From Gekko japonicus (lineage: Eukaryota): a stretch of DNA of 64,000 nucleotides. A model generated the notes under the pieces. It made no database searches. It saw only the letters and a program-made list of their open reading frames with translations, and was not told the DNA's origin. The DNA lies in assembly GCF_001447785.1 (NCBI RefSeq), contig NW_015165833.1:806608-870607 (forward strand), given 5' to 3'. A program made the translations under genes and the position numbers. Of this stretch, positions 1 to 64,000 are shown piece after piece. The stretch's first letter is position 1, and each line of letters starts with the position of its first letter.

Positions 1-254
1 ATAGGTCAACCATTCCATGGAGTGACCAGCTTTTGTGTGGATGAGGATGTCGCAACTCAGCAGATTCGCTGTGGCCATGATCTCTGCATCAGTTGCCCAG
101 ACTCCATCATGAGAGATNNNNNNNNNNNNNNNNNNNNNNNNNNNNNNNNNAGTAGTCCTGTAGTTTCACTGTCAAGTCAGTGTTCATGTGGTGGATGACT
201 TTATTTCTAAGAAGGGAGTGGTTGTCCTCTGATCCTGTCAGGATGTAGCTGATG
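1..254 (-). pseudogene. OTU-like cysteine protease coding fragment (transposon cargo)
   Basis: 253-151 translates to ISYILTGSEDNHSLLRNKVIHHMNTDLTVKLQDY; 117-1 translates to ISHDGVWATDAEIMATANLLSCDILIHTKAGHSMEWLTY. This matches the OTU pattern (helix after GDGNCxFRA, HxxLR, DGxWATDxEI..A.LL...I.I). The catalytic Cys loop would lie in the N gap 255-322; the two pieces are separated by a 33-N gap. Confidence 0.75.
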
Positions 255-322
255 NNNNNNNNNNNNNNNNNNNNNNNNNNNNNNNNNNNNNNNNNNNNNN
301 NNNNNNNNNNNNNNNNNNNNNN

Positions 323-449
323 CAGAACACTCCTCTTGCACCCTGGGGCCGTCATTCTACTCCGTGGCCTGTCATTCCAGTTCCAGAACACTCCTGCTGC
401 ACCCTGGGGCTGTCATTCCACTCCGTGGCCTGTCATCCCAGTTACAGAA
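323..449. repeat. 61-bp minisatellite inside the Ginger-like element
   Basis: Units start at 323, 384 and 445 (cagaacactcct..gcaccctgggg..gtcatt..actccgtggcctgtcat..cagtt); N gaps on both sides. Confidence 0.9.
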
Positions 450-624
450 NNNNNNNNNNNNNNNNNNNNNNNNNNNNNNNNNNNNNNNNNNNNNNNNNNN
501 NNNNNNNNNNNNNNNNNNNNNNNNNNNNNNNNNNNNNNNNNNNNNNNNNNNNNNNNNNNNNNNNNNNNNNNNNNNNNNNNNNNNNNNNNNNNNNNNNNNN
601 NNNNNNNNNNNNNNNNNNNNNNNN

Positions 625-1270
625 GGCAGCGCCTCTGGCAACAGAAGGTGGTTCTCTCTGGTTATTGGGGAAGTATCTCTCTTAGTAGGAAAAGACAGCA
701 GCCCCAGAAAGCAGGCCTGGGGGGTTAATCTGGCTTGCGGGGGTTATTCTAGCCTAGGCCAGAGTAATCCCGGGGTTTCTCTGGCCGGGGGGTGAATGGG
801 GGGGTTATTCTGGCCTAGGCTAGAGTAACCCCGGGTTAAACCCCTTTACAATCCAAACCTTCTTTTGGGTTGTAAAGGGCAAGCAGTTCCTTATTAAAAT
901 CTCCTTAAGAATAATGTCATCATGGATGCACTCCAAATAGAAGAGTGTGGGGCCAGAACCAGTGTCTGGACTGGGCCGTGCTCTATGTCCTGTGGCTCTC
1001 TGGGTCAGGTTATAAGTGGGGTGCCCTCGGTATTTGGGCTTCCCAAGAGTAAAAGGCAGCGCCTCTGGCAACAGAAGGTGGTTCTCTCTGGTTATTGGGG
1101 AAGTATCTTTCTTAGTAGGAAAAGACATCAGCCCCAGAAAGCAGACCTGGGGGGTTAATCTGGCCTGGGGGGGTTATTCTAGCCTAGGCCAGAGTAACCC
1201 CGGGGTTACTCTGGCCAGGGGGGGGAATGGGGGGGTTATTCTAGGCTAGGCCAGAGTAACCCCGGGGTTA
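625..1270. repeat. Direct duplication of the subterminal/TIR segment (period 430 bp)
   Basis: 625-837 closely matches 1055-1270 (ggcagcgcctctggcaacagaagg... through the palindromic GGGGTTA(T/C)TCT units). Confidence 0.9.
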
Positions 1271-2158
1271 CTCTGGCCGGGGGGTTAATCCGGCCTGTTA
1301 CACCGGGAAACCGGCTGCGGGGCTCTCCGGGCCTTCCCCCCACCTCAGCATTTCAGCGCCGGCCTGGAGGACCCGGCAGCAGGGCTCTTTGGGCCTCCCC
1401 CTGGCCCCAGCCCTTTGGCGCGGGGAGCTGGGGGCGGGGCTTGCCAGGCCACCATTTACGCCAGGTCCTGTGCTTCTGGAGCAGTGCTCCAGCGCTCTCC
1501 AGCCCCAAAAGACCCCTAACCACCAAATGAGCTCTTGCATGTTGAACAAGGAGTAGAGGAAGCTGCCAAATAGGAACGACAACAGTCCTGTCACGAATCC
1601 TTCCCATGGATGCGGGATGCATTCTTCTGGAGGTCTAGGCAGCTTCTGGAAGCAAACCAAAGCCAGGCTACATTATGGGGATCACAGTCGCTCTTTCCAC
1701 CTCCTTAGCAGCAGGCACTAAAAATCTAAAAAGAACTAGTTTAATTTAGAATAATGCGACGTGCTTCCCCATTGAGCACCTCACCCGTGAAGGGTGATTA
1801 CATTGCTTTTTTGCATGTATGAAATATCTGAAATACTGATGGGTCTTTGGGGCCTCTTGTCAGGTGGGGAGGGGAGAACAGCCGGAGTAATGGGGGGGGG
1901 TCCCCTTCATGGGTGAAGTATTGTCTATTTATTATTATCCAGGAATGGAGATGGAGGCAGAAGCAAATAGGTGTGTTCAAAGGAAAGCATGCAAAATGAA
2001 TCAGTGGTAAATGGAGGTAATCGCCATCTTATTAGTACGGTGGTGCTTGTCTTGAAGCAAGATGGGACATGCGCAGAACAGCAGATGTCTCTGGGTAAAT
2101 CAAACACTTAACCCAATTTAAAAGGCAGTTCTGCAAGACGAAATCCTTTGCAAATATA

Positions 2159-2179
2159 GACACACACACACATATATAT

Positions 2180-2211
<32 letters not shown>

Positions 2212-2238
2212 CATACGCACACACACACACATACATAT
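2159..2238. repeat. Compound (CA)n/(TA)n/(CATA)n microsatellite
   Basis: Direct reading. Confidence 0.95.
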
Positions 2239-2473
2239 TTGCACAACCAGCCTGGATAGTGGAGGACAATGTAAGAATGATGTAGTGGGTCATTAAGCAC
2301 AAACTGAAAAGGATGTCACCCAAAGTTTGCTTTGCTATGCAAAACTCTTGCGCTTAATGTATGTTTGCTATACCCTACTCAGCCCTGTCTGGGTGGTTTT
2401 TGCAACAGCCTGCCGTCTCACACAGAGAAGCAAGGATTCATTCAACAGCCTACCATACTCGGAATGGGGGTAG

Positions 2474-2682
2474 AAAGTGTCGTCAAGTCACAGCTGACTT
2501 ATGATGACCCCATAGGGTTTGCAAAGCAAGAGACGAACAGAGGTGGTGTGCCATGGCCTGCCTCTGCGTAGCAACTCCGGACTTCCTTGGTGGTCCCCCA
2601 TCCCAGTACTACCCAGGAGCGATCCTGCTTAGCTTCCAAGGTCTGATAAGAACACATTAACCTGAGTCATCCAGGTCAGGGC
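2474..2682 (-). mobile_element. 5S-rRNA-derived SINE with RTE-like body/tail, subfamily A
   Basis: Reverse complement gives GCCCTGACCTGGAT head, AAGCTAAGCAGG box A, GGATGGG.GACC box C, then GGC.ATGGCA.ACCAC..TCTTGC and GGGTC..CATAAGTCAGCTGTGACTTGACG.CAC tail. Confidence 0.85.
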
Positions 2683-2794
2683 CCCCACCAAAGTTCACCC
2701 TGCTTATCTAGAAAGAGAGCCTTTCCCAAGCCAGTGAGGCTGAGAGACAACTGGAGAACACAGACACCAACCTACTTAGTTTTGAGCACTAAGT

Positions 2795-2868
2795 AATAAC
2801 CAGGGCTGACCCTGCTTAGCTTCTGAGATCTGACAAGATCTGGCTAGCCTGGGCCATCCATGTCAGCG
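2795..2868 (-). mobile_element. 5S-derived SINE, head only
   Basis: cagggctgaccctgcttagcttctgagatctgacaagatctggctagcctgggccatcca. Confidence 0.8.
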
Positions 2869-4444
2869 TGAACTCTAAGTAGATACTCTTATCTCATTCA
2901 CAACATGTCAGTTTGGTTGATCACATGAGACAGCCCTGTGGGCTTTCTTTAAAAGTTTCTGCTCTGGAATCCCCTGTCCGGGCCACTTCCAGTTGAACAA
3001 GCTTCCCTCCAATTTCAGTGTTCCATGAGTTTTATAGTTACTGTGTGGTTGGGAACCCACAGAAACAGGCAGTTTGCAGAATACTTCCATGGTCTTAAAC
3101 TCATAGTTTTCATGCATGGATTTGGATGCTTGCCCTATCTGCCCTTTCAAACAAGCTAATTGCTTCCTGCCATCTAGTGACTTCACAGATCAATTCACCT
3201 CTTAGAGAAAAAATATGCATGTTGTCACCNNNNNNNNNNNNNNNNNNNNNNNNNNNNNNNNNNNNAGCTACATGAACAGCCACTTCTGTGCCATGTGGAT
3301 TCCCCATATTACACAGCCAAGATAGAGGGTGTTGAACCAGATGATAGCTGGTCAAAGGTGGCTGGCACATTGCCACCCTGCCTTTGGAGACAGCAGTTTG
3401 GATTTCACATGCTCTGCCATTTGCAAACTTTTATGAAAATATCACCTTTCAGAAAGTCTTCCTTCAACTCTGATGCAATCACAAGCACCAGCAGCCAGCA
3501 GGTATAATGTAGGAAGGGAAGAAAGGCCCCAATAAACCCCACATTAAAATCAGATCTCAAATTCTGCAGCAAAAATTGTTCAAAAAGGAGCAGGATCGAT
3601 AGCCGCCTGTTCTCTTCTCTTCTATGTGTTGGTCTTATTGTTTCTAACAAAAAAGTGAAATCAATAACAGATGCTACTTATAGTTCATTTTTCAGCTCTC
3701 AATAGCCACAAATGCAATTTTGACCAAGAGTTGCGAATGATCTGTTATCTTGTCCAGCCAATCTTCTAGTCAGGTGGGGTGGGGTGGGGGGAATAGCTTC
3801 ATGTTGAACATTGGCTTTGCTCCCCTCCATTTCTGTCATAATAATTCAGAAATAGGCTGAGCTGACTGATCAATTGCATCATCTGAATGGAAGAGTTATT
3901 AATGCCTTGAAGCCCAGAGTCAAAAGTTTTCCAATCCATTAACCGTGCGCCCCATTGATTAAATAAACAAAGCACAGCCCCCTACCAGCTAGCTGGCGAT
4001 TTCTTTACAATGGAAGGCTAGGTGCTGTTCTGAGCTACCATTATAATGTAATTATTAAAACAGCATGAGATGATTCTCAGATTCCAACACAATGACTTCT
4101 TCTTGTGGCTAGGAATGTCCCAATAGTCTACTGAATGTATCTCTTATCTCTCTTACCCCGGCTTGTCTTTAAACCCCCTCCCCAACAATAACAATAACAG
4201 GACTGCATCCTTTCTTCAAAGAGAAATGTTTGAGAAGTGCAGGGGAGTAAGGATGCTATACAAAAAATCAACATAGAAAGCTTTGTTTGGCTGACTGCTC
4301 AGTTGACACAATCTAGGAACAATATGTGGTAACGGTCCACTGTCCTTTTCAAGGGGGTGAGTTCAGGTTGGCCGACACCCTCCATTTGGATGACTTGAGT
4401 TCATTGTTTGTATATTTACTTCATTTATACCCAGTCTTGAATCA

Positions 4445-5015
4445 TTCTTTCTTTCTTTATTTTATTTCATTTCATTTATTTTATTTCATTTATACCCCGC
4501 CCTCCCCGCAAGCGGGCTCAGGGCGGCTTACATAGGCACAAAGTGCAATAGCGGCAAAATAGGTTAAAAACAGGTAAGACTAAAATTCACAACAAACAGG
4601 ATACATGGGAGACTATATTACACACTCCCCATTGCATATCAGGAAGGGGTCAGAAAAGGGGGGGGACGCCATGGGCCACGATGTTCCAGATGACCAATCG
4701 GCCCAACCCGGCGATACTGTTCTGCAGTTGCACGGTGGTGGTAGTGGCAGCGGCGACTCCTACTCAAAAGCCTGGCAGAAGAGCTCCATCTTGCAGGCCC
4801 TGCAGAACTGTAAGAGGTCCCGCAGGGCCCTGATCTCTTCCGGGAGCTCATTCCACCAGGTAGGAGCCACCACCGAAAAGGCCCTGGCCCTTGTGGCAGC
4901 AAGCCTGTCCTCTTTAGGGCCCGGGGTCACCAGGCAGTGTTGTGACCCCGACCTAAGTGCTCTTTGGGGCCTGTGTGTGGAAAGGCGGTCCCTCAGGTAT
5001 GCCGGACCCTGGCCA
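4445..5015 (-). mobile_element. L2 LINE 3' end (ORF2 C-terminus, 3' UTR and TAAA-type tail)
   Basis: ORF 4760-5023 contains YLRDRLS..RPQRALRS...RAFSVVAPTWWNELPEEIR...FCRACKMELFCQAF, a typical L2 C-terminus; ataccccgcc...cagggcggcttaca 3' motif and (TTTA)-rich tail. Confidence 0.9.
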
Positions 5016-5020
5016 TTCTT

Positions 5021-5165
5021 CATTTTATCCTCACAAGAGCGTTGGGAGGTGTGTTAGGTTGGGAGTGTCTGAATGGCCCAAGGTCACCCAGCAAGCCCCC
5101 ATGGCAGAACGGGGATTCAAATCTGGGTCCCCCAGATCCTAGTCTGATGCTTTAGCTGCTAGATG
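5021..5165 (-). mobile_element. tRNA-derived SINE (Squam3-like)
   Basis: cattttatcctcacaa...gcccaaggtcacccagc...ggggattcaaatctggg (B box), shared with other copies in the window. Confidence 0.75.
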
Positions 5166-5189
5166 TCACAAATTGCCAAATCTATGATC

Positions 5190-5370
5190 GAAGGTCCTGT
5201 AGTTCACACATTTTGTATACGTAAGGTCCAAGGTCCAATCCCTGGCATCTACTGTTAGAAAGATTTTCAGTAGCAGGCCTGGGAAAAACCTCTGTCTGCT
5301 AAGGACCTTGGAGAGCTTCTGACAGTCAGGGTAGACAATAGATTGACCACTCTATGTCAACTTTCTGTGT
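5190..5370 (+). mobile_element. Degenerate tRNA-derived SINE (same family as 21218-21428)
   Basis: aaggtccaaggtccaatccctggcatct...gaaaaacctctgtctg...ccttggagagc...cagtcagggtagacaata. Confidence 0.65.
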
Positions 5371-5994
5371 CTGTCTTTCAGGAAGGCTATTTATTTAGAT
5401 AATGTTAGAAAATTTTTAAAAGTCTGCTTCTGAATATCTCAGAAGTGTCCTGGGACTGCAGGAAGCACTTCTCAGAACAGATGCCTTGCCAGCCACTTCC
5501 CATTCTTAAGACACATGTGCTAGGTTAAAGTTTTGGGCAGTCTCTGGGTCTTTTCCTACTGGATCTTTTAGTAGGAAACATACCCATGGGCCCATTTCCA
5601 CCTCCTTTGTCTGGAGTATTTGAAATGCACCACTTAATATTGCTGGGCTCAACTGTGGATTTACAAAAGGGGTGTATTACCTGATCTTGAGCTACTGGGA
5701 GATTATTGAGTTAGGAGCCTGAGGACTTTTCCACAATTGCCAGCCAAATTTCTTTTGACCAAACTCCTTGCTCACATGTGGGTTGAGCCCCCTTGCTGGA
5801 TCTCCTCAGTGTTGCTGTTTAATGTCTGGAGCAAATGCTATGTAAAATGATTCACTTGTGCTACAGGATCTCAACTTCATCATGCCTTTTTAGAGACATT
5901 TCATAACTTCTGTGTGCAGTGCGCCTGTGGCCTCATTTGCACCTGCACAGAGACTGCTTAGTCTTCTCAACCCCCAGAGAAGAGGGCACATCTG

Positions 5995-6166
5995 GGGGTT
6001 AGGTAGGGCTGAAAGACCTCTTTTCAGAACTATCCTTGAGAGAACAGCTCTGACAGAACTATGGCTTGCCCAAGGTCATCCAGCAGCTGCAAGTGGAGGA
6101 GTGGGGAATCAAACCTGGTTCTCCCAGATTAGAGTCCATGCACTTAACCACTGCACCAAACTGGCC
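5995..6166 (-). mobile_element. tRNA-derived SINE, Squam3 long (gecko-type) form
   Basis: Reverse complement GCCAGTTTGGTGCAGTGGTTAAG...GGTTTGATTCCCCACTCCTCCAC, with the extra CTGTTCTCTCAAGGATAGTTC middle segment. Confidence 0.85.
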
Positions 6167-7434
6167 TAGTGGTCTGATTCAGTAATAGGCAGCTGCCTGT
6201 GACAGCAAATTGTGGAGCCATAAGACATACGGCCACCAATGGTATAAGTCTCAACACAAAATCTGAACATGTAGAACACTTTTTCCCCATTTAACAATGT
6301 GTCTTTTATGTTGGAGGTGTTCGTGTGCAGGCCACGGGAGTGTGTGGGGCAAACTGTAAGAAAAGAAACATGAACTCATACCTCCATAAGTAATATTTTT
6401 CTCACCATCAGACATGTTTGAACTGTTTGGGTGGCAGACGCCTCATCCATCAAATATTTGGCTTCTGTGATCACTACCTGAGAGCTGGATGTGAGGTGAT
6501 GCTTGTGCCATTATGCTCTTTTGCAGAATCTAGGACACGGACTCGCTATTATCAGTCTCCTTGGCAAACATCACTTACAGGACCTCACTGAGCTTTGTGC
6601 AGAGCAGAGATGCAAAAAGAGGGTCAGGGGAATCATGACGGTGTCTCCAGACTGTCATGGGCATTACATGAATCCTGTCTAGGAGAAATTAGGGTTCATC
6701 TCAGCATGGTAGCAAAGACAACGTTCCACTTTCTGTACATCTAAGCACATGCTTTCCAAAACTTCCTTTCTGCAAACTATTTCATTTCTAAGAATATAAA
6801 TGATATACATAGCTGCTTCCAAAACAATCTGCACATGTTTAAATTAAAAGCTAGTATCACCTGCTGCAACGGGGCAGAGGAAGACACACAAACGGAGTAA
6901 TTTTTTGCAATTAAATGTCCATTAAGCATAGCTAATTAGTCCAGGGGCTTCACATTTATTGAGTTAGCCAATCAGTGTTTCCCTTCTTGGACTGAAACAC
7001 AATCCCTCCCACCCCCCGTTCAAATTGCCCAGTCCTGTCTGAAGGATGAAGAGATGGAGGAAGAGAAGGCAAATTTGACTGAACAATAGAAAAACCTGAG
7101 TTTTCACCCTTAAGCATTTGGGAAATGGGGGTGAGTGGGGGACTGTTGTGAGTGTGTATCTGACAGGGGAGCCCTCCACGAAACACCACTTTAAAAATGT
7201 AGGAACATTTAGAGAGTTGAACATGTTCCAACATAAATACAAAACAATTCAGGTAAATAATAATTTGTGATTTTTTGGATCCTAATGAACAAAATAGTTT
7301 ACACACTTTAAGTTTTCTCAATAATAAACTGTTTTTTCAATAAACACAATGATCCTATTGTAATGATTCTCGAGTTCGCATGGTGGTGTATTTTCAAAAG
7401 GCTGCCTAGATCACGCCATGTCCCGCTGCCCCAC

Positions 7435-7475
7435 CTCTCTCTCTCTCTCTCTTTCACACACACACACACACACAC
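7435..7475. repeat. (CT)n(CA)n microsatellite
   Basis: Direct reading. Confidence 0.9.
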
Positions 7476-7562
7476 GAAGCTACCTTGAGTCAGCCTCTTT
7501 ATCTCTCCAGTGTAGTCCTGCCTCCTCTGACTGGGGCGAGGCTGTGGCTCAGTGTCCCAGGT

Positions 7563-7645
7563 TCATAAGAACATAATAAGAACATAAGAGAAGCCAATGT
7601 TGGATCGGGCCAATGGCCCATCTAGTCCAACACTCTGTCACACAG
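7563..7645 (-). mobile_element. CR1 LINE 3' tail fragment
   Basis: (CATAAGAA)n is the reverse complement of the (TTCTTATG)n CR1 tail; adjoining sequence matches 59283-59336. Confidence 0.85.
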
Positions 7646-8322
7646 GAGCTTCATGAATACAGTATCAGGAATCTGTGCACTGTAGTAGTGATGGTCTCCT
7701 TATCCACCAAGCACTTGGAACCGCTGTCTATGGTAGGTAAAATTCTCCTTTCCGCCATCTGGAAAAAAAGGGGGGGGGGGCTTAAGGCATGATGGTCTGT
7801 GTTCCTAAACAGCTCCTTGAAGTCAGGCCACAGCTGCAGAAGCAGCACGCTCTGCTTTGAGACGGGTGGGCCTTCCCAGTTTGAAAGGTCAGGACACGTA
7901 ACAAAGCTGGGCTATTACAGCTAATGCCGCTCTGCTCATGCCAGTTAATTTGCCATCCTGATGAAACTCTTAGAAGAAATAGCGATTAGAGCTCTCTCTC
8001 CCTGGACAGGCTAATTGCCAGAGCAGCTAAGAAGATGTTGGGCCAAGCCAGAGAAAGGCCAGAGTGCACCTTGATGAGAGTGTCAGTAATTTAGGGTTAA
8101 AGGGCTGAAAGAGCTGTTGACCCCCTGAAAATTATTGTGTTTGTAGGCAATCCCCCTGGCAAGAACAGCTCTCTCTCTCTCTTTCCCCCCTCTCACATGT
8201 TGAGTAATAGGTACTTGCCTGAAGGATCTACAGGCCTGTGTTTCTCAAAGATTGGCTTCTCCTGCTGCCTGAAGGATAATTCTCTGTTCAGATCTTGTAA
8301 TGCCTCAAGACTTGAAGGTTAA

Positions 8323-8540
8323 AGCCTGACCAGGATAGCACAAGCTTGATCTCATCAGATCTCAGAAGCTAAGCAGGGCCGACTCTGGCAAGTACTTGGA
8401 TGGGAGACCTCCTTGGAATACCAGCAGTTGGGAGGCGGGTGCAGGCTTTATTCAACTGTCTCTCTGAATATCCTCCAGCCCTCAGTACGGTTCATTCACC
8501 AGAGGCCGCCATGACTTCCAGGCGCACACACACGCACATA
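8323..8540 (+). mobile_element. 5S-derived SINE, subfamily C (longer 5S match, different body)
   Basis: gatctcatcagatctcagaagctaagcagggccgactctggcaagtacttggatgggagacctccttggaatacc follows 5S +31 to +105; ends gccatgacttccaggcgcacacacac. Confidence 0.85.
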
Positions 8541-8667
8541 TATAAAAAAATACAACCAGCTACAAGCATTCAAACCTATTGCAATAGAACTGCCACCTTT
8601 ACCCTGACTCCAGTACGATGCTGTTCCAGTTGGGAGGAGAGCAGACTGCTCTGTCATTTTTAGTTGA

Positions 8668-8831
8668 TGAGAGTGGTCTGGTGGATAAGCAGCGAGGCAT
8701 CAGCCTTGGAGCCAGGGGCTCACATCCCACTTTGGACAGTGACTGTGCGGCTCTGGAGAAGTCACCATTTCCCCACCTCTCACTGGGCCGCTTGGGTAGG
8801 GCGGGATATAAATCCCAAGTAAATAAATAAA
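8668..8831 (+). mobile_element. Short tRNA-derived SINE with L2-type (TAAA)n tail
   Basis: gtggtctggtggataag A-box-like head; gggcgggatataaat...aaataaataaa end. Confidence 0.6.
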
Positions 8832-8899
8832 TGTTAAAATTTTAGTTTAGCAAAGTAATTTTTTTTGCCCATCATGGAAGTGTGTCACTTGCTAATGTC

Positions 8900-9096
8900 T
8901 AATCCACAGCCAATTTAGGGTGACCTCATAGGGTTTTGGGTCAAGAGACATTCAGAGATGGTTTGCCTTTGCCTGCCTTGGCATAGCAATCCTTGACTTC
9001 CTTGGTGGTTTCCCATCTAATTACTAACCGGGGCTGACCCTGTTTAGCTTCTGAGATCTGACAAGATCAGGCCAGCCTGGGCCCTCCAGGCCAGGG
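8900..9096 (-). mobile_element. 5S-derived SINE, subfamily A
   Basis: Same head, box A, box C and RTE-like tail as 2474-2682. Confidence 0.85.
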
Positions 9097-9486
9097 AACT
9101 TAATCTATACAAAGCACTTTTCCTCATGATCCAGGTTTTGATAACCCTTACAGCAGTAGCAAACAATCTTGTTTCATGGATGTCTTGAAAGGCACAATTA
9201 CAGATATGATCAATCTGGAAATTTGTCTAACTCTCATTCCAGGAAGCAGATCCTGCTCCACCAATTGCCCATCACTGATGGAAACAAGGAGCAAGTATCA
9301 GGAAACGCAGTATCTGTTTGGACTCACACTTGGGGCAAATTCTCTACACAATGGCTATTGGACCACTGATGGGACCCAGCAGGGGTTGTTGCATTATTGT
9401 GTCTCCAAGCTCAAACTTACTGTCTCCCTTTGCACAAGATGGCCCACCCCTCAGACAGCAGGAGCTGCCGGCAACATCCCTTTGCC

Positions 9487-9592
9487 TGACTCATGCAGTT
9501 GATGGAGAGATGGCGCTCCAGTGGATTCATTTTACTCTTATTGTGGAGCCTTCACTGTAACCTTTAGAACCAGGTGACTCATCTCTGACTCA
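9487..9592. promoter_or_regulatory. Cluster of three AP-1 sites (TGACTCA), candidate enhancer
   Basis: Exact TGACTCA at 9487, 9575 and 9586 in non-repeat sequence. Confidence 0.4.
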
Positions 9593-11572
9593 GTTTTGAA
9601 CAGGATTATATGATTTTTTTAATTGGAAAGGCTCTATGCACACATTCCCTTTGTGTGCTTGTCATTTGGATCCTCTCTGTGCTTGGATATAAGCTCCCCC
9701 CCCCCCCGCGCGTGTGTGTGTGGTAAAGTGCTGTCAAGTCACTTTGGACACATGGTGACCCAAGAATTACTGCCCTTCAAAACACTAGATTTTCCTGGTT
9801 ATTTTTGCTGTAACAGCCTTATGTGGCTACTCCTCTGGCAATGCATTTTGGTTTTCAAATCCTTGAAGCATTAATTTATCAACATACAAAGCTATCTTAT
9901 CGGGAGTCAGGCCAGTGACCCATCGAGTCAAATGTTCTCTACACAGACTGGCAGCATCTCTATGGGATCTTTTTAATGGGACATACTGAGGAATGAGCCT
10001 TGGTTCTTTGGTGCACAAAATATGTGCTCAACCACTGATCCATAGACTCTTCTCTATTTATTTAGAATTTACACAGAGAATTCTAACCCCTTGCTAACTA
10101 TTCAGGAGAAAGTGAGGAAGCATGCAGTCCCTTTGATACGGACTCAATAGGCCATATGCACAATTTTCTCTTGGCGAGTCTCTATGTATGTCATCAGGGT
10201 GGCATTGGGGATGGAAAGCAGGCACCTACNNNNNNNNNNNNNNNNNNNNNNNNNNNNNNNNNNNNNNNNNNNNNNNNNNAAATAACGTTAGTTGAGTTCC
10301 ATTAGCTCAACCCCGCAAAATTTACATGCAGTTTCCCATCTGCTGTGTTGAACAGAATCCCATCCTGGAGTTTGTAGTCAATAAAACAGATGGAAGTTTT
10401 CTTTTTTAAAACCCATGGGGGACAAAAAAGAAGAAAGAGGCTCGGAACAGAAATGTGGGGGTGTTTCAAGCAGCCCGGTGCCCTCGCGCTTATTCACTGG
10501 GAGCCTTGGGGAAAAGGAGAAGTGTTTACTTCTCTGGCAAAAGAACTTCCCATTGTGGAAATTCACTTGCTTCTGAGTTTGGGGAGTCTTCTTACTTGTG
10601 GGGCCCAGTGCAAAAGGGCGGAGGGATGTTTCAAGTACAGATATGGAGAGCGCCTCAGAAAAAGAGCCACTTTTGGAGGGCTCTGTGAGAAAAGAGGAAC
10701 CGCTGGGGTTTGGAGTAGGGGAATGCAAACAAAACCAAACCAGATTCTGATTTAGTCCTTTTGTGGCTTTAAATGCTCATCAGATTCTTAAATATGAGAA
10801 TTAAAGCTAGTCATATTTATTCACCAATCTGGCGGTCATTTTCATTTGTATCAATGGGGGTCATATTTCCAGGTATAACTTTCCACTTCGAAAGTGATCA
10901 AATTCTCAGCATTTGTACACCCCCCCCACATGGGTCCTCCCTGCCAAACTGCAGACAATTAGAACAGAAAATCCCCCTTTAGAGACAATTAAAATTCTCC
11001 CTTGCAGAATGGGAACAGGGAGACACAGTGAATGAAGGAGTGAGTTTCTCCTCCTTTCCTGGGAACCTCAAAATGCGAACAGTACCCATGCTTATATGGA
11101 ATCAGAGGGCCCTCCCAAAGCCCCTGAGAGGATGCAGTGATGAGCAGAAAATGAGAACACTGTGCACAGAAATGCCAATCTGGACAATCCTGTTTGACAG
11201 GAAGACAGGATAACTGTTTTGGATGGATAAGGTCCCTGTCATGCACATTTCTGCAAAGTCACCTTTCTCCAGGCTGCCCCTTCCACTGTCTGTGGAAATG
11301 AAACCACACAACAAGGGAATGGCATAATTGTCAGACTTGAAGTTTTCTCACTGATCCCAAATGCTGGAAATAATTCAGATTTTTGAGCCTTTAGAGTATT
11401 TACAAGTGGGAGCAATTTGGGTCACTTAGTAAAGTTCCATTTCTATTTTTTGTACAAATTGCCAGATGAAGATGTGGAAGGTAAACCTTGTAGGATAAGA
11501 TCTAGGCTAAAATCAGATCCAAGCATGAGACAGAGGATGCAGAGCAGAGGTAGGTCCAGATCTGGTCTAGAA

Positions 11573-11716
11573 TCATAAGAGAACATAAGAAAAGCCCTCC
11601 TGGATCAGACCAGTGGTACCTCCAGCATCCTGTCTCAGAGCAGCCTGAGCCAACTGGTTCCTCCGGAGGGCCAACAACAGGGCATAGAGGCCAAGGCTTT
11701 CCCCCTGTTGTTGCCT
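11573..11716 (-). mobile_element. CR1 3' UTR/tail fragment
   Basis: cataagagaacataagaaaagccctcctggatcagacca... Confidence 0.8.
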
Positions 11717-12034
11717 CATCAAGGCAAACAGGAAAACAAAAACAAAACAAGTATCTGTGGGTGGGGGGAGAGGAGGGGACAGATAGGTCTGGTTGTACAA
11801 ACTGCAGAGGAGTTGGTAAATATGACACTAACTTCAAATAGCCAGAATGTTAGTGGTACTCTGTGTTAATCCAGTCCAGTTGAACCCTGAAGAATGTGGC
11901 TGTGAATAGCCTGAAGAAATCCTGCTATGTTCCCTGGGAGGGAAAAAAAAGCCTAAACATGTTGGTGTGGCTATGAATTCTCCTCAGAGAAAGCAAACAG
12001 AGGGGCCAAGAGGTGAAGTTCAGGGGCTAATAGA

Positions 12035-12660
12035 CAAAATAAGAACTGACAAATTAAGGACTGACAGGTCCAGATGGCATGTATCTGAAGACTCTTAAGG
12101 ACCTCAGATGCAAAACTGCTGATATCCTAAACAAAGGCTGCTGCCACACACGCTAAGTAATCCACTTTCAATCCACTTTCAGTGCACTTTCAAAGTGGAG
12201 TTTTACTGTGTGAACTGGCAAAATCCACTTTGAAAGTGCACTGAAAGTGGATTGAAAGTGGATTACTTAGCCTGTGTGGCAGCAGCTAAAGATATGCAAC
12301 TGGTCACAAAAATCAGCCTCCATTCCAGAAGACTAGAAGGTACTAAATGTAATACGAACACCTCTCTTTTTTAAAAAGGGTTCCCCAAGAAGATTCAGGA
12401 AATTATACACCACTTAGCCTAACATCTCTGGTGGGTAAACTGTTGGGAGCTGCCATGGGCTGCCCCATCCTAACCCTGGCTGTGGTGCTGGTGTGGCAAT
12501 GCCAGGGCAGTGCCAGTAGTCAAGAGCTTCAAAAAGATCTCTTTGATGACAGTGCATTCAATGGGCTTCATTGTAAGTGTAAAGTGATGTACAGTGGAGC
12601 AAAAAAAATGCTAACTAGAAATAGACATTCTGAGGATAAGCCATTTGAGCTCATTGGAAG
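12035..12660 (+). mobile_element. Degenerate CR1 reverse transcriptase fragment, interrupted by a MITE
   Basis: Decayed motifs GPDG (ggtccagatggc), PEDW (ccagaagactag), FKKG..D.GNY.P.SLTS..GKL and KCKVM..GAK. Confidence 0.75.
12136..12287. mobile_element. Palindromic MITE, PIF/Harbinger-like (152 bp)
   Basis: Near-perfect inverted arms of about 68 bp starting GGCTGCTGCCACACA and ending TGTGTGGCAGCAGCT; 3-bp flanks AAA/AAA; internal ATCCACTTTCA repeats. Confidence 0.9.
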
Positions 12661-12711
12661 AAGGGTAGAATTAAAATATCAGTTTTTTAAAAAAATATTT
12701 TATGTTTTTAA

Positions 12712-12912
12712 AGCCCTGACCTGGATGGCCCAGGCTAGCCTGATCTTGTTGGATCTCATAAGCTAAGCAGTAATCAGCCCTGGATGGGAGACCACTAAGG
12801 GGCACTACGCAGGGGCAGGCAATGGCAAACCACCCTTGTTTGGTCTCTTGCCTTGAAAACCCTACAGTGTCACCACAAATAAGCTGTAGCTTGATGGCAC
12901 TCTCCACCACCA
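12712..12912 (+). mobile_element. 5S-derived SINE, subfamily A
   Basis: agccctgacctggatggcccaggctagcctgatc...gctaagcag...ggatgggagaccac...ggcaatggcaaaccac...gaaaacccta...ttgatggcactctccaccacc. Confidence 0.9.
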
Positions 12913-13584
12913 TGTTTTTGAACACATCTTCTCCTCAGCAGCTGCCACAGGGAGTGTGCATTTGTGATGCAGATCTAGCAACATGTTGTATTACTTATGA
13001 TGTTTAGGAATGTGCATTCTGAATCCAAACAGGATCTCCTCAATTCTTTAAAAAAATTAATATAGTATTTTGAATGTAAGTAATCTAAATTCCAAACATC
13101 TTTGGGAATAGCACTTATTCTAGTGCCTCGCTGTTTGCTTTTCATCACAGTAGAGGGCAAGGGGGGAAATGTAGAGAGGTGGTAAAGGGAGGATTTGACT
13201 AAGTATATAATCTACTTGACAAGGGTGCCTTCCAGCCAGAAGCAGCAGCAGATGTTCCTGCTAAAGAGAATCATTTTGATTGTACTTCATTTTGAAGACT
13301 GTCTATACAGCACAATGGCTTTCTGACAGAAACCATCCAACTTACCAAAAGCAAAATCAATCAGCAAACAAAACTACCGAAACACCACAGAAAGGTTCCA
13401 AGACACCAAGAAGGGCAAGTTGCCCTGGAGACCAAAATAACACAATATTTTCTTATTTGCAGGATTGCCAGTAAATCTAAATTTTAAGATTTAAAATATA
13501 GAATAAGGCCCACAAGAGCTGTGTAATACTGTGCAATTACAGTGTAATACTATTTTACATCAAGGGCATTAATTCATCTCTGTA

Positions 13585-13780
13585 TGTGTGTTAAGTACCA
13601 TCAAGTCACAGCAGACTTACAGCAACCCCAGCAAGGGGCCTTCAAGGCAAGTGAGAAGCAGAGGCGGTTTGCCCTGGCCTTCCCCTGCAGGACCTTCCTC
13701 AGTAGTCTCCCATCCAAGCACCAATCCTGCTTAACTTCTGAGATCTGATGAGATCAAGCTATACCATGCCACCTTCCCCT
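13585..13780 (-). mobile_element. 5S-derived SINE, subfamily B (10-bp promoter deletion)
   Basis: Reverse complement GGGAAGGTGGCATGGTATAG head; GTTAAGCAGGATTGG joined directly to TGCTTGGATGGGAGAC. Confidence 0.9.
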
Positions 13781-13884
13781 CCCCAATCATCTTTTCAGTG
13801 CTGTGGAAATCTATCTACCAACTGCTAACATAATTCCTTCATCACTATCTGATATCTTTTAAAAATGGCAATCAGGGGAATGTA

Positions 13885-14075
13885 GCAGCCCTAATAGCCC
13901 AGACGATCCTGATTTTGTCAGAGCTTGAAAGCTAAGCAGGGCTTGTATTTGGACTGGAGACCATCAAGGGAGCCTCTGCCGAGGAAGGCAATAGCAATCC
14001 TCCGGTGCACAACTCTTGCCTTGATCGAACTTCATGAGGTCACCATGTCTCAGTTGCGACTTGATGGTACACTTT
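13885..14075 (+). mobile_element. 5S-derived SINE with short box A-C spacing
   Basis: gctaagcagggcttgtatttggactggagacc...gaggaaggcaatagcaa...cagttgcgacttgatggtac. Confidence 0.8.
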
Positions 14076-14489
14076 ACCTTAATCAGGAGAATGATCTGGA
14101 AAAGTTGCAAGGAGAGGAGAAATGAAGGAAGCTTGCAGCTTCATAGAGCCTACAGGAAAAGAAAAAATGCAGAAGAGTTTCTTGCAGCTGAAGTTCATGG
14201 AGGCAGTTATTCTATTCACGTGGAATGCTGGAAAATCTACATATAGCTCAGCCAGTAGGTAGCGTATTAAAGCAAGCCAGAGAAAAGAGGCAATGGCTGA
14301 CAGGGACTGTGATATAATATAAATAGTTACTGCCAGTGAAAAGAGGTGAGAGGAAAAAGCCCAAATATAATGGAGAACAGACGCACTTAGAGAATCATCC
14401 TGTTTCTGTGTACAGTGTTTTCATTTTCTGTCAATCATTGCAGGGAAGAGATTTTTCTTATATTCCCCAAGAGACATCCAACTGCTGAA

Positions 14490-14625
14490 GGAAAGTTTCA
14501 GAGGATAGCCATGTTGTTCTGCAGTAGAACGAAGCTCTGACTCTTGAAACCTTATTCCCCCCCCCCCCCCAATTTTGTTGGTATTGAAGGTGTCCCTGGA
14601 CTGGAAGCTAGCTGTTCAACTGCAG
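14490..14625. mobile_element. Degenerate Penelope-like terminal fragment
   Basis: tagccatgttgttctgcagtagaac...gactcttgaaaccttat...aattttgttggt.ttgaaggtg..ctggact, related to 49923-50111. Confidence 0.55.
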
Positions 14626-14817
14626 AATGGGTGGGGACAGAGGCAGAGGCCACATTCCCCTTATTAAGTTAGGCAACACACATGCTGGGGACTGGAACAA
14701 ATAATCTTCATTGTACACCCTGGAAGGCAGGCAGGCAGGCAGGCACATAGGCTGATTCAGGGCAGATAGAGGATAGAGTCAAATCCCCACCCCTCAAAAA
14801 AAAAACCCAGACCCAAA

Positions 14818-15178
14818 TGTTGGCAGAGTAATTAACACAGCAAAGGTGCACAATATATTTAAAGTTTAGATAAAGGTTTATTTAGGAATTAACATACTTG
14901 ATAGGAAAGAGGAGAGAGAGAGATTTGATAGGAAAGAGGAGAGAGAGAGATAGCATCCTTACTACATCACCAGCTGAGAGGGCAAAACTAAGTGTGGAAC
15001 TTCCGAGAAGAAGCAGGATATTGCCCTAAGAGCAGTAATCTGGAGACAGACAAGGAATGACACTCAGTGGGAGACAAGGTGCTGCTGACCACACGATCCT
15101 ATCTAATTGTTTTCTTGCTGCCCCCTGCAGGGTCTTCTTCTCTTCTTCCTTGTACACCAGACATTGCCTATTCCAACA
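14818..15178 (-). mobile_element. Solo LTR (361 bp), Copia/Gypsy-type termini
   Basis: TGTTGG...CCAACA termini; exact 5-bp TSD CCAAA (14813-14817 and 15179-15183); AATAAA on the minus strand near 14877; internal tandem duplication of about 27 bp. Confidence 0.85.
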
Positions 15179-15906
15179 CCAAATAAGATGAGGTTTGAGA
15201 GAGAGATCCATGGTGAGGTTGAATTTGAGATCTCTCTCTGAAAGATAAGTGAGGATCAAATTGCTGAGCAGTCTGGATGCCTTTGATTTCTATTCAAAGC
15301 AGCGGTGCCATTTCGCCAATACAAATAGAGCTGCTGTCAGCTCTGTAGCAAAGAAAAGAGAAAAGAAAAAGACAGTCAAGCTTCCATCCTCCGGTATATA
15401 TAATTCTATTTTGGTCATGGACTCCCCTGAACATTCCAACATGTTCCAAAATCAGTTCGCTCTCTGATCTGTCAGTCAGAGGGTCTCCCTATCCACTGGT
15501 TGCTGTGCCTGAGTCCTGCCTCCAACATTCTAAACAGTTTGCTGTTCCTCTCCCTCCCACAGCCAGTCAGAACACAGAGGTCATTTGCATATGTGGCCTG
15601 ATTCACCTTTGCCTCAGAACACAGAGGTCAGGTCGTTTGCATATGCGGCCTCACTGGCTTTTCCCTCTAACATTCTAAAGAGTTTGCTGTTGATGTTCTG
15701 AGGTAAAATAAATGTCCCCTTAGTGTCTGTTGGGGGAAACCATGGTTGCAAATCTCCAGGTGAGGGCTAAAGATCACTCAGAATTACAACTGCTTTCCAG
15801 ATGGCAGAGATCAGTTCCCCTGGTGAAAATGGTGGACTCTGTGTCCTTATATCCTGCTGAGATGGCCCCTGTATGACAGCCAATGTGACGTAGCAGTCAG
15901 GGCTTC

Positions 15907-16482
15907 AGCTATTAAAACTGATGTCCAAATGATCAGTTCTCTTGGAGACAATGGCTGCTTTGGGCAGTAGATTCTATGGCATTATACCCTGCTGAGGTCC
16001 CTCCCTACCCCAAATCCTGCCCTCTACCCCTCAAATCTACAGATATGTTCCAACCCAGAGTTGGCAACTGTGTAATCGGCTATGGAACTACTTTCCAGAC
16101 CCTTGGAACCAGGAAAACATGGCACTGGAGGAGGTGCTTTTCTACCTTAGCTGTGACTGCATAGCCCCAAATTAACATAAGCCAATCTCTAGGCGGCACC
16201 TGGAGATCTCCAGCTATTAAAACTGATGTTCAGATGACCAAGATCAGTTCTCCTGGAGACAACGGCTGCTTTGGGCAGTGGATTCTATAGCATTATACCC
16301 TACTGAGGTCCCTCCCCACTCCAAATCCTGCCCTCCCCAGGCTCTACTCCTCAAATCTACAGGTATTTCCCAACCTAGAGTTGGCAACCGTGTAATCAGC
16401 TATGGAACTACTTTCCAGACCCTTGGAACCCAGAAAATGTGGCACAGGAGGAGGTGCTTTTCTACCTTAGCTGCCACTGCAT
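15907..16482. repeat. Local tandem duplication (period about 300 bp) of a TAGGGTTGCCA-type MITE plus flank
   Basis: 15907-16163 and 16211-16482 share cagctattaaaactgatgt...gttggcaac.gtgtaatc.gctatggaactactttccagacccttggaacc...ttctaccttagctg..actgcata. Confidence 0.9.
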
Positions 16483-16996
16483 AACACCCCCCTCCCCCTC
16501 AAAAAATAAGTCAGAGGTGGAGGGAACCATATCTGTTACCATGAGGCTGTCCTCCCATTCTACCCACGTGGGGCAGCAAAATGACTTGAGACAGCCCTGC
16601 CTTATAGCTAAGCAGAAGGAAAGAAACATGGCGTGCCTCCCTCCATTTTCTGCTTCCCTCTGCCGCCCCACCAGCCACAGTCGGGACACTCATCTGGAGC
16701 TTCCTTCTAGATCCCGTTGTATTACTTCCCACGACGAGCATTACTCCTAGTTCATATATAAAGAAAGAAAGGGGGTGGTGTGGTCTTTAAAAAACAAAAA
16801 ACAAAACAGGGGTGTGAAGTTGAGGAAAGCTAAGCCCTGCCTCCTCCCACATGTGATTCTGGTGATACATGAGACAGTTTTCTTCCATCTTTGTTCTCTT
16901 CTGTTATCAGAGAGCATCTTCCAACTAGGAGCACAACAAGGGAAGGGAAATGAAAGGAAGGTTCAGCATCTCCCATCCATGTGTTTTAACTTTACA

Positions 16997-17196
16997 GCCA
17001 GTTTGGTGTTGAGAGCCAGTTTGGTGTAGTGGTTAAGAACAGCAGACTCTAATCTGGAGAACTGGGTTTTCCCCACTCCTCCACATGATGCCAACTGGGG
17101 GACCTTGGGTCAGTCACAATTCTCTCAGAGCTGTTCTCCTCAAGAGCAGTTCACTTAGAGCTCACTCAGCTCCACCTATCTCACAGGGTGTCTGTT
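16997..17196 (+). mobile_element. Squam3 long-form tRNA SINE with duplicated 5' tip
   Basis: agccagtttggtgttgagagccagtttggtgtagtggttaag...ctgttctcctcaagagcagttc. Confidence 0.85.
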
Positions 17197-18059
17197 TGGT
17201 GTAAAATGAAATAAAGTGATGTGGAAATGTGTTTCTTATTAAAATGAATAAAGATTTTTTTAAAAAATCCAAAAAGAAAATGAAGACAAATAACTAAAGA
17301 ACAAAACAAACAAAACAACGCAGATAATATTTCCTTGCATCTCCTCAGTGGTGGGTGAAGTTTGTTCTGCTATTAAGTTGATCATTTGCCAAACCTACCA
17401 AATACAGGAGGGGGAGCTGTGCCACCCTGGTTCCAGTAGCACTGCTCATCATCATAGTTATTTCCATAGGCAATTAGTCTATTCTCACAAGTCCGGAGAC
17501 TAGAATTTGGCCCTCTGCATAAGTTAATATTCTGTCTTGCAAATTTCCCTTTTTTGCCTTTATTCCCACTGACACTTCAAAAATATTAGATAAACACCAG
17601 ATTGTTAGGAGATAATTAACAAAGAACTGTCTCTATTCTTGGGCACCAGAGAGACTGCAGGAGATATACATTCACCACCCACATCTCTCTCCTCCCAGCA
17701 CATCCCCCCCCCCACAATATTCCACACTGAAGAACTGCCGGCTGAAGCCACTTTTTCTAACTGAAGGAGATATGAATATCTAAAACTCCATTCCTCAGTA
17801 AATAATATATCAAGGTGCTCGGCGTTTAATCTAGATGTGGGTACAAGAGTCCAGGGAGACTGTGACCTCTTGGCCTTTGAGTGTCCATGTGAGGGAGGGG
17901 CGTAACACTAAACACACAGGGAAAGTTCTTAAAAATGCAGGCGGCTTTTAATCCGGAACACTCTGGCACTAGGCCTCTGAAGATGGGCTGTCCAGGCCAA
18001 ATGGCCCCTACAAGTTTGATAATGTCAATGAGAAGCTGACAGTGCTGTGAGCCGTATTT

Positions 18060-18607
18060 TATTTACTTTGTTTATTTCATTTCTGCCCTGCCTTCCTACC
18101 CAACAGGGACCCAAAGTGGCTTACCTCATTTTTCTGTTCTCCATTTTATCCTCACAAAAACTCAGTGATGTAGGCTAGGCTGAGAGTGTGACTACCCCAA
18201 GATCAGCCAACAAGCTTCCATGAGAGTGGGGATTTGAACCTCATTTGCAGACTGGACGGTCTGTAGTTCGGCAGTTCAAGACCCGAGTGCCGTGTGACAG
18301 AGTGAGCTCCCGTCTCTGGCCCCAGCTCCTGCCAACCTAGCAGTTCGAAAGCAAGAAATTGCAAGTAGATAAATAGGTACCTCTTTGGTGGGAAGGTAAC
18401 AGTGTTCTGTGTGCCTCGGTGTTTAGTCATGCCGGCCACATGACCACGGAAACGTCTTCGGACAGCGCTGGCTCTTTGGCTTGGAAACGGAGATGAGCAC
18501 TGCCCCCTAGAGTCGGATTCGACTGGCTTTCGAGCAAGGGAACCTTTACCTTTACCTTACTCCAGCTCCTAATCCCACATTCTAACCACTATTGTACACT
18601 GGCTCTC
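18060..18607 (-). mobile_element. Squam3-like SINE split by a Sauria SINE
   Basis: Tail and body at 18060-18241; head (ctaaccactattgtacactggctctc) at 18561-18607. Confidence 0.8.
18246..18560 (+). mobile_element. Sauria SINE (5'-truncated)
   Basis: cagttcgaaagcaagaaattgcaagtagataaataggtacc...catgccggccacatgacc...gagtcggattcgactgg...(ACCTTT)n tail. Confidence 0.95.
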
Positions 18608-18908
18608 AGAGGCCCACCTGGCCTCTCTCTCTGCTTCCTCCCCCAACCCTGTCATCTTCCTTTCCATTTCCCATTCCTGTCCATGGTGGTCCCATCTTGA
18701 GGAAGCAGGAGAAAGGGGGCCTGGAGTAGGGTTTCAGCACCCAGGGGAGCAGCATGCTCTGCGACAAGGTGAGGCCTCAGGGGCTAAGCTGCTTTGTCCA
18801 CATTTGAATTACATTGACACCATGCTACAGCCTGCCACACAGTTCAGAACAGAGGAAAGGTTAGCCTGAAGGTACCTCCACCATGTTCTTGCCTCAACCA
18901 CTCTCCAA

Positions 18909-19402
18909 AAGCCCTGACTTGGATAGCCCAGGCTAGCCTGATCTCTTCAGTTTGGTGTAGTGGTTAAGAGCGTGGACTCTAAGCTGGGAGAACTGGGTTT
19001 GATTCCCCACTTCTCCACAAGCAGCTGCTGGGTGACCTTGGGCAAGCCACAGTTCTCTCAGAGCTGTTCTTTCAAGAGCAGTCCTTGAAAGAGATCTCTC
19101 AACCCCACCTACCTCAAAGGGTGCCTGCTGTGGGGAGGGGAAGGGAATGAGATTGTAAGGCACTCCGAGACTCCAAGTGAAGAGCGGGGCATAAATCCGA
19201 TCACCTCCTCCTCCTCCTCTTCTTCAGATCTCGGAAGCTAAGCAAGGTCAGCTTTGGTCAGTATTTGGATGGGAGACCACCAAGGAACACCAGGGTCACT
19301 ATGCAGAGGCAGGCAATGGCAAACCACCTCTGTTTCTCTCTTGCCCTGAAAACCCTCAGGGGTTGCCATAAGTTGGCTGTGACTTGACAGCACTTTCCAC
19401 CA
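18909..19402 (+). mobile_element. 5S-derived SINE subfamily A, split by a Squam3 insertion
   Basis: Head 18909-18950; resumes atctcggaagctaagc at 19228 and runs to gacttgacagcactttccaccat. Confidence 0.9.
18951..19220 (+). mobile_element. Squam3 long-form tRNA SINE (nested)
   Basis: tttggtgtagtggttaagagcg...gggtttgattccccac; (CCT)n tail; flanked by TCTTCAG direct repeats (18944-18950 and 19221-19227). Confidence 0.9.
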
Positions 19403-20228
19403 TTCTCCAAATGGGTGATTAATTTCCCCAGAGCCTCATTTCTTCTCTTCCTTCATATTGACGTAGACTGGGTCTGCTGCATCGGGGGTGGGGTAGGGGC
19501 TAGAACTTCTGTAGTGTGATGCAAAAAGCTCCAGCATTGGGAGTCTGGATAAAGACAAACATGACAGAAACCCAATAGACTACCTCCCAAGGACCACAGC
19601 AGGCAGCTGCCCATTCTACAGGGACTAATTTCCTCGCCTGACAGACCAGGGACAATTAATGTCCATCATTCCCAGGCAGCCCATAATCCCAAGAGCTGGT
19701 TTGAAATGTCTTGGGAGAAAGGAAGGATGAAAGGTGATTTCCTGCTTCCGCAGAAAAGGGAATGAAAACTAATGTGAAGGATTGCACAGCACTGGCAGGA
19801 GTAATAAACACATCCGTGCCTTCCCAGTCAAAATGAGCTCCAAAGAGTCATTGGCGAGCCAATGAGACAGGACCTTGAAGGAGCCCTTTGGAGCCAATAG
19901 GGGCCCCCAACAGGTGACAGACATGGGCTCCCTTGAAGGTAGTGGCTGAAATGGGCCATACTTATTCATGTGCACCTTCCTACCCTTTTCAAGGCAGGAG
20001 ACATGATGAAATCTGACAAAATCCACAGTTCTACCATACGCTCAATTAATTGACACGTGGGAGGCACAAAATGGATGTGGTGGTCACAGCAGCGCTCTTG
20101 ATGCTCCCCAACAAGCCCATCCATCCTAATTCCATTGATCTCCAGTTCTTTCCAACAGCATTTGATTCCTCAACCTTTGGGGTGCTATGCATTCCACTGA
20201 AATTAATAGAAGCTTAGGGAGTGTTTTG

Positions 20229-20582
20229 GAGCTGCGGTGGCTCAAGTGGTTAAGGCACTGAACTGCACTGAACTGCAGGCTGTGGAAGGTCGGTAGTTCG
20301 GCAGTTCGAGACCCGGGTGCCGCATGACGGAGTGAGCTCCCGTCTCTAGTTCCAGCTCCTGCCAACCTAGCAGTTCGAAAGCAAGAAATTGCAAGTAGAT
20401 AAATAGGTACCACTCTGGTGGGAAGGTAACAGCGTTCCGTGCTCCTTGGTGTTTAGTCATGCCGGCCACATGACCACGGAAACGTCTTTGGACAGCGCTG
20501 GCTCTTCGGCTTTGAAACGCAGATGAGCACCACAACCCTAGAGTCGGACTCGACTGGCTTTCGAGCAAGGGAACCTTTACCT
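20229..20582 (+). mobile_element. Sauria SINE, full length
   Basis: gagctgcggtggctcaagtggttaag tRNA head to ACCTTTACC tail; TSD TTAGGGAGTGTTT (20214-20226 and 20583-20595). Confidence 0.95.
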
Positions 20583-20597
20583 TTAGGGAGTGTTTGG

Positions 20598-20792
20598 AAG
20601 GAAGGCGGCACAGTATCGCCTGAACTTGTCAGATCTCAGAAGCTAAGCAGAGTTGGTACTTGGATGGGGGACCACCAAGGAAGGCTCTGCAGAGGAAGGC
20701 AGTGGCACTGTGTCACCCCCTCTGCTTCTTCCCTAAAAGCCCCTTGTTGGTGTCGCCCTATGTCAGCTGCAACTTGATGGCACATACATATG
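20598..20792 (+). mobile_element. 5S-derived SINE, subfamily B
   Basis: gaaggcggcacagtatcgcctga...gctaagcagagttggtacttggatggggacc...gtcagctgcaacttgatggcacatac. Confidence 0.9.
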
Positions 20793-21217
20793 TAGGGATA
20801 GTTTACCTATTACTTTGCTCACTCTCGACTGCAATTTATTTAACAAAAATATTTATATTAGTCCAGAGATGGGCTCAGTTACAGTCTCCACCTTTGAACA
20901 GAATGGATTTCAGACTCTGTGTGGTTTGCCATCAGAGGTTGTGGCTTTTGCTGAGACTGCAGTGAAACAGTAGCTGATGATTGTTCGGCACTCCAGGAGG
21001 AACATCTCACTGCTGGTACACACTTGAAAGCACCTCTTTATATCAAGAGAAAACTTTTGTTCAGGAGGGCAGCTTGCCCAGATGATCCCACCCCACATGA
21101 TATTATGAGATGAGAAGAAGCACAGATTGCAGGACTCTTGGTCTTACTTTGAATTACTGTTCCGTGGCTTTGGGAGAATCTGTAGATTCAGGTGAAAAGC
21201 TGGCATGTTCACTTCAA

Positions 21218-21428
21218 TGGGGAGAGGCTGTGGCTCAGTAGAAGGGCCACTGCTTTGCATGCAGAAGGTCCCAGTTTCAATCCCTGGCATCTCTTGTTTA
21301 AAAGACCAGGCAGCAGGTGATGTGAAAGACCTCTTCCTGAGACCCTGAAGAGCTGCTGTCAGTCTTAGGCAATACTGACTTCGATGGACCAAGGGTCTGC
21401 TTCAGTACAAAGCAAATTTATGTGTTCA
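21218..21428 (+). mobile_element. tRNA(Ala)-like SINE with CR1-like tail (possibly Squam2-type)
   Basis: gctgtggctcagtaga...tttgcatgcagaaggtcccagtttcaatccctggcatctc head; gatggaccaagggtctg..tcagta tail. Confidence 0.8.
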
Positions 21429-21744
21429 ATGTGCTGTATTAACCATGCCCACTGAGTTAGGATAAGCAGCTGCTGAGATGCCTAGAGAAGTCTGTAGGTT
21501 TTTGACGGATTAGAAACCACCATTACAGGCATCCAGATTGACCAGGAGCAGGTCCCCCCAGAACAGTTGGCATGTACAATCATGCCACGTAGGGGTACCA
21601 CCCTTGCTTGGCCTCCAGCCTGAAAGCCCTTGTTTGAAGTCCCTGCTGATTGCTGAGAAAGCAAGAAGTCTCCAGGACACAGTTGCACACCCACCTAAAG
21701 ATAAGAACTTGGCTAGTGTCATTTACAAATTGGTGACTTTCTGT

Positions 21745-21842
21745 TCAGATGATAGCAGTGAACTCTGTGTGGGGCTGCCCTTGAAGACAGTCCAGAAAAC
21801 CCAGTTGACTGAGAACGTGGCCTCCTAGCTGCTGACCGGTCT
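21745..21842 (+). mobile_element. L2 ORF2 fragment
   Basis: Translates LCVGLPLKTVQKTQLTENVAS*LLTG, resembling L2 LYxGLPxxxxxKLQLVQNAAARLLTG. Confidence 0.7.
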
Positions 21843-23187
21843 GTCTATGATCACCTGAGGCAAGTTCCAGGAGCTGGGCTTTCCTTCTGTGTCGGTCACG
21901 TTCTCAAATGTTACCTGGCAAGACACTGCTGGAGAGCAAGTGCTTGGCTCCACATGTCAGTTTTTAAATAAAGAACTTGCAACATTTCCAAACACAGGAT
22001 GTGCTTCTTTAAGGTCTGTGATGTATGGTAGAGAAACACACTGCTAGTTCAGAGGCTCCCCATCTTTCCTGTATCCCAGCTGTTGTTACCTAGTGTGCAT
22101 CCCTGAAATATGACAGGATAAATGTCCTTGTTTCAGGGGCATCACCTGGGGACAGGTGAGTTTGGTCTCCTGTGAAGTCCACCTGCCACCTGGCAGATAC
22201 TGGAATCCGCCACACGTCTGGAAGAGCACCAGCGCCACGGGAGAGACAGTCTGTGGCATAATTAATTTAAACAATGCCGCTTCTCTGTCTTGCTGTCCTA
22301 ATTATTTCCCTCCTTTCATGCTCTCGGTTGGCCACAATAAATCTAGCCTTAGGCAGGAACGGCTGCCAAAGTTTAAGCAGTTCCTTGGGGCTTGTCATTT
22401 TAGGATTCCAAGCACAGGGTCACCTGTTTGTCCTTGATTTCTCTCCTAATGTGGCAGAGCAAAACTAGGGCCATAGCAGATGCAGATAGTGGGGCAGGAA
22501 ATGCTTAACAAGCGAGCAAGGAGACGATCCTCTCTTAAAACTCTCTCATCCCATTTCAGACATTCAAGACCAGCCCTCAAATTTAGGACCAGAATCTCAA
22601 AGATATTATTTATTAGCATGAAAACATTTGGACCCTATTTCACTTAATAAAGTCTCCCAATACCACGAAACCAGCAAAGCAATAAAAAAAAACCAGAACA
22701 AATTAAAGACGAAGAGTCATCTTCTCAAGGACCATCAGTGTCTCAGCAACTGTTTCAATCCAATGGAGGAAAAAATAATCAGAAAGGGCTTTTGAACGGA
22801 GGACCATAGAGGGAACCATTTTTGCCTGAAGATGAATTACTGCCCAGGAAGGTTTCCCGGAGAAGGGAGTTCCACAACTGACTTATTTAAGTTGATAGCT
22901 CACTTTTTGTCCAAAGAAGCTTTTAGTACAGTCCTATGTACAGTTACCCTCCTACATACATTGAAGTAGATGGGCTTCAAAGAGTGTAGCTCTGAATAAG
23001 ATTGCAGCCAGAAGATCTAACAAATACATTTCCTCCTCCTCCTTCTCCATCTCCTCCTTCTCTTTTTCCTCCTCCTTCTCCCCCTTCCCAACATAATACA
23101 AAACTATCTGGGTGCCATCATTGGAAAGGTAACATGGCCACCCAATGACCTCTCTACCAGAAATGGTGCACATAGACAGACCTCTTA

Positions 23188-23703
23188 GGGTGTGGTCACA
23201 TGCGCCAGATAGAACGGGGGGGGGGGAGCGAGGCTATTTCCTCCAGAGGAAATAGACCCACAGTTGCACGATCACACCTCCCTTATGTGGGCACAGCCCA
23301 TCAGTGTGTGTGATCAGACGCAACTACGGGTGAGTCGGGGGGGGGGGTTGTGCCGTTTGTTTCCCCTGGACTTAAACAAGGAATTGATGAACCGCACCTC
23401 CACACTGAGGGGTTTGCGATGATGTGCATACTGTGAAGGGGGGGGAAACCAACAGCATGGAGTCGGGATGGCCTGATCAGACCATTCCGACAGCATGAGA
23501 GCGTGCTGGAGCAATCAGACAGGGGAAAGTCCATCCGTGGCCTGTCGCAACCTGTTTACTAGCAGATTTCCCCAATGTCTTTTAACTCCACTTCTGCAGC
23601 AGAGCAGAACAAGTTGCTGATGGCTGCAGGGCGCTTCCCAGATGTTGTCTGATCACGCCCTTTCGCACCTATGTCAGGTCTAATTGTGTGTATGATCACA
23701 GCC
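23188..23703. mobile_element. PIF/Harbinger MITE (516 bp)
   Basis: Ends GGGTGTGGTCACA / TATGATCACAGCC (imperfect TIR); exact TSD TTA (23185-23187 and 23704-23706); internal GATCACAC/TGATCAGAC motifs. Confidence 0.8.
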
Positions 23704-23727
23704 TTAATGTTCAGGTAGGCTAGTAGC

Positions 23728-23947
23728 AACCCTCACCTGGATAGCCCAGGCTAGCCCAATCTTATAAGATCTTGGAAGCTAAGCAGAGTTGGCCCTGGTC
23801 AGTATTTGGATGGGAGATCTCCAAGGAATACCAGGGTCACTATGCAAAGGCAGGCAATGGCAAACCACCTCTGAACATCTCTTGACTTGAAAACCCTATG
23901 AGGTTGCCATAAGTCAGCTGTGACTTGACAGCACTTTCCATCACCAG
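23728..23947 (+). mobile_element. 5S-derived SINE, subfamily A, full length
   Basis: gctaagcagagttggccctggtcagtatttggatgggagatctccaaggaataccaggg with normal 5S spacing; RTE-like body and tail. Confidence 0.9.
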
Positions 23948-24030
23948 GCTAGTAGAAAGTCCTTGATACACTCTGGTTCCAACTGTTTAAAATCCACAAA
24001 AGTGTTTTGAATTGAGGCTAGACGTATACT

Positions 24031-24447
24031 GGCCCCAGTCACACGGGAGGATTTGATCCACAACTGGGATGGATCGGGGGTGCATCAAGCGGGCGCAATC
24101 ACACCACAACATCTGGGAAGAGGCACGCACCTGTCCCCGATCCATCTCTTCGGCCCACAAACGCGCATCAAAAAGGTCCTAGCAAAACAGCAGTACCTAC
24201 CGGATGATGTGGGCCAACAGAAGGTGTCTGGTCGGGGAAGCGCCGGTAGGCCGCTGCAACTGGCACCATTCCCCATCCCACGCATATGCACAACCGCGTT
24301 ACTGCCGGTTTGCTGCACACCGTGTGATCGGCTGCCGGGGCACAGAGCCGCAGGGGCACGTCGGATTGCACTCCCGTGGTTCTTTTTGCTCCGGCTCTGA
24401 TTTGCCGCCCTTCAGCGGTGGATCATCTGGCTTGTGTGACCGGGACC
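24031..24447. mobile_element. PIF/Harbinger MITE (417 bp), related to 31199-31745
   Basis: TIR GGCCCCAGTCACAC / GTGTGACCGGGACC; flanks ACT/ATT; shares atcacaccacaacat.tgggaag with the 31.2 kb copy; CpG-rich. Confidence 0.85.
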
Positions 24448-24731
24448 ATTGTCAGCTACTGCAGTTGGCATGGAATAGACATAAATGGACTCTGCCAATA
24501 CAGACTGTCACATTCTGCCCCAATTATAGCTCTGGATCCCTTTCAAAGGTAGTGCCTCACAGTCTAAACATAACCAAGACATGAATGGCTGCAGTTGGGT
24601 TGTGTCTTTCCTAGAAGGAAGTAGCCAGAGAACCAGCCCAATCTGGTTAAACATGCTCCTGACCCCCCTCCCCCATCTGAGCATCTGTCTCATACCAAAA
24701 CAGCGAATCTGGGTCTTAATGTATATGGGTA

Positions 24732-24920
24732 CATAAGTGCCATCAAGTTGCAATCAACTTATGGTAACTTCAGCATGGGGCTTTCAAGGCAAGTGAGAAG
24801 CAAAGGTAGTTTGCCATTGCTTCCACTGCAGAACTTTCCATGGTGGTCTCCCATCCCAGGACCGACCCTGCTTAGCTTCTGAGATCTGATGAGATTGGGC
24901 TATACCATGCCACCTTCCCT
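24732..24920 (-). mobile_element. 5S-derived SINE, subfamily B
   Basis: Reverse complement GCTAAGCAGGGTCGG joined directly to TCCTGGGATGGGAGACC; head GGGAAGGTGGCATGGTATAG. Confidence 0.9.
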
Positions 24921-26024
24921 CTGTGGTTCTATTCTATAGAGGCTGTACAGCTCTGTCATCATGAGAATTCTTCCTAGTCCAATGTGCTTCCATTTTATCT
25001 GGATTGAGTTTCTGTTGGTTCATCCATGTCTGTCTATTACAGACCTCAGGTACCAAACGAGGGCAGATTCAAATGTCCACACAGTGGACACATGGCTACC
25101 TTAAGGGCTTTGGATCACACGTGTGCCTGGAATTCAATGCTAGAAACTCCGTTCCCAGCTCTGCAGAGGCCTGATTTGGATTGAGACTGTGGCATGTGAA
25201 TAGAAGGAGCTTAAGCCTCTATGCCACCATTTTGCTGACCTAAACAGCCATGGGGCGTGACTGCCACAGTCAGAAAACTCATATGGCTACACAACAATTT
25301 CTCCAGGGGGCAAATAACAACTCTTGGGGCCATTTCAGATCTAAATGGAACATTGAAAACCAAGCTGAAATGGTCCCAATCATCCCAGGAGGCTTTCTTT
25401 CTTTCACAACAGTCTCTCTTCCCATGGCCCCTGTTGAGGCCCAGCTGACCATCCTCTCCCATAGATTTCACCACAGCTCTGGCCCCAAGACAGTTGAGCT
25501 GACCGGACTCCTCTCTTGCTGAGAGGAATTTCTGATTTCCACACAGGGTGGAGCCATCTCAGATTCTCAGTGGCTCAGCACATTCCCTGGTGCTTTCTTG
25601 TAACAGCAATTGCAGGAGAAGCGTGTTCATTTCCAACTGACACAGCAGAGTACAGCCGTAGTTCTTTCAAGGGCAAATCCTGGGCAGCCGAGTCTGGTCA
25701 TATATTTTCCTGCTTTGCTTTTTTACCTCTCTTTCCAGATGTACCGTAATGACTTTGTACAGTAACTTTTGCTTCCCTGACAAATCTATCGAAATGTGTC
25801 CAGCAAGGGCAGGCATCACGGCAGCATATTTAAAATGCAGGAGCTGTTCTTTTGACTTACAAATCATATTCCCAAGACAAGCAGAATGCTCTTCAGTTAC
25901 TGTGCAAAGCAAGAAGCGGCCACTCTACTGGAAGAACTTTGGGCATTGGAGAGGAGAAACTTCTGAACTGGGTGCCAGGGTTTGTTTGTTGTTCGGCAGG
26001 GAGACAAAAAGAGACCACTTATGA

Positions 26025-26224
26025 GTGGGGTTGTCAGCTTTGGGTTGGAAAATACCTGGAGATTTTGGGGGTGGAGCCTGAAGGGGGTGGGGGTTTGAGG
26101 CATAATACCATAGAGTCCAACTTCCAAAGTAGCCATTTTCTCCATGTGAGCTGGTCTCTGTTGATTGGAGATCCGCTATAACAGTGGGAGATCTCCAGCC
26201 ACCACCTGGAGTTTGGCAACTCTA
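26025..26224. mobile_element. TAGGGTTGCCA-type non-autonomous DNA element (MITE)
   Basis: ggggttgtcag...ggagatctccag...tttggcaactcta; related copies near 15.9-16.4, 48.5-48.7, 49.5, 51.6 and 53.1-53.3 kb. Confidence 0.7.
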
Positions 26225-26250
26225 ATGAGACTAGTGAAGTATCTCAAGAC

Positions 26251-26797
26251 CAGGGCTGGTGTCAGCATACCTTGAGGCAGGGCATCTGCCGAGGAGACCC
26301 AGGGCTTCTGGCAGGCCCCCTTGTTGCTGATCTTCCAACCCATGTACCTCTCTTGCCACCTGTCCATGTGCCCTTCCCTAACCACTTATAAGGTCATAAG
26401 AAGAGCCATGCTGGACCAGACAGATCTAGCCCAGCATTTTGTTCACACAGTGGCCAACCAACTACCAGCAAGCAGCTATTCACTTGCAAAGCTCCACCAC
26501 CCATGCTTCCAGCTTCCTGACACTGATGGGGAAGTTTAGAATGGCAGCACCCCTGGTGGCCTCAGCAGGAGCAGCACCAGCTGCGCGCACCAGCCAGTGG
26601 TGTGTGGGGGGGAAGGGGATGGATGTGATGCAGACGACTGGCCATGCAGGCTTGTGAGCAGGGCAGTCAGGTGGGCAACACAAAGTGGGGTGGGTGTACA
26701 GGGAGGCATGAGGAGGGCTTGTGGGTGGACAGAAGAGCCCCTGGGCACTGTGTGCACCCCCCAAACAACAACAACAACAACCCTGGAACCAGCACTG
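26251..26797. mobile_element. Probable hAT non-autonomous element containing a CR1 tail piece
   Basis: CAGGGCTGGTGTC / GGAACCAGCACTG ends; imperfect flanks ctcaagac / c-caagac; cataagaagagccatgctgga at about 26395. Confidence 0.45.
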
Positions 26798-27334
26798 CCA
26801 AGACTACTGGTAACAAGTTGGCCTGAAATCTCATGTAAGAGCTCAAGGGATCTCCTGTATCAGCCTCAAGCAGCAACTTGGACCCAGAGAGGATGGGGTC
26901 AGAGGGCTCCCGCCCACTTAAGGAGATGAAGGTTCACAGACCCCTGTGTGAAAGACTCACTCAGCCAATGGCCTGAGCCACCCGGGAAGAATCCAGACTC
27001 TGCATTTCCTTGTAAACCCTTCTCCACCCAGAAAGTATACTGCATGGAACAGTACCAGGATGCAGGGCACAGCATGGATGTTGCAAGTCCCTGAAGGGTG
27101 GAGCCTGGCACAGGAATCTGGGCTTGCAGCAAAATAGAAATATCAGTCTCTGCAGCTCTGTGGGGCTACCTGGCTCCTGCCTTAGAACTGAGTCACAATA
27201 GTGGCAGTTCAGTTTTATACAGCTCATAAATCTGTCGTTTGTGATGGCTCCAGATTCCAGAGCAGGGACTGGGGGCCCAAGGACTCATCTCTAGCAATTC
27301 CTGAGCCAGTGCCTCCCCCTCCTTCCCTACCACT

Positions 27335-27482
27335 GAGACCCAGTGTGCTGTAGTGGTTAGAGGGCTGGTCTATGACTGGGAAGACCTGGATTAAAAATCC
27401 CCATTCTAGCAAGAAGCTCACTAGGTGGCTTTCGGCTCCCCATTCTCTCTCCTTCTGCTCTACCTCACAGGGTTATTGTGAC
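27335..27482 (+). mobile_element. Squam3-like tRNA SINE (degenerate)
   Basis: gagacccagtgtgctgtagtggttagag...ctacctcacagggttattgtga. Confidence 0.7.
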
Positions 27483-27805
27483 CCTGAATTCCTTTGAGGA
27501 ATCAAAGTGTGGCAGGAAAATAGATAGGCCTCATGAACCACTTTTCAAAGCCCCTGACATCAAGGAGATTTGGGGTTTATTAATCCCCCCCCCCCGGTTT
27601 AACTGGGAATGTTTTTAAAGTATTATTGTGAGACGCACAAGGAAAACCGGGGCATGGATGGATGGACGGACGGATGGAGAACCTCCAGGGAGACTTCACT
27701 GTCAGGTCAGTAGGAAGGGAATCAGGATAATTGGATAGGGGAGGATTAGGCAGCCTCTTGGGGGCACATTTTAAGGTCCGTAGAGTGGGGCTGCTTCCAG
27801 CAGGG

Positions 27806-28285
27806 TGTTGGCAGTAACTAGTTAGTTAGTCCAGTATCCCTTCTCAACTTAGCAGAGCGCACCTTGGCTACACACAGTAGAAGCCCTTTATTCTCAGTGT
27901 GCTAGCAAAGTTAACAAAGTTACACAGAGCCACTTTTTCAGTTTCAAGACTAATAATGTCCTTTTATTTAAGGACTACAATCTAGATAGTGAAGCTTAAG
28001 AGACACAGAACTAATCTAAACTACCTTGGATGGGTCCGGATGCAGAGAGACATCCAGCCTTCATAAGGGTGGATGTGTGCAAGAGAAGAGCGTGAGAGAG
28101 AAGAATGGAAGGAAAGAAGGCAATTTCCCTATAATCTATCAGTCTACTTCAAGGGACAGAGGCAGGAGAGTAAACAGGAAGAAAACCCCCAGTTTGCCCT
28201 CTCTAGCTCACTAACTTGTTTGCAACCTGCCCCCCCCCCGCAGAGGCTGAGGCTTGAGACAGCATCTAGGCCTTCTCTTCCAACA
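27806..28285 (-). mobile_element. Solo LTR (480 bp)
   Basis: TGTTGG...CCAACA termini; exact 5-bp TSD CAGGG (27801-27805 and 28286-28290); minus-strand AATAAA near 27888 and 27963. Confidence 0.85.
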
Positions 28286-28702
28286 CAGGGCCTGCTGCCA
28301 CTGCCCTCCCATAAGCTCTCCTGTCACCCAGCAGCACCATCAGGAAAAGTGCACGCATGTGGCCCATGCAGCTGGGAGAGGGGGTGGTGAGAGAGAACAT
28401 GCAAGTGAGTAAGGTGGCAGGGATGCACACACGGCCATGCAGTTGGGGAAGGGCACACAGGTCAGTGGGCAAAATGATTGTGCCAGCCAGGAGTGTGGCA
28501 GTGGGCAGGGCGGGGGGGGGGACAAGCACTCTCTCTGCCCAGGACCCCACAAAACCTGGATATGGCTCTGGAACAGAGGCTGGGGAAAAGACTTCAGATG
28601 CTGCTGCACTCCTGGTGCTAGTCTGGAAGCGCTGCAGTGTCCCAACTGCAGAAGTGGGGTCTGGGGGAAAAACGAGCTGTCTACAGATGTTGTTTCTGTA
28701 CC

Positions 28703-28900
28703 CATGAAGCTGCCTTATACTGAATCAGACCCTTGGTCCATCAAAGTCAGGATTATCTACTCAGACTGGCAGCGGCTCTCCAAAGTCTTAGGCAGAGGTC
28801 TTTCACATCACCTACTAGCTGATCCTTTTTTTTTTTTATGCTGGAGATCCCGGTGGATTGAGCCTGGGACCTTCCGCATGCCAAGCAGGTGCTCTTCCCT
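28703..28900 (-). mobile_element. tRNA(Ala)-like SINE (family of 21218-21428)
   Basis: catgaagctgccttatactgaatcagacccttggtccatc...aggtctttcacatcaccta...gcctgggaccttccgcatgc. Confidence 0.85.
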
Positions 28901-29037
28901 GTAAGAGCTTCATTTGCCACACCCTGTTCATATTTGGTGTTTCGTCACCACTACTTGGAAGTATCCTTAGCCCAGCGATCCCTTGTCTGCCTTTGCACCC
29001 ATTCCCATTTAACAGCGTCCTTCTCAGGCCTCTCTCC

Positions 29038-29364
29038 CAGGCCCGTAGCCACCGCCACTTCGGACAAAAAAAATATCCATTTTTTTAAAAATGTAAGATG
29101 TGCATGGGGTTTCCAAAATCACCCTAGGCACACTCAGGGAAGTTTCAGTCTCATTTTCTTTTTTCCAGGGCAAAAAATAAAATAAAATTGCAAAATGCAA
29201 AATAGAGAGAGTTGGAGATCCCCCCCCCCAGCTTACACAGAAAAGCAGCCCAGAATTGAGTCTCTCCAATTGAGAGGACTAGAGGAGCAGCAGATGCTGC
29301 AGGGGCACCCCCCCCCCCGATTTCCCCATGCCCCACCAACCAAACTTTTCTGGCTACGCCCCTG
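29038..29364. mobile_element. hAT non-autonomous element (327 bp)
   Basis: TIR CAGGCCCGTAGCCA / TGGCTACGCCCCTG; exact 8-bp TSD CTCTCTCC (29030-29037 and 29365-29372). Confidence 0.9.
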
Positions 29365-30085
29365 CTCTCTCCCTTGCTCCTTCTACTGATTCCTGCTTGT
29401 CAGTGATCATCCACCACCTGCTGCCTCCTGTTGTGGTCCTTCCTTGAAAGGTCTTGCCCAGTAGCCAGCCACAAGGTGCTGTCCAGCTTCATTAGAAGAA
29501 TACAGCAGAACACGTTAGCTGTGAGTGAAGGTGTGAAAGATCCATTGTCTGGTGAAGCCTGGAGTGACTTATCCCACTGCTTGGAACTATGGAGGATTGG
29601 GGGGTGGGGCAGATAGAAATCTTTTCACTCTTTTCTTTCTAACATGTTGGATTTCCATGGAACAAAACATGAAATAACTAACCTTTGACCTGAACCAAAA
29701 TTATATTCATTCTTCTATTGAGCATTTGATTTTGCAGTGAGTTGCCACCATTCATGCCATAAAGACTTCAACAGTCAGGTGAGGGTGAGCTTCTCTACAC
29801 GCTTCTAAAAGAGTGACCAGGTCAGGACACACACACACACCCCGTCCTGGTGTATTTCTGACCCGAATGCTAGATGATCCTTGGAACTAGGTGGTGGAAT
29901 GTAATCTCTTTGCTCGACACATGCACCAAACTCAGAACCACTCCCTCCAAGTCTTTGCCTAGGAGGGTCGCAGTATCAAGGCAAGGATGGGACAGTGGAG
30001 AGACGGGCAGAGGAGGAACAAGAGGACAGTTGCGGCCTGCGGGGAAAGGCAACAGGAGTACCAGTGACGCAAGATAGATGAAGAT

Positions 30086-30280
30086 GAGTAGCCATGTTAG
30101 TCTGTCTGCAGCAGTAGGAAAGAGCAAAAGTCTGGAAGCACCTTGAAGACTAACAAAATTTGTAGCAGGGTATGAGCTTTCATGAGTCACTGCTCACTTC
30201 TTCAGTGGTTTGCAAAAACTCATTACCTGCCACAAATTTTGTTAGTCTGTAACGTGCTACTGAGTTCTTGCTCTTTTCTA
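30086..30280. mobile_element. Penelope-like terminal repeat in foldback arrangement, with hammerhead ribozyme core
   Basis: Inverted arms of about 65 bp (gcaccttgaagactaacaaaattt / aaattttgttagtctgtaacgtgc); minus strand 30205-30173 reads CTGAAGA-AGTGAG-CAGTGA-CTCAT-GAAA-GCTCA. Confidence 0.8.
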
Positions 30281-30349
30281 ATTAGGCAAGAGAGGGCTAG
30301 AACTCTGTCCCTGTTTCTCAGCGTTGGCCCAACTGCAGGCAACATTTTG

Positions 30350-31060
30350 GTCGTTTTTTAATACCTCTAGCAGCAAACCTTTATAATTTCTATGCCGCCT
30401 CTTCAGAATCCTGCTTGACGCTGCTTACAATTAAAAACCACAATATAAAAAAGCCGTTAAAACGAACAAGCCATTAAAAACACAAGCCATTGGACATAAA
30501 CAGCACAAAAAGCTATCCACAAAAGAGAAACTGGTAACAAGCAGCCTCTAAGCCTGGGTAAAAAGATGTGTTTTTACTAGGTGCCTAAAAGAAGCTGCGG
30601 TGGCTCAAGTGGTTAAGATGCTGAACTGCAGACTGTGGAAGGTCGGTAGTTCAGCAGTTCGAGACCTGAGTGCTGCATGACAGAGTGAGCTCCCGTCTGT
30701 AGTTCCAGCTTCAGCCAACCTAGCAGTTCGAAAACAAGAAATTGCAAGTAGATAAATAGGTACCACTTCAGTGGGAAGGTAACAGCATTCCGTGCGCCTT
30801 GGTGTTTAGTCATGCCGGCCACATGACAACGGAAATGTCTTCGGACAGCGCTGGCTCTTTGGCTCTGAAATGGAGATGAGCACCGCAACCCTAGAGTCGG
30901 ATTCGACTGGCTTTTGAGCACAGGGGTGATACAGTCAATAGCCTGACTGCCACATTTTGAACCAACTGATGTTTCTGAACAGTTTTCCCATGCAGTGTGC
31001 ATTATAGCAATCTAACTTTGATGTGAACAGACCATGGATCTCTGTGGACAGATCATTACG
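30350..31060 (-). mobile_element. L2 3' fragment split by a Sauria SINE
   Basis: ttctatgccgcc...gctgcttacaa tail; gcattatagcaatctaac is the reverse complement of LDCYNA. Confidence 0.6.
30592..30926 (+). mobile_element. Sauria SINE
   Basis: Highly similar to 20229-20582; lacks the ACCTTT tail. Confidence 0.95.
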
Positions 31061-31198
31061 ATGAATGCAGAGAGCATTTTAAGGTCCGGTATCTTTGAAG
31101 TTATTGAGTTAAAAACAACAACACCCTAATAGGATTTAAGAGTCTTTATTATTTTTTCAAAACAATGTAAACTCTTAGTACTGGCTTTAGTTATTTCA

Positions 31199-31745
31199 GG
31201 CCCCGGTCACACGGAGCATTTGCCGCGCTAAAGATACAGATGATAGGCGGATTTTCCGGGCGCGATCACACCACAACATTTGGGAAGCATAGTGCTCCTG
31301 TGGCTATCCCGTGGCTTCCCGCCGAAGATGCGGAGTAAAAAACTAGTACTTACGAGGTACTGGTTTCCAGACACCGTGGGGCAAGGGCGGGCGTCTAATC
31401 ACATTTCCAGTGGAATCCCGTGGCATCCGGCGCCCGCCAATGTTCCATCGCAAACAAGGGTTGTTTCCCCCCCCCAAGTCTCCGCAGGGTGCCCAATGGC
31501 ACATGCGCACGAACTTCGGTAAAAAAAAACACACCCGTTTGCCATTGAAGCAGCGCCTAGCGATGGCTGGTGTGATCGCGCCGCTTCTTTGCCGCGCTGC
31601 AGGATAGCCATGTGATCGGCGCCTCACCCCCTAACCACGGGACCTTGACTGGACATGTGATCAGGCGGCTGCGCGTTATTTTGCTCCAGGGCAAACAGCC
31701 ACGCTCCCCCCCCCCCCGCATTTTCCGGCCTGTGTGACCGGGACC
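31199..31745. mobile_element. PIF/Harbinger MITE (547 bp)
   Basis: TIR GGCCCCGGTCACAC / GTGTGACCGGGACC (13/14); exact TSD TCA (31196-31198 and 31746-31748); CpG-rich with internal inverted motifs. Confidence 0.9.
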
Positions 31746-33224
31746 TCAGTTAAGTATTTATATCCTGCCTTCCCCTGTGGCTTACAAATCACAATTTAAA
31801 ATGAATGGAATAAAACCCCAGATCCCCACTCCCCACTCCAAAGATGCCTACAGTTTTTATCCAATAAAGGTTTTTTTAAAAATTAAATATTCTATATTGT
31901 TTTACCACTGATATTTTGTTTGAGGTGGTTTAGGGCTATAAAGGGGACAAGGGGCATGGATTTTGGCAGGGAAACACGGCCGGTGGAATAAATTTGGTTT
32001 AGCACTCTCATTGCTCAAGCTTCCAGCTATCAAACGTGAAGACACTGAGAGCATTTCAGTAGAGGGCACTCCAGACTGAGAAATCTATCCTTGCCAAATC
32101 CTGGGCATATTTACTTGGTGGTTTTAGAAACTCCGGCATATGAATCTCAGTAATGTGTACATGGGGTCTCATAACTCACGCTGATTGTGACTGTATTATA
32201 CCTGATGCATATAAATTTAAACAAAATGCAGGCGGCTGTGTCTAATCCAGGCAAGAACCATTTTACCCACTTCCCCCTTTATTTTTTTAAAAAGCCCTTC
32301 TTTTGTCTTCATTACTGTTGAAAACTAAAAATTCCCCAAGGCAAAACTGCTTATTTCACACCTCTTTCCGGGCAGCTCATCTTTCAAGCACTGTTTTGAT
32401 TTGGGCTCAAAAATACTCTGAACCATCAGCAATTTTCCCCCCTTCTCTCTCCTGAGATTAATAAAATGTTTCAACATTTGTCCTCTCTTGTAAGCAGTTT
32501 TCCTTTGTACTTGAGAAAACTGGCGTTGAAATTAATAGGAACGAGTCCACCAATAAATCTGCCCCTTTTGCTCCTGGATGTAACGCTGGCACAGAGGATA
32601 CGCATTGCATCTCAGTGTTCACTCTGTCATGAACGAAGTCCTTGAACACACAATGCATAGATGGGCATGTTTGGACATTATACCTTATCTTGACACCTAG
32701 TAAAACTGACAACCAACCTACCTGGGCGGGGTTTTGGGGTCAGCTACCAAAAATGCAAACAACCTTTTCGAAAAAGAATACTTAAACTGTACACTTTTAC
32801 TGCAAAGACCTAAGGCTGCCAGGGCAGCACTTCAAGACAACTGGCCCTGTTGTTGTGTCAATTATAATGGAACCAAATGGGAAAATGAACAATATTTGTT
32901 TGTATTAATTTCTCTTCCTTACTAGAGTTCAAGTCCTCTTTCCTCATTTGTTGCGTGAGCTGATGGTTTGGGACTTGGGCTCCTGCTACACACCTGTGCA
33001 AAGAGACGCTCTCTTTGCAACATCAAGCACCTGAGGACTATGTTTTCCAGGGTGACAGAAGGCTGTGTTGGAAAGAAGGTTCAAGGCCCCAGGGAAGAGG
33101 GTGGGGGCGATATTCTCATGCAGCCCACCTTGGGCCAATAGCGGTCTTGTCCACACATGGTGAGGAGGAGTGAAAGAGGTAAGGGGGAAATAAAAATACT
33201 TGGTAATTAACAGAAAGAAAACAA

Positions 33225-33465
33225 GATTCCTGGAGGATGGGGCTATCAGTGGCTACTAGTTTTGATGGATATCTACTCTCACCAGTACCAGAAGCAGCTT
33301 GCTTCTATATATCAGCTGCTGGGGAGTGCGAGCAAGATGATGCTGTTGCAGTCTTCCTGCTTGTGGACTTCCGAGAGGCAAGCTGGTTGGCCACTGTGTG
33401 AACACAATGCTGGGAGTCATTGGGCCTTTGGTCTGATCCAGCAGGGATCCTTAACGTTCTTGTTT
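33225..33465 (+). mobile_element. CR1 3' end fragment
   Basis: ggaggatggggctatcagtggctactag (ORF2 end ISGY*) and tgggcctttggtctgatccagcaggg tail motif. Confidence 0.8.
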
Positions 33466-34085
33466 TTTCAAAAATGAGATTTTTTTATCCATGCACGAGT
33501 ATCTTTCCATTGCTAAGAAAGAAAACTACAGTAACAGTTGTGTGGATATCAGAAAGCATTACACATAAACATCTGCCTTGAGCCTTCGACAACATATCTG
33601 CCTTGAGCATTTGCCATCTTCCCTGGAACTGGGACCTCCCTTTTTGTACCACTTCCAGATGTGTAGCAGAGTCTGTTGAATGTGTGTTGAACTGGATGTT
33701 GGGGATTGGGCCCACGGGCAGGGACATTTCTGTTCTTGCCATGAATTCCTTAAAGAGGCTCAAGAGAGGACAGAGTCAAGGGTTCAGCGGCCACTGCACC
33801 TGTCAGATCTGTGGCTGCTCCTGAGTAGCACAAACATCACTTCTCTGTTTAGAATGCTGTAGCTGCTACTGCCAAATTGGAAACTGTGGCTTATGGATAA
33901 GGCAGGGTAGAGAGAAAGGTAATCTATCGGACAATGTATCTGCACAGGCTGCGGTCTGAAGCATGCCACTGGGCCCATATGTCAAGGACTTACAACTCCT
34001 GCAATCTTTTGGGCATACTCTAGAACCTGGAGCCCTTTTCCTACCATTACATTTTTTTTTTGATGCTCCTAGGTTTGCATTGTGA

Positions 34086-34180
34086 AGGCAAAGGCAAATC
34101 ACCTCTGCTTCTCACTTGCCTTGAAAGCTCCTTGCTGAGGTCGCCATAAGTCAGTTGCAGCTTGACAGCACATAGGCACA
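34086..34180 (+). mobile_element. RTE-like body/tail of the 5S SINE (subfamily B), headless
   Basis: ggcaaatcacctctgcttctcacttgccttgaaagc...gtcgccataagtcagttgcagcttgacagcac. Confidence 0.8.
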
Positions 34181-34270
34181 TAGGAAAGAGCAAGAGTCCA
34201 GTAGCACCTTAAAGACTAACAACATTTGCGGCAGGGTAGGAGCTTTCGTGAGCCACTGCTCACTTCTTCA
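34181..34270 (-). mobile_element. Penelope-like terminal fragment with hammerhead motif
   Basis: Minus strand TGAAGA-AGTGAGC-AGTG-GCTCAC-GAAA-GCTC then ...GTTAGTCTTTAAGGTGCTACTGGACTCTTGCTC. Confidence 0.85.
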
Positions 34271-34979
34271 CTTAGGTTGGTGTTGCGTGTTCACCTTTGC
34301 CTGTTTTGAAGCTTGAAAATATACACAGCTTGCTCTATTTGCACAACATGGCGACTGCAACAACCAGGATGCAGGGAGGTGACACGCTCTGCGTGCATGC
34401 AAAGAAGGCGCACCAAACCCCACAAGGACTGAAAAGAGCTCGGGCAAGGTAAGCAACAGTGCATGTGCTTCCACATACACAGTGTCTAGCCAAACTCCTT
34501 GCGGATCCATGCTGAGCAGAGAACAAATCAACCAGTTGGAATCCACCACGGGAGCAGGTGGGTGGGTTTGCCCGGCCTTTAACATGCAGACTGATCACAT
34601 CTGATTAACTTAATGATTCTTCCTGCCTGAAACGAATTTACTCATTTTGCAGTTGCCGAGCAATTTCACGCTTTCAGCCGCTACCCACTTTTGATTGCGG
34701 CTGCAACTCTGTGACAATCAGAGGATAAAATGGGCTTTCCCTTCACTGGGGCCCAAAGGCGCTGGAGGTTGCCAAACTGACTGGGGGTGGGGAGAGACAC
34801 AGTAGTCTTGTTTTATTATGGTGTGTGGGGAGTTTCCTTTCAGCCACAGCCACCCCAATCTAGCAGAGGCCTGATGAATGCATCACTGCAGGGTGGGATC
34901 TGCCTCTAGGAGCCAGGCCATGGCCCTCGGGTAACTTCTGGCAGGAAAACCCACAAAGCCTTCCAGGTGCTGCCTTCCG

Positions 34980-37090
34980 AGGCTGCCAGCTCAGCCACCC
35001 CGTTTGCCTCACTTACGCCCCCCCCCCCGGGAGTTTATTTATAGCTCTAGGATAGCAACCCACCCCAGCCAGTCCCTCCCTTCCGACCCGCAGAATCCAA
35101 ACCTGGGTTCAAGCCCGAGCGCCTCTGCTGACCGCTACAGGGAAGTGCCGAGTGAGCGTGCCCACGGGTCTTGCAGCCGAGCTCGGTTCGGGGGTGGGGG
35201 GATAGCAGCAGCAGCAGCAGCGGCGACTCTTGTTCAGGCCAAAGCAGAAGGGCGCCTTCGTCCTAGCGGCAGAGCGACCACAGCCAGCAATACTCGGCCG
35301 GGAGAGGGCCTGCCTGGGCCGCCACGTCGGGTGCTGAGCACCTGGCCCTGGACGCTCTCCGGCCTGGACACCCTCCCTCTGGCCGCCTTTGAAAAGTCCG
35401 CTCAACAGAGAGCCACGTGGCAGCTAACCAGAAAAGAGCACTCTGCACATGCTCACGGGGGCTCACCGCGCAGCTTAAGGTCCACGCGAAAACTTAGCCT
35501 CGGCTTCCTCCTTGTCTGGCCCGGCCTCCGAGTCGGCGAACCCGGCTCAGCCCGGGTTTGGGAAGCGGGGAAGGGGTGCCTCTGAGCACGTGCAGAGCGC
35601 CGTTCTCTAACCCGTCCCCCGGAGATTAGGGGGCCGGGCTTGGCCGGGCAGAGGGCGTGCCTTGCTCGGAGGCTTGAGCCCCAGCACCTCTGCGCGGAGC
35701 AGCCGGCCGGCCAGCTTCGCCTGCGTCCTAGCGCANNNNNNNNNNNNNNNNNNNNNNNNNNNNNNNNNNNNNNNNNNNNNNNNNNNNNNNNNNNNNNNNN
35801 NNNNNNNNNNNNNNNNNNNNNNNNNNNNNNNNNNNNNNNNNNNNNNNNNNNNNNNNNNNNNNNNNNNNNNNNNNNNNNNNNNNNNNNNNNNNNNNNNNNN
35901 NNNNNNNNNNNNNNNNNNNNNNNNNNNNNNNNNNNNNNNNNNNNNNNNNNNNNNNNNNNNNNNNNNNNNNNNNNNNNNNNNNNNNNNNNNNNNNNNNNNN
36001 NNNNNNNNNNNNNNNNNNNNNNNNNNNNNNNNNNNNNNNNNNNNNNNNNNNNNNNNNNNNNNNNNNNNNNNNNNNNNNNNNNNNNNNNNNNNNNNNNNNN
36101 NNNNNNNNNNNNNNNNNNNNNNNNNNNNNNNNNNNNNNNNNNNNNNNNNNNNNNNNNNNNNNNNNNNNNNNNNNNNNNNNNNNNNNNNNNNNNNNNNNNN
36201 NNNNNNNNNNNNNNNNNNNNNNNNNNNNNNNNNNNNNNNNNNNNNNNNNNNNNNNNNNNNNNNNNNNNNNNNNNNNNNNNNNNNNNNNNNNNNNNNNNNN
36301 NNNNNNNNNNNNNNNNNNNNNNNNNNNNNNNNNNNNNNNNNNNNNNNNNNNNNNNNNNNNNNNNNNNNNNNNNNNNNNNNNNNNNNNNNNNNNNNNNNNN
36401 NNNNNNNNNNNNNNNNNNNNNNNNNNNNNNNNNNNNNNNNNNNNNNNNNNNNNNNNNNNNNNNNGGGGGGGGGAGGTCGTGCGCAGAAGACGTCCAAAGC
36501 GCTGAGCTGAATTTGCAAAGAGTTGAGTAGGGTTTGGTTTTTTTAAAAGCGTGCGCAAGAAAGGACAAAGCGGCTCCGTGGCGCGCACGGGGAGGGGGGG
36601 GGGTGCCTGATCTCTGAGCGCAGCAGTGACCGGATAGGATTGCCCGCTGGAGGATGCCCGGCTGGAGTGGTTTGGTTTGGCTTGGGACTCGAGCACTAAA
36701 AAGGTCAGCGTGGCCGTGCCGAGGAGGCAGGCGCTCCCCGCTCCTCTCGCTTCCCTTTTGCGCTGGAAAGAAGAAGAGCAAACTTTGCCTGGCTCTTCCA
36801 GGATGCTTCTGGCTTGTTCGGCTGCTTCCCCTTGGAGATGCTCGGGTCCAGCCGTGACTGCGCTCAAAGGAGGCTGGGGGCCCGGGACTTGGCCGGAGAG
36901 CCGGCAGTGCCCCGATTGCTGCCTGGAGATCTTCTTGGAGCAGGAGAGAGGCTGACATTTGGACGCTCTTGTGCAGCAAGTTCTTGCTGATGCCTCTGCG
37001 GGGGATTGCTGGCTTGTGGACTGAATTTGGGCCTTTGGAGTCGCGGGGGTGGCAGACCCCACCGGCCTCTGCTTGTCGCGTTTGCTGGTT
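34980..37090. promoter_or_regulatory. CpG island, probable gene promoter and first exon (core in assembly gap 35736-36464)
   Basis: Sharp rise in GC and CpG on both sides of the gap; no TE termini seen; canonical E-boxes CACGTG at 35414 and 35587. Confidence 0.8.
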
Positions 37091-40000
37091 TCATTGAAAG
37101 CTACATAAGTTGCTTTGTTTTATTGAATTCCTAAGGGGATCGAGCAAGAGTAGCCGCTGAATGTTTTTTTTTTTTAACACAAAATGAATGATAAAAGTGG
37201 AACAGGTCCAGTGCCTTAAGGAAAACAAAAAAAACCCCCTTCCCCCCACTTTCTGTTCCAGGCGGTTCAAATCTCAGCATCATCTCTGTTGCTTAAAACG
37301 GCTCTCTTTGCTTTGACTTCGGAAAGTTACAGGGTTGGGAATCTCATGGTGCCCGGTGTAAAGTGCAGTTGCAAAGACCTTTTGGTGTCCGAGATGGGCC
37401 AAATCCAGATGTTTCCCCTTCCCGCTGGTGAACAGTGCCCCCCCTCATTTGGGAAGTTCTCCTGTCCAAGCTCCATTGACCGGAGCAGGAGCTGCTGGGT
37501 CTCCCAGCCAGGCAATCCTTTGCCCCAGGCAGCTGCTGCCGCCACTGCTGCAGAAACAGAAGCTGGCACTGTAGCCTCCTTTTTTGGTTCTCCTCCTGGC
37601 AAGGGGGCAGCTGTACCAACTCCAGTGGAGTTGTGGAGGGCGGGGGCGGGGGCTGCAGCCATGGGAGCCAATAACAACTGTTTGTCAGTGCTCATCTGTC
37701 AAAGGCAGAGGACCGTGGAAGTGCTGCTGGACGTTTTGCATGGTGACACTATTCTCCCCTCTCCTTGTTGTGTGTTGGATGCTTTGCAGTGGTCAAACTG
37801 TTCATGCCTGACTGTAATACTGCTTTGCCGGTCATGAACACTCTTGAAGCTCCACAGAGACCTCCTGTGAATGGGGGTGGGGTGGGGAGTAGTAGCAGCC
37901 CTTCCCTGGTCTGAAGGCCCGTGTGGCTCTGGGAGTCTATGGTTTTCTCTGCAGTGTGAACTCTGGATTCTCCTCCAAACCTATCAGCAAACCAATCTTA
38001 ATGCTGACAGACCTGTCCAGTTCAAGCTGTGTGCTCACCGTGCTCACTGCTATTAACAAAAGGGTGGTGTGTAGGTCTCAGGAGCTCCCCTTTCTTCCCC
38101 AGGCCCTTTGCCTCCTGCCCGGGCCACCGTCTTCCATTTGCTTTCTAACATGCCACCAAAGGGTGAACTAGGCAACCCTTGAAGAGGAAGGCTCAAACAG
38201 AGACTTGTCAGCTTTCTCATGACTGCACATGCTGCTGGATTCTACTTGATTAGCTAGATTTTGGGTGCTGCCCAAGTGATATGTGTGTGTGTGGCCTGAG
38301 GGAGACAGGCTTTTAGGATGGGGTGGGGGGGAGACAGTTTCAGTGGTTTCAGAATGGTGGTGGTGGGGGAGTGGATTGGGAAGTCAACAGTCTCTTTCTT
38401 TGACTCCGAGTGTGGTTCCCCCCCATCCGCAGTTCAGTGGGTTCCACAGTTCTCAGTATTTGCCAACAGCCAAAATTAATGTGCATTGTTGAGAGGGAAG
38501 ACCGCTCATTTGGGCATGCCCAAGTCTGCATTCAGAGCCTTCATTGATCATTTCCATCTGTGGAGTGCACTTGGCTTGTAAACATAACTCAGTGGGATTG
38601 TCTGTCCAGGCTGCTTAATTCTGTTGCGTTTACACCATCCAAAATGTATGTCTCTGGGGCACTGTTTCCCCTCTCTGGTCCTTGAAATCACCATTAAGGG
38701 GGGAGGAGGCAGCATATTGAGCTGCCTTCTACATCCCAACGCATGGAATTTTGGGAGGGGGAGGGTTGTAGAGACTACAGAGAAGACCACTGCAGTTGAC
38801 CAATATTTTGCTTAACTTTCAGTGGAGGTGAACAGTTTGTAGTAGATTACTGAAGGTGTGCCTGTATCATTGTTTCTTGAATGTGCATGCCATAATGCCA
38901 AGGTATTCAGAGGGAAAGGATAATTCTTTGCACTTCCTTGCTTCGCAGATCTGTCTCCAGTAGAGATTCTGTTGATGCTGGGTGCCGAGAGCTTGCCTGT
39001 TAGCGTATGCAAAAAATCAACACTAGTCAGGTTTGAGTGACTGCTTTCCCCCCTGCAAAAACCTGCTCATTTAACCTTTATAAAAATGCCAAATGAGAGG
39101 AGGAAGTTGAAAAGACAGAGCGAGAGAGAATTTTGTAGCAGCCGGCAGCGATTTCAGGTTAGCTCCAAGTCCACAGCTTGCAGACGCCAAAGTGCACTGT
39201 CATCTCCCCCCTTTTTAGGGATGCGACAATGTTCTCCTCCCTGCTTCTTCAAATTTAATTTCTTTGTCACTCCATGTTGATATAGAAAATCTGATTTAAT
39301 AAAGTGAGAGGTAGGAAAGAGCTTTAAGAGGGAAGCTTGTTGGATTTCAAATGGAATTGCCTTGTAAAACGGTTACAAGGTTTGATTCTGAGAAGGCAAT
39401 TCTGAGTGTTGGAGGTGGTGGGAAATCGGTGGCTCTCTGCAGCAGCCAAAAGTCGGCTATTTATTTATTTTTTGCACTGATTTGTATCTCAACGGGAATT
39501 TATTCCAGTGTTTTAAACAGTATGTGACTGATGCAAATGAAGTAAGATGTTCCACACTGTTCCACATCTTTAGATTTTCCAGAATGGCCGTCATGGAATT
39601 CTGAACGTAATCTTTTGTTTTTAAAGTGCAATTTATTGTAACTGGTGCAAATGCAGCTAGTCATTAGAATGATGCTTTCAAAGCAACAAAGTACTGTGGT
39701 GTAAATCTGGAATGATTGAATTAACTGGCATGTATGGTAGTTGGCATAAATTAGGGGTTTCCAGTGATTTTAGATACTGCTGAATGAATTGCTTTTTGGA
39801 GTTGTAAGTGTCCTCTGATTCTTCCCATGAAGCAAACTTATTTTGACTCAAATACGCTCCGTATTTATCCATCCATATGTTTTGTGCCTTCCCATCTTTG
39901 CAGGCTTGCCAAATAATGCAGGAAAGCCGGGTTTCCCCCCAGCGCTGCCCTGCAGCCCGTGACATCAAAACCTTAGGGATGCAAAAGCCCTTCCAAAAGG

Positions 40001-41056
40001 AAATTGCTGCGTTTTCAATTGTCTCTCCAGATGTCATATTTGATGTTTTGATTGCCGTGGCAAAAGAATTCATCCCAAGGAAGTTTCATTTAATAGCCTG
40101 CTTTGCTGGATCAGGGCAAACATTTGTAGAGACTGAAGAGGGTTAAAAAAAAGGCCAGATCTTTGTTTGTTCATGGCCTGGATATAATTGTAAGAAGGGC
40201 ATCACGTTCCTGTGGACTCTTTGCATTCTGTGTGCAGCCCGAGTCTCCCCGGGACACGGCGAAGCTCCACAGTGAGTCTTCCTTCACCTCGCTGTCTTTT
40301 GCTGCCTTTGTTGTGGCTTAGACTTGAATGGGAAAATTGGGCTGGACCCAAAGCACAGGACTTAGGTCTGGCAGCCTGCCCGAATGTCTTAGCATGGAGC
40401 CCCAGAGTGCCTGCTCCGGCTGCGACCTTCTGTCTTTTTTCCGTGCCGCCGGCTTGCAGTTTTATTCTGTAGAATAATTGTAAGCAAGGATGTTCATGGG
40501 TGCTGTAGCTGCATCCCCAGCGAGGAAAAGGGGAGATGTTGCTGGTTGGCAGTATTCAAGGGGAACTGGGACGAGGGCTGAAATTCTGGTTCCGAAACAA
40601 ACAGAAGACAAGTGATGTTAATTTGTGACGGAGCAGAGAGGTCGCGCCATCAATTGTTGGGATAATCCACAAGGAACACAGCACGGAGGCATGGAGGCGG
40701 TTGCAGTCTGCCAAAAATAAAAGAATCCATTGATTTATTTTATAGAAATTCATTGTGAACAAATTCAATTCATAATTATCTTTCCTTGAGGGAGTGGGCT
40801 TGTTATTTCCAGGACTTATTGTTTGGTGTTTCCTTTTATAAGCATCATTTCTAATCCCCCCCCCCCGCATGGATACAAAGGGATTTTAGCAGCTTTTTGT
40901 TCTTCTTCCAGTCTTGCACAATAATAATTTGACTAATGTCAGATATACAGCATTCAATTATGCCTTTCCTGTATGGGTCTGGCATCCAAGTGGGAGGAAA
41001 GATTCAAATATTATTTTATTTTCCTTGGGTATGAGTAATTATTATTATTTTTGCTT

Positions 41057-41256
41057 TCAAGTCACAACCAATTTTTGGCGACTTCATGGGGTTTTCAAGG
41101 CAAGAAATGTTCAGAGGTGGTTTGGCATTGCCTGCCTCTGCATAGCAACCCTGGACTTCCTTGGTGATCTCCCATCCAAATACTAACCAGGGCTGACCCT
41201 GCTTGGCTTCCAGGATGTGACAAGATCTGCCTAGCCTGGGCTATCCAAGTCAGGGT
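41057..41256 (-). mobile_element. 5S-derived SINE, subfamily A
   Basis: Same organisation as 23728-23947. Confidence 0.9.
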
Positions 41257-43206
41257 GGTGTGAGTAATAGTGTGGAGAAAATCTTGTATGGGAGGAGTCT
41301 TGAGGTCAATCAGGAGACAGTATCCCCAGGGCCTCCACTTGAATCGTGTGCATATGGTGGGAATGTATTTTGAGTTACATGTGGTCTCCAGAGAGGATGC
41401 TCTGAATGAATGGCAAGCATTGCTCCTTCTTCTAGGGTATGAGTTCCATCCCTTTGACAGAGCCTCTCTTGTCTCCTTGTTCTGCACATAGGAATCTATC
41501 CTCCAAATACCTACAAGCAGTATTTAGTTCTGTAGCCACAGTCAGCATGGAGAAGGGGTGCCAAATTCATTCCCGTATAAACTTGGAGCAGTGCCTTGAG
41601 AAGACAGTGCCTTGGCTGCACATTTGTAGAGGCATAATTGAAAATCAATGCTATTGAAGCAAAGCTGGTATGGAAATGTTTGTAAGCTCAGGAAAATGAT
41701 TTTTGTTAGGGTAATTCGGCAAGATTAGGGTCCTCGGCTGGTGGGATCTGTTAACTTTCCCTCTGTGCAGGAGAGGCAGGAATCCGTGCCTGGCCTTTTC
41801 CGTTTCTGAACTGGTGATTCAATGCGTCACCGTAGCCAAGAAGGCCCGTCTCTGAGTTGGTGTGTGTAAAACAAGGAGGGGAACCCTTTCGGCAGCAGCG
41901 GCAGTATCCGTGATGAAGCTCTGCTGTATAGGAGCAGACACAAACTGAATGAAGTTCAATATGTTCTCCACCACCCCCCACCCCGTTTCACAAACCAAAT
42001 AGCTTCAGACAAGTGGCTTCTCACCACCCGGGAATGGAACAACCAAGTTAGAAAACATTAACCTGAGGACCTGTCCCTGCCAGCTCAGGAATTCCCGATG
42101 GCTTTAAAAATCGGAATTTAATCGGAAGCAGAAGCAAACAGAATAAAGCATTGGTCTGTTCATATACAGGCCGGTTTACAACGGGAGATTTAGCACCAAG
42201 TTTGGGTACGTGAGTCGCCTGATGCGTTGGGGGGGGGGGCAGAACAATGAGAGAGAATATCTTTCTTGGACTGGCTCATAGTGGAAAATGTTGGCATGTC
42301 CCATGGAGTTCTTTGGGCCAAGAAAAGGTACAAAAAACCCCCCACGGATGCCATTTTCTTCCTGTTTCTTTCAAAACAAAAGAGGAAGATGCAGTATACA
42401 CAAATGCTACTATTTCAGCCAGGGTGAGTTGGATGCACGGTGTAGGAGGCAAAGCAGTAAATGGGAAAATTACATCCTGCCTTTGGACTGAGTCATGGCA
42501 CGCTTTCCATATTGATGCTTAGTAAAAATGCCTTTTTAAAAATTTCTAGGTTTTATTTTTTTTAATGCAAGCATAAAACCTCAATAGGCTAAGGGCCAAA
42601 TGCTACGCGAAGCTGGAGTTTTGTGGATGAAACTCCAGGCATATAAATATCAGGTGGGGGGTGGGGGGGTGGGATTCTGTGCTGGGACTGCTGAGCTGTG
42701 GAAGGCAGGATGAATTCCCTCCCTGTCACCACTGGACACGCTCCCCTTCTGGCTGCTTTAAGCTATTGTTGTGGGGTAAAGGCAGGCACAATACCTCCCT
42801 TATTAAGGGGATTTTTTGCCTGGGGAAATGGGGTGGAGGTAATTCTGATGTCTCTCCCCCGCTGTCAGTACTTTGGTCCAGCTTGCCCCCCCCCCCCCCC
42901 CCCACAAACCTGCGGCTGCCTTTTGCAGGACTAATGTCATGCCTGCTGCTCCCACCGTGCACCATTTGACCCTCCCTCCTTCCTTGTACACGGTGTTAAA
43001 AACTGGGCCCCACCTGTCCATGATGTCGCTGTAGCCAGGAATGGGGCTGAAGACACAAAAGGGTTGTTTGAGTTCCTGCTTGGAAGTGTCTTCAGCATTA
43101 CCACATCTCTTTGGGCTTCTGCATTTCCATACATAAATTGAACAAGCAAAGCTTGTTCAGCTTAATGGGATTGAGTGTGCCACTGTGGAGTCAGTGGCCA
43201 AAATAT

Positions 43207-43977
43207 TGGGTATGTTTAGCCTGGGAAGGAGCTGCGGTGGCTCAAGTGGTTAAGACGCTGAACTGCAGGCTGTGGAAGGTCGGTAGTTCAGCAGTTTGAG
43301 ACCTGAGTTGCCGCATGATGGAGTGAGCTCCTGTCTCTAGTTCTAGCTCCTGCCTGCCTAGCAGTTCGAAAGCAAGAAATTGCAAGTAGATAAATAGGTA
43401 CCACTTCGGTGGGAAGGTAACAGCGTTCTGTGCGCTTTGGTGTTCAGTCATGCCGGCCACATGACCACGGAAACATCTTCGGACAGCGCTGGCTCTTCGG
43501 CTTTGAAACGGAGATGAGCACCGCAACCCTAGAGTCGGATTCGACTGGCTTTCGAGCAAGGGAAACCTTTACCTTTACTTTACCTTAGCCTGGGAAAGAG
43601 GAGGCTTAGAGGGGACATGATTGCAGTCTTCAAGTACTTGAAGGGCTGTCATGTAGAAGATGGAACAGATCTATTCTCTCTTGCTCCAGATTGCAAGACT
43701 AGATCTAATGGGTGGAAATTACAAGGGAGTCGTTACTGGCTAAATATCAGGAGAAACTTCCTAACTGTAAGAGTGGTTGAGCAGTGGAACAGTCTGCCTC
43801 GGGAGGTGATGGATGCTCCTTCGCTGGACGTTTTCAGGCGGAGGCTGGATGACCATCTTTCAGGTATGTTGTAGGCATGTAGGGCTGTCTTTCGGCTATG
43901 CTCCTGCGGAGTGCAGGGGGTTGGACTAGATGACCTGCAAGGTCCCTTTCAACTCTAACATTCTATGATTCTATGAT
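43207..43977 (+). mobile_element. CR1 LINE 3' fragment split by a Sauria SINE
   Basis: LGMFSLG[SINE]KRRLRGDMIAVFKYLKG...FLTVRVVEQWNSLPREV...; gggttggactagatgacc hairpin and (ATTCTATG)2 tail. Confidence 0.95.
43228..43584 (+). mobile_element. Sauria SINE, full length
   Basis: Exact 12-bp TSD TTAGCCTGGGAA (43216-43227 and 43585-43596). Confidence 0.95.
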
Positions 43978-45671
43978 CTAGTCCCTTTGCATGAGCCAGG
44001 GCCCACCTTGTTTATCTCTCCCCAGCCTCTCTTGGGATTTATCCCCCACCCCCCAAGCTTTAAGTTCTGAGGCTTGTGGCTTCCGGGTGGTGGTGGTATT
44101 ATTATTATTATTTCCCATCATTGATGCTTCTGAAAGCCTTTTGCCTTCTCTCCAGATTGTGGACATAATTCTTAATTTTGGGTCAGGTCGTACCTGGTAA
44201 TTTGAGTGGGTGGGGGAGGATAGCTGTGGGACTGGAGTCAGCTGGGCAATAGGTCCTGAGCCCCTGTCCCTGTGTCCTCTTTGTGGCGGGCAAGTTGAAT
44301 TGCTTCATCCCTGCTCTCTTGCTGGAGAGCCAGGTGCATGCTCCTAAGGTATGGCGGGGGGAGGGAGGTTATAGAGGCCCAGAATGATCAGGAGCAGGAG
44401 GGCTGGGGGCCCTTTTCTAAAAAAAAAGAGAGCTTTTGATCAAAATGCAGGTGTTTGGGCTTTGTCTGGAAGAAAATCACTAGGTTGGTTGCTTGGAGGA
44501 AAGTAAAGGCTGTAGAGTTTTCTGGACAAGTATAAATAAATCTCACATCCAGAATCCTGTGGGCTGTGCTACCTTTTTTGCGTTCTGCCACATTTTCATT
44601 CACTTCAAAAGTTTGTCTTTTTCTGCACAGACACAGATTGTGTGATGCCCCCGCCCCCCAGGAAGTGCTTTCTGATTCTTCTCTTTGTCTTGCCCTTTTA
44701 ACGGGCCACCTCTTGAACAGCTCCCATTAAGTTAATAATGCCAGGTGAGAGAGAGGCAGCTGGTGCTGTGCTTGGAGACAGCAGAGGGCAGCCTGCGGCA
44801 TAGGCCTTTGGGATGCTTCCCCTTCCCTGCCCCCCTACTTGCACATCTCCACTGTGCTAGCCTTTGTGTAGTTGCTGAGTGACCCTTCTTGCTTGTTCAT
44901 GTCTGAGGCTCATTTGTGTCCCTATTCATACCCCTATAGCTAAGGTTGTCACACAGTTTCAACAAAAATACTAGATACTCTGTTTTGTGCTTTTTGGAGG
45001 TGAGGGAATGCCAGCCCTGCTCCCATTACGTGTCTGATCCCCCACCCTCTCATCCTTTGCTATTTTTCTCGGCGAGAGTGTCTCATAAGCTGTGGTCTGA
45101 GATAATTGTATTTCTTCCATAGCATCTCTGCCACAAAATTATTTCTCCCTTCCCCCAGTGGATCAAGATTCTGTGAAACAATATCTTTAGAAAGCGCCTG
45201 AGTCCAGTGAAGGTGCAGGTGAGCAACTGAGAAAGATGCTGCAGGCTGTAAAGCGAGGGCAGAGTCTAGTGCTGGCAAAGTTCCTTCTCTGCTATATATT
45301 TATTGATTTTATTAGACTTTTAGCCTGCCTTCCCCTACACAGCAAAGCTCAGGACGGGTAACAACCAGTTAAAAACAATATAATAAATTAATTATTAAAA
45401 GTGAATTAATATAGTAACAAATCAAAATTAAAAATAGATGGCAACTTAGGCACTAATAACAAAAATTATCCAAGGTGAGGTTGTGCAACCTGTGTGTCAG
45501 TGGAGACTGGTACAGTGACGGAATGAATGGCGGGGAGGGGACTGAGGGAGGCCAGTTTAGATGGTAGCTTCACTGCCTCAGCCGTACGCCTGGTGAAACA
45601 TTTCTGTTTTACAGGCTCTGTGGAACGGGATATCATGCTAGAATTCTGCATCTTCTTGGGTAGCTCTGGGG

Positions 45672-45985
45672 CAGGGTTGCCAGGTCCCCTTGTTGATCCA
45701 GCAGGGCAATTTGTGGGGTGTTCTGAGGGGTGGGTGGGGACCGTGCGATGTGATGATGTCATCACATTGGCGATGTGGGGGTGATGCTCTGGTTTTTGGG
45801 TGAAACACTAAGGCAAATTCACCCGCAAATCATAGAGTTTTGCCCCAAAACCAGAGGGTCACCACCCCGCACGACATCGCTGTTTAGGGGGCAGGTTTCT
45901 CCTGCTGGCCAGCTGGTCTGCGGTGGGGAGAAGCCCCCAAAAGCGGGGGATCCCACCCTCTTGGATGTGGGGGCTAGCAACCCTA
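45672..45985. mobile_element. hAT-like MITE (AGGGTTGCCAG TIR)
   Basis: cagggttgccagg ... gctagcaacccta; flanks ctctgggg / ctcaggag (6/8). Confidence 0.65.
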
Positions 45986-47224
45986 CTCAGGAGGGGTGCC
46001 ACCTGACAAGGTGAGTCCCCTCTTTTCTACCTTCAAAGGATCTTGAGCTGCCTGTTTCCCAGTCTTTGAACTCCCCCAGGTATTTGGCACTCGGTGTGCC
46101 CTCTCCCCATACACTGCCATGGGATTGTGTGCACATGAAGGATGACTCTGACAATAAGGGAAGTTGATGGAGAACTGATTCCTGTGTTACATTCAAAAAT
46201 GCACCTGAGGGTGGTGAAGGTTCAGGACTGGGGGTTGGGTGGCATGGGGCCTGTTCATGTGAATGCTTTTGTATGTTGCAGTCCTGTGGCAAGATCCCTG
46301 CTTAGGTATTCTGATTTATTCTGTGCCTCATTTCAGCCTATCTGAGGCTCGATACTGGTTGGGCTTCCGTAGAGCCTGGCCTCCTCTTGGGCTGCTCTGT
46401 GTAAGCTGCAGGTACCCCCTTCTCTGGTCTCATGCAGAGATGGGTGAGAAAGAAATCCATCATTCCAAAACCCGACTTCTCTGAGTTAAAGGCAAAACCA
46501 AGCCTGGCTGTTTTCAAAGGCACCAAAGTGGATCATGATGAGAATAGAAAGGCTTCATGGAGGCTGTGTATTTTCCAGTTTAATAAATAGTTGGCTGTCA
46601 TCTTTTGTCTCCTGCAATAAAACAGTAAATAAAACACAGAATCAGCCACAGGCTGCGCTAAGCGAGGGAGGCCTTTTGGGACCCAGCGTCCGACTTGCCT
46701 GCTGCTTTTCTGCATTGAATTGAGAGCAATCAAAAAGCTGATGTTGGGAGTCCTCCCTTGAAATCCTGCCTGGGCCCCAGGAGCATCTTTCCCACTCCGG
46801 AAGAGTGGTCACACATCACTTGGCCAGTGGCTGCAACAGAAGTAGCCTGTTCGTGCTGGGGCTTGAAGCAGTGGGGTAGATTTCCAAATGAATGAGGCTC
46901 CAATCCCTATTTCGCAGTGCTGAGTTCTGTATGAGGAACCGGCACTGGCTTTGGCCAAATCTCTTCAGGTGCTAAAAATGTTCTGCTTCAACAGAAACAG
47001 ATCATGGCTGCGGAGGTTAGAGCTCAGTCTGGCCCATCAGGAGGGCTTGGCCTGCTGTCTTTTAAATACAAGACATTCTACTTGAAAACCCTATGCTAAG
47101 TAGTCCCTTTCCTTGGCATGCTGCTGCTTTGCGTGCTTTGACAGAGAACCCCCGCAGAACACTAAAATCTCCCTCCTCTGACTCCAAAGATTTTTGGTCC
47201 TCACACTTATTTATCCAGGGTGAT

Positions 47225-47406
47225 GTGGAGCAAACGGATGAACCACCTAAGGTAGGTGGTTCACTTTTGAAGCGCGTCAACGGGGGAAGGGCCGGATCGG
47301 AGACGGGAGTGCAACGCCAGCCAGATGTTGGCGTGAGATCGCACCCGTTTGCTACGCTTCCAATCCGGCCCACTCCCGGCCCAAACTGCCTCGTATGAAC
47401 AGGGCC
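47225..47406. mobile_element. Partial Harbinger-like MITE
   Basis: CpG-rich; gaaccacct-aagg-taggtggttc palindrome; agcaaacgg/ccgtttgct inverted pair; ends tatgaacagggcc. Confidence 0.45.
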
Positions 47407-47734
47407 ATTGTAAGCTTCCTGAGTTCCACAAGGTAGAAAGGTGGCTAATAAATGTTTAAAATAAACAAATATTTTTGCCTCTCCAGTGTTACAGGATATG
47501 ATTTCTGCTCTTTGAACTGCCCCTTTCTTTTAAACTTTAAGTAAATAGGTCTTTGTTTCCCCCCACCCAATCTAAAAACCTGATTGGGCATTCCCACACA
47601 TCTTCTACACCACCTGCACCATTTCCCCCCTCGATAACTTTTTGATTTCAGAGACTAGGCAGTCTCCCTACCCAACAGCATCCACACTGAAGAATCTGGG
47701 ACTGCTGTAAGTATGTATGTATTCACTTATTAAA

Positions 47735-48050
47735 TTGAATTTACTTGGCCACCCTTCCCTAGTAGGGCTCAGGGTGGTTTACAACAAAATACTATACAAT
47801 CTCAGATTAAAAGTAAATTAAACAACCCAATAAATACCAATGCATAAAACAACATAGTCAAAATGGCAAAAATACAGCATATATAGGATGGCGGAAAAAA
47901 TTCCAGCCCTGGGGGGAGGGGTAACGAAGGATGGGGACTTGTGTGAGAGTGCCAAAGGCTACCCCTGTTGCTGTCCTTGACCGAAGGCCCGGCAGAACAT
48001 CTCTGTCTTGCATGCCCTGTGGAATGTAGAGCCTTGGAAGGCACCCTCTT
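47735..48050 (-). mobile_element. L2 3' fragment
   Basis: ccaccttccc..gggctcagggtggtttacaa tail; ggcccggcagaacatctctgtcttgca resembles 4789-4800. Confidence 0.65.
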
Positions 48051-49922
48051 CATTCTGGGTAATCTTCTGAGACTCTTATCCCACATCCTGGAGCCCTTTG
48101 TTGATTTCAGCATCTCCTCTCCCACCCAGCCTGCCTCCCAGTTCGAAAGCAGTGATTCTCTGCTGGCATGGAGTGAGGTGGCAGAAGTGGGGGTTGCACA
48201 ACAGCCTTGTGTGGGAGACCCTTTTGTTGGCTTTGTGGCTGGCTTTTCTCCTTGTGCCTTCAGTGTTCATAGTTTGGATTCCTGTGACCATGCTTCTAAA
48301 CTCATGAATGCAGAATTGGCCTACGGGATGAGCCCAGAGGATTTTTGTTTCTTCAGGAGAAGATGTTCTGTGCCCTGTGGGAGCATGCCCTGTGGCAGTC
48401 TGACATTGCTGATGCCTGCAAAGATGCCAGGCAGAGGAGAGTTCCCAGAGAGATGCACCCCTTGCCCTGAAACCAAAGCAGGCAGTAAGGTGGAGGTGAA
48501 GGAGGAAGGCAGGGCAGACCATGGGGAGAGACGGGAAAGGCTTTGCAGAAGATTTGGGGGGAAGATCTGGTGGGTAAAAGATTCTGGGGAGAGGATGCCA
48601 AGAGGCAGCTCAAACTATAGTCTAGAGGTACATTTTAATTCTGAGAGACCTCCAGGCCCCACCTGGAGGCTGGCAACCCTAGTTAGGGTCACTGGACCCC
48701 ACCTAACCACAGAAAACAGGCTCACGTTCCCTGAATGGTCAGACTGGCAAGATCAAGAGGGTGGAGGAAGGGGCGCTTTGACAAAATCGAGCCAATGCCT
48801 TGTTTGCCCAGAAAAGATTCCCAGAAAGCACAGACGCCAGAAAACAGAATGAATTAATGATAGAGGCAGCCGAGGCAACAAGAACATCTAAGAGCAGATG
48901 CTTCTTGTCAGGGAAGGAGCCTTGATGGGGGGCTGCCTTTGATTTCCCCCACACCAACAGCTCTGACTCTGGCACTGGGAAGAGTGATTCAAAGCCCACC
49001 TGGAGAGGGTGGACCTTCCACAAAGGAACAGGACTATTCCAGAAAAATGCGGGTGTGTGTGTGTGTGTGTGGGGAGCTGCATTGCCTGCATCACAAACAC
49101 CCAGAGACTTCAGATACCAGCTCAGGGATCAGTCCTCCAAGCTCTGCCACAACCTCCCCCCTCCCATTTTATTTTGTACCCTTTCTTAGCTAACCTGCAA
49201 AACAAAATTTTTAGCCATCTGACTTATGCCCAAGAAGGTTCAGCTGGAAAAGCTCCAGAGGTAGCACACATTTTCACCTGTTTTATTTATTTATTTGGTG
49301 TGCTAAAATCGTGAAGCTTCACGCTTTCAGCTAAAACGCTCAGGAACCACTCAGCATGCACCAAGAGGAATCTGCTATCTTTAGACGTCACATTTCCATC
49401 CACTGGGGATGGAGAAAACCATGGCTTTTTTTTCTTTTTAATGTGCTAGATACCAGAAACAACATTCAAGCAGCTCAAGGGGATTCCATCAATACCCACC
49501 GTTAGGGTTGTCAGCCTCCAGGCAGGGCCTGGAGATTTCCCAGAATCACAACTGATTTCCGGACTATAGAGATCAGTTCCTCCGGAGAAAATGGCTGTTT
49601 TGGAGGGTGGGTCCCATATAAACCCCTGTGCTCTTGACTGAGTTAGCAGGTGCTAGCAGGACCCTATCAGAAGGGGGGAAGCACAGTGTCCCTCACCCCC
49701 TCATAGAGCGGATAAGTGTCATAGAACAACTTTTCACAAATGCTTGAGATGTGGACAGGTGTCAGCAGGTTATTTGCATGTGGGGTGGGCACGTCTAGTA
49801 GTTCAAAAATGGGGGTGTGGAAATATTCAAGAAGTTAACCATCTGTTAAAGCTCCATAATAATTCTAAAGTTACCCTGTTAGGTCTTTTCAGAAGGCACC
49901 CCTCCATGCTGGTCTCTAGTAG

Positions 49923-50111
49923 AATAGCTAGATCCAAGTCCAGTAAGCACCTTAAGAAACCAACAAGATTTTCAGGGCATAAGCTTTTGAGAGTCAAGGC
50001 TCCCATTGCCAAATGACAGTGTGTGACCAAGGAAACGTTGACTCTCAAAGGCTCATGCCATGAAAATCTTGTCGGCCCCTAAGGTGCTAACTGGACTTGG
50101 ATCTAGCTGTT
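49923..50111. mobile_element. Penelope-like foldback element
   Basis: Inverted arms of about 80 bp (agctagatccaagtccagtaagcacctta / taaggtgctaactggacttggatctagct); decayed hammerhead-like centres. Confidence 0.8.
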
Positions 50112-50519
50112 AGGCCCTGTAGCTGATAAGAAAAAATTGAATATGATGTTAGATCTAATTTTGGCAGTTAAATGTTAATTACAAAAAACTGGAAATCAGA
50201 TCTGAATCTGAATGTCAAAAACTGGGTGAATAACATTTTGCAAATATTGAAACTGCTAAGATTAAGTGAGAGGTGGTGGACATTAAAAGGCTTCTAATAA
50301 CATGATAACCTTTCTTGTCTTTTTTGGCAGCAAAAATTAAATTTGAATGTATTAAATTGTTATATTAAGAAATCAGAAGAAGTAAACTATTGTCTTTTCT
50401 TTAGGTGTGGATGGTTACAAATATAGTTAATGAAAAAATTGGTATATGGTTTGTGTTTGCTAGTTCATATGTATGTGTGTATAAATAACAGAAACAACTA
50501 TTATTGTTATTGTTGCTGT

Positions 50520-51190
50520 TGTTTTATAGTCTGCCTGTATGATAAACTTTCCAGTCAATCAGTAAGCAGATTACAAAATATGATAACACCAGGCAATAAG
50601 TGAGTGGATTGCAAGAATCTTAACAGCAAAGAGTGAGAGACAAAATAATGCAGTTGGGCTGGGATTGTAGAAGGGGGGGGGGGGACCAGAACAAAGCATG
50701 CAAACCTATCTGTTTAAGGCAACAGGAGAATCATCGTGAGAAGGACTTCATCCCTAATAAATGTTACCTCTTAAAATGAACAATTACATTGCAGTTTTGC
50801 TTCTTCTATAAGAATGCCCTTCTGAACAGTTCTGTGTGCACATTTTGTAAAATGATAGGAGCATGTATTTGTGTAGGGTGGGCTTTCTGATAGCCTCAAG
50901 TGGATTGTTCCACAATGTAAGAGCCACCTTAGAGAATGCACATGGATAGGCAGTTGCTGGTTTTACCTGTTTGCAGGGTGGAACCTTCAGAAGGCTGAGG
51001 TGTCTCAGAACATTGCAGGAGAGGCTGTCCTGCAGATGCCTTTAAGGGCTTTGTAGGTGATTGTTAGAACCTTAAATGGAGCCTGCTCACTGGTCCATAA
51101 TCAACTGAGTGTCTGCAGAAAGGGAGTGATATGCAGATTGTGCTTGGGGCCTGATAGTAGCTAGGCTGTGATGTTCTGTACCAATGCTTT
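50520..51190 (-). mobile_element. Degenerate L2 fragment
   Basis: ttttatagtctgcct...gcagattaca tail; tgttccacaatgtaagagccacc, tttaagggctttgtaggtga and aaccttaaatgga are typical L2 antisense motifs. Confidence 0.6.
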
Positions 51191-52179
51191 AAAAACCCTA
51201 TAGCGTTTGGTCCTTCCCCGCTGTCTTTGCTGGGAGGAGTTCAGTGGCCTGGCTGCAAAATAATCTCAGGGCATCAGATGCTTCTCACGGACTCAGCCCC
51301 TGCTTGGGTTCCTGTCGTGAACTGGGCCCTTTGAACAGACCCAGTTTTTCCCGCCCAGCTTCCAACCTAGTTAAGAAACCACGTTGGCTGCTGCTAGAAA
51401 ACCTGCCACTGGACAAGAATTTACTCTATTGCACACACTGAAAAGCCACTGAATTCAGAGGGAAATCCATTTGTCAATGATTTTTAAGCCAAAGGACTTT
51501 TGGAGAAAGGTCTTCAGCTTGGACTGGAAGGCCTCCGGGAATGATGCTTCTCCTAAGGGAGGGACTTCCATGGTCTGGGGGTGGGGTTGCCACTCTCTGG
51601 GTGGGATCTCCTGGAGTTACAAAAGATCTGCCAGTGACACAGAGCAGCTCCCTGGAGAAAAGGCCTGTTTTGGAGAGCGTCTATGGCATTATACCCTGCT
51701 GAGGTCCTTCCTGCCCTCTCCAGGCCCCCTCCAAATCTCCAGGAACTTCCCAACCTGGAGCTGGTAAACCTGTCTGAGGGGTGGGGGTTGCTGAGGAGAC
51801 CCTCCTCTGTGTCCCACCAGCCTGGCCTTGGCGAAGTGTGGTTCCCGTGCAAGACTCCATGAATGGATCATAATTCCTGGGCTAATTGAAGTGGGAGGAG
51901 GCAGTCCTTAAATCTCCTAAAACAAGATCTTCAACGTGGTGAATATAGAACTAAAAGCTTCTAAATCCACAGTCCAAAAACAGTAACAGCCAGATGGGGT
52001 TGCACAAACGAACTGCCGGGGGGCTAAAGAAAATGAACCATTTTGCTTGGCGTCTAAAAGTATATAGACTTGGTGCCAGCAAATCTCTGAGTTCCAAAAC
52101 CTGGGTGTGTCCCTGTTGGAGAAGCCCTGTCTTAATCTTGAAAATAAACATAAATAAATAGCAGCTTACATAATTCTCT

Positions 52180-52340
52180 CCTTCATTTTATCTTCAGAAG
52201 ACCCCTTTGAGGAAGGTTAGGCAGAGCGAATGTGACTGGCTCAACGTCACCCAGCGAGCTTCCGTGGCATGATGAGGATTCAAAACTGGGACTTCCAGAT
52301 ACTTGTCCCACACTCTTAACCACTACATCACACTGGCTCT
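52180..52340 (-). mobile_element. Squam3-like tRNA SINE
   Basis: ctcttaaccactacatcacactggctctc head (reverse complement). Confidence 0.8.
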
Positions 52341-52989
52341 CCTGTAGGCACACACAGAGCAGACCCCCCCCCCCCATGACTATTGCAAGGGATGGGCAGT
52401 TAAAGTCAGTGGAATACCCACACCTTCCCTCCTCATTGACACCTCCACCTCAGTATTGACTTCCAAATCCCCACATTGCATAGCAGGATTTCTCCAGGAC
52501 AAATTTTGGGGTGGAAGTGAATCTAAAGCTATTTTATTACAAATAATTATGCACTTCCTGCCAACCTGTTCCATGCGGCTTCTTGGAGAAGGTGCAACAA
52601 AAACAGGGAAGGAGGAACAGAACAGTTTCCTTTCCTGACCTTTCTTGTCCCGGGGAGAAGGGGCTCTTTCACTGTGCCCCCCCATCCCGGCACAGTGAAG
52701 CATGATGGGGGTGACAGACTGCTCTTACTCCCCTTCCTTTCTGCACCAGAGCTTCCGAGATAAAGGAGAGCACCTTGTTTGTCTCCTTCCACATACCTCC
52801 AAGACAACCTCTTGCCTTTTGCAGAGTTTGGCCTCCTTGATAGTTCAAGAATTTTATATGCTGATTCTTCTCACAGCCAATTGTGAGATTAACCCCCCCC
52901 CCGCACAAACTTAAATACAAAAGACATTAAAACAATCAATATCAATAATAAAAACAATCAATATCAATCAGTAACAATCTGGTAATGGA

Positions 52990-53102
52990 ACAGGGGTCAC
53001 TGGGGGTGGGGTGGGGAGACATTTGTGAATTTCCTGCATTGTGCAGGGGTTGGACTAGATGACTCTGGAGGTCCCTTCCAACTTGATGATTTTATTCTAT
53101 GA
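52990..53102 (+). mobile_element. CR1 3' tail
   Basis: gggttggactagatgactctggaggtcccttccaac...attctatga. Confidence 0.85.
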
Positions 53103-54877
53103 ATGAGCCCAAAAGCCATCCAAAGAATGGTATACCCTTACAGAGCTAGGGTTGCCAACATCCATACACAGGGGATCAGGTCCTCGGGAGAAAATGGCTG
53201 TTTTGGAGGATGGATGCTATGGCATTATACCCCACTGAGGTCACCACCAGATTCCACCTCCAAAATCTCCAGGAATTTCCCAACCTGTAGTTGGCAACCG
53301 TATTACAGAGCCCAGACCTAACCAACTTTACTCATCTGCAATAGGGTTTACTTCCAGGTATTATGGTAACTTCTTTTTTAATCCCAGCCTTCTTCAAAAG
53401 ACTTCAGGGTAGCCTACCTAATCCCCCCACAACAAGGCTGTGAAGTATTTTGGGGCTGAGAGTTGGTGACAAGCATGGTTGAGTAGGACCTTGAGCTAGA
53501 AAACAGCTCAAAGTTTGCATCTGGTAGTCTGGGGTCAGGGATGTTCACTCCTCAAAGCTCCACTGATCCATGTACATGGCCAATGCGGTTAGCACAGATG
53601 TTGAGTTTTCTGTACCGACCAGCTATACTGTGTCTTGGTGGTGATCCCTGGTCAAAGCTTGTGGAGAAAGTCAGTAAATGGAAGGTCATCAAGAGGATTG
53701 CAACTGAGCTTGGTGTAGACTTCAAGTGGCCTTAAACTCCCCTGCGGAGCTGCAGAATGGGAATCATGGTGATGACTTTGTGTCGTCTTCACTGGCCAGT
53801 GGACGGATGTGTCATGCTTAATACGGGTCTGCTCACAGGGCTGTCCAGCCATTGGCTAGAATGTTGGATGGTGGGAGACAGTTTGCTTCTTGCTTAGCAA
53901 TTGGACTGATGCTCTCTGCACATTTCCCCTGCTATTATAGCAATTATAAGAACCAGGCATTTCCTTTATTAACTCATAGTGAAGAATCTGGGCCAGCTCA
54001 TGCCCTGAATGTGTACTGAGTGGCATGAATCCAGGCAAAACTTGCCTACCTGAGCTGCCTTAAGGGTATGCACCAGGTACGGGTGAAGAAGAACCAAGTA
54101 CTGCTACAGTACTATGGTTAATTCCTTGAGAACTTTGGAAGATGTGTCATCTTTGCCCATATAGCAGATGCTAGGCAGCTGTTCACCCCTGCGCTTAAGA
54201 GTTGCGTTGGCTGCCCGCTACAGACTCATATTTCTCTCTTTTTTATAACTCTGCATTCATAGGGCACATGATGATTTATTAGATAATCAATTTCTTTATC
54301 TACCTAATGCTTTCAAGTACTCCATCACTGCCAAGGCAATAAATCCAGCCCATGATTTTAATTCTGCCTTGGGTGCCCTGTGGGTATTTTGGTAAGACTG
54401 GCCTAGAATCTTCTGTGTTTGCCCTGCTCTTGGTCCTCCCTTTCCCAGTTTATGTGGTGCAAAGAGCTCCCCCTAAATCTTGGCTTGAATCAGGAGTTCC
54501 AAAAAAAGGTGCTGGTTTTGTGTGAGGGTCCACAAGTATTCAAACATCCAGTCATATTACTCTTGAACTGACCAATCAATGGGAGCAAATTAACTTGACT
54601 GGAGTTTTGTTCCTTTTGGGTTGTGGTGTGTTGCTCAGTCAGATTTTCCATCTGTCACAGGAATGTGAGCATCTTGCTTTCCAGAGAAATGTGACGGACC
54701 TCTTTGAATTCTCCCCAGCTGTGACTGAGTGGATTGAAAATTTAGACGTTCGGATTAAGGAGATTAACCAATTGGTCTGCATACCTGTTGTATCAACTTG
54801 GTTACGTATTTTATATTATTATATGCTTCCTGTGAGTATCTCTGTCATACGATAAATAAAATAAATAATAAGAATTA

Positions 54878-55085
54878 AGTGTGGTCAAATTGCAACCTAC
54901 CTATGGCACCCCCCTCTTGGGGTTTTCAAGGCAAAAGGTGAGCAGAGGTGGCTTCCCGTTGCTTTTCTCTTCATAGCAACCCTGGTCTTCCTCGGTGGTC
55001 GCCCATCCAAGTGCTAACTGTGGCTGACCCTGCCTAGTAGCTTCTAAGCTCTGACAAGCTCCAGCTATGCAGGCTACTGTGCTAG
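54878..55085 (-). mobile_element. 5S-derived SINE, subfamily A (degenerate)
   Basis: gggttttcaaggcaa...gtggtcgcccatccaagtgctaac..ggctgaccctgc. Confidence 0.75.
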
Positions 55086-56443
55086 TCAAAGACAGAAGGA
55101 AAAGTGAAGTGTTAGCACAGAGCATTACCTCCTGCCAACGGCCTACAGCTTTTGCTTGTTACATTGTAAGGTCTTATACTTTTCTCAGCGGCCTAAGAAT
55201 GGGCCCTTCATTGGCATCTGGATTATGTGCCCATTTATTAAGTTTTAATCAGTTAATTGATGGCTAATGAATTTTCTTTTAAAAGCCTCTCTAACTGGGT
55301 GACAGACTAAAAAAAAAAATGCTGTTGTTTTGGCCCTTCTTCCAAACGCCTGCATGGGATAAATGCCCCAGGAACTTGGGCTGAAAATGATTTTGCAGAC
55401 CTGGGATGGAGGCCCAGCCAAAGCTGGGCTATCCCTGCAACTTCACTGCATGAACAAGACTAGATATTCCAGTTGCCGGGGAGTTTGTGTTCTGTCCATT
55501 GTACTGGGAGAGGGCAACCCCCGCACCTGACGGAGCATGTGCTATGCCCGTCCTTCTCTGCATGCTTTTAAGGTCTCAGGTATACAGATTCTCCTTCCAG
55601 AGAGAACGGATCCATCCTGGGCCCACCGCTCCTGCTAGAGAGCAATGGACAAGACAGGCTTTGTGAGAAAGTATTGTTGGATGCTGCTGCTTCTGGGTGA
55701 ACAGGGTTTTTTTTTTGCCAGTCCAAATCCCCCTCCACCACTGGCTGCTTTTTAAGTTTCAGAACATGGTGGGTGCCTGGATCCCATCTCCCCTGGAGTC
55801 ATGTTCTGTCTGAACATTTGTCTGCCTCACCTGCACAGTTAAGGACATTCTGAGATGATGTACCCATTCATGAGTGGCAAAGGGGCTGTTCCACATGGAA
55901 GGAATTAGGTTGGAGATCTCTTGTGTGTGGGGATTGCCAGATACTAAAAGAGGCATTCTGTTACCAACAGGCTATCCCAGAAGTTTCCCCCCTTCAATTG
56001 CCACTCTGCTATTCACTGAGGGCCCATTTGTGTTATCTGTTTTGCTTGGCTCAAACCATGTCACTGTTTGTACTGTTTTGTTATATTGAAATATTAATGT
56101 TGCTTTGGCTATTTGATTTTGAAGTGGAACTCGTTCCTTTCGCCCGCTGCGAAGCTGTTTTACATTTTGAGTACCTGGCTTCTGGGGCCAGATCCATTTC
56201 TCCCAATTAGACAGAAAGCAAATTGCGCACTAAAAGCTGTAACCCTGCCCAATTTGCATCTCATTATCCATAATACTGTCCATTATGAATTCGCATTTAA
56301 TTTTAGTGCATTTTGAAGGCAACTTTAAACCTAATTAAATTTTGCTTCCACCCCCCCAGGAACATGCTGCAGCTTTTTCTCCCCCCCACCCCAAAACACC
56401 CATCACTCTGGCTGCAATAGCAGCTGATTCATAACAGGAAAGC

Positions 56444-56446
56444 ACA

Positions 56447-56480
<34 letters not shown>
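56444..56480. repeat. (CA)n microsatellite
   Basis: Direct reading. Confidence 0.95.
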
Positions 56481-56482
<2 letters not shown>

Positions 56483-56853
56483 GTTGCTGGGCTAATAGCC
56501 CTGGCAGATGCGCTCTCTGCCTCCATCTCATCTTGCTCTTAAATAATAGCCTTGCTTTGTAATTCTGATTCCCATATGCTGGCTCATCCAAATCCTGGTT
56601 TTTGGAAATTAAATGACTTTTCTCAAGTTCTGCCATGAAAATAGGAGTCCTGGCCTCTCTTCTAACTAAGGTTGTGCTTTCAGTCTTGTATGGAAGCCAA
56701 CTGGAGATGTTGCTCAGTTACAGTATAACAGAAGGGGCTTTTTTTAAAGGAAAAGGTTGAATGGCTATTGCCGTTTGTAGTGTTGGGCTCCCTTCCAAGG
56801 ACTGGGCAGAGAGAAGGAACATCAGGGCTTCCTCTTGGGCGGGTTGTATAGAG

Positions 56854-57518
56854 CAGTGTTTCCCAACCTGTGGGTAGGGAGGGACCCGAGAGTGAGTCGC
56901 AAAGCCACTGAAAGTGGGTCATGGGCCNNNNNNNNNNNNNNNNNNNNNNNNNNNNNNNNNNNNNNNNNNNNNNNNNNNNNNNNNNNNNNNNNNNNNNNNN
57001 NNNNNNNNNNNNNNNNNNNNNNNNNNNNNNNNNNNNNNNNNNNNNNNNNNNNNNNNNNNNNNNNNNNNNNNNNNNNNNNNNNNNNNNNNNNNNNNNNNNN
57101 NNNNNNNNNNNNNNNNNNNNNNNNNNNNNNNNNNNNNNNNNNNNNNNNNNNNNNNNNNNNNNNNNNNNNNNNNNNNNNNNNNAACCAAGATCTGACCCTG
57201 GAAACAGAATCTTAAGGGCTTTAGAAGGAGTAAGCGAGAAGGAGAGGATGGTCAAAGGCTGGAATGTAGCCTCCATATGCAAAGGCTGTGTATGCTGAAT
57301 TGCTACTTGCTTGAGGTTCATAGTGGAGGCAGCTGCAGCCTCTGTGTGATAGTTGCTGGTTTCTCCAAAATGTCTGGTTAGCCACTGTAGATAATGGAAT
57401 GCTGAACTAGATGGGTGCCAAGGTCACAGTTTGCCTAGGGTGCCAAAAAAACCTCTTGGGCCATACCAAGTAAATTTGGACTTGTGGGTCACCGTTCCAA
57501 AAAGGTTGGGAACAGCTA
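56854..57518. mobile_element. hAT-Charlie-like non-autonomous element (contains an N gap and a probable CR1 tail piece)
   Basis: CAGTGTTTCCCAACCT / AGGTTGGGAACAGCTA; TSD GTATAGAG / GTATAGAA (7/8). Confidence 0.7.
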
Positions 57519-58226
57519 GTATAGAAGAAGAGCCAGGCGGCCATCATGGATTGTTCTTACCTGGGGGGAGGGCTGGAGCAGCATCATGAACATGTCCACA
57601 CACCAGAGAAGAAATGCAGCACTTTGTTTCCTGAAATGTGGCGTGACCTATGAGACAGCATGTGGGTCGGTCTCAAGAACAGCCACCTGGCTTAGGCTCT
57701 TGCCTCACTGGTGGCATTTGATGCAGCAGGATTCACAGGAAAGAAGAGCCAAAGACATATTTGCTGGGGCAGCCCTAAAGAGCAGAGCAGTGTATTAATG
57801 AGCATTCTGTGCAAGGATAACCTGAATTGTATTTTAAGGGACGCTTGTTTCTATGTGCAGTTCATTCTCTTTTGCATAATCTTATTTGACTTTTGCAAGC
57901 CATGGGGAAGGGCTCTGCAGGACGTTAAAGCTCCATCCCAGCTCACTGAAAAGCTCATTCTGACCTTACCAGGGCTTCTGAGAATACACTAGCCATTGCC
58001 TGCCAGTTTTCAAGCAGATATTTCCAACTATGAGGTCTAGAAACCTGGGATTTGGGGGGGGGGAGTATGTGTGTGTGTTTTACAAAAAAAAAAAAAAAGC
58101 TGCAGCTCCCTGGAAGCTGAACTCTGTCTGCAGTTCTACAACCCCTACATTTGTGTGCTTGTGCACAAGAGTGTGATTCGCATGCAATAGAGGGAAAAGC
58201 TTTTGGAATGAGACCAGCCTTGGTGT

Positions 58227-59243
58227 TTGGTGGAGCATAAAGGACAAGTCCTTTTATGGATCAAAAACTGGCTAATTAATAGAAAACAGAGAGTGAGTAT
58301 AAATGAACAATTTTCTCAGTGGAGGGTGGTAAGCAGTGGGGTACCGCAGGGATCAGTACGTGGTCCACTGCTTTTTAACTTGTTCATTAATGATTTGGAG
58401 ATGGGAGTAAGCAGTGAAGTGGCTAAATTTGCAGATGATACGAAGTTGATCAGGGTGGTGAAAACCAGTGAGGATTGTGAGGCACTCCAAAGGGATCTGT
58501 CAAAGATGGGCAACTGGGCGTCAACATGGCAATTGGGGTTCAATGTGGCCAAGTGCAAGGTGATGCACATTGGAGCCAAAAATCCTAAATATAAATACAC
58601 GTTGATGGGGTCTGAACTGGCAGAGACTGATCAGGAGAGAGATCTTGGTGTTGTAGTAGATAACTCACTGAAAATGTCGAGACAGTGTGTGACTGCAATA
58701 AAGAAGGCCAATGCTATGCTGGGGATTATTAGGAAGGGTATTGAAAACAGATCAGCCAATATAATAATGCCCCTATATAAATCAATGGTGAGACCTCATT
58801 TGGAATACTGTGTGCAGTTCTGGGCACCACACCTTAAAAAAGATATTATAGCTTTGGAAAAAGTGCAGAAAAGGGCAACTCAAATGATAAAAGGGTTGGA
58901 ACACTTTCCCTATGAGGAAAGGTTAAAGCGCTTAGGGCTCTTTAGCTTGGAGAAAAGACGACTGAGGGGTGACATGATCGAGGTTTATAAGATTATGCAT
59001 GGGAAAGAGCAGGTAGAGAAAGAGGTACTTTTCTCCCTTTCTCACAATACAAGAACCCGTGGGCACTCCATGAAATTGCTGAGCGGTCGGGTTAGAACGG
59101 ATAAAAGGAAGTACTTCTTCACCCAAAGAGTGATTAACACATGGAATTCACTGCCACAGGAAGTGGTGGGTGCTACAAGCATGGACGGCTTCAAAAGGGA
59201 ATTAGATAAGCATATGGAGCAGAGGTCCATCAGTGGCTATTAG
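58227..59243 (+). CDS. CR1 LINE ORF2 reverse transcriptase, C-terminal 338 codons (5'-truncated, frame open)
   Basis: SGVPQGSV.GPLLFNLFINDL, KFADDTKL, KCKVMHIG, RPHLEYCVQFW, FSLEKRRLRGDMI, WNSLPQEVV; no internal stop. Confidence 0.97.
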   Translation: MVEHKGQVLLWIKNWLINRKQRVSINEQFSQWRVVSSGVPQGSVRGPLLFNLFINDLEMGVSSEVAKFADDTKLIRVVKTSEDCEALQRDLSKMGNWASTWQLGFNVAKCKVMHIGAKNPKYKYTLMGSELAETDQERDLGVVVDNSLKMSRQCVTAIKKANAMLGIIRKGIENRSANIIMPLYKSMVRPHLEYCVQFWAPHLKKDIIALEKVQKRATQMIKGLEHFPYEERLKRLGLFSLEKRRLRGDMIEVYKIMHGKEQVEKEVLFSLSHNTRTRGHSMKLLSGRVRTDKRKYFFTQRVINTWNSLPQEVVGATSMDGFKRELDKHMEQRSISGY

Positions 59244-59336
59244 CCACAAGGTATAGCTAGGGGCTCTGGGGCAAGTGATGCTATGGGCCTTTGGCCTGAT
59301 CCAACATTGGCATCTCTTATGTTCTTATGTTCTTAT
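58234..59336 (+). mobile_element. CR1 LINE, 5'-truncated, young
   Basis: Open ORF2 followed by a short 3' UTR and TCTTATG repeats. Confidence 0.97.
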
Positions 59337-59553
59337 AGCTTGGACTGTGTTGGGTCTCTTTCCTCTGTAGGCTGCACTTCACTAACATGAAAGCAGGGTG
59401 TGCATTGGCCAGGCTTCTGCCTGAGCTGGTGTGGGCACCTCACTTCTCTCTCCTTGGCCCATTAGGAATGACCTCTGCTTACCCGAGACATACAAATGCA
59501 AACATGGAGGTTAAGGAGAGAGTAGAGATGTAACATGGAGGTTAAGGAGAGAG

Positions 59554-60078
59554 TAGAGATGTAAAATTTCTGGAAATTTTGAAGCCCGGAAAAAACCCCG
59601 TTTCCCCCCCCCGTTTTTTTTGGGGGGGGGAACGGAAATTTTCAGAAAAATTGAAAAAAATGCTACATTAGCATTTCTTTTGTCTTTTCTAGATTGAAAG
59701 TCATTCTGTTAATTTAGGAAAATAAAATATGACTATGGGCACTTTTACTTGGCATGAAATTATCACAACTAGCATATTAAAAATATAGTGTATCCAAACA
59801 ATTATTACAAACAGAATACCAACCCACATGCAAAAACAAAACTGAAACTTTTTTATTTTCTTCTGACAATCGCACCTCCTATATATCAGAAATGTTTTGG
59901 AAAATATTTGAACACCTTGTCTTAAAATATTTTATTCATCATGTTAAAATAAAACGTTCCATAATCTTTTCTTTTTTCAATTTTTCCAATTTTTCGGAAA
60001 AAAACAAAAAGGCTTCAGAAAAAAACGGGGAAACCCCCCCCCATTTTTCCGGGTTTTTGGGGGGCTTTCACATCTCTA
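59554..60078. mobile_element. hAT non-autonomous element (525 bp)
   Basis: TIR TAGAGATGTAAAA / TTTCACATCTCTA; exact 8-bp TSD GGAGAGAG (59546-59553 and 60079-60086); subterminal GGAAA/TTTCC repeats. Confidence 0.9.
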
Positions 60079-60261
60079 GGAGAGAGAGGGCCCTCCTTCC
60101 TCAAACCAAGATTCTAGGCTTGGGTTGAACTTTGATTTAGAATGCTGGTGTGTGTGTGTGAGAGAGAGAGACTATATCTACGTTTGTCTCCACAGTAACT
60201 AGAATCATTTTGTTTCAGTCCAGCTCTAATTCCTGTGTAAAAATGCACTGTTGGTGGAACA

Positions 60262-60937
60262 TGTCGTTGTCACAGCCAACTTATGGCGACTCTAGGGTTT
60301 TCAAAGCAAGAGGCCAAGAGAGGTGGTTTGTCATTGCCTGCCTTTGCGGAGTGACCCTGGACTTCCTTGGTAGTCTCCCATCCAAGAACTAAGCAGGGCC
60401 GACCTGGCTTAGCTTCCAACAGTGGTCATTTCGGGGGGAACGCGGGGGATCGCAGTTCCCCCGGTGAGGTACAGGGGGGCGGGGCACATGACGAAGCTCC
60501 GCCCCCTGCTTCCGGCTGCCCTGCTTCCGGCCCTCATTCAGCCAGGAGGAGGCAGGAGAAGAGGGAGGGTAAGTTGCTTCCTCCCTGCCTCTCCCCACCC
60601 CTGCCTGCCTGGGGCCAGGGAGGGCCTTCGTGGGGCTTCCTTGCACTCCCGCCGGCCTTGCAGGTCCACCGCCGGGCCCCTCATGGGGCTCGGCAGTGGA
60701 GCTGCAAGGCCGCCGGTGGTGGCCGGGACCGTTGGGGGTGGGGTGTGTGGCCTTATGACACACTTCCGGTGATGTCAGGGGGTGTGGCCTTATGACACAC
60801 GTCCGGTGATGTCAGGGGGTGCGGCATATGCTAATGAGCTATGCTAATGAGTTCCCCTAGTTCTTTTTCTACGAAATGACCCCTGGCTTCCAAGATCTGA
60901 CAAGATTGGGCTAGCCTGGGCCATCCTGGTCAGGCTG
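60262..60937 (-). mobile_element. 5S-derived SINE subfamily A split by a hAT element
   Basis: Tail to box A at 60262-60419; head at 60886-60937. Confidence 0.9.
60420..60885. mobile_element. hAT non-autonomous element (466 bp, GC/CpG-rich)
   Basis: TIR CAGTGGTCATTTCG / CGAAATGACCCCTG; exact 8-bp TSD GCTTCCAA (60412-60419 and 60886-60893). Confidence 0.92.
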
Positions 60938-60959
60938 TGTAAAAATGCACTTCTGAATA

Positions 60960-61392
60960 ATTCAGTTTTGCAGCTTTTCCTGACCTCCTCAGGCAGGCCA
61001 TTCCACAAGGTGGGGACCACAAGAGAGAATTCAGGTGTATGTGTATGTGGCTTCAGAATGAGGACAATATACTTTGCCTAGTTGCCAGTAAGGTTGTGGT
61101 ATTCTGCACCAACTGGAGTTTCTGAGTTGACTTTGCAGCATACATGTTACTGTGGCATTGAACCAGGTGGCCAAATCGGCCAAGTCAAGTGGAAGGGGAG
61201 CATCTTCTGAGCTAAACAGAGTTGAAAGAAATCTTTTTGCAGCTTCATTAACTTGCTTCTCTAGCAGTAATGTTGGATCCAGTGTAATCCCAAGGCTCTT
61301 AACCGATTCAGCAAAGGACAGCTGAACTCCACTGAAAATGGGAAACACAGCATCCTTCAAGATATCCACCTTCCCAACCAGCATTACCCCAG
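60960..61392 (-). mobile_element. L2 ORF2 fragment
   Basis: Translates GVQLSFAESVKSLGITLDPTLLLEKQV, resembling L2 VKNLGVxLDxxL. Confidence 0.75.
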
Positions 61393-61699
61393 CTTATTTT
61401 CAGCTAAAAGTGATATCTGTATACAACCACAGAGAAACCCCATGACTATGAACACCTGGTATGTGTGTTCTATGAGATTTATGGACTCCAAGGAGATCTC
61501 AAAGGGCAGGTTCTACCTCTGCAAGTCTTTGCACTCTTTCTGGCCAAGATGGGCAGAAAGCTGGTCCCTTGCATGCATTATCAATCAACACAAGAAGGTG
61601 TGCAAAAGAAGGGGGGGTGGGAAACACAGCTTTATGTTTCCTAAATTTAATGAATTCTGGAAGTTTGACTAGAGGTTTTCCAATAACAGTATGTACGTC

Positions 61700-62015
61700 T
61701 CTGCTGTCAAGTTGCCCCCAGTTCAAGGCAAGTGAGGTGGTTTGCCATTACTTTCCTCTGCAGAATGGTGGTCTCCTATCCAAGCACTTGGTGGTCTCCT
61801 ATTCAAGCACTGACCCTGCTTAGCTTCCAAAATCTGACTAGATTGGGCTATACCATGGACTCAGCAAGGGTCTTTCAAGGCAAGTGAGAAGCAGATGTGG
61901 TTCGCTATTGCCTTCCTCTGCAGAGCCTTCCTTGGTGGTCTGGTCTCCTGTCCAAGTAACGGCCCTTCTCAGCATCAAGATCTGACAAGATCAGGCTATA
62001 CTGTGCTACCTCTTC
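61700..62015 (-). mobile_element. Two adjacent rearranged 5S SINE subfamily B copies
   Basis: ttcaaggcaagtgag...ctctgcaga...gtctcct..ccaag occurs twice; gatctgacaagatcaggctatac-type heads. Confidence 0.8.
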
Positions 62016-62702
62016 CAATAACAGTATTGCTGAAAAATTCCTGTCCGTGTTGGCTTGGCACCTATGATGGACGCTCTTGTAATCCTGATTCCAAAGTGCT
62101 CAGGTTTGCACAGTCGTCCAGTTCACAGTGTGAAAAGGTAACGTTGGAGGTCTATTAAATGTTCTAAAGCACTTTCTTGCCACCTTCTTGAGGTGGTGGT
62201 TCCAGTCAGATTGTTTCATTTCTCTCACTTGGTGTGATGTCTGAAGGCACCGTTCTGGTGAAAATATGAACTCCAAGGCAGCTGCCGCTTGAAACTAGAG
62301 AGCAGTTGCCTCCAAGAAGCAGCCTGGCTTTCCTTCAAGAACATGCTTTGTATGAAAGGGCTGTGGAGACCCTTGCAGTTGCAAAGACATTAATTCCTTT
62401 TCTTAAAGCGTCTGACCTCAAAGGCCATCTTGCCTCTAGCTGGCAGTGCTGTGGTCTTGCTGTCTTTGTGCTTCTGGAGTTGGGCACTTAGCATTTCTTT
62501 CATAGTTTGAAGAACACAAAAGGTCATTTCCATTTAGGCCGAGGCGCTGATCGCTGTAAAGCCTGGGTGCCATTATGGTGCAGACAAAGCATTCCGGTGC
62601 CGTCTGGAAAGTCCAGCCTGGGCCTCTCTGACCAACAATTTGAGCCTCTGTATTAAGGATTTTTCTGTCTCTCTCATACACACACACTCCCAGACTTTAG
62701 CT

Positions 62703-63035
62703 CAGGGATATCCAACCTTTTTAAACCTGTGGGCACCTTTGGAATTCTGACACAGGTTGGTAGGCACAATCACAAAATGGCTGCCACAGGAAGCGGAGCC
62801 ACTGGCAAAATGTCAGGGAGGAAGGTGATGGGTAACTCTCATAGTAACTCTTCAACATTTCAGGCAGAAGCTGTGTTTAACAAGATGCCTTTTAAACTGT
62901 GCAACCAATCAGAAGCCCTGCTGAGCACAAGCCCCACCTAACCCCACCCACTTTCTAAAAGCACCTGGCAGTTACCAGGTAAGGTTTTGGTAGGCGCCAT
63001 CATGACGCCCGTGGGCACCCTGTCGGGGACCTCTG
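62703..63035. mobile_element. hAT-Charlie-like non-autonomous element
   Basis: cagggatatccaaccttttt / tgtcggggacctctg; flanks ctttagct / ctttcact (6/8). Confidence 0.65.
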
Positions 63036-63795
63036 CTTTCACTGCTTTATTAAGGTTGCCTTTGCATTGCTGGGTGCTGCCTGTCTGTGCCTTTTTCAGA
63101 GTTCAGTTTTGTAGGAATCCAAATGTAAATTATGACTGCTTCCTCTGGGAATAGCCAGGTTCTGTACATCTCCCCCACTGTCATTTGTGAAAGAAAACCT
63201 GGGGAAGCCAGAGGGGTGCATGCATGTGTGGTGGGTGGGACGCGGGAGTGGTAATTCTTGCCTCTCGCTCTCAAGGCAAATAGGCCTGTCAGCTTGGGAG
63301 AGGAATGTCTGGGCCAACAATTATTGATGATCATTACCCAACAAAACTGTGTGTTTGCATTTTTATTGGAAGAAAATTACTTGTAAACCACAGGGGAGCT
63401 AATGAATTTTTTTTTTGCTTTTAAAGCCATGTTGTATGTTTTATGGCTTGTTGTAAACCATCTGATTCAATTTATAATAGTGATAATTACCTCTGAATCA
63501 GTCATTCTGGAAAATAATCAGCACGTTCAAGGGGTGGTTTTTAGTGGATGGATTCTGGCAATGAGAGGGGAGACATGGGAGGAAGGGGGAGTGCATTGGA
63601 GGGACAAGCTGATCTCTGAGCTAGGGATGGAATCGGAGGGTGCTGTGCGAGCCTTCACAATCCTTGGCCCATCTCTTGCAGGACATCGGAGTGGCATTAG
63701 CTCCTTATATGCTTGCATTGCTCTTGCCCAGTAGTGTTGTGAAGTGGATTAAATGGAGCTGATTTATTCTTTTAATGAAGAGTTTGGACTGCTTA

Positions 63796-63845
63796 ACACA
63801 CACACACACACACACACACACGAGTCTCTCTCTCTCTCTCTCTCC
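63796..63845. repeat. (CA)n(CT)n microsatellite
   Basis: Direct reading. Confidence 0.9.
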
Positions 63846-63887
63846 TGTAATCAGCGCCTACAGCTAAATTAATCTCCCAGGTGGGTT

Positions 63888-64000
63888 ACACATGGAACTG
63901 AATCAGATCCTTGGTCCATCAAAAGTCAGTATTGTCTACTGAGACTGGCAGCAGCTCTTCAGGGTTATCAGGCAGAGATCTTTCATATTACCTACTATGT
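63888..64000 (-). mobile_element. tRNA(Ala)-like SINE tail (runs off the window)
   Basis: Matches 28703-28815. Confidence 0.85.

Follow-up and report, generated by a model that had tools for sequence, protein, structure and literature searches.

The window analysed here, the whole 64,000-nucleotide stretch of Gekko japonicus DNA, carries within its first 1.5 kb two stop-free peptides of an OTU domain, both on the minus strand and ~1.05-1.3 kb inward of a TGTAA-type terminus, followed by CCGG and by a repeat of a different kind. The peptides and the terminus are separated by subterminal and rearranged sequence, interrupted by runs of N which were left unfilled throughout the analysis. The features are as follows.

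1-117, minus strand: OTU domain fragment of 39 aa, running off the left window edge and corresponding to residues 573-611 of P0088, a Ginger1-type transposase of 640 aa
118-150: N run, unread, between the two OTU peptides
152-253, minus strand: OTU domain fragment of 34 aa, corresponding to residues 526-559 of P0088
255-322: N run, unread, in which the OTU domain would begin (Cys box included) and the breakpoint of the integrase deletion would fall
323-449, no strand: 61-bp tandem repeat in two copies (90% identity), a non-coding interior with stops in all minus frames
450-624: N run, unread, between the 61-bp repeats and the terminal region
625-839, plus strand: direct copy of 1055-1266 (94% identity), consisting of subterminal palindromic units
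840-990, no strand: moderately repeated spacer which departs from the family sequence on both sides (loose read ends at 839, 987 and 991)
991-1302, plus strand: terminal segment, contiguous in the family, with palindromic units and the terminus
1298-1302: TGTAA-type terminus, TTACA on the plus strand and TGTAA on the minus strand, the last bases of the 20-mer GGTTAATCCGGCCTGTTACA (1283-1302)
1303-1306, no strand: CCGG, one copy of a presumed 4-bp target-site duplication
1307-1517, no strand: GC-rich repeat of another kind (71% GC), which has an end of its own at 1517 (read depth 16-114, loose ends behind 1517)

The element end, CCTGTTACA at 1294-1302 on the plus strand, is directly followed by CCGG at 1303-1306, and on the minus strand the same junction reads CCGG and then TGTAACAGG; a terminus abutting CCGG, as claimed in an initial annotation of this DNA, is therefore present in the window sequence. 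Among raw reads from the same species, 148 have a loose end behind 1306 and 93 behind 1307, and their agreement is low, which means that many different flanks begin right after CCGG. Most reads from other copies still match through 1306, and ~240 diverge directly behind CCGG, where the boundary of the repeat is sharp. We infer that the CCGG at 1303-1306 is a target-site duplication, of which the visible flank is the right side alone; the inverted terminal motif, TGTAACAGGCC on the plus strand and preceded by CCGG, would lie to the left of the window. No other copy was found within the 64 kb. The GC-rich repeat at 1307-1517, whose own sequence continues to the left of 1305 in organism B, is probably the sequence hit by the insertion and lies outside the element.

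Nested GC palindromes fill the last ~140 bp before the terminus. They include perfect 30-nt palindromes at 1187-1216 and 1249-1278 and 32-nt near-palindromes at 1170-1201 and 1232-1263, when zero such palindromes are expected in shuffled sequence, in agreement with the ~150 bp of nested GC palindromes reported initially. As single-stranded DNA, 1160-1302 is predicted to fold at -46 kcal/mol (z = -8.5). Two 62-bp palindromic units (1166-1227 and 1228-1289) lie within the terminal segment, and the unit is present at least four times in the subterminal DNA; 997-1149 is spanned by one contig of organism D.

Read depth is 40-340 over 625-1324 (70-340 over the terminal segment) as compared with 0.83 in the single-copy flank at 1525-2100. 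The read excess over 625-1306, ~50-400-fold, gives a family of roughly 50-400 copies. Many of the family reads are at least 95% identical, and these identities suggest that the family is moderately young. The youth of the element had previously been deduced from intact CpGs in its terminal inverted repeat (TIR), an argument that we reject: the CpG observed/expected ratio in 1074-1302 (0.24-0.30) equals that of the rest of the window (0.27).

The two peptides are colinear on one OTU domain in many proteins (tblastn, summed E-values 1e-12 to 1e-19), and the initial description of them as stop-free OTU peptides holds. Their comparison with Pfam gave a split result, as the 39-aa peptide matched OTU below threshold (E 0.0046; 17.9 bits, cut-off 23.3) and the 34-aa peptide alone had no match; a protein atlas search gave weak OTU/otubain leads for one peptide and nothing for the other. 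Using phmmer with the 39-aa peptide, we found 67 relatives at E<=1e-3. This peptide is 74-82% identical to P0088, P0183 and P0194 and has all six of the residues that are near-invariant in the alignment of its relatives (W7, T9, E12, A17, D23 and W36), and the 34-aa peptide reaches 50-76% identity (BLASTP/tblastn) to OTU domains that are fused to an integrase. In the relatives, the OTU domain as defined by Pfam starts 10 residues before the first residue of the 34-aa peptide; the catalytic Cys region falls within the unread N run 255-322, and the catalytic His lies beyond the left window edge. Between the peptides, the gap across 118-150 is 34 nt, as compared with mostly 13 residues (39 nt) in the relatives. 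No coding similarity to the full-length relatives was detected by tblastn upstream of 322.

The closest full-length proteins, P0088, P0090 and P0183, combine H2C2, rve and SH3_Tf2-1 with a C-terminal OTU, and the window peptides are 68-79% identical to these three. Across the integrase-OTU proteins (640-663 aa) identity is 68-82%, with 74% to P0088, whose integrase part matches Ty3 and foamy-virus integrases. OTU was the Pfam domain found in 51 of 77 relatives, the other recurrent ones being SH3_Tf2-1 (6), Integrase_H2C2 (3) and rve (1). The best protein relatives come from assemblies or from a frog gene model, and none of the relatives found is an integrase-bearing master from this species. 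The initial annotation had held that grouping of this OTU with Helentron cargo or with a host OTUD gene would speak against its reading; the nearest domains are instead the C-terminal OTUs of integrase-OTU proteins. It had also claimed that there is no room for an integrase, and indeed the ~980 bp from the end to the OTU are too short for the ~515 codons that precede it in the relatives. Since tblastn with the full-length relatives found no remnant of H2C2, rve or SH3 in the whole 64-kb window, the window copy is non-autonomous.

The Ginger1 group was defined with TGTNR ends (Bao, Kapitonov and Jurka 2010, PMC2836005), and its target-site duplications are CCGG in 75% of cases and CCGT/ACGG in 24% (Bao et al. 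2010, PMC2836005). As criteria for Ginger1 we used TGTNR...YNACA ends, a 4-bp target-site duplication, TIRs of ~40-270 bp, a Gypsy-like integrase and an extra C-terminal OTU or Ulp1 domain. The one visible end, TGTAA on the minus strand, obeys the end rule, and the extra domain is represented by the two colinear OTU fragments. Because TGTAA fits TGTNR, CCGG adjoins it and the OTU is nearest to integrase-OTU fusion proteins, we assign the element to the Ginger1 type, and consider it likely that 1-1306 belongs to a non-autonomous DNA transposon of this type, as the portion that lies 5' with respect to its minus-strand transposase gene.

The interior of this copy is a mosaic. The duplicates 625-839 and 1055-1266 have the same orientation and a spacing of 430 bp, the former without the final ~32 bp that include the terminus. 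Behind 839, 117 reads have loose ends (agreement 0.93) where other copies leave the window sequence, and family reads rejoin it at 987/991 (192 reads); the spacer between these points contains a 16-nt inverted repeat (842-857 and 864-879). Given this duplication, the two read breakpoints and the three N runs, the terminus and the OTU may have separate origins, in partial copies that lie side by side. A pair of such copies from one Ginger1 family, or one copy and a solo terminal fragment, would account for the 94% identical direct repeats, for the missing ~32 bp of the left block and for both read breakpoints, with the OTU copy truncated near 839 and the terminus at 1302 belonging to a separate 5'-truncated fragment, 991-1302. 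However, repeats that lie 151 bp apart in the same orientation also fit a local duplication inside one element, and the left limits of the duplication are hidden by N runs; we judge an origin from two copies to be unlikely. Thus, of the OTU-bearing Ginger1 derivative without integrase that was originally proposed, the end, the CCGG and the kinship of the OTU stand, and the unity of terminus and OTU as one copy does not follow from so mosaic an interior.

An exon of a host or domesticated OTU gene, lying beside an unrelated small transposon end, would agree with the absence of stops in both OTU pieces, and the closest named OTU does sit in a frog gene model (P0194, source name CD226 antigen). 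This is very unlikely, as the OTU is nearest to the one at the C terminus of integrase-OTU transposases, a PDB search with the 39-aa peptide returned no OTU structure at E<=10, and full-length P0088 reaches just 27-28 bits against human OTUD1 and OTUD3; moreover, the OTU frames differ by one base across 118-150, provided that the length of this N run is exact, and what lies upstream is the stop-containing 61-bp tandem repeat. Helitrons have TC...CTRR ends and insert between A and T with no target-site duplication, and Helentrons have short asymmetric terminal repeats and T-T insertion. Animal Helitrons may carry OTU (Bao et al. 2010, PMC2836005), and the GC-rich palindromes near the end could be read as rolling-circle terminator hairpins of a Helitron or Helentron with OTU cargo. 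Such an end is hardly credible here: no Rep/helicase domain was found in the 77 OTU relatives or in the window, the relatives with other recurrent domains have integrase parts, the end is TGTAA/TTACA with CCGG adjoining in most copies, and the palindromic unit occurs at least four times, where a Helitron would have one hairpin, 10-20 bp before its end. Ginger1 ends resemble those of Gypsy LTRs (PMC2836005), and retroelement debris is found elsewhere in the window (for example, a reverse transcriptase fragment at 58227-59240), so that a Gypsy-type LTR end (TGT...ACA) next to an unrelated OTU fragment was also considered. The CCGG that follows the end in most copies, the subterminal array of palindromic units, the lack of gag/pol nearby and the Ginger1 kind of the adjoining OTU make this extremely improbable.

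For a non-autonomous Ginger1-type element, the comparison of the window with its relatives suggests the following history. The ancestor would have been a full Ginger1, encoding a DDE transposase akin to Gypsy integrases, with an OTU cysteine protease at its C terminus, and inserting at CCGG to give a 4-bp duplication. An internal deletion would then have taken the zinc finger, the DDE core and the SH3/GPY-F parts, leaving the OTU part together with ~1 kb of subterminal DNA that is non-coding and rich in palindromes; it is the domain architecture of the relatives that suggests such a deletion in an integrase-encoding Ginger1. Later, the copy in the window would have acquired the duplication at 430-bp spacing and the foreign spacer. 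A master element with an integrase, able to recognise the terminal motif and subterminal repeats, presumably mobilised the copies in trans, the OTU remnant being a passenger with no function of its own. The window copy is an ordinary, rearranged member of its Ginger1-type family.

Ends of the same kind were found in metagenome contigs. In seven contigs, GGGGGTTAATCTGGCCTGTTACA occurs together with palindromic units homologous to those of the window, and in all seven the repeat stops at TGTTACA, with unrelated sequence beyond; CCGG follows the terminus in two of them (L003 and L006), and another two deviate from it by a single base. A terminal 24-mer near-identical to that of the window occurs in contigs from a source of ~40% GC. 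Four of the 11 metagenome matches (L002, L004, L008 and L009) lack the palindromic units and were discarded as chance. The seven related contigs yielded no transposase by tblastn, no Pfam domain in their ORFs and no second element end, and the terminal 20-mer had no match in viral contigs. At least two other related organisms also have related ends, and the flank at 1525-2100 is shared by two related organisms at ~93-95% identity.

A bolder reading is that an amniote lineage acquired Ginger1 by horizontal transfer, that the element moved there until very recently or is still moving, and that a deletion derivative which kept the OTU was the one that spread preferentially. It draws on the hundreds of copies, the reads at 95% identity or more, the ends in related organisms, the 24-mer elsewhere and the frog OTU, and we hold it to be rather unlikely. 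In 2010, Ginger1 was known from invertebrates and the lancelet only (PMC2836005), and only old relics have been described in alligator, turtle, coelacanth and frog (Frith 2022, PMC9004415). Ginger1 in amniotes is known mainly as domesticated GIN genes and ancient relics (Frith 2022, PMC9004415). Our literature search for Ginger or Ginger1 together with gecko, squamate and other reptiles returned no report of a squamate Ginger1 transposon. A family of several hundred copies with sharp ends would mean that mobility of the Ginger1 superfamily persisted or arose in a squamate, and would provide material on CCGG recognition by integrase-type transposases and on the reasons for their association with OTU proteases. 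The copy in the window itself, which is rearranged, has unread parts and runs off the edge, adds little to this. What is useful is that the relatives of its OTU have Gypsy-type integrase domains and none has a Helitron Rep/helicase, that CCGG is common to the copies according to the reads, and that the terminal motif and palindromic units are conserved in elements from an unrelated source.

Among known systems, OTU-type Ginger1 elements such as the Hydra and Aplysia families (PMC2836005) share with the window element the TGTNR end, the CCGG and a homologous C-terminal OTU, which in the window reads away from the 5' end, as a C-terminal domain should. The window copy differs from them in lacking the integrase, in its array of ~62-bp palindromic units and in its squamate host, and only one of its ends has been read. 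OTU-carrying Helitrons and Helentrons likewise bring together an OTU cysteine protease, a DNA transposon and GC palindromes near the end; however, the relatives of the window OTU are without Rep/helicase, and the terminal sequence and CCGG context are other than theirs. GIN1 and GIN2 are single-copy host genes domesticated from Ginger1 transposases, in which the integrase part was kept (PMC2836005). The window element shares this descent, but it has lost the integrase and belongs to a repeat that has many copies and ends in a transposon terminus.

The initial annotation described positions 1-1306 as a Ginger1-type transposon end, with a terminus abutting CCGG, GC palindromes nested near it and two stop-free OTU peptides about 1 kb inward, and all of these features are present. 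On the plus strand the element ends in ...GGTTAATCCGGCCTGTTACA at 1302 and CCGG adjoins at 1303-1306, which on the minus strand reads as CCGG followed by TGTAACAGG. The ~140 bp inward of this terminus are nested GC palindromes, arranged in ~62-bp units repeated at 736, 797, 1166 and 1228; a 30-mer palindrome arose in none of 100 shuffles, and single-stranded DNA folding of 1160-1302 gave z = -8.5. The element region, which is interrupted by runs of Ns, is laid out as follows.

1-117, minus strand: stop-free peptide of 39 aa
118-150: run of Ns
152-253, minus strand: stop-free peptide of 34 aa
255-322: run of Ns
323-449: 61-bp tandem repeat
450-624: run of Ns
625-839: direct copy of 1055-1266, 94% identity
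1170-1201 and 1232-1263: 32-nt near-palindromes
1187-1216 and 1249-1278: perfect 30-nt palindromes

Comparison of the peptides with the Pfam OTU family, which had been proposed as a check, gave a sub-threshold match for the 39-aa peptide (E 0.0046, 17.9 bits against a cut-off of 23.3 bits) and no domain match for the 34-aa peptide. When the 39-aa peptide was searched exhaustively with phmmer, 1.84 billion representatives yielded 67 proteins at E<=1e-3, and 77 relatives (these matches and cluster members) were scanned with Pfam. OTU was found in 51 of the 77, SH3_Tf2-1 in six, Integrase_H2C2 in three and rve in one. The relative P0074 has the architecture rve - SH3_Tf2-1 - OTU, and a word search started from it gave full-length proteins of 616-663 aa; the architecture of P0088, P0090 and P0183 is H2C2 - rve - SH3_Tf2-1 - OTU, and towards its N-terminus P0088 matches the integrases of Ty3 (E 5e-29) and foamy virus (E 3e-26). 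The same search found sponge proteins with Ulp1 and PHD instead of OTU, a variation that is exactly the repertoire described for Ginger1 transposases (Bao et al. 2010, PMC2836005).

Identity of the two window peptides to the OTU of related proteins (34-aa peptide; 39-aa peptide).
P0088, unlabelled assembly, residues 526-559 and 573-611: 74%; 74%
P0183, unlabelled assembly: 68%; 79%
P0194, frog gene model with the source name CD226 antigen: 76%; 82%
P0092, sponge Oopsacas: 62%; 64%
P0091, mollusc Nucella: 50%; 63%

Grouping of the peptides with Helentron cargo or with a host OTUD gene had been named as evidence against the Ginger1 assignment, and we found neither, the nearest proteins being integrase-OTU proteins. 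We rejected Helitron cargo, as none of the 77 relatives carries Rep or helicase, and likewise a host OTUD gene, as the OTU of P0088, to which the peptides are 74% identical, matches human OTUD1 and OTUD3 at only 27-28 bits. The 39-aa peptide also retains every one of the six residues that are nearly invariant when the relatives are aligned. The two peptides are thus fragments of a single OTU domain, of the type found in Ginger1 transposases. The closest named relative, P0194 from Anomaloglossus baeobatrachus, combines immunoglobulin domains with a Ginger1-type OTU and is probably a gene model that took in a transposon fragment.

The last codon of the 34-aa peptide is separated by 34 nt from the codon that opens the 39-aa peptide, which puts the two reading frames out of step by one base provided that the N run 118-150 has its stated length; in most relatives the corresponding interval spans 13 residues (39 nt). 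Either the N length is an estimate or a small deletion has shifted the frame. In the relatives the OTU Pfam domain starts 10 residues ahead of the point where the 34-aa peptide begins, which places the domain start and the catalytic Cys motif within the N run 255-322, and the catalytic His region lies beyond the left edge, left of position 1. Therefore no OTU catalytic residue is readable in the window.

The integrase had been inferred to be missing between the end and OTU, and this holds: tblastn of twelve relatives (five with integrase domains) against the whole window found the OTU pieces alone, and at most ~980 bp separates OTU from the terminus, whereas ~515 codons precede OTU in the relatives. 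The readable parts of this interval are tandem repeats and palindromes; 323-449, upstream of the N run 255-322, contains stops and resembles no transposase. The reading direction of OTU leads away from the terminus at 1302, as expected for a C-terminal domain if 1302 is the 5' end and the integrase was deleted.

We compared 625-2100 with raw reads from the species itself (run X18, sampled at ~0.8x) and with contigs from three further organisms, here B, C and D. Behind 839, 117 reads from other copies depart from the window (agreement 0.93) and continue into sequence with the terminal 20-mer inverted, 192 reads enter the window sequence before 987/991 from another common sequence, and an organism D contig spans 997-1149. 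It follows from these breaks and this contig that 991-1302 is contiguous in the family, that 625-839 repeats its subterminal part in truncated form, as a second copy, and that 840-990 is foreign to both. The second copy may reflect a local duplication within a single element; the alternative of two adjacent partial copies, with the terminus at 1302 not from the OTU-bearing copy, seems to us improbable, and under either reading the terminus part and the OTU part are both Ginger1-derived. The 83 bp at 991-1073, which in the species of the window run without a break into the Ginger1-type terminal region, are enormously abundant in organisms B and C, where they end at 1073 (contig depths 5,000-20,000), and may be shared between two repeat families.

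As an independent check on the terminus, public metagenome contigs were scanned for the terminal 20-mer, giving 11 hits, four of which we discarded as chance matches with no further similarity to the window. The other seven (L001, L003, L005, L006, L007, L010 and L011, from two GenBank sets, MDSQ01... and MOXH01..., ~40% GC) carry non-coding elements that share GGGGGTTAATCTGGCCTGTTACA, with 23 of 24 bases as in the window. Homologous palindromic units extend over 61-164 bp at 71-78% identity in L003, L005, L006 and L011; the match is confined to ~25 bp around the terminus in L001 and L010, and L007 has no extended match. Behind TGTTACA the seven are mutually unrelated, the next four bases being CCGG, CCGG, CAGG, CCTG, CCCC, GTGG and ACTG, and neither a transposase nor a second end was found in them. 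This sharing of the terminal motif followed by divergence fixes the terminus at 1302 and shows that the terminal architecture is conserved in another organism, the source of these contigs.

Mean summed read depth was 0.83 in the single-copy flank 1525-2100, 38-305 over 625-1224 and 303-338 over 1225-1324, an excess corresponding to roughly 50-400 copies at a likeness of at least 85%. Reads diverge from the window behind 1306 (148) and 1307 (93) with low consensus agreement (0.44 and 0.58), which indicates many different flanks. The repeat therefore stops directly after TGTTACA and CCGG, and CCGG is common to most copies, as predicted for CCGG-specific insertion, although a one-sided tetramer does not prove duplication. 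A different, GC-rich repeat (71% GC) occupies 1307-1517 and has its own sharp boundary at 1517; since organism B copies of it extend leftward past 1305 with their own sequence, the element appears to sit inside it at a CCGG-like tetramer, and this GC-rich repeat probably served as the insertion target. It has internal ~60-bp direct units, and its copy number is about 20-140 in the window's species and much higher in two related organisms.

Intact CpGs had been taken as a sign of youth, a view that does not stand, as the terminal blocks have a CpG observed/expected ratio of 0.24-0.31 against 0.27 elsewhere in the window; the few CpGs are located in palindrome cores. Among 1,867 reads compared, a count which covers other repeats too, 177 were at >=99% identity and 655 at 95-99%, and at five or more positions of the window copy almost all reads carry a different base. 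This suggests, as an estimate rather than a measurement, a moderately young family from whose majority the window copy is a few per cent removed. The flank is also found in organisms B and C, at roughly 93-95% identity. Many contigs of both contain the terminal ~80 bp, and the boundary at 1306 recurs in organism C, so the family or a close relative occurs in more than one species.

Elsewhere in the window, 8322-8436 is a full-length 5S rRNA match just over the Rfam threshold (42.3 against 38 bits), probably a 5S-derived SINE, and 21224-21294, a tRNA-like match slightly over threshold (32 bits), could represent either the head of a tRNA-derived SINE or a tRNA pseudogene. An open frame of 338 aa at 58227-59240 with an RVT_1 domain (E 2e-15) is a predicted retroelement fragment. 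Two direct repeats of 75 bp at 2605-2679 and 2792-2866 (75% identity, 187 bp apart) lie next to a CA/TA microsatellite (2160-2240) and resemble adjacent fragments of SINE type.

Ginger1 elements have TGTNR ends, 4-bp CCGG/CCGT target site duplications, 40-270 bp terminal inverted repeats and a transposase that resembles Gypsy integrases and bears OTU or Ulp1 at its C-terminus (Bao et al. 2010, PMC2836005). The window element shares the end motif and OTU, its CCGG is suggestive but incomplete, being read on one side, and the far copy of the terminal inverted repeat would lie left of position 1. The integrase is absent, as it would be from any deletion derivative. Only Ginger1 relics have been described from alligator, turtle, coelacanth and frog, the group being previously unreported in sarcopterygians (Frith 2022, PMC9004415), and our search of published papers found no account of Ginger1 transposons in a squamate. 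The locus is a supporting detail and no new finding, and the copy is real but ordinary: a window-truncated, partly unread, rearranged and integrase-less member of a Ginger1-type family.
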